The notes below the pieces were generated by a model. The model was not told the DNA's origin. It searched no databases and saw nothing but the letters and a program-made list of their open reading frames with translations. A DNA stretch of 16,388 nt from contig JBBIMK010000035.1 of the NCBI GenBank assembly GCA_037444445.1, positions 1 to 16,388 of the forward strand, in the 5' to 3' direction. Both the position numbers and the translations under genes were made by a program. Of the stretch, positions 1 through 16,388 are shown piece after piece. How positions within the stretch are numbered: position 1 is the stretch's first letter; each line of letters starts with the position of its first letter. Origin of the DNA: a bacterium. Lineage in GTDB: Bacteria > UBP7 > UBA6624 > JBBIMK01.

Positions 1-219
1 ATAATTCATCCTCCTTCTGCTGTCTAATTTCCAACCTTGCAATATTATCCTACTATAAGTTATAGGGAAAAGTCAAGCGATTATACTTTTTGAGTCAATA
101 CAGCCTGTAGAAATCCCCTTTTTCTCTTGCTCAACGAAGTTTCACGGTTTCGGTGTTACACTCAGGAGTCAATTCTCTTCAGGAAGAAAGGAGGTTTGGC
201 GCGGGGTGAAGATGAGGGG

Positions 220-933
220 CTATTTTTTCGCTGAGGAGATTGGAGGAGGATAGAGGTAAATGGGCTCTACAGGGGGCAGTTTGCCCTTCTTCCGTTTCAT
301 TTTATGGTATGCCCATTGAAGATACCCGATGGGTGAAGGCAAATAGAGGTCTTTTACGAGGATGACTTCTTTTTGTTTTTTTTCCAGGGATTCCACAGGG
401 AAAAGGGGGAGAGCATCACCACCCAGCCACACCTTTTTTCCTCTGCATTGGGTGAGGAGGACATTTGGAGTGGTGCGACCCCACTCGGATATGCTCACGG
501 GCAGGAGATATGAAGGCTGATACCACCCATAGAATACTTCTCCACGAACAGCCTGGATGACGGGCAGAAGAAAACGGATGTCAGGAGCCTCATCTATCTC
601 CTTTTGATGGTCGTAAAAGCGGGCGTTCAGGCTGAAGGCAAATGCTTCCAGTGCGCTAACTCCGATGACAGGCCTGGAGAGGACATCACCGAGGATAGTG
701 GCGAAGGCAATGCCAATTTTTATTCCTGTAAGGGAGCCGGGTCCTGGATTCACCAGGATGGCATCCACCTGAGTCAGGGACATTCTGCCAGCGTCCAGTG
801 CGTCTTCTACGGTGCGAGTGAGAAGGCGAGAGGTATTCTCCCGGAGGAAAATGCTCTGTCCCCGAATCCTCTGTTCGTCTCCTACGAATACTGAGGAAAG
901 TCGGCTGGCAGTGTCAATACCGAGGAAATTCAT
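220..933 (-). CDS. tsaB: tRNA N6-threonylcarbamoyladenosine (t6A) biosynthesis protein TsaB (YeaZ-like)
   Basis: 237-aa ORF with an ATG start. The N-terminus MNFLGIDTAS and the motif NPGPGSLTGIKIGIAF match the ASKHA-fold TsaB signature (xxLxIDTS ... GPGSFTGxRIG). The start overlaps the tsaE stop by 4 nt (930-933), the usual tsaE-tsaB linkage. Confidence 0.85.
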   Translation of the reverse strand: MNFLGIDTASRLSSVFVGDEQRIRGQSIFLRENTSRLLTRTVEDALDAGRMSLTQVDAILVNPGPGSLTGIKIGIAFATILGDVLSRPVIGVSALEAFAFSLNARFYDHQKEIDEAPDIRFLLPVIQAVRGEVFYGWYQPSYLLPVSISEWGRTTPNVLLTQCRGKKVWLGGDALPLFPVESLEKKQKEVILVKDLYLPSPIGYLQWAYHKMKRKKGKLPPVEPIYLYPPPISSAKK

Positions 934-1457
934 TCCCTTTTCCCTTTCGTTTCGCCTCTCATTTTTTTCTGCAATTGTCTGATTTTTCTGAGTATCTGGG
1001 CCTTACCCCGGAGGGAAATTCGCCTCTCTTCTTCTCTTTTCCCTTTACGAATTTGTATCAGGAGAACGGGAATGCCTCTCTCTTTCAGGTCCTGCTCCAT
1101 CCGTTCTCCCCATTCTACTGCCACAATTCCTTCAAACGATAAAACTTCTTCCACCTGTTCAGGTTCTACGATATTTTTCCGGTAGAGGTCCAGATGGAGA
1201 AGGGGAACAGGTCCCGGGTAGAGGAGTGCGGTCAGAAAAGCGGGACTGCGGAGCAGGTTCCGGGCGATACCCAGCCCTTCTCCCAGTCCTTTAATCAGCA
1301 CTGTTTTTCCCATTCCCAATTCACCTTTCACGAGAAGAATCGCTGGAGGGGTCAGAATCCCTGCCAGCCCTTTGCCCAGCAGGGAAGTTTCTTCCTCACT
1401 CCGACTATGAAAACGAATGACGATAGCCGGTTTCCTGGAGTCGGGTTTCCTTGCCAT
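930..1457 (-). CDS. tsaE: t6A biosynthesis ATPase TsaE (YjeE-like)
   Basis: 175-aa ORF with an ATG start. The Walker A-like motif LVKGELGMGKTVLIKGLGEGLGI is typical of TsaE (GxLGAGKTT). It sits immediately upstream of tsaB. The annotated start overlaps the thiL 3' end by 53 nt, and I saw no alternative ATG/GTG/TTG start. Confidence 0.82.
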   Translation of the reverse strand: MARKPDSRKPAIVIRFHSRSEEETSLLGKGLAGILTPPAILLVKGELGMGKTVLIKGLGEGLGIARNLLRSPAFLTALLYPGPVPLLHLDLYRKNIVEPEQVEEVLSFEGIVAVEWGERMEQDLKERGIPVLLIQIRKGKREEERRISLRGKAQILRKIRQLQKKMRGETKGKRE

Positions 1458-2370
1458 TTTGGTTGAGATAAACGCCGGAGCCTTTTCTGACCTTCCCGAT
1501 GACAGTGAAAGGGCAGTATAGTTTGCGATGGCAAGCCCGTTTCGCTTTGTTCACATCTTCTAATGGGAGAGCCAGGAGCAATTCATATTCTTCGCCGGAG
1601 GCAAGGGCGATGGAAAGGGGCGACTTCCCTATTTTTCGGGCAAAGGATTTTACATAAGGGGCCACCGGTATCCTCTCCGCATCCAGCACAATCGCACATC
1701 CGCTTTCCTCACTCAATCGGTGGGCGTCGGAAGAGAGGCCGTCAGATATATCCAACATGGCATGAGCGAATTGCCCGAGGATTGCACCTTCACGGGTTCT
1801 GGGCATGGGCTCAAGGAAGCGATGTTTGAGATGGGAGAAATGGGGCAGAGAGCGGGAGCAAGCGAGCCAGCCTGCGTGCATTGCGCCCAGACAGCCCGTT
1901 ACCGCCACCACATCACCGATTTTTGCACCCGAACGACCCACTGGCTTCTCTGTTTCTCCCAGCGCCATCCCTCCCAGAATTAACGGGCCTGGTGATGTTA
2001 CCGTGTCACCGCCAATCAGGGAAATTCCGAAATGAGTGCAGGCATCTTTGACTCCCCCTAAAAGTTCGTTCAGGCTTTCCTGGCTGAAGTCAGAGGGTAA
2101 GCCGAGGGCCAGGAGAAAATAGGTGGGATGAGCCCCCATTGCTGCCACATCCGAGACATTGGCTACCACCACCCGCCACCCCGCATGCCACAGCCTCATA
2201 TACTGAAACGAAAAGTGAACCCCCTCCACGCGCAAATCCGTCGTTACCACCAGATGGGTTTTTCCCGACGGCAGGAAATATGCGGCATCATCTCTCAGAT
2301 TTAATCCAGGGTGAGAAAGCCCCAGCATTTTTTGAATTCGTGCAATCACCTGCCGTTCATCCATGTTCAT
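1405..2370 (-). CDS. thiL: thiamine-monophosphate kinase ThiL (AIR-synthase/PurM-like fold)
   Basis: 321-aa ORF. Motifs DDAAYF, LVVTTDLRVEGVHF, WRVVVANVSDVAAMGAHP, GGDT and DISDGL are characteristic of ThiL. ATG at 2370, with a second in-frame ATG at 2364. Confidence 0.85.
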   Translation of the reverse strand: MNMDERQVIARIQKMLGLSHPGLNLRDDAAYFLPSGKTHLVVTTDLRVEGVHFSFQYMRLWHAGWRVVVANVSDVAAMGAHPTYFLLALGLPSDFSQESLNELLGGVKDACTHFGISLIGGDTVTSPGPLILGGMALGETEKPVGRSGAKIGDVVAVTGCLGAMHAGWLACSRSLPHFSHLKHRFLEPMPRTREGAILGQFAHAMLDISDGLSSDAHRLSEESGCAIVLDAERIPVAPYVKSFARKIGKSPLSIALASGEEYELLLALPLEDVNKAKRACHRKLYCPFTVIGKVRKGSGVYLNQNGKETRLQETGYRHSFS

Positions 2371-2581
2371 TCACAGACCACAGATTTTTTCGCAAAAGGA
2401 TGGAGTTTTTTGCCCCCGTCGGGTAGGGTGAATTGAGAAGGTGGGGCACACCACCGGAAGCAGAAGCGGTGAGATAGCTGTCTCGCACTACAGAGGGCAG
2501 GATGGAAGCATCCCGAGTTGCTTTATTTCCAGTTCAGAATGACAGGCAGGTCTGTGTCCCATATCCGAGAGTCCACGCCCT

Positions 2582-3424
2582 TTAACCAGGCGGATTTTCA
2601 ATGTTCTCCCTCCCGAGAGGAGGTGGTGGAACATTCCGGCGTTGGTGTTTCATTTCCTTTCGCTGTTTATTTCTTTTTTCCTCTGCTTTTTCTCTTTCCC
2701 TTCGCTCCGCAACGCTTTGCATGAACTCTTCAAATTCCTCCGGGTGGAGGGACAGGCGCAGAGAGGGGAGATGACTGCGTAACTGCTTCGCCTTTTCCTC
2801 CCATTTTTTACGCAGTTGGTTTTTATATTCTTCATATGCGCCCAACCGGATATATAACTCCTCTTCCCCTTCGTGTTTCAACTGTTCCCGAACCACTTCT
2901 GCCTCTTCTTTGTAGCACTGGCGGGCAACCCACTCTGTGCAACGGATACGCCACCACCAGAATTCCGTCAAGAACTTTCGGAGAACCTGGTGCAACAGGG
3001 GACTTCCTTCTCCATCCCAGATTCCCGGATGATAATGAATCAACACAGAATAAGTGCAGACGGTGGGCAAGAAGCGCCCCCAATGGATGTCGCCCAGGTA
3101 ATACTTGAACGGACCTTTCATCATCCGGAAGTTCATCCGACTAATGTGGGCTTCGTGGAGCCATTCGTTGATTTCTTCCCACTCTATGAACCGAAAATAG
3201 GGGCCTATACGATACATGCACTGCCAGTGCAGGAGGAACCAGTTGGGACCCTGGTCTACGATTCTGGCATCTTTCACCAGAGGATGATGCTTCGCCTGGT
3301 GGTTCAGGTCATTTACGGCGCGGACAATAAAAGGGAGGGAAATCTCCATAAGAAGCCCTTCCAGGGCGATGGATTTCGGTGCGCCATCCTGGTATCCGAT
3401 GGGTTCACTGGGCGGGTAAGTCAT
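2582..3424 (-). CDS. hypothetical protein; aromatic-rich N-terminal domain (possibly SRPBCC/START-like) plus a very Lys/Glu/Arg-rich C-terminal tail
   Basis: 280-aa ORF with an ATG start preceded by GAGGAGGG about 8 nt upstream. The first ~170 aa are W/H/F/Y-rich (…MMKGPFKYYLGDIHW…), reminiscent of polyketide-cyclase/SRPBCC folds. The last ~110 aa are charged and coiled-coil-like (…ERREREKAEEKRNKQRKEMKHQRRN). The competing plus-strand ORF 2873-3562 looks non-coding. Confidence 0.6.
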   Translation of the reverse strand: MTYPPSEPIGYQDGAPKSIALEGLLMEISLPFIVRAVNDLNHQAKHHPLVKDARIVDQGPNWFLLHWQCMYRIGPYFRFIEWEEINEWLHEAHISRMNFRMMKGPFKYYLGDIHWGRFLPTVCTYSVLIHYHPGIWDGEGSPLLHQVLRKFLTEFWWWRIRCTEWVARQCYKEEAEVVREQLKHEGEEELYIRLGAYEEYKNQLRKKWEEKAKQLRSHLPSLRLSLHPEEFEEFMQSVAERREREKAEEKRNKQRKEMKHQRRNVPPPPLGRENIENPPG

Positions 3425-3510
3425 TCCACCATCCCTCCTCTCGCAAAATCAGATAATGAGCAGTTCCTCCTCCAAGGATTCACGAACCGTTCTCACAAGG
3501 CAATCCCAAA

Positions 3511-3807
3511 TTATCCCTTCCTCTTCTTCCTCTCCACCAGGGTTCTCTCGGCATCCAGGTAATCCTGAAAGAGGGTTTCTAAATCATCCTCGCTATAAAT
3601 GACAGATTTTCGGCTCACCGTAATATCATCACCGGAGCGGGTAATCACAGCCAGGTCCGGTGGAAGTTTCTTCAGTTCTTCTTCCGCTACCTGCCGATAC
3701 AGTTCTTTATATTTGTGAACCACCTTGCCTTCCTGAATCGTAATCAAGCCAGCAAATTCAAAATCCCCTTCTACTCCATTCCGCCGGTATTCCAGAATAT
3801 ACAGCAC
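3511..3807 (-). CDS. hypothetical small protein (98 aa), no recognisable family
   Basis: GTG start (complement of 3805-3807) preceded by AAGGGGTGA at suitable spacing. The residue composition is balanced and protein-like. It lies in the same orientation between the peptidase gene and the 280-aa ORF. Confidence 0.5.
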   Translation of the reverse strand: MLYILEYRRNGVEGDFEFAGLITIQEGKVVHKYKELYRQVAEEELKKLPPDLAVITRSGDDITVSRKSVIYSEDDLETLFQDYLDAERTLVERKKRKG

Positions 3808-3884
3808 TTTCTCGTCACCCCTTTTCCACTTCTATAATATAAACTCCGTTATTACCCGTTTGTTTCTTTCTTTCTCATACCTGA

Positions 3885-4991
3885 CTATTGTAACACAAAT
3901 GGTTTTGGTATAAAAGAGGTCAGGACCACGCACTGTCCATTCTGTATGGCTACCGTTTCTTCCAGGCGGATACCAAACCGCCCGGGAAGGTAGATGCCGG
4001 GCTCAATGGTCACTATCATATCGTTGTTCAGCGTGTCCTCTGATAGGCTGGAAAGGCGGGGGAGTTCGTGGACTTCCAGGCCAAGGCCGTGTCCGAGACC
4101 ATGTCCAAATGCTTCGCCATAGCCAGCGTTCTGAATCACAGAGCGAGCCGCAAAGTCCACTTCCCGCGCCGGAATCTTCTCTCCAAGAGCAGATATAGCC
4201 GCCTCTTGTGCTCTTTCCACGACCTCAAATACTTCTTTCACCTCTTTAGACAGTGAACTACCCAGGACGAAGGTTCGCGTCACATCCGAGCAATAACCGG
4301 AAACACACGCCCCCGCATCCACCGTTACCACATCCCCTTCCTCAATCTTTTTCTCCGAAGGAGTTCCGTGGGGCATAGAAGTGCGGACACCGGATAGCAC
4401 GATGGTGTCAAAAGCCTTTCCATCCGCCCCTTGCTTTTGCATCGTATAATCCATCTCCAGAGCCGCCTCTCTCTCCGTCATCCCGGGCTTTAACGCCTGG
4501 AATAAATGCTGGAATGCACTCCCCAGAACCCGGCAGGATTCTTGAATCAGTCGAATCTCTTCAGGGGATTTGAATGCCCTGTGATGCTCAATCATCCCGC
4601 TACAGGGCACCCATTCTACCGCAGGTAGGATTTCCTTGAAAGCGTTCCACTCTTCCACCGTCACCAGATGGGATTCAAATCCAATTCGCTGAGGGTGGCT
4701 TTTCTCCACCTCTTTCAGCACGAACTCCCTGATTTTTGTGGCAAACATCGTGCCCTCCACATAGAGGTCTCCTTCCGCCAGTGCCCCCGCCTTTTCCTGG
4801 TAACGAAAGTCCACATACAGAGTGGTTCTTCCGGGCGCCAGGTAGAGATACCCTTCCGACCCATAGAAGCCGGAAAGGTAATAGCGGTTATACACCGAAT
4901 GAATCAGGAATCCGTCCAGTTTCTGCTCCACCAGCCACCGATAAACCTTATCCCGCCGGGGGGCAAAAATCTTTTTCTCTCCTTCCCTCAT
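3885..4991 (-). CDS. M24B-family Xaa-Pro aminopeptidase/dipeptidase (creatinase-like N-domain plus pita-bread catalytic domain)
   Basis: 368-aa ORF with an ATG start preceded by AAGGTGAGGA. Metal-ligand motifs DAGACVSGYCSDVTRTF, HGLGHGLGLEVHE and TIEPGIY..RLEE are typical of PepP/PepQ-type M24 peptidases. Confidence 0.85.
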   Translation of the reverse strand: MREGEKKIFAPRRDKVYRWLVEQKLDGFLIHSVYNRYYLSGFYGSEGYLYLAPGRTTLYVDFRYQEKAGALAEGDLYVEGTMFATKIREFVLKEVEKSHPQRIGFESHLVTVEEWNAFKEILPAVEWVPCSGMIEHHRAFKSPEEIRLIQESCRVLGSAFQHLFQALKPGMTEREAALEMDYTMQKQGADGKAFDTIVLSGVRTSMPHGTPSEKKIEEGDVVTVDAGACVSGYCSDVTRTFVLGSSLSKEVKEVFEVVERAQEAAISALGEKIPAREVDFAARSVIQNAGYGEAFGHGLGHGLGLEVHELPRLSSLSEDTLNNDMIVTIEPGIYLPGRFGIRLEETVAIQNGQCVVLTSFIPKPFVLQ

Positions 4992-5044
4992 CGTTCCTCA
5001 CCTTCTTTTAGTGTATCACAGAGCAAGGGTATAACAGCAGGCTC

Positions 5045-6361
5045 TCACTCCTCGCTTTCCCTGTTCAGATTTCTCGGAGTGGTTGCAATCTTCTCTATCT
5101 CTTCTGCATGCTTCTCCAGCCAGGACAGGCATGCTTCCTTGCAGAAGGTTTTCACTCGCTCCCAGCCCTTGCTCTTCTCCCCTGTGCGGAAGAAAGCCGC
5201 CAGAACCCCCAGCGCCTTCCCCTGCCGGTAAGTGATGTCTTCCTCCTCCGCCTTCGTGAGGGATTGTTGAAGTTCAGCATTCAGCCACTCCCGAGTGACT
5301 TCCGGAAATTTGAGGGAGCAATCCTGGAATTGCCCTCTGGAGTAGCAAATCACCATAGGGAGGAAGGGAGAAGCGGCGTGAGAAATCTCGTCAAAATAGT
5401 CAAATCGGTCATCATAAGAGAGGATTTCTTTCACCCCATCTCCATCCACATCTCGGAATACCGGTTCATACCCATTTCCCACATCCAGAAGGGATTCAGA
5501 TAATTTTCCATCTTTCTCTTCGTACAGACGGTAGTTCCAGCAGCAATGAGCGCCGCCGGTAAATTCCACTACCACGGGTTCTTCCTTCTGCTTTTCCCGC
5601 ACGGAGGCGCAGTATAAATCGAAAACCTGAGGGCTCAGATTCTCCTGAGGAGTTTTGGATTCAGTCAAAGGGAAAGATGCCAGCACAAAGGCGTCCAGCC
5701 CATTTTTTAAGAGCCGCCACTCCACATTTTTCTCCGTGAAAAAGAAGGAACGGGTGTAGGGTTCGCATCGTTGAGGTGCCCGAGCCAGTATTTCCTTCCC
5801 TTCCTCATACACCCTTTTCATCACTACAGGTTGAAGAGGGTTATCCCTCGGACCTCGGGGGAGAGCGACGATTTTTTTCGCCACTTCCAGCCCCTTCACC
5901 ACCTTTCCGAAAATGGTGTAAGCCCCATCCAGTTTATGCGCGGGTGCCACGGTAATATAGAATTGACTACCACTGGAACGCCTTTCGGGGTTCACGGCGT
6001 CCGGCAGGCGAGCCATTGCCACCATTCCTTCCTCATGGGTCAAAGTCGGAGTGATTTCTGCGGGCAAAGTGTAGCCCGGACCACCCGTTCCATTTCCCCG
6101 ATTATCCCCGCCCTGAATCACAAACCCTGGAACTATGCGGTGAAAGGTCAGCCCGGTGTAATACTGGAGGTTGACGAGAAATAAAAAATTCTCCACCGTT
6201 TTCGGCGCCTTATCTGAATAGAGTTCCATCACAATTTCTCCGTAATCGGTGAGGATATGAACCCGAGGGTAAGAGGGGGGGTTGCTCGCCCCAATAAGAA
6301 GGAAAGCGACGAAGGCTATCCCCCCTATCCACCTTCCGTTCCCAACTATTCTTTTGCTCAT
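5045..6361 (-). CDS. membrane-anchored/secreted cyclophilin-type peptidyl-prolyl cis-trans isomerase fused to a ~240-aa uncharacterised C-terminal domain
   Basis: N-terminal hydrophobic segment (IGGIAFVAFLLIGA). The cyclophilin core is FHRIVPGFVIQGGD … SSGSQFYIT … LDGAYTIFGKVV. The C-terminal half carries DVDGDGVKEI (an FG-GAP/Ca-binding-like loop) and several Cys. The ORF track starts at GTG 6370. I prefer ATG 6361 because AGAGGTGA lies 5 nt upstream of it. Confidence 0.8.
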   Translation of the reverse strand: MSKRIVGNGRWIGGIAFVAFLLIGASNPPSYPRVHILTDYGEIVMELYSDKAPKTVENFLFLVNLQYYTGLTFHRIVPGFVIQGGDNRGNGTGGPGYTLPAEITPTLTHEEGMVAMARLPDAVNPERRSSGSQFYITVAPAHKLDGAYTIFGKVVKGLEVAKKIVALPRGPRDNPLQPVVMKRVYEEGKEILARAPQRCEPYTRSFFFTEKNVEWRLLKNGLDAFVLASFPLTESKTPQENLSPQVFDLYCASVREKQKEEPVVVEFTGGAHCCWNYRLYEEKDGKLSESLLDVGNGYEPVFRDVDGDGVKEILSYDDRFDYFDEISHAASPFLPMVICYSRGQFQDCSLKFPEVTREWLNAELQQSLTKAEEEDITYRQGKALGVLAAFFRTGEKSKGWERVKTFCKEACLSWLEKHAEEIEKIATTPRNLNRESEE

Positions 6362-6506
6362 ACACATCACCTCTTGTGTCAGTATATCACATGGGGCTTT
6401 CTTTTTTCAACCCATCCCTCCCATTGGGAGGTGGAGAATTTCTTGCCCCTGTCCATCATTTTCTATTGACACCTTGAATTAATCATAACACAGTCAGTGC
6501 CGTGCC

Positions 6507-7589
6507 CTACTTTTTGCCACCTGGAGAAGAGCCCAGACGCCAGTGAAGGATGAGGATAGAAAGGTAGCCCAGACCGAGATAAATCGTATAGAAGATGGAG
6601 CGGTCCAGAAGAGTGGCAGCCGCCGAGATATTCTCTTTTACGCGCAGAGCGGAGAACATTCCGATGAGACTGGCTTCTGTGATCCCAAACCCGGCGGGAA
6701 CGAAGCCTAAAACTCTCGCCGCTAACTGCGCCACCGTTACCGCCACGAACACACTCAAGAAGGGCACCCTTTCCCCCAGGCCCCGGAACACCATATAGGT
6801 CCGAAAATAATCCACCATTCCGGCGAGAAGCGCCAGAGCAATGCAGGTCCATGCCGACCCGCGATTCTCCAGACTCTTTTTCACCGTAGCCAGAAAGGCT
6901 ATAGACCGCTCCTGAACATATCCCTGGAAGTCAGGATAGGAAGGGAATCGCCTGCGAATGTGCGAAAAGGGAAGAAAATACACAATCGTAAGAAACACCC
7001 TCGTTAGAAAGGCAGAAAGCATTCCTTTCAACAATATGATAGACACTACAGATGTCGTCAGAAGTATTAAAACCACGAATAGGCTCACAGCCACAGAAGG
7101 AGGAAATTCCACCTGAAAGAATACCAGCACCATCGCCAGTAGAGTGAAAATCAGGGTGGCGAACAGGGTATAAAATCGGTCCAGAAGAGTAATGCCGATA
7201 AAGGAAGTTTTCCCGTCTCCGTAGAGGGCATTCAGGTAATAGGCTTTGAAGGGCTCCCCACCTGCATGAAAGGCTGGTGTAGTAGAGTCTACAAAATTCC
7301 CTGCAAGGAAAATGAGATAGGCATCCAAAAGATGGACTTTCGCCGCGCCTCTTGCCGCCCGCATGAGTTTTATCCCATTCAGCAACCCGCTCAAAACTCC
7401 CAATAAAACCACCAGTAATGCTTCGGGCACCCTCAATTCTGAAAATGTCCTGAAAATAGACGGCAATCCGATTCTATGGAGAATCAGCAGCAGCAAACTG
7501 CCCAGGAGAACTGGAAAGAGATAAAGGAAACCTTTCACTGCCCTTGTGTATCTATTTTTTATCACATTTTTCAGATTTTGTCCACTCAA
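6507..7589 (-). CDS. polytopic membrane protein, flippase-like / lysylphosphatidylglycerol-synthase TM-region (UPF0104) family
   Basis: 360-aa ORF with about 8 hydrophobic segments. The short basic N-terminus followed by LLGSLLLLIL, and a conserved-looking GGEPFKAYYL loop, fit the LPG_synthase_TM family. The annotated start is TTG with no clear SD, so the start is uncertain. Confidence 0.6.
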   Translation of the reverse strand: MSGQNLKNVIKNRYTRAVKGFLYLFPVLLGSLLLLILHRIGLPSIFRTFSELRVPEALLVVLLGVLSGLLNGIKLMRAARGAAKVHLLDAYLIFLAGNFVDSTTPAFHAGGEPFKAYYLNALYGDGKTSFIGITLLDRFYTLFATLIFTLLAMVLVFFQVEFPPSVAVSLFVVLILLTTSVVSIILLKGMLSAFLTRVFLTIVYFLPFSHIRRRFPSYPDFQGYVQERSIAFLATVKKSLENRGSAWTCIALALLAGMVDYFRTYMVFRGLGERVPFLSVFVAVTVAQLAARVLGFVPAGFGITEASLIGMFSALRVKENISAAATLLDRSIFYTIYLGLGYLSILILHWRLGSSPGGKK

Positions 7590-7684
7590 TTTTGGCGGAG
7601 GAACTTTCTCCGGTGCATCTTACTGCGATGGCGAAAAACTGACAAATGTCATTGTTTTGGGGGAAGAGAGGTGTTAGGGTATCA

Positions 7685-7704
7685 TTGAATGAACATTCAT
7701 TCAA
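7685..7704. promoter_or_regulatory. perfect 9-2-9 palindrome TTGAATGAA-CA-TTCATTCAA, candidate TetR operator
   Basis: Read directly from the sequence. The arms are exact reverse complements. The palindrome straddles the ATG (7689) of the TetR gene at the head of the cassette, in the divergent 99-bp intergenic region. Confidence 0.45.
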
Positions 7705-8348
7705 CTGTGAAAAAATTTTCAGAAAACAGGGGAAAAGCCCGAAATGACCGCAGAGAGGAAATCCTTCGCTCCGCCGCCAGTGCCTTCCAGAAAAAGGGCT
7801 TCCTCGGCACCACCATGCAGGACATCTCCCGTCAATTGAAAATGACCCAGGGAAACCTCTACCACTACTTCAAAAATAAACAGGACATCCTCTTCCAGTG
7901 CCACGACTACTCCTTGAACCTCGTTTTACAGGAACTGGAAAGAATTCAAAATTCCCCCCTTTCGCCAGAGGAAAAACTCCGTGCTCTCATCCTGTTCCAT
8001 GTGGGAGTGATGGTGGACGAACTTCAAGCCAGCGCTATGGTTCTGGAGCTTCATGCCCTTTCCCCTGCCCGCTTGAAGAAGATTGTTCAAAAGAGGGATG
8101 CGTATGAAAGAGGGGTGCGGGAAATTATATCGGAAGGGATGAACCTGGGGATATTTGAGGATTATGACCCGAAACTGGTGGGCTTTTTCCTCTTCGGCGC
8201 CATCAACTGGCTCGTCCGCTGGTTCAACCCCGTAGGGCAGCGCTCGGCGAAAGAAGTGGCAGAAGCCTTCTCTAACCTCTTCATAGACGGCTTGAGAAAA
8301 AGGGTTGAAAAATCAACCGGAACGGAAAAGGGTGAGAAACGGCAATGA
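7689..8348 (+). CDS. TetR/AcrR-family transcriptional regulator
   Basis: 219-aa ORF. The N-terminal HTH EEILRSAASAFQKKGFLGTTMQDISRQLKMTQGNLYHYFKNKQDIL is a canonical TetR_N signature. It lies 40 bp upstream of, and co-oriented with, the reductase genes. Confidence 0.88.
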   Translation: MNIHSTVKKFSENRGKARNDRREEILRSAASAFQKKGFLGTTMQDISRQLKMTQGNLYHYFKNKQDILFQCHDYSLNLVLQELERIQNSPLSPEEKLRALILFHVGVMVDELQASAMVLELHALSPARLKKIVQKRDAYERGVREIISEGMNLGIFEDYDPKLVGFFLFGAINWLVRWFNPVGQRSAKEVAEAFSNLFIDGLRKRVEKSTGTEKGEKRQ

Positions 8349-8388
8349 ATGTCGGACGGAAAAATAAAACCTCAGGGAGGGCAAGAGA

Positions 8389-9516
8389 ATGAAACCCTTC
8401 AGCGACTGGTATCATCACAGGCACGAATATGCGAAGGAGTGGAAAAAACGAACCGGTGGTAAAGTGTTCGGCTACTTCTGCACCTATGTGCCGGAGGAGA
8501 TTCTATATGCAGGGAACATCCTCCCGGTGCGAATCTTAGGCAGTCATGAGCCTCAGGATGTAACCGAGCCTCATATTTTTTCTATGTTCTGCCCTTTCTG
8601 TCGGGATTGCCTGGCGCAGGGGCTGAAGGGGCGTTATGACTACCTGGACGGGATTGTGATTGCGCAATCCTGCCTTCATATCCGGCAGGCTTTCACTTCC
8701 TGGCAACTCCACATCCCCACACCCTTCTCGTACTACATCCCTTTCCCTGTGAATCTGCAAAGCCCAAGGGCATTGCCCTATTTGACTGAAGAGCTCCGGC
8801 AATTCAAGCTCTCCGTGGAAAACTGGCTGGGGAAGCCCATCGCGGATGAGGACCTGGATAGAGGGATTGAAGTGATGAACACCCACCGCAGATTGCTCAT
8901 GGAACTTTACTCTACCCGAAAATCAGAGAATCCTCCGATAACGGGTTTGGACGCCATGTATGCCGTAGTGTCCAGCCAGATAGCGGACAAGACGGAGCAT
9001 AATCAGGCGCTGACAGAAGTGCTGGATAACCTGCGCCGCTCTCCATCCCAGGGAAGCCATCGGGGCAAGGTGCGCCTAATGATTTTAGGAAGCGAGGATG
9101 ATGATACGGAATTTGTAAAGATGGTGGAGTCCGTCGGAGCCATCTTTGTGATAGATGAGCATTGCACGGGAACCCGGTATTTCTGGGAGGAAGTGAAGCC
9201 CGATGGGGATCGTCTGAAGGCGATTGCGGAGCGGTATATTCGGAGACCGCCCTGCCCGAGCAAGGACTGGCCCGAGCGGCGCCGGATTCCCCACATTCTT
9301 TCCCTGGCGAAAGAGTATCAGGTTCAGGGGGTCATCCTGATACAGCAGAAATTCTGCGACCCTCACGAGTTGGATATTCCCGCTATCCGGCAGGCTTTCA
9401 AGGAGGCGGGCATACCCACCCTCTTTTTAGAGTTTGATGTCACGGTTCCATACGGGCAGTTCCGCACCCGTGTGGAAGCCCTGCTGGAAACCATTCAACA
9501 GGAGGAATTATTCTGA
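8389..9516 (+). CDS. bzdN: Bzd/Bcr-type ATP-dependent aryl-CoA reductase core subunit (BzdN/BcrC/BadD-like; HgdB-type 2-hydroxyacyl-CoA-dehydratase fold)
   Basis: 375-aa ORF with an ATG start preceded by GGGAGGG. The motif [22 protein letters not shown] is typical of the BcrC/HgdB family. Conserved Cys at [19 protein letters not shown] and KFCDPH. Size and position (first of four) match bzdN/bcrC. Confidence 0.78.
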
Positions 9517-9517
9517 A

Positions 9518-10822
9518 ATGAAAAAGTATAAAACAGAGCCGTTGAAATGCTGGGGGAAGGCGAAGGAGCTTCGGATGGCGTATTATAAAAATTACGCTTC
9601 CGCGAAGGAGAAAGGCGGGCTACGATGGGCTGGCGGAGCCTGGTCGTTTGATGCCATCCCTCAAGGTCTGGGCGACGATGTCTATCCTCTCACCGGTGAG
9701 CCTTATGCCGCTTCCATCGCCTGGATGAAAGACTTTGCTCTCCAGTGCCAGGAAGCGGTGGAACGCGCAGGCTTCGCTCATGATTTGTGCTCTTATATGC
9801 GAAATTACTGGGGCTCCGTCCTCTTGAATCAATACGCCTTCGGCGGGCCTTTCCCCAGGCCGGATTTTATCTGGCAGAACCATATTTGCTGTAGCCATGC
9901 CAAATGGTATCAGGTGGTCAGGGAACTGGAGAAGCGCGACATCCCGATGTATTCCATAGATGTCAGCGTGGGTCCCTTCAAGGAATTGACCCCGAGCAGG
10001 GTGGATTATATTGTCGGGCAGATGCTGGATGGCATTGAGTTCCTGGAACGAGTAACCGGCAGGAGTTATGATGACGAAAAACTGATTCAAGCGGTCTACA
10101 ATCACTGTCGAACCTCCTCCGTTTGGGCGGAGATTTGTGCACTGAATAAAACAGTTCCAGCCCCCCTGGAGGAGAAAACGATGTATTCCCTGTATGTATT
10201 CGGCACTCTCCATAAGAGCAGTCAGTGGGTTGCGGATTTCTATGAAGAACTAAGGGATGAAGTGGCCGAGCGAGTTCAGAGAGGAATCGCCGCCATTGAG
10301 AACGAGAGGTGCCGGGTCATCACGGACACCCAGCCACCCTGGGGCTTTTTGAATGTCTTCCGCTACCTGGAAAAATACGGTTGCATTTCCGTGGGTTCTT
10401 TATATACCTTCGGCCTCATCGGCGCCTGGGAAATCAAGCCCGATGGCACCTGGGGCCCCAAAACCACACCCCAGCAGAAAGGCATCCTGTTGAAAGGGCG
10501 AGAAGAAGCCCTCCGATATCTAACAGAATGGGAACTTTCCAAGCCCGAGTGGCAACACTTCTATCATCCTCAATTGAAATCAGAAATGCTCCTTCGCATC
10601 GCGAAGGAGTGGAAACTGAATGGCGTGATATTGCACTACAATCGGGGATGCGAAGGGTTGAGCCTCGGGATTGCGGAGAACCGCCTCGCCATCATAAAAG
10701 CGGGTATCCCGGTGATGGTGTTTGAAGGGAATATGGGCGATGAACGGGAATTTGACGAGGCCAGAACCATTTCCCGTATTGATGCCTTCATGGAAAGTTT
10801 AGGGATGGTGAAAACCGGATGA
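9518..10822 (+). CDS. bzdO: Bzd/Bcr-type ATP-dependent aryl-CoA reductase core subunit (BzdO/BcrB/BadE-like; HgdA-type fold)
   Basis: The ORF track starts at 9434, inside the previous gene. ATG 9518, one nt after the bzdN-like stop (TGAAATG), gives a 434-aa protein. It begins [23 protein letters not shown], which I recognise as the BzdO/BcrB-type N-terminus. The C-terminal HYNRGCEG...[13 protein letters not shown] is typical of the family. Confidence 0.78.
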
Positions 10823-11589
10823 TTTACGCAGGATTGGATTGTGGAGCGAGGAATACGAGGGCTCTTCTGTGGGATGGGAAGGGCATTTTAGCACGAAGCA
10901 GTCATCTGACAGGCTTTGAGCCGAGAATCGTGGCGAAAGAGGTTCACATAGAGGCTCTACGGGCAGCGGGTGCGGAGTGGCAGGATGTGGCGCATATCAC
11001 CGCCACTGGCACCGGAAAAGGGTCCGTGGACTTCGCCCACAGCACCATCACGGAAGTCAGCGCCAATGCCAGAGCCATTTCCTTCCTCTTCCCACGGGTT
11101 CGCACATTGATTGATGTGGGAGCGGAGGAGGGCAGAGCCATCAAAATGGATGCGTCGGGGAAAGTGGTGGACTTCGCTATCAATGAAAAATGTGCCGCCG
11201 GGGCAGGAACTTTTATTGAGACGATGGCACGGGCCCTGGAGGTGTCGCTGGAAGAAATGGGGCCCCTGGCCCTCCGCTCCTCTCGCTCTGTGCCTATGAA
11301 CGCCCAGTGCGCTGTATTCGCTGAATCTGAGGTGGTCTCCCTCATCCACTCCAGAACCCCCAAGGAGGACATCGCCCGCGCTATTCATGACGCCATTGCA
11401 GAACGAATCTCCTCTCTGGTCCGAAGGGTGGGAATGGAACAGGATGTGGCTTTAATCGGAGGTATGGCGAAAAACATCGCATTCTACGAAGCCCTGAAGC
11501 GGAACCTGGGCGTGGAGATTATCCTGCCTTCTGATGTGGACTTCATCGGTGCGCTGGGTGCCGCTCTGACGGCTGAAGAAAGAAGGTGA
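10819..11589 (+). CDS. bzdP: BcrD/BzdP/BadG-type ATPase subunit (ASKHA fold, [4Fe-4S]-bridging, HgdC-activase-like)
   Basis: 256-aa ORF whose ATG overlaps the previous stop (ATGA). The cluster Cys motifs [13 protein letters not shown] and [12 protein letters not shown] and the adenosine motif LIGGMAKN are present. The phosphate-1/2 motifs are divergent ([22 protein letters not shown]). Confidence 0.78.
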
Positions 11590-11590
11590 G

Positions 11591-12472
11591 ATGCAGATGG
11601 AAAAATCGTCTAAAGAATACTGGCGCTGGCCAGAGACCCGCTGGACTTCTCCCGATATGGACTGGCATTCCGCAGGCGTTCTGACCGCAGGGGTAGATGT
11701 GGGCTCTGTATCCAGCCAGGCTGTCATCCTCGCAGATGGAAATCTATTCGCCTACAGCAACTGCCGAACGGGCTCCAGTAGCCCGGAGTCCGCTCAAAAG
11801 GCTCTTGCCTGGGCGATGGAAGGCACTGGAATAAAGATGGAAGACATTCGGTATATCGTGGGCACAGGCTATGGGCGGGTGAATATCCCCTTTGCGAACC
11901 GGGCGATAACGGAGATAGCCTGCCATGCCCGGGGCGGGAATTTTATCTACGGTCCCTCCGTTCGCACCATCCTGGATATGGGAGGACAGGATTGTAAAGC
12001 CATCCGGTGCGATGAGCGGGGAAAAGTCACGGAATTCCTGATGAATGACAAGTGCGCAGCGGGAACCGGACGCGGAATGGAAGTCTTCGCCGACTTGATG
12101 GCTGTCCCCATCGAAGAAATCGGGAATATGTCCCTGGATGTAGAGGAAGAGCCACCGCCAGTCTCCAGCACCTGTGTGGTGTTTGCCAAGTCGGAGGCGA
12201 TTGGGTTATTAAGAGGAGGCTGGCCCCTGAAGAAAGTCCTTGCTGGCTACCATTCTGCTATGGCGCATCGGGTGGTGGAACTCCTGGGCAGGCTGGGTGT
12301 GGAGAAGGAGTTCGCCATCACCGGCGGAATCGCAAAAAATGTAGGCATCGTGAAAAGAATTGAGCGAGAGCTGGGAATTACTGCCCTGAAACCCACCCTG
12401 GACCCCCAGATTGCCGGCGCTCTGGGGGCAGCGCTCTTCGCCAGAGCCCTTTACGAAAAGGAGAAGAAATGA
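11591..12472 (+). CDS. bzdQ: BcrA/BzdQ/BadF-type ATPase subunit (ASKHA fold, [4Fe-4S]-bridging)
   Basis: 293-aa ORF whose ATG lies 1 nt after the previous stop. It has the N-terminal extension KEYWRWPETRWTSPDMDW, then canonical GVDVGSVSSQAV, DMGGQDCKAI, NDKCAAGTGRGME, SSTCVVFAKSEA and ITGGIAKN. Two different small (~30 kDa) ATPases fit the Azoarcus/Bzd-type rather than the Thauera type, which has a ~48 kDa BcrA. Confidence 0.78.
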   Translation: MQMEKSSKEYWRWPETRWTSPDMDWHSAGVLTAGVDVGSVSSQAVILADGNLFAYSNCRTGSSSPESAQKALAWAMEGTGIKMEDIRYIVGTGYGRVNIPFANRAITEIACHARGGNFIYGPSVRTILDMGGQDCKAIRCDERGKVTEFLMNDKCAAGTGRGMEVFADLMAVPIEEIGNMSLDVEEEPPPVSSTCVVFAKSEAIGLLRGGWPLKKVLAGYHSAMAHRVVELLGRLGVEKEFAITGGIAKNVGIVKRIERELGITALKPTLDPQIAGALGAALFARALYEKEKK

Positions 12473-12756
12473 TTGCCCATTACGGGTATAAGGATGGCTC
12501 CGGTGAGTATTTCATCGGGATTGATACCGATAAATGCGACGGGTGCGGCAAGTGCGTCCCTGCCTGCCCCTACAATGTCCTGGAGATAGGGGAGGATGAA
12601 AATGACCCCTTCCGAGAACTACCTGTGGCAAAAGTCGTGGAAGCGGAGAGGAAGAAGATTAAGTACACCTGTGCTCCCTGTAAGCCCGTAGCCGGCAGGA
12701 AAGAGTTGCCCTGCATCCTCTCCTGCCCTGTGAATGCCATTTCTCACTCCTGGTAA
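12469..12756 (+). CDS. 2x[4Fe-4S] ferredoxin with a non-canonical second cluster motif (BzdM-position ferredoxin)
   Basis: 95-aa ORF whose ATG overlaps the bzdQ-like stop (ATGA). Cluster I is C23-x2-C26-x2-C29-x3-C33-P. Cluster II is C68-x2-C71-x10-C82-x3-C86-P. Its position directly after the ATPase genes mirrors bzdM in the Azoarcus bzd cluster. Confidence 0.8.
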   Translation: MIAHYGYKDGSGEYFIGIDTDKCDGCGKCVPACPYNVLEIGEDENDPFRELPVAKVVEAERKKIKYTCAPCKPVAGRKELPCILSCPVNAISHSW

Positions 12757-12833
12757 AATGCCCGCCCCCTGCCATTTCCATCGTGGCAAAGAGAGGAAGT
12801 GCCCCCGCCTTCTGACCCTGCTATACAAAAACG

Positions 12834-15365
12834 ATGAATAGAGTTTCACTCTATATGAATGGCAAGCAGGTTCAAGCATCGGCAGGAACTTCCCTCTTAG
12901 AGGTTGCGTGGCAGGCGAACATCTATATTCCCCAGTTGTGTGCTCATCCTGCCATACCCTTTTCCATCGGTAGCACGAAGGTTTCTCCTCCACCGACGGA
13001 ATCCATTTTTATCGGTGGACAACAGTTCTATCATGAAAGAGTTAGCAAGGAATATGAAGGATGCGGGCTGTGCCTGATTTCCATAGAAGGCAGGGAAGAG
13101 TTTTTCCACGCTTGCACCACCCCTTCTGCTGAGGGAATGAAGATATGGACGGATACCCCCGCACTCAGAAGGGAGAGGCAGAAAAGGCTTTCCTCCATTC
13201 TAACGAATCATCCTCATGCTTGCCTGACCTGTGCACAAAATCGCGGGTGTAGTCTCACTCAGTGCTCCAGCAATGTTCCCATCGGGGAGCGATGCTGTCC
13301 TGTGTTCCAGGAGTGTGAATTGCGAAAGGTGGCAGAATATGTGGGCATCCCTCCTGATGCCCCTCGCTACATCCCGAAGGGGCTTCCTGCCGCAGATGAT
13401 GACCCTCTGATTCTAATGGATTTTAACCTGTGTATCTCCTGCCTCCGGTGTGTAAGGATTTGTGTGGATGTTCGTGGAGTGGGCGCCCTCGGATACATCT
13501 TTCAGGATGGGAAAGTTCTGGTGGGAAGCCGGGCTCCCACACTTCGGGAATCGGCCTGCCGTTTCTGCCTGTCCTGCGTAGAAGTGTGCCCCACAGGCGC
13601 CCTGAGAGATAAAAAATCCTATTATACCAGAAAGGTTCCCTGCCAGTCTGCTTGCCCGGTGGGAATGGATGTGCCGAATTATATTCGGGCAATCGCTCTA
13701 CGGGATTATCCAACATCCATCCGATACATTTCCGGAAACATCCCCCTTACTTCCTGCTTGAGTAGAGTTTGCCACCATCCCTGTGAATCTGCATGCTTGC
13801 GGAATGAACTGGACGAGGCGGTTGCTATCTGTGGGCTGAAACGGTTCGCCTTAGACCAGACTGGATGGCTTTCCGATTTTACACCACCATCGGAGAACGG
13901 CAAGAAAATAGCCATCATAGGCTCCGGACCCGCCGGGCTTTCCGCTGGCTATTATTTAAGGAAAAAAGGCTATGATGTGACTGTGTTTGAGAAGGAACCC
14001 TCCGCTGGCGGGATGCTACGAATGGGCATTCCTCGCTTCCGCCTGCCAGAAGAGATTCTTCAAAAAGACCTCTCTGGTCTTCAAAATATGGGCATTAAAA
14101 TCCGTGCTGGCGTTGCCATAGACAATCCTGCCTCCCTTTTGGGCTTAAAGGAACAGGGCTACCAGGCCATCTTCATCGCCACCGGTGCGGGCTTAGCCAA
14201 AAAAATCCCCTTGCCCGGAGTTGAGAATGAGGAGGTCTTCTGGGGACTGGATTTCCTGAAAAATGTTGCCGCAGGCTTTTCCCCTGATTTCCGTGGGAAA
14301 AAAGTGGTGGTCATCGGCGGAGGAAATGTGGCGATGGATGTGGCCCTGACTGCAAGAAGATTCGGCGCCTCCTCCGTGAACATCGTTTGCCTGGAAAGAA
14401 GAGATGAAATGCCTGCCTTTGAAAAAGAGATAGAGAATGCCATAGAAGAAGGAATCGTTCTCCATCCTAACTGGGGCCCCAGACAAATTCTGTGTGCGAG
14501 TGGCAGGGTTTCTGGCGTGGAATTTATCCTTTGCACCAGGGTCTTTGATGAAGAAAAACGGTTCAACCCCTCTCTGGATGAATCCACCACGATGACTCTT
14601 CCTGCGGATGTGGTCATCCTCGCCATCGGGCAGGCGCAAGACCTCTCCCATTTCCCCAAACCAGTGCTGAATACGGTGGGGAAAGTGTCCGTAGACCCTG
14701 CATCTATGCAGACTCCCATCCCCGGTATCTTTGCAGGTGGGGAAGCGGTGAAAAGCCCTTCCTCCGTCGTGGAAGCCATTGCCGACGGGAAAAAAGCGGC
14801 GGAAGCCATTGACCTCTTCCTCGGTGGAGACGGTATCCTGCAGGACGGATTGGAGAGTGCAGGGGAATCCCGGTTCAATCGGGACTTCCAAAAAGTATTC
14901 AAAGGGTGGCTGGGAAAACAGGAAGGATTCGCTCAACGACAGCGAGAAAATATGCCCGTCCTCCCCCTGAATCGGCGCCAGGGATTTGATGAAATTGCTC
15001 TCGGCTTCACCGAAGAAATGGCACTCCGGGAGGCAACCCGATGCCTCCAATGCGACTTACGGGTTTCCATTCCACCCGTTCCATTACCCCCCCCGAAGTT
15101 CTTCCCTTTCAATGATGAATCAATCCGACTGGCGCCAGAGATGGAAGGCGTGATTCAACTCTTGAATGAGAAAATGGAGGTGGTGTTAATCAAAGGAACG
15201 CCCAATATAAACACTGCCCTGCGGGAACACTCCGGGAAAAAAGGTGTGAAATTCTTCCTGTTTGAATTACATCCGATGTTCACCCAGAGGGAGAGCGAAC
15301 TCTTACAGGAGCACTTGAAAAAATACGGAACCCTGCCCCAGGAAGACCTGGAAGACCTCTTCTGA
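12834..15365 (+). CDS. 843-aa multidomain Fe-S flavoprotein: NuoG/[FeFe]-hydrogenase-like N-terminus fused to a GltD/NfnB-like NAD(P)H:FAD oxidoreductase and a novel C-terminal module; putative ferredoxin-regenerating enzyme
   Basis: N-terminus: [2Fe-2S] motif C36...C77-x2-C80-x13-C94; His-ligated [4Fe-4S] motif H126-x3-C130-x2-C133-x5-C139; two ferredoxin motifs C200xxCxxCxxxC and C242xxCxxCxxxCP. GltD-type N-domain: C270...C274P ... C313HHPC317ESAC321. Flavoprotein body: FAD fold KKIAIIGSGPAGLSAGYYL...VFEK and NAD(P)H fold KKVVVIGGGNVAMDVA. C-terminus: EATRCLQCDL, a Pro-rich linker and a ~90-aa terminal module. Confidence 0.85.
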   Translation: MNRVSLYMNGKQVQASAGTSLLEVAWQANIYIPQLCAHPAIPFSIGSTKVSPPPTESIFIGGQQFYHERVSKEYEGCGLCLISIEGREEFFHACTTPSAEGMKIWTDTPALRRERQKRLSSILTNHPHACLTCAQNRGCSLTQCSSNVPIGERCCPVFQECELRKVAEYVGIPPDAPRYIPKGLPAADDDPLILMDFNLCISCLRCVRICVDVRGVGALGYIFQDGKVLVGSRAPTLRESACRFCLSCVEVCPTGALRDKKSYYTRKVPCQSACPVGMDVPNYIRAIALRDYPTSIRYISGNIPLTSCLSRVCHHPCESACLRNELDEAVAICGLKRFALDQTGWLSDFTPPSENGKKIAIIGSGPAGLSAGYYLRKKGYDVTVFEKEPSAGGMLRMGIPRFRLPEEILQKDLSGLQNMGIKIRAGVAIDNPASLLGLKEQGYQAIFIATGAGLAKKIPLPGVENEEVFWGLDFLKNVAAGFSPDFRGKKVVVIGGGNVAMDVALTARRFGASSVNIVCLERRDEMPAFEKEIENAIEEGIVLHPNWGPRQILCASGRVSGVEFILCTRVFDEEKRFNPSLDESTTMTLPADVVILAIGQAQDLSHFPKPVLNTVGKVSVDPASMQTPIPGIFAGGEAVKSPSSVVEAIADGKKAAEAIDLFLGGDGILQDGLESAGESRFNRDFQKVFKGWLGKQEGFAQRQRENMPVLPLNRRQGFDEIALGFTEEMALREATRCLQCDLRVSIPPVPLPPPKFFPFNDESIRLAPEMEGVIQLLNEKMEVVLIKGTPNINTALREHSGKKGVKFFLFELHPMFTQRESELLQEHLKKYGTLPQEDLEDLF

Positions 15366-15607
15366 CCGACAAATGTCTACCCACCTGCCATTCTGAGCGA
15401 AGGGAAGAGTCTCCTGTATTGAGGGTCCAACAATCCATCCTGCACGCTTGCCAGCACGCCGATGACAGCACCACCTCTCATTGGTAATTTTTAAGGCACT
15501 TGGCAAGCGACTTGCCTCCCATTATAATAACTAACGATGCACACCCGGGCTTCAAACTTCGTTTTTCACCATTTTCCCCCAGAGAAACGGAGCGATTCCG
15601 AGGTATA

Positions 15608-15641
15608 TGGCAATGGCACCCACCCCTGTCTGCCATTGGCA
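15608..15641. repeat. inverted repeat TGGCAATGGCA / TGCCATTGGCA (11-nt arms, one mismatch; 8-bp perfect core CAATGGCA/TGCCATTG) around a 12-nt spacer
   Basis: Read directly: 15611-15618 is the exact reverse complement of 15631-15638. It lies about 90-120 bp upstream of the integrase start in otherwise non-coding DNA. Confidence 0.5.
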
Positions 15642-15689
15642 CAGGCAGGCAAACCTTTGCTTCGCAAAAACTTCTTTTATGCTGGAGCC

Positions 15690-16388
15690 GTTTTTTGTTT
15701 TCCCTTTTCTCAAATTTTGTTATAAAATATGGTCGTAGCAGATCAAGATATGAAAGGTATAAGAATTGGAAAAAGCTCTGGAGGTAGGATAGTGGTTTCC
15801 TTTCCTTATAATCCCGATTATATTTCAAAGGTAAAAACCTTTAAGCGATACCGATGGCATCCAGAAGAGAGGTGCTGGAGTTTTCCATGCAACACAGATA
15901 CGCTGGAAAGGCTGTTTTCCATATTTGATGGAGAGATAATGGATGTGGACCCCGCTCTCCAGGGAGAGACAAAACAATTTGAAGACCTGCGAAAAGAACT
16001 GATGGCGAGGAGATATAGCGCCAAGACCATAAAATCCTATATACGCTGTAATCAGCTGTTCCTGAAGTTTGTAGAAAAGTCGCCTGCTGAAATTACCAAT
16101 GAGGATGTGCGGAATTTTCTTGTATATCTTGCGGAAGGAAGAAAAGCATCTACATCCAGTTTGAACATAGCGATTAATGCATTGAAGTTCTATTATGGCA
16201 ATATTCAGAAAAGGGAGTTTATATATGAGATTAGGAGACCGAAGAAGGATAAAAAATTACCGGTAGTGTTGAGTAGAGAAGAGGTTTCGAATATCTTTTC
16301 ATCGGTTGAAAATCTCAAGCACAAGACGCTCTTGATGCTTACTTACTCGGCAGGACTTCGGGTGAGCGAAGTAATAAAATTGAAACTC
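15690..16388. mobile_element. probable left edge of an integrated element (integrase-proximal end), extending beyond the window
   Basis: An integrase gene coincides with an abrupt compositional drop. By hand count GC is 21/60 (16141-16200) and 18/60 (16201-16260), against 33/60 (9181-9240) and 29/60 (15181-15240) in the cassette. No att repeat can be confirmed because the other end is outside the window. Confidence 0.4.
15729..16388 (+). CDS. tyrosine recombinase / phage-type integrase (XerC/XerD-like), 5' fragment truncated by the window end
   Basis: It is absent from the ORF track because it has no stop in the window. The frame is open from 15726 to 16388, with ATG at 15729 and an alternative ATG at 15750. 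My translation is …MKGIRIGKSSGGRIVVSFPYNPDYISKVKTFKRYRWHPEERCWSFP… RRYSAKTIKSYIRCNQLFLKF…NEDVRNFLVYLAEGRKASTSSLNIAINALKFYY…LPVVLSREEVSNIF…TLLMLTYSAGLRVSEVIKLKL. This shows a SAM-like N-terminal core-binding domain and the first catalytic Arg box (GLRxSE) of tyrosine recombinases. Confidence 0.8.
   Translation, partial: MVVADQDMKGIRIGKSSGGRIVVSFPYNPDYISKVKTFKRYRWHPEERCWSFPCNTDTLERLFSIFDGEIMDVDPALQGETKQFEDLRKELMARRYSAKTIKSYIRCNQLFLKFVEKSPAEITNEDVRNFLVYLAEGRKASTSSLNIAINALKFYYGNIQKREFIYEIRRPKKDKKLPVVLSREEVSNIFSSVENLKHKTLLMLTYSAGLRVSEVIKLKL

Follow-up and report, generated by a model that had tools for sequence, protein, structure and literature searches.

A probable Bzd-type benzoyl-CoA reductase module encoded apart from other benzoyl-CoA pathway genes

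In Aromatoleum (Azoarcus) sp. CIB, the class I reductase BzdNOPQ is encoded in the order N-O-P-Q-ferredoxin, with a dedicated ferredoxin, BzdM, and a flavoprotein named BzdV, a putative NADPH:ferredoxin oxidoreductase (PMC5658619). The CIB genes also include those for the regulator BzdR, bzdSTU between the ferredoxin and flavoprotein genes, and downstream bzdWXYZA (hydratase, dehydrogenase, hydrolase, ligase). For enzymes of the BZD type, BzdNO and BzdPQ are predicted to be separate heterodimers that come together only transiently (PMC11971306). The thn operon of N47 and NaphS2, which encodes THNCoA reductase and bears a bzd-type annotation, is headed by a TetR gene, runs through N-O-P-Q, ferredoxin, and BzdV-like genes, and goes on with MaoC-like dehydratases, a thiolase, a TIM-barrel hydrolase, and an AtuA-like lyase (PMC6849830). 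Class I bcr genes accompanied by oah, dch, and had are reported from Aminicenantes, Thermoplasmata, Bathyarchaeota, and Anaerolineae metagenome-assembled genomes (MAGs) (PMC6472368).

We analyzed a bacterial contig of 16,388 nucleotides (16.4 kb; here, the window) that carries the same subunit set and order as the CIB system and, compared by description, the same layout as the thn operon. Unlike in CIB, the regulator is a TetR-family protein, the flavoprotein gene directly follows the ferredoxin gene without intervening bzdSTU, and no downstream bzdWXYZA genes are present. As a reading of the sequence alone had reported, the window lacks a CoA ligase gene as well as dch, had, and oah. The locus is probably an ordinary Bzd-type benzoyl-CoA reductase module, with the ligase, dch, had, and oah partners presumably encoded elsewhere in the host genome.

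Operon organization

The cassette consists of seven intact, co-oriented open reading frames on the plus strand (positions 7689-15365), which encode a TetR regulator, BzdN, BzdO, a BzdP-like protein, BzdQ, a ferredoxin, and a flavoprotein, with domain assignments at E-values of 1e-11 to 1e-208. The four central junctions are minimal. BzdN ends with TGA at 9514-9516 and, one base later, BzdO begins with ATG at 9518; BzdO and BzdP share an ATGA overlap (10819-10822); BzdP ends with TGA at 11587-11589, one base before the ATG of BzdQ at 11591; and BzdQ and the ferredoxin share a second ATGA overlap (12469-12472). The gaps are wider between TetR and BzdN (40 nt) and between the ferredoxin and the flavoprotein (77 nt). 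The longest mechanical reading frame for BzdO begins at TTG 9434. The start at ATG 9518 has an AGGAGG just upstream and gives a length in agreement with all homologues (434 to 436 aa). The gene content and tight junctions noted by the sequence-only reading were thus confirmed; the stoichiometric complex that it drew from them should be softened, given the transient association predicted for BzdNO and BzdPQ (PMC11971306).

Core subunits and the substrate pocket

The core subunits were compared with NCBI equivalog models and with the crystal structure of BzdNO from Aromatoleum sp. CIB with benzoyl-CoA bound (8S02). BzdN (8389-9516, 375 aa), an HGD-D protein and the electron-transfer core subunit, narrowly passes TIGR03190 (478 bits; cut-off, 454) and is 54% identical to 8S02 chain B (468 bits). 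BzdO (9518-10822, 434 aa), the HGD-D protein that forms the catalytic core subunit, scores 692 bits against TIGR03191 (cut-off, 449) and is 64% identical to chain A (662 bits). BzdQ, discussed below, passes TIGR03192 (422 bits; cut-off, 380), so that three subunits exceed their Bzd-specific equivalog cut-offs; no curated model is specific to BzdP or BzdV. For comparison, MbdO, HadB, and DCCP match the core subunits at only 58 to 157 bits.

With residue roles taken from the structural study (PMC11971306), 16 of the 18 named active-site residues of BzdO are conserved relative to the CIB enzyme. These include C95, C128, C380, the E65/H131 catalytic pair, W46, Y97, Q274, Y298, L302, and L383; FeS ligands are identical, and the benzoyl-CoA pocket is kept except for S44G and T125N. 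On the grounds of family and residues, BzdO is assigned as the catalytic subunit, with an aqua-[4Fe-4S] cluster and a benzoyl-CoA pocket. In BzdN, the seven cysteines of the cluster site and R53, R267, R290, H330, S239, and Q324 are conserved, and the protein is predicted to bear the [8Fe-9S] cluster of the double-cubane type. Pocket conservation in BzdO is discriminating because the pocket positions vary freely in distant family members: they diverge among 95 full-length cluster representatives at 25 to 60% identity, and W46 is already substituted in representatives at 59%, 47%, and 44% identity.

Membership in the HGD-D/BcrAD_BadFG superfamily would also fit a 2-hydroxyacyl-CoA dehydratase plus activator or a small-molecule reductase of the double-cubane-cluster type, and the [8Fe-9S] cluster is common to BzdN-like proteins and DCCP (PMC11971306). 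However, the HadB, HadC, and DCCP models yielded only 138, 176, and 196 bits against cut-offs of 750, 700, and 350, respectively, and His131 is kept in BzdO where HadB has alanine. Two distinct ATPase genes are present here, as in class I reductases, whereas dehydratases have a single activator. We consider either of these enzymes, in place of an arene reductase, highly improbable.

The S44G substitution bears on a different question, that of the substrate. Ser44 of CIB BzdO lies 3.6 to 4.0 Å from ring C3 and is hydrogen bonded to Glu65 (PMC11971306). Since glycine replaces this residue in the window and in the whole environmental clade, a shifted substrate range is possible. A Bzd-type reductase whose substrate is another aryl-CoA (for example, 5,6,7,8-tetrahydro-2-naphthoyl-CoA or a benzoyl-CoA with a meta substituent) would explain the lack of adjacent lower-pathway genes (dch, had, and oah), and S44G takes away a side chain near ring C3 (distances from PMC11971306) in an operon laid out like thn of N47 and NaphS2. 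Yet the same pocket, G44 included, is found in all 83 BzdO orthologues (69 to 98% identity), even in those encoded directly beside bona fide Oah and Had. The ring contacts W46, L302, L383, and Y97 are kept, whereas distant paralogues have A, G, E, or P at W46. None of the genes called in the close relatives L001 to L009 is annotated as a thn-specific neighbor (PMC6849830), and no thn-type downstream gene was found beside the window or within the neighbor families annotated for the 83 related loci, a survey that covered recurrent families and left those in just three loci unannotated. Specialization for another aryl-CoA is therefore unlikely.

Electron delivery and regulation

The BzdP-like protein (10819-11589, 256 aa; BcrAD_BadFG, 4.8e-46; CoA_E_activ, 205 bits) has HadI (4eht), MbdQ (9gai), and HgdC (1hux) as its nearest solved relatives, and BzdQ (11591-12472, 293 aa; BcrAD_BadFG) matches MbdQ at 219 bits. 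The two ATPases would be the halves of a heterodimeric electron-activating module. The BzdM-like 2x[4Fe-4S] ferredoxin (12469-12756, 95 aa; Fer4 and Fer4_7 dicluster matches) is the predicted electron donor to BzdPQ, and the slot after bzdQ is filled by a ferredoxin in nearly all related loci (53 to 91% identity).

The BzdV-like Fe-S flavoprotein (12834-15365, 843 aa; Pfam Fer2_4, NADH-G_4Fe-4S_3, Fer4_Nqo3, Fer4_20, and Pyr_redox_2) starts with a [2Fe-2S] plus NuoG/HydA-type Fe-S domain, continues with an NfnB/GltD-type module for FAD and NAD(P)H, and ends in a C-terminal extension that is conserved. Its likeness to CIB BzdV is by description only; homologues of ∼840 aa are 45 to 50% identical, and one carries the source name "BzdV protein." The top Foldseek folds for the AlphaFold model (pLDDT, 79) are the large subunits of the electron-bifurcating enzymes NfnABC and StnABC, with a target-normalized TM score of 0.76 for NfnB. 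The model shares the FAD/NAD(P)H and 2x[4Fe-4S] core fold with NfnB and these large subunits (5jca, 9bov, 9n5u, 8oh5), which in NfnABC and StnABC carry a formate-dehydrogenase-like domain in contrast to the N-terminal [2Fe-2S]/NuoG-type domain of the window protein. Because the operon, unlike NfnABC and StnABC, has no NfnA or HydBC-like partner, bifurcation by the flavoprotein is unproven; we predict an NAD(P)H:ferredoxin oxidoreductase. The gene identification of the sequence-only reading was correct: a Bzd-type class I reductase with its ferredoxin and a flavoprotein, here predicted to reduce that ferredoxin.

In the proposed path, NAD(P)H would reduce the FAD of the flavoprotein, whose Fe-S clusters would pass electrons to the 95-aa ferredoxin and on to the [4Fe-4S] cluster bridging the BzdP/BzdQ heterodimer. 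ATP hydrolysis would lower the electron's potential and drive it into the BzdN [8Fe-9S] cluster, from which it would reach the water-bearing [4Fe-4S] cluster of BzdO. There, benzoyl-CoA or a near-isosteric analogue is predicted to be reduced, yielding cyclohexa-1,5-diene-1-carbonyl-CoA in the former case.

The TetR-family regulator (7689-8348, 219 aa; Pfam TetR_N, 1.1e-13) has a C-terminal domain of the TetR_C_24/FadR-YsiA-like type (6.1e-30), and its best NCBIfam match, a weak one, is Bacillus FadR. Regulators of this type often sense acyl-CoAs. A perfect 9+9 inverted repeat, TTGAATGAA-ca-TTCATTCAA (7685-7704), overlaps the TetR start codon and is kept in the relatives L001 (96% nucleotide identity) and L002 (79%), where the surrounding intergenic sequence diverges. 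The palindrome is a candidate TetR operator through which the operon may be controlled and autoregulated. Among the 83 related loci, a TetR gene lies directly upstream of the cassette in 10, and a GNAT gene adjoins it in 24, usually directly upstream.

Genomic context and related loci

The left flank encodes, on the minus strand, a TsaB-like protein, TsaE, an AIR-synthase-family protein, an M24 peptidase, a cyclophilin, and a flippase-like membrane protein, and the right flank holds a truncated integron-integrase-like tyrosine recombinase, in agreement with the housekeeping genes and the integrase given by the sequence-only reading. The host lineage is nearly unsampled, with two metagenome contigs as its nearest public relatives. 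Synteny across the cassette and the housekeeping genes to its left extends to L001 and L002 (96% and 79% nucleotide identity). Synteny with L002 stops exactly at the integrase-like gene, in whose place L002 has a Had-like Zn-dehydrogenase gene directly after the flavoprotein gene. At the protein level, BzdNOPQ and the ferredoxin are 88 to 91% identical in L002, which at 79% nucleotide identity indicates purifying selection.

These flanks bear on whether the cassette arrived by horizontal transfer and is an orphan in a host without the rest of the pathway, either functionless or non-catabolic (detoxification or a low-potential electron sink). BzdO shares 79% identity with proteins of Aminicenantes. 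For the flanking M24 peptidase, relatives are absent between 53% and 86% identity and, past the four closest, never exceed 46%; this contrast suggests horizontal transfer or extreme constraint. The integrase-like gene lies immediately downstream, at the very end of L002 synteny. Against an orphan, the seven reading frames are intact and tightly coupled, the chromosomal setting of the cassette is shared by three strains (79 to 96% nucleotide identity), with the L002 protein conservation given above, there is no compositional island, and the sister strain L002 has the Had-like gene directly 3′ of the flavoprotein gene. We judge an orphan cassette quite unlikely.

An ordinary benzoyl-CoA reductase module accords with the wider distribution of the cassette, related loci being found in about 20 bacterial and archaeal phyla. 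Environmental MAG cassettes (Aminicenantes, Zixibacteria RBG-1, Thermoplasmatota, Heimdallarchaeota, Anaerolineales, Gemmatimonadota, and others) share the six-gene module and the G44 pocket, have BzdO proteins 69 to 79% identical to that of the window, and often stand alone. The order N-O-P-Q-ferredoxin-flavoprotein (∼840 aa) is present in 50/60 related loci, counting those long enough to show the full module. Benzoyl-CoA pathway genes adjoin the cassette in 47/83 loci, among them L013 from Aminicenantes, with a BzdO that shares 78% identity with that of the window. The neighbors include Oah equivalogs (554 to 575 bits; cut-off, 464), Had equivalogs (463 to 484 bits; cut-off, 339), and a protein whose top match is the 4-hydroxybenzoyl-CoA reductase alpha subunit, at 916 bits and below the cut-off of 995. 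In a neighbor-joining tree, the window clade nests among loci that adjoin pathway genes. As in the window, any pathway neighbor is lacking in 16/34 well-flanked loci.

The sequence-only reading had regarded the isolation of the cassette as unusual; about half of the well-flanked relatives are likewise stand-alone. Of the two explanations that it offered, a module with partners encoded elsewhere is favored by the comparative evidence. The step from missing neighbors to a substrate other than benzoyl-CoA is unsupported, given the equivalog matches, a pocket retained here and lost in distant paralogues, and orthologous cassettes that adjoin genes for bona fide Oah and Had proteins and for an enzyme resembling 4-hydroxybenzoyl-CoA reductase. 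The six-gene module with its own ferredoxin and flavoprotein occurs in hundreds of uncultured anaerobes, and a lack of adjacent pathway genes is common and no sign of new chemistry.

The cassette and its family assignment

The seven co-oriented open reading frames described in the sequence-only reading were all present at exactly the coordinates it gave. The gene for a TetR regulator (7689-8348) is followed by those for the HGD-D core subunits BzdN (375 aa; 8389-9516) and BzdO (434 aa; 9518-10822), the BcrAD_BadFG ATPases BzdP (256 aa; 10819-11589) and BzdQ (293 aa; 11591-12472), a 2x[4Fe-4S] ferredoxin (95 aa; 12469-12756), and an Fe-S flavoprotein (843 aa; 12834-15365). The tight junctions claimed for the cassette were likewise found when the sequence was read directly. 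BzdN and BzdO, and again BzdP and BzdQ, are joined by a TGA, one base, and the next ATG (at 9518 and 11591, respectively), and ATGA overlaps connect BzdO with BzdP (10819-10822) and BzdQ with the ferredoxin (12469-12472). Shine-Dalgarno-like motifs lie ahead of the BzdN, BzdO, BzdQ, and ferredoxin genes. Scans of the window for tRNAs and Rfam families returned no matches, and promoter and terminator scans gave background-level signals only.

The start codon of the TetR gene (ATG) is overlapped by a perfect 9+9 palindrome, TTGAATGAA-ca-TTCATTCAA (7685-7704), which is a candidate operator. The palindrome is kept in two related metagenome contigs, L001 and L002 (96% and 79% nucleotide identity to the window, respectively), while the neighboring sequence diverges; L001 stems from SRR11582170 and L002 from JGI metagenome 3300010938. 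A separate 26-nt block, GAAAAACTGACAAATGTCATTGTTTT (7635-7660), contains TGACA-aa-TGTCA and is also kept in both relatives, the surrounding divergent-promoter region otherwise diverging.

Class I benzoyl-CoA reductases catalyze the ATP-dependent two-electron reduction of benzoyl-CoA to cyclohexa-1,5-diene-1-carbonyl-CoA. The window encodes the arrangement of the BZD type, with two different BcrAD_BadFG ATPases (P and Q) after the core pair and then a ferredoxin. The Bzd-type identity proposed earlier was upheld by a search with the Bzd-specific equivalog models (NCBIfam), in which BzdN passed narrowly (TIGR03190, 478 bits; cut-off, 454) and BzdO (TIGR03191, 692 bits; cut-off, 449) and BzdQ (TIGR03192, 422 bits; cut-off, 380) also scored above their cut-offs. 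The orthology of BzdP, for which no curated specific model exists, is based on position and identity, the latter being 50 to 65% across the 80 GTDB genome loci described below and 88 to 98% in L001 and L002. The best PDB match by a wide margin was 8S02 (BzdO chain, 662 bits; BzdN chain, 468 bits), the benzoyl-CoA-bound BzdNO of Aromatoleum (Azoarcus) sp. CIB (Fuchs et al. 2025, PMC11971306). The PDB chains of MbdO, HadB, and the double-cubane cluster protein (DCCP) scored 58 to 157 bits against the window core subunits.

Three other families were considered and rejected. The Thauera/MBR type (BcrCBAD, MbdONQP) gave 55 bits for BcrB (TIGR02260; cut-off, 487), 141 bits for BcrC (TIGR02263; cut-off, 421), 58 bits for MbdO, and 115 bits for MbdN. 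A 2-hydroxyacyl-CoA dehydratase has a single activator ATPase; two distinct ATPase genes are present here, and HadB and HadC scored 138 and 176 bits (cut-offs, 750 and 700, respectively). With the DCCP reductase model NF040772 (cut-off, 350), the N-like subunit reached 196 bits and the O-like subunit 41 bits. [quoted passage not shown]

The substrate pocket and the tetrahydronaphthoyl-CoA alternative

The cluster- and substrate-binding residues named for the CIB enzyme (PMC11971306) were mapped onto the window subunits, which are 64% (BzdO) and 54% (BzdN) identical to the CIB proteins. In BzdO (CIB numbering), the three [4Fe-4S] ligands Cys95, Cys128, and Cys380 are all kept (C91, C124, and C378 in the window), as is the catalytic pair Glu65/His131 (E61/H127), the roles of these residues being those assigned in the structural study (PMC11971306). 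The ring contacts Trp46, Tyr97, Leu302, and Leu383 and the thioester-oxygen contacts Tyr97, Tyr298, and Gln274 are kept, and likewise Gln124, Glu381, and Gly382. Only two mapped sites of BzdO differ: Gly replaces Ser44, and Asn replaces Thr125. BzdN, whose double-cubane [8Fe-9S] site has six Cys ligands in the CIB enzyme, keeps seven of the nine CIB cysteines together with all of the residues named around the cluster (Arg53, Arg267, Arg290, and His330).

In the CIB enzyme, Ser44 touches ring C3 and Glu65 (PMC11971306). The corresponding residue 40 of window BzdO (9518-10822) is Gly in 83/83 environmental orthologues examined. Thus, the whole environmental clade differs from CIB, the only structurally characterized enzyme, at one pocket residue (S44G), and the rest of the pocket is common to all 83. 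The Gly44-carrying orthologues include loci that adjoin the hydrolase (Oah) and dehydrogenase (Had) genes of the benzoyl-CoA lower pathway. As a paralogue check, 1.84 billion cluster representatives, which are unnamed, were searched, and 95 full-length relatives with 25 to 60% identity were aligned. Among these, Trp46 is replaced by Pro at 59%, by Glu at 47%, and by Ala at 44% identity, and His131, Gln274, Leu302, and Leu383 vary too. Because pocket positions change this fast in paralogues, retention of the CIB pocket, Ser44 apart, is probably specific to these enzymes rather than constant across the superfamily.

The cassette could alternatively encode a tetrahydronaphthoyl-CoA (THNCoA) reductase, as in the thn operon of N47 and NaphS2, whose core order is the same as in the window: TetR, N-O-P-Q, ferredoxin, and a BzdV-like oxidoreductase (PMC6849830). 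Gene order alone therefore does not discriminate between the two enzymes. The thn operon, however, also holds specific neighbors among its beta-oxidation genes, namely, MaoC-like dehydratases, a TIM-barrel hydrolase, and an AtuA-like lyase (PMC6849830). By operon content rather than sequence comparison, the window has none of these; no called gene of the close relatives L001 to L009 carries such an annotation, and the annotated recurrent neighbor families of the 83 relatives include none of these kinds. The bulky ring contacts of BzdO are, moreover, kept. These observations make a THNCoA reductase less likely.

The BzdV-like flavoprotein

Pfam models placed an N-terminal [2Fe-2S] domain, a NuoG-type His-ligated [4Fe-4S] motif, a dicluster ferredoxin domain, and a GltD/NfnB-type module (Fer4_20 plus Pyr_redox_2) on the 843-aa flavoprotein (12834-15365). 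Its position beside bzdNOPQM-type genes and its NAD(P)H/FAD GltD-like architecture fit BzdV, for which no curated model exists. Homologues of equal length, 45 to 50% identical, occur widely in Asgard archaea, Bathyarchaeia, and Chloroflexi, and a 48%-identical one is labeled "BzdV protein" by its source. An AlphaFold model (pLDDT 79, pTM 0.73) was closest in fold to the large subunits of NfnABC/StnABC, which are electron-bifurcating complexes, and also matched NfnB (target-normalized TM-score, 0.76). The operon holds no gene for an NfnA or HydBC-like partner, so the flavoprotein itself need not be bifurcating. BzdV of CIB is a putative NADPH:ferredoxin oxidoreductase (PMC5658619), and by analogy we infer that the window flavoprotein may have the same activity.

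Two features were observed toward the C terminus. Residues 715 to 744, located after the flavin domains, match the opening ∼30 positions of the Fer4_20 (GltD N-terminal) profile and include an invariant CxxC; the cluster-binding segment may thus be permuted or split. The C-terminal ∼95 residues (750 to 843) form a conserved domain that has no Pfam match in the window protein.

Gene neighborhoods, flanks, and host lineage

The two closest public proteins (98% and 91% identical) come from metagenome contigs whose left flanks are syntenic with that of the window, and the next relatives (77 to 79% identical) come from Aminicenantes metagenome-assembled genomes (MAGs). A scan of GTDB species genomes found a BzdO relative in at least 560 species. 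The best 80 were taken (69 to 79% identity), all of them MAGs, and these span Aminicenantes, Planctomycetota, Zixibacteria, KSB1, Ignavibacteria, Gemmatimonadota, Acidobacteriota, Anaerolineales, Elusimicrobia, Thermoplasmatota, and Heimdallarchaeota, among others. Since the scan gave no match above 79% identity, the host genome is absent from the scanned set. Look-ups with the exact BzdN, BzdO, and BzdQ sequences of the window returned no record.

Neighborhoods were counted over 83 nonredundant loci. The P, Q, ferredoxin, and ∼840-aa flavoprotein genes follow in the window order in 50 of the 60 loci with enough downstream sequence. A long, Oah-like crotonase adjoins the cassette in 20/83 loci, and all four tested passed the Oah equivalog (554 to 575 bits; cut-off, 464). 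A Had-like Zn-dehydrogenase is present in 7/83, the two tested passing the Had equivalog (463 to 484 bits; cut-off, 339). A 4-hydroxybenzoyl-CoA-reductase-like protein, a gamma-alpha fusion, occurs in 7/83 loci; its top match is TIGR03194 at 916 bits, just below the cut-off of 995. Further recurrent neighbors are a short crotonase, an SDR, thiolases, and an ADP-forming acyl-CoA synthetase. In total, 47/83 loci have at least one pathway-like neighbor. In L013, an Aminicenantes locus with a BzdO 78% identical to that of the window, the cluster includes both Oah and 4-hydroxybenzoyl-CoA-reductase-like genes. A neighbor-joining tree of BzdO, with the CIB protein as its sole characterized reference and outgroup root, nests the window clade among loci with Oah/Had neighbors.

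The sequence-only reading was correct that the 16.4-kb window holds no ligase, dch (hydratase), had, or oah gene. Its suggestion that these missing neighbors signal another substrate was not borne out. Stand-alone cassettes are common, with pathway-like neighbors absent, as in the window, from 16 of the 34 loci that have at least 8 kb upstream and at least 3 kb downstream. Missing neighbors are thus frequent for a modular cassette and are no evidence for different chemistry. On this reading, the ligase, dch, had, and oah genes would be located elsewhere in the host genome.

Other genes recur beside the cassette. A GNAT acetyltransferase gene adjoins it in 24/83 loci (e.g., L013:8135-8860). In L013 this is an HTH-GNAT fusion immediately ahead of bzdN, at the place taken by TetR in the window; the fusion was called as 241 aa in L013 and as 217 aa in L004 and L006. 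In Rhodopseudomonas palustris, the bad operon is regulated by BadL, a GNAT protein. Six loci from different phyla have a 340-aa Zn-dehydrogenase next to the cassette (L002:16183-17205, L008:6969-7991, L081:15563-16591, and three more). In L002 and in Zixibacteria this protein was not accepted as Had: its best match is the Had model (TIGR03201), but the three examples tested score 230 to 263 bits against a cut-off of 339. In L081 it stands beside Oah and the canonical Had is missing from the locus, which makes it a possible alternative Had. A second set of two HGD-D subunits and two ATPases adjoins the cassette in L050 (16115-20250), L070, L076, L077, L035, and L053, from Gemmatimonadota, Ignavibacteria, and Bacteroidota MAGs, and in Gemmatimonadota directly follows the BzdV-like gene. 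The best matches in L050, BcrC (278 bits; cut-off, 421) and BcrB (220 bits; cut-off, 487), are far below the cut-offs, and the set looks like a paralogous class-I-like reductase.

The flanks are as first read, with minus-strand housekeeping genes on the left and an integrase on the right, the latter being a truncated integron-integrase-like tyrosine recombinase. The recombinase gene (15729-16388) is cut by the window end and best matches integron-integrase/XerA-type models. It begins where synteny with L002 ends (15375) and the L001 contig stops (15625), and a strong sigma-70-like promoter match (11/12) lies at 15500-15528. The cassette and left flank are colinear with L001 up to 15625 and with L002 up to 15375, beyond which L002 carries its Had-like Zn-dehydrogenase and the window the integrase. 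GC content shows no island and no step. A mobile island bounded by the integrase was rejected, given the synteny of left flank and cassette in relatives together with the lack of a GC step. A tBLASTn search of a plasmid database found only homologues with ≤26% identity and no annotated bzd cluster.

Relatives of the flanking M24 peptidase (3885-4991, minus strand) are 98, 86, 55, and 53% identical and then fall to ≤46%. Unlike this peptidase, BzdO reaches 79% identity to other phyla (Aminicenantes). The host thus belongs to an almost unsampled lineage. The cassette, far better conserved than the genes around it, has either spread horizontally or come under unusually strong constraint. In a more far-reaching proposal, the Gly44-carrying cassettes would form a horizontally mobile, self-sufficient dearomatization module. 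Its NfnB-type flavoprotein would use flavin-based electron bifurcation to make low-potential ferredoxin from NAD(P)H, with the N-terminal NuoG-like Fe-S chain as the second branch, and hosts without ring-cleavage genes, as here, would use it on a non-benzoyl-CoA substrate or noncatabolically. We consider this proposal unlikely.

As what is probably an ordinary benzoyl-CoA reductase operon, the window cassette adds to an already known and widely distributed group of reductases. Such class I genes are known in these phyla from metagenomic studies, which also remarked on the energetic puzzle that they pose (PMC6472368), and the locus adds one almost unsampled lineage to the strict anaerobes with an ATP-consuming class I enzyme. 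The comparative result is the more useful one: the reductase travels in a conserved set of six genes, among them those for its own ferredoxin and for an NfnB-like flavoprotein, with a catalytic subunit 69 to 79% identical across bacterial and archaeal phyla. The Ser44 position and the activity of BzdV are concrete targets for biochemistry, and the view of the enzyme's identity is unchanged.

Follow-up and report, generated by a model that had tools for sequence, protein, structure and literature searches.

The gene at 12834-15365 of the window, by which we mean the whole stretch of 16,388 nucleotides analysed, is probably the dedicated electron input of a Bzd-type (class I, ATP-dependent) aryl-CoA reductase cassette, and it belongs to the BzdV/ThnG family. 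A sequence-only reading of this DNA had taken the protein for an unusual mega-fusion that does not match bzdV. At least 120 full-length relatives, with 46-49% identity, are found among the matches listed, and several of these are named 'BzdV protein', including P0004 with 48% identity over 100% of the query. The relatives come from Asgard archaea, Bathyarchaeia, Chloroflexi, Desulfobacterota and Betaproteobacteria, and the name BzdV is already annotated for some of them in Asgard, Chloroflexi and Desulfatiglans genomes. The betaproteobacterial homologs, at 37-39% identity, have the same N-terminal module and the same tail. By sequence, the window protein is a typical member of the widespread BzdV family, and therefore there is no unusual fusion. 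The gene and its parts are:

12834 to 15365, + strand: BzdV-family Fe-S flavoprotein, 843 aa (ORF, translation, domains, full-length homologs, AlphaFold2 model)
12834 to 13163, + strand: N-terminal NuoG/HydA-type [2Fe-2S] domain (Pfam Fer2_4, E 1.9e-13)
13176 to 13328, + strand: His-ligated [4Fe-4S] motif region (Pfam NADH-G_4Fe-4S_3, residues 115-143)
13395 to 13613, + strand: 2x[4Fe-4S] ferredoxin-like domain (Pfam Fer4_Nqo3, Fer4_7, Fer4)
13629 to 13859, + strand: GltD/NfnB/StnC-type Fe-S domain (Pfam Fer4_20, residues 266-342, E 4e-17)
13905 to 14789, + strand: FAD and NAD(P)H binding domains (Pfam Pyr_redox_2, residues 358-652, E 6e-32)
13920 to 13937, + strand: G363SGPAG368 (GSGPAG), read from the sequence
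14316 to 14333, + strand: G495GGNVA500 (GGGNVA), read from the sequence
14388 to 14396, + strand: C519-L520-E521 specificity site (alignment to Pf NfnI-B, Csac NfnA and StnC)
15012 to 15068, + strand: relocated 'EAxRC737LxC740' segment (alignment to 9bov_A 'EASRCLEC')
15069 to 15362, + strand: C-terminal DUF7508 module of about 100 residues (Pfam PF24348, profile search, domain model, Foldseek)

The open reading frame and every motif reported earlier are real, according to the ORF call, Pfam and the sequence itself. The ATG start at 12834 agrees with the N-termini of the homologs, and the AlphaFold2 model of the 843-aa protein has a pLDDT of 86.7 and a pTM of 0.84. Pfam recovered the expected Fer2_4, Fer4, Fer4_20 and Pyr_redox_2, while the match to NADH-G_4Fe-4S_3, at 23 bits, is slightly below the 27-bit cut-off. 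The ligand set of the [2Fe-2S] domain (C36, C77, C80 and C94) is invariant in an alignment of 119 sequences, and an insert of about 40 residues separates C36 from C77. The cysteines of the ferredoxin-like domain (C200xxC203xxC206xxxC210 and C242xxC245xxC248xxxC252P; the Fer4_Nqo3/Fer4_7 match spans residues 191-257) are all invariant as well. For the His-ligated cluster, H126xxxC130xxC133xxxxxC139 can be read from the sequence, and these four residues are invariant in the 119 homologs. In simpler relatives the canonical motif is at the positions of H126, C130, C155 and C161, and short relatives read 'HPxDCTx-CPKYGKCELQ' here. The clade of the window has a 25-residue insert with four additional cysteines (C133, C139, C144 and C154), which may form a seventh metal site. 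H126, C130, C133, C139, C144, C154, C155 and C161 are invariant (8/8) in the 119 sequences. The model is of low confidence in this region (pLDDT 58-69), which is what one expects of a metal-dependent loop. The GltD-type Fe-S domain contains C270, C274, C313, C317, C321, C333 and K336. Its Fer4_20 match begins at model position 28, and the first CxxC of the domain is absent there. This CxxC is C737/C740 ('EATRCLQC'), 3' of the flavoprotein part, and the EAxRCLxC segment is kept in all relatives compared. Judged from the alignment, the GltD-type domain is circularly permuted, as in StnC/NfnA.

The genes upstream are those of the reductase:

7689 to 8348, + strand: TetR-family regulator, first gene of the cassette (Pfam TetR_N, TetR_C_24)
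8389 to 9516, + strand: bzdN, catalytic subunit (TIGR03190, 477.9 bits against a cut-off of 453.8)
9518 to 10822, + strand: bzdO, catalytic subunit (TIGR03191, 692 bits against a cut-off of 448.6, from residue 32)
10819 to 11589, + strand: second BcrAD/BadFG-type ATPase subunit, in the bzdP position (Pfam BcrAD_BadFG, E 5e-46; TIGR00241, 205 bits)
11591 to 12472, + strand: bzdQ, ATPase/electron-activating subunit (TIGR03192, 421.8 bits against a cut-off of 380.2)
12469 to 12756, + strand: 95-aa 2x[4Fe-4S] ferredoxin, in the BzdM/ThnF position (Pfam Fer4 families)

Thus bzdN, bzdO and bzdQ are above the NCBIfam equivalog cut-offs. The true start of bzdO is likely ATG 9518, which has AGGAGG before it; the ORF list gives TTG 9434. 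The gene for the 95-aa ferredoxin, whose second motif is C68xxC71x10C82xxxC86P, is directly upstream of the BzdV gene, and related loci have a ferredoxin of 53-91% identity in the equivalent position. The TetR gene also has an equivalent in L001, at the corresponding position. The next gene after BzdV in the window encodes a tyrosine recombinase. In many relatives a gene for a small conserved CxxC protein is found 3' of BzdV; it is absent from the window. As claimed before, the window has no gene for a 2-oxoacid:ferredoxin oxidoreductase; such genes are seen near some related loci (L002, L167). The window likewise has no genes for GltB, a hydrogenase or an NfnA-, NuoF- or NuoE-like protein, and no thn beta-oxidation-like genes downstream of BzdV.

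The order bzdN-O-P-Q, 95-aa ferredoxin, BzdV is tightly conserved in bacteria and archaea and recurs in both search directions, which upholds the link to the reductase and ferredoxin that the sequence-only reading had drawn. Among the genomes with the cassette are those of a syntenic bacterial relative, a Heimdallarchaeote and a member of the Chloroflexi. When the search was made with BzdV, reductase/ferredoxin genes were directly upstream in 13 of the 15 tail-bearing genome loci that have upstream DNA, and when it was made with BzdO, the complete cassette was present in 34 of 38 metagenome loci. One tail-bearing locus, L015 (Dehalococcoidia), is on a contig that extends 8.8 kb upstream and about 2 kb downstream of the gene, and neither side has reductase genes.

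We suggest that NAD(P)H, predicted to be NADH here, would deliver hydride to the FAD of the StnC-like flavin module, and that FAD would release single electrons via the Lys-ligated proximal [4Fe-4S] cluster and then the distal [4Fe-4S] cluster. From there the electrons would enter a NuoG/HydA-like wire of two ferredoxin-type clusters, the His-ligated cluster, a possible Cys4 site and the [2Fe-2S] cluster, which would pass them to the 95-aa ferredoxin. The reduced ferredoxin would serve the BzdPQ ATPase module for ring reduction at BzdNO. The BzdV flavin is most likely a plain two-electron/one-electron converter with no bifurcating centre, and the irreversible ring reduction, paid for with ATP, would draw the electrons uphill from NAD(P)H to ferredoxin. 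The DUF7508 module and the acidic tail may hold the wire docked to ferredoxin or reductase. At the specificity site, C519-L520-E521 replaces the Tyr-Arg-Arg of NADPH-binding relatives, and L520 and E521 are invariant in the 119 homologs. This predicts NADH use for the clade of the window, by a rule that is general Rossmann-fold knowledge and not family-specific. Against a plain converter, the potential of NADH, -320 mV, is well above those of the Thauera reductase ferredoxin, one of which is -431 mV. The other published value for this ferredoxin is -587 mV. A ferredoxin like that of Thauera would be kept about 1% reduced by a plain NADH reductase; the ferredoxin of the window may differ. In the literature, BzdV is a putative NADPH:ferredoxin oxidoreductase, and korAB with bzdV is the ferredoxin-regenerating system; our literature search found no family member that has been purified or assayed. 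The tetrahydronaphthoyl-CoA reductase in extracts of N47 works best with NADH, and NADPH gives 69% of the NADH rate.

The wire and the DUF7508 module could instead be an integral electron-entry subunit or adaptor in Bzd-type reductase complexes that joins ferredoxin and BzdPQ, with the flavoprotein as an optional inserted input module. We regard this as possible but rather unlikely; it overlaps the electron-input explanation and does not exclude it. DUF7508 is rare. It occurs in just 475 of 1.84 billion cluster representatives in a profile search, and among the listed matches it is C-terminal in 150/150 and restricted to BzdV-like proteins. With 15 bits the window copy stays under the Pfam cut-off, which the homologs pass with 32-37 bits. 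Tail-less relatives were found at 17 loci outside reductase contexts, none of which (0/17) has bzd genes in the DNA covered, and several adjoin NuoF-like genes, as in the NfnABC/Stn complexes. Hence the presence of DUF7508 tracks the reductase context and its absence tracks NuoF-like or other contexts. The earlier concern that the architecture might be common and scattered in genomes without the reductase is therefore justified for the tail-less core, but not for the exact tail-bearing architecture, which is tied to the reductase. Ten proteins that we inspected are mini forms of 334-373 aa, with the Fe-S wire and the tail but without the GltD flavoprotein. The mini gene of L167, one of two such loci looked up, follows BcrAD, BcrAD and ferredoxin genes, and that of L166, on a short contig, has a 95-aa ferredoxin gene directly upstream. 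Because these flavoprotein-less forms occupy the BzdV slot, the wire and tail appear to be the reductase-specific core, and because they operate without a built-in flavin, BzdV may be more than a soluble reductase. The final residues ('..DDLF' or '..EDLF') are acidic, conserved and predicted to be disordered. Against the adaptor role, the older literature describes class I reductases, when purified, as having four subunits, and the published Azoarcus order reportedly has three genes between bzdM and bzdV. The GIY-YIG-like fold of the module is likewise a weak match: all nine top Foldseek hits of the domain model (pLDDT 71.6) are the UvrC GIY-YIG domain, at a TM of about 0.5 and an E of 2e-3.

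The sequence-only reading proposed, as a candidate role, a self-contained flavin-based bifurcating or energy-coupled ferredoxin reductase. In such an enzyme the FAD would split the electron pair of NAD(P)H, sending one electron downhill to a high-potential acceptor and the other uphill to ferredoxin. This now seems improbable, since we found no marker of bifurcation and the idea is weakened accordingly. In its favor, literature potentials show a true thermodynamic gap between NAD(P)H and ferredoxins of the reductase type, the flavin module has a homolog with a bifurcating FAD in NfnB, and AadN, a fused NfnAB homolog, is genetically required for benzoate degradation in R. palustris. The GltD clusters and the NuoG-like wire could also be counted as two Fe-S branches. 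However, the FAD-proximal cluster has the StnC-type lysine and not the glutamate of NfnB. This residue, K336, aligns with K170 of Csac NfnA and is invariant among the 119 homologs. In solved structures, K170 of Csac NfnA and K170 of StnC ligate the FAD-proximal cluster. StnC is reported to have lost bifurcation, and in Csac NfnA, StnC and Tsib NfnA the GltD-type FAD is the non-bifurcating end of a linear Fe-S chain. Though R403 matches R201 of Pf NfnB, the Arg333 position is F529, and in the 119 close homologs it is H, F, N, Y, M or A and never Arg. The betaproteobacterial BzdV members do have Arg at this position, and some of the family may therefore act in another way. In addition, the domain search of the protein found no second flavin or nucleotide site, the window has no NfnA, NuoF or NuoE-like partner gene, and the flavin-free mini forms keep the reductase context. 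The small CxxC protein of many relatives could in principle be an acceptor, but its gene is missing here.

The protein is very unlikely to run in reverse, as a ferredoxin:NAD+ oxidoreductase and redox valve that drains surplus reduced ferredoxin. Transfer from ferredoxin to NAD(P)+ is exergonic, the NfnB-like Fnor enzymes of fermenters, which are monofunctional, act so, and L002 and L167 have 2-oxoacid:ferredoxin oxidoreductase genes nearby. But a valve would have no need for tight, specific linkage to a reductase that consumes electrons and to the ferredoxin dedicated to it, and N47, which encodes a homologous cassette, shows NADH- and NADPH-dependent tetrahydronaphthoyl-CoA reduction in extracts. 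Chance proximity of a generic subunit, whether Bfu-type (NfnABC/Stn), glutamate-synthase-like or hydrogenase-type, to the reductase genes would fit the best solved matches (NfnA, StnC), the NuoF-like neighbors of tail-less relatives and the tail-bearing L015, but the synteny counts, which span both search directions and different domains of life, come close to refuting it. Also against it are the lack of NuoF/NuoE-like, GltB and hydrogenase genes in the window and the absence of the formate-dehydrogenase-like domain of NfnA/StnC.

Several known systems resemble the electron input proposed here. The Cac_0764-type ferredoxin:NADP+ oxidoreductases are monofunctional, stand-alone NfnB-like modules without Arg333 and without an NfnA partner, and experiments have established them as Fnor enzymes that do not bifurcate. 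They differ in their size of about 400-470 aa, in having no NuoG-like wire or DUF7508, in using NADP(H), and in the direction thought to apply, from ferredoxin to NADP+. AadN of Rhodopseudomonas palustris is also a GltD/NfnB-type flavoprotein genetically tied to the electron supply of a class I benzoyl-CoA reductase, but it fuses NfnA and NfnB, and it has both an NfnA-type [2Fe-2S] cluster and another FAD/NAD site, whereas BzdV has a NuoG-like wire and no second flavin site. NfnB/NfnL of NfnAB (5JCA, 4YLF) shares Fer4_20 and Pyr_redox_2 at about 35% identity and a Foldseek rmsd of 2.6-4 A, and its Arg201 is kept as R403. The window protein differs from it in having no NfnA partner, a Lys in place of the Glu ligand, Phe for Arg333 and a relocated first CxxC.

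The best sequence and fold matches are the BfuA-type subunits, StnC of StnABC (8OH5) and NfnA of NfnABC (9BOV, 9N5U); the best solved structures in Foldseek are Csac NfnA, StnC and Tsib NfnA, with E about 1e-45. Like the BzdV protein, they have a [2Fe-2S] domain at the N-terminus, NuoG-like clusters, an FAD module resembling that of GltD, an 'RCLxC' segment in the relocated place and a Lys that ligates the proximal cluster. The flavin module directly follows the [2Fe-2S] domain in StnC/NfnA, but follows the ferredoxin-like domain in the window protein, which also lacks the formate-dehydrogenase-like domain and the NuoF/NuoE-like partner genes and has CLE in place of YRR, the DUF7508 tail and the 25-residue Cys4 insert.

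BzdV of the Azoarcus/Aromatoleum bzd cluster resembles the window protein in its position in Bzd-type clusters, its proposed role as a ferredoxin reductase, its length class and the complete order of its domains, from the N-terminal Fe-S module to the DUF7508 tail. We made this comparison with Rhodocyclaceae and Polaromonas genomes, which stand in for Azoarcus sp. CIB; the 37-39% identity of loci L017, L019 and L021 covers residues 2-843. In L021 (Rhodocyclaceae) the homolog is directly after bzdQ and ferredoxin, and in L017 (Polaromonas) it is directly before hydratase, Had and Oah genes, which is the published bzdV-W-X-Y order. The clade of the window has C-L-E where the betaproteobacterial proteins have Y-R-R (the 2'-phosphate site), Phe/His where they have Arg at the Arg333 position of NfnB, and, at residue 333, Cys in place of their Arg. 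ThnG (N47_E41430) is alike in operon logic, with a regulator, four Bzd-type reductase genes, a ferredoxin and the oxidoreductase. Its gene is placed after the tetrahydro-2-naphthoyl-CoA reductase genes and ferredoxin, and Desulfatiglans TRIP_1 has a homolog with the annotation 'BzdV protein'. The thn operon continues into beta-oxidation-like genes, whereas the window has the tyrosine recombinase gene. In extracts the ThnG pathway prefers NADH, in agreement with the prediction from the CLE site of the window protein.

The ORF at 12834-15365 on the forward strand is real by ORF call and translation, and its product has 843 residues. Its neighbourhood is as follows.

Features of the window
Upstream of the 843-aa gene, forward strand: TetR regulator
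Upstream, forward strand: bzdN (TIGR03190, above the NCBIfam cut-off)
Upstream, forward strand: bzdO (TIGR03191, above the NCBIfam cut-off)
Upstream, forward strand: second BcrAD-type ATPase, in the bzdP position
Upstream, forward strand: bzdQ (TIGR03192, above the NCBIfam cut-off)
Directly upstream, forward strand: 95-aa 2x[4Fe-4S] ferredoxin
12834-15365, forward strand: 843-aa Fe-S flavoprotein
15729-16388, forward strand, running off the window end: tyrosine recombinase/integrase (Phage_int_SAM_4, E 1.5e-18)
Other strand: housekeeping genes for TsaB-like, TsaE, AIR-synthase-related, prolidase, cyclophilin and LPG-synthase-like membrane proteins; TsaB, TsaE and ThiL point to a bacterium
2582-3424, reverse strand: 280-aa ORF
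3511-3807, reverse strand: 98-aa ORF

For bzdO, the mechanical ORF runs from a TTG at 9434 and shares 83 bases with bzdN. An ATG lies further in, at 9518; it is preceded, 12 bases upstream, by AGGAGG and agrees with the start of homologs and of TIGR03191. This ATG is probably the true start, giving a product of 434 aa. As had been stated from the sequence, no 2-oxoacid:ferredoxin oxidoreductase is found in the window. Benzoyl-CoA pathway genes are absent from it. A promoter and terminator scan of 7400-16388 gave counts that did not exceed those in shuffled sequence, and an inverted-repeat search at the cassette ends found none. The 280-aa and 98-aa reverse-strand ORFs lie between the AIR-synthase-related and prolidase genes and match no Pfam family at E <=0.001; L001, the closest syntenic relative, has ORFs of 279 and 98 aa at the same positions. 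Where the window has the recombinase, L001 carries a small ORF, a zinc alcohol dehydrogenase and an antitoxin-like gene. Thus, a replacement or insertion seems to have taken place directly after the window cassette.

In many related loci a small conserved gene of 70-120 aa directly follows BzdV (L001:12623-12835; L002:11138-11407; L003:12527-12763; L013:7050-7295; L022:12447-12686; others), and in L021 it lies between ferredoxin and BzdV. Its product has the motif GWxKRF..EPRLsE..LGFEV..EP..CxxC..IYTR and is without a Pfam family. When this gene was sought in the window, the best match was no better than E 0.2, and it is absent from 15366-15728.

The motifs listed in the sequence-only reading can all be read in the translation, and every ligand checked is invariant in 119 full-length homologs. 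The Pfam check proposed there has been run, and it finds the domains named, with the NuoG His-cluster under its cut-off.

Pfam domains of the 843-aa protein, all forward strand
Fer2_4: E 1.9e-13
NuoG His-cluster motif: 23 bits, slightly below cut-off
Fer4_Nqo3/Fer4_7 (Fer4-type): matched
Fer4_20: E 4e-17
Pyr_redox_2: E 6e-32
DUF7508: last 100 residues

Because the Fer4_20 match begins at model position 28, the GltD-type Fe-S domain is without its first CxxC. The missing pair is C737/C740 in 'EATRCLQC', located after the flavoprotein part, and the same circular permutation is present in the solved relatives StnC and NfnA (the BfuA-type subunits of StnABC and NfnABC). Simpler relatives have a plain HxxxC...CxxxxxC at the His-cluster; in the window's clade this motif carries a 25-residue insert with four further invariant cysteines (C133, C139, C144, C154), which makes a seventh metal site possible. 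The whole architecture, including the tail and the terminal '..DDLF/EDLF', aligns among homologs without large gaps. The AlphaFold2 model of the full protein is confident (pLDDT 86.7, pTM 0.84) and matches three solved structures best (E about 1e-45): StnC of Sporomusa StnABC and the NfnA subunits of Caldicellulosiruptor and Thermococcus NfnABC. NfnB, dihydropyrimidine dehydrogenase and GltD come next. The NAD(P)-binding domain also holds C567 (14532-14534), which is invariant, and C519 (14388-14390), which is Cys in 115/119 homologs. This pair has no counterpart in StnC, NfnA or NfnB; a disulfide or a metal site is conceivable, as is no role at all.

The architecture had been called unusual. 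This description does not hold, since many homologs share it in full, tail included, and the literature already gives BzdV this role. Of the 8000 candidates scored in the homolog search, 7854 reached E <=1e-10. Two closer relatives aside (94% and 70% identical), the best 120 are 824-865 aa long, with 98-100% query coverage and 45-49% identity, and belong to Heimdall-, Hod-, Loki- and Odinarchaeota, Bathyarchaeia, Nezhaarchaeales, Chloroflexi and Deltaproteobacteria. A protein named 'BzdV protein' (P0004) is 48% identical at 100% coverage. In published work, BzdV is a 'putative NADPH:ferredoxin oxidoreductase' in Azoarcus and is next to the reductase genes in Hermodarchaeota, and in N47, NaphS2 and Desulfatiglans TRIP_1 an oxidoreductase follows ferredoxin in the tetrahydronaphthoyl-CoA reductase operon. 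In the literature searched, the NAD(P)H:ferredoxin oxidoreductase activity of BzdV has been described only as 'putative' since 2004.

The proposed link to the reductase is borne out from both sides. On the BzdV side, a scan of 185,579 species genomes left 80 loci, 17 of which match through the DUF7508 tail. Usable upstream DNA was present in 15 of these 17, and reductase and/or ferredoxin genes are directly upstream in 13 of the 15. One exception, L017 from Polaromonas, encodes a protein that is 39% identical over residues 4-843. Behind its gene come those for a hydratase, Had (TIGR03201) and Oah (TIGR03200), which is the published bzdV-W-X-Y order. The other, L015 from a Dehalococcoidia genome, has no reductase link in 8.8 kb upstream and about 2 kb downstream. 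On the BzdO side, 38 metagenome loci had at least 4.6 kb downstream. The order N-O-P-Q-ferredoxin-BzdV is kept in 34 of these; BzdV is displaced or split in two, and absent from two that are also without P, Q and ferredoxin.

A further 17 loci encode relatives that share this N-terminal module and flavoprotein and end near residue 750 without the tail; no bzd genes are found in the available DNA around them. For 8 of these 17, the neighbouring genes were annotated. NuoF-like genes lie beside four (L026, L035, L037, L054), as in the NfnABC/Stn arrangement. A further NfnB-like gene is close to L020 and to L034, with a formate-dehydrogenase-type gene also at L034. Thus, the locus counts from both directions tie the exact tailed architecture to the reductase, and the tail-less core is a general electron-input module. 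The sequence-only reading would have been undone by an architecture scattered outside reductase contexts; such scatter is found for the tail-less core and not for the tailed form. The tail-less relatives are 665-760 aa long, have the domain order of BzdV and occur in Lachnospiraceae, Prevotella, Chloroflexia and others. The NuoF-adjacent ones suggest an undescribed, permuted A subunit of NfnABC/Stn type without the formate-dehydrogenase-like domain.

In two Desulfobacterales loci (L011:8100-12481 and L012:636-4850), BzdV directly follows bzdP- and bzdQ-like genes, and at L011 the 8 kb upstream showed neither a ferredoxin nor bzdN/O-like genes; these may be a variant cassette. The cassette of Heimdallarchaeota B3_Heim (L002, NJBF01000051.1) is flanked by an aldehyde:ferredoxin oxidoreductase and its polyferredoxin, a 2-oxoacid:ferredoxin oxidoreductase encoded by two genes, an enoyl-CoA hydratase and, on the opposite strand, a further HGD-D/BcrAD pair; ferredoxin-linked redox genes are unusually dense at this site.

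The tail itself is rare. Its profile matched only 475 proteins among 1.84 billion cluster representatives, and in all 150 of these that were listed the match ends at the C-terminus. Beside full-length proteins and fragments, the matches include a recurring mini form of 334-373 aa, in which the [2Fe-2S] domain, the His-cluster with Cys insert and two ferredoxin-type clusters are followed by the tail, with no flavoprotein.

Mini BzdV forms (334-373 aa)
Proteins: P0130, P0149, P0173, P0225, P0233, P0236, P0240, P0242, P0245, P0263
Loci: L166, L167

At L167 two BcrAD genes and a 91-aa ferredoxin are upstream of the mini form and a small ORF comes after it; at L166, on a short contig, a 95-aa ferredoxin is directly upstream. 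Because a form made of the NuoG-like Fe-S module (the wire) and the tail exists, long BzdV can be read as that form enlarged by a StnC-like NAD(P)H/FAD module placed ahead of the tail.

Modelled alone, the tail folds as beta-beta-alpha-beta-alpha (pLDDT 72), with the same order of strands and helices in the full-length model. In a Foldseek search, its nine best matches are UvrC GIY-YIG domains (E 2e-3, probability 0.99-1.0, TM about 0.5). These matches are weak but consistent and point to a GIY-YIG core fold for DUF7508, and no Pfam GIY-YIG match was found in the tail. With positions matched to UvrC by eye, the Glu E822 alone is invariant among the catalytic positions in the 119 homologs; at the two Tyr positions the window protein carries Ile and Leu, and at the Arg position Asn, and the family is variable at these places. 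An active nuclease was considered and set aside, as the catalytic Tyr, Arg and Asn, again placed by eye, are not conserved. A nuclease function is unlikely on these residues, and we infer that the tail is a borrowed fold serving binding.

Our reading of the flavin module differs from that of the sequence-only reading, which saw its FAD as a candidate bifurcating centre. In NfnABC and Stn, the GltD-type FAD ends a linear Fe-S chain and is described as non-bifurcating, with bifurcation located in the NuoF-like partner. K336, invariant in the 119 homologs, aligns with K170, the Lys ligand of the FAD-proximal cluster in NfnA/StnC; NfnB, in contrast, has Glu126 (Pf NfnI-B numbering) at this ligand position. 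Arg333 of Pf NfnI-B is a proposed hallmark of bifurcating NfnB. The equivalent position, 529, is Phe in the window protein and H, F, N, Y, M or A in the 119 homologs, never Arg. R403, the Arg201 equivalent, is invariant, and the Fer4_20 and Pyr_redox_2 module is shared with NfnB. No second flavin or nucleotide site is found in the protein, and no partner gene in the window. On three markers, namely K336, the residue at 529 and the lack of a second site or partner, we would place the flavin module with the non-bifurcating kind.

An energy-coupled, bifurcation-like reduction of ferredoxin is nevertheless conceivable, though the less favoured explanation. Betaproteobacterial BzdV carries an Arg333-type residue, and a fused NfnAB (AadN) does the same job in R. 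palustris; the StnC-type Lys, the Phe at the Arg333 position and the missing second flavin or nucleotide site speak against it in the window protein.

The energetic problem behind this question was rightly identified: NAD(P)H (-320 mV) is well above the ferredoxin of such reductases. We take the potentials of the Thauera ferredoxin to be -431 and -587 mV, and the latter value is in the literature. The answer we prefer is that no bifurcation is needed. By arithmetic from standard values, roughly +58 kJ is needed to bring two electrons from NADH to benzoyl-CoA (about -620 mV), and two ATP provide about -100 kJ. Because this supply exceeds the cost, the ATP-driven step would pull electrons through a ferredoxin pool that, by the same arithmetic, is ~1% reduced. 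The pull would work best when wire, ferredoxin and ATPase module are kept together. The very low reduction rate in N47 extracts, 0.7 nmol per min per mg, is compatible with such a pull.

The nucleotide site divides the family. In the window protein the second NAD(P)-fold strand ends in C519-L520-E521 (14388-14396), the Leu-Glu of which is invariant in the 119 homologs. A general Rossmann-fold rule relates the residues at this place to the use of NADH or NADPH. In contrast to Cys-Leu-Glu, NfnB, StnC and NfnA have Tyr-Arg-Arg here, the second Arg of which is among the listed NADP(H) contacts; betaproteobacterial BzdV, L015 and L016 retain Tyr-Arg-Arg. Combined with the Rossmann rule, this difference predicts that the window's clade is NADH-using and the Azoarcus-like clade NADPH-using. 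Rhodocyclaceae and Polaromonas genome loci stand for the Azoarcus BzdV in this comparison. The predicted subtypes fit the N47 extracts, in which NADH was the best donor for the homologous reductase system, and the naming of the Azoarcus protein after NADPH. The Cys-Leu-Glu type occurs in the window, Asgard archaea, Bathyarchaeia, Desulfobacterota and others, and the Tyr-Arg-Arg type in Betaproteobacteria, one Bacillota and one Dehalococcoidia (L015, L016, L017, L019 and L021 compared). Among the tail-bearing loci compared, Tyr-Arg-Arg members have Arg, not Cys, at residue 333, and the three betaproteobacterial members have Arg at the NfnB Arg333 position.

A bolder idea, to which we give rather little credence, is that the conserved core is the wire and the GIY-YIG-like tail and not the NAD(P)H site. 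That core would then be an unrecognised fifth component of Bzd-type ATP-dependent ring reductases that docks ferredoxin and BzdPQ into one electron-channelling complex. In the window's clade NADH, not NADPH, would reduce the very low-potential ferredoxin, through tight kinetic coupling to ATP hydrolysis or a bifurcation-like split between two Fe-S branches.

Compared with known systems, the window protein is, by context and alignment, a member of the BzdV/ThnG family, because its gene stands in a Bzd-type class I aryl-CoA reductase cluster beside a 2x[4Fe-4S] ferredoxin and it is homologous over its full length to BzdV-named proteins (P0004) and to the bzdV-position protein of L017. In the bifurcating sense it is no NfnB, as three defining features, the nfnA gene, Arg333 and Glu126, are all missing; NfnB has nfnA directly upstream, whereas the window has the 95-aa ferredoxin there and no NfnA-like gene. 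With BfuA (StnC/NfnA) it shares the [2Fe-2S] N-terminal domain, the NuoG-like clusters, the GltD-like FAD module and the Lys-ligated proximal cluster, and it resembles the NADPH-input subunit of NfnABC/Stn in its working. However, the domain order is permuted relative to StnC, and the window is without the NuoF-/NuoE-like (BfuB/BfuC) genes, of which the NuoF-like one is present beside L026, L035, L037 and L054. BfuA also has a C-terminal formate-dehydrogenase/NuoG-like domain that mediates tetramer formation, whereas the window protein ends in DUF7508 at residue 843 and has no molybdopterin-family Pfam match. It is not a member of the NfnABC/Stn family because the partner genes and this domain are absent, the order is permuted and the nucleotide site differs. 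A GltD subunit (no GltB-like ORF in the window, NCBIfam GltD-type scores far under cut-offs) and a hydrogenase subunit (no partner genes in the window, NCBIfam scores far under cut-off) were rejected.

The locus itself holds no new kind of protein. What may be new, relative to the literature searched, lies at the family level: that the tail marks reductase context and has a GIY-YIG-like fold, that a mini form and a Cys4 insert exist, and that the nucleotide site is split into Cys-Leu-Glu and Tyr-Arg-Arg types. These findings bear on how low-potential electrons are supplied to class I ring reductases without a nearby 2-oxoacid:ferredoxin oxidoreductase. A compact six-gene module is common to Asgard archaea, Bathyarchaeia, Chloroflexi, Desulfobacterota and Betaproteobacteria. 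In sequence, the DUF7508 tail cleanly sets reductase-linked BzdV apart from Bfu/Nfn subunits that look like it, and the predicted NADH and NADPH subtypes and the flavin-less mini forms sharpen the question of electron supply. The points from this survey offer direct handles for reconstitution and can aid the annotation of 'benzoyl-CoA reductase' clusters in uncultured anaerobes.
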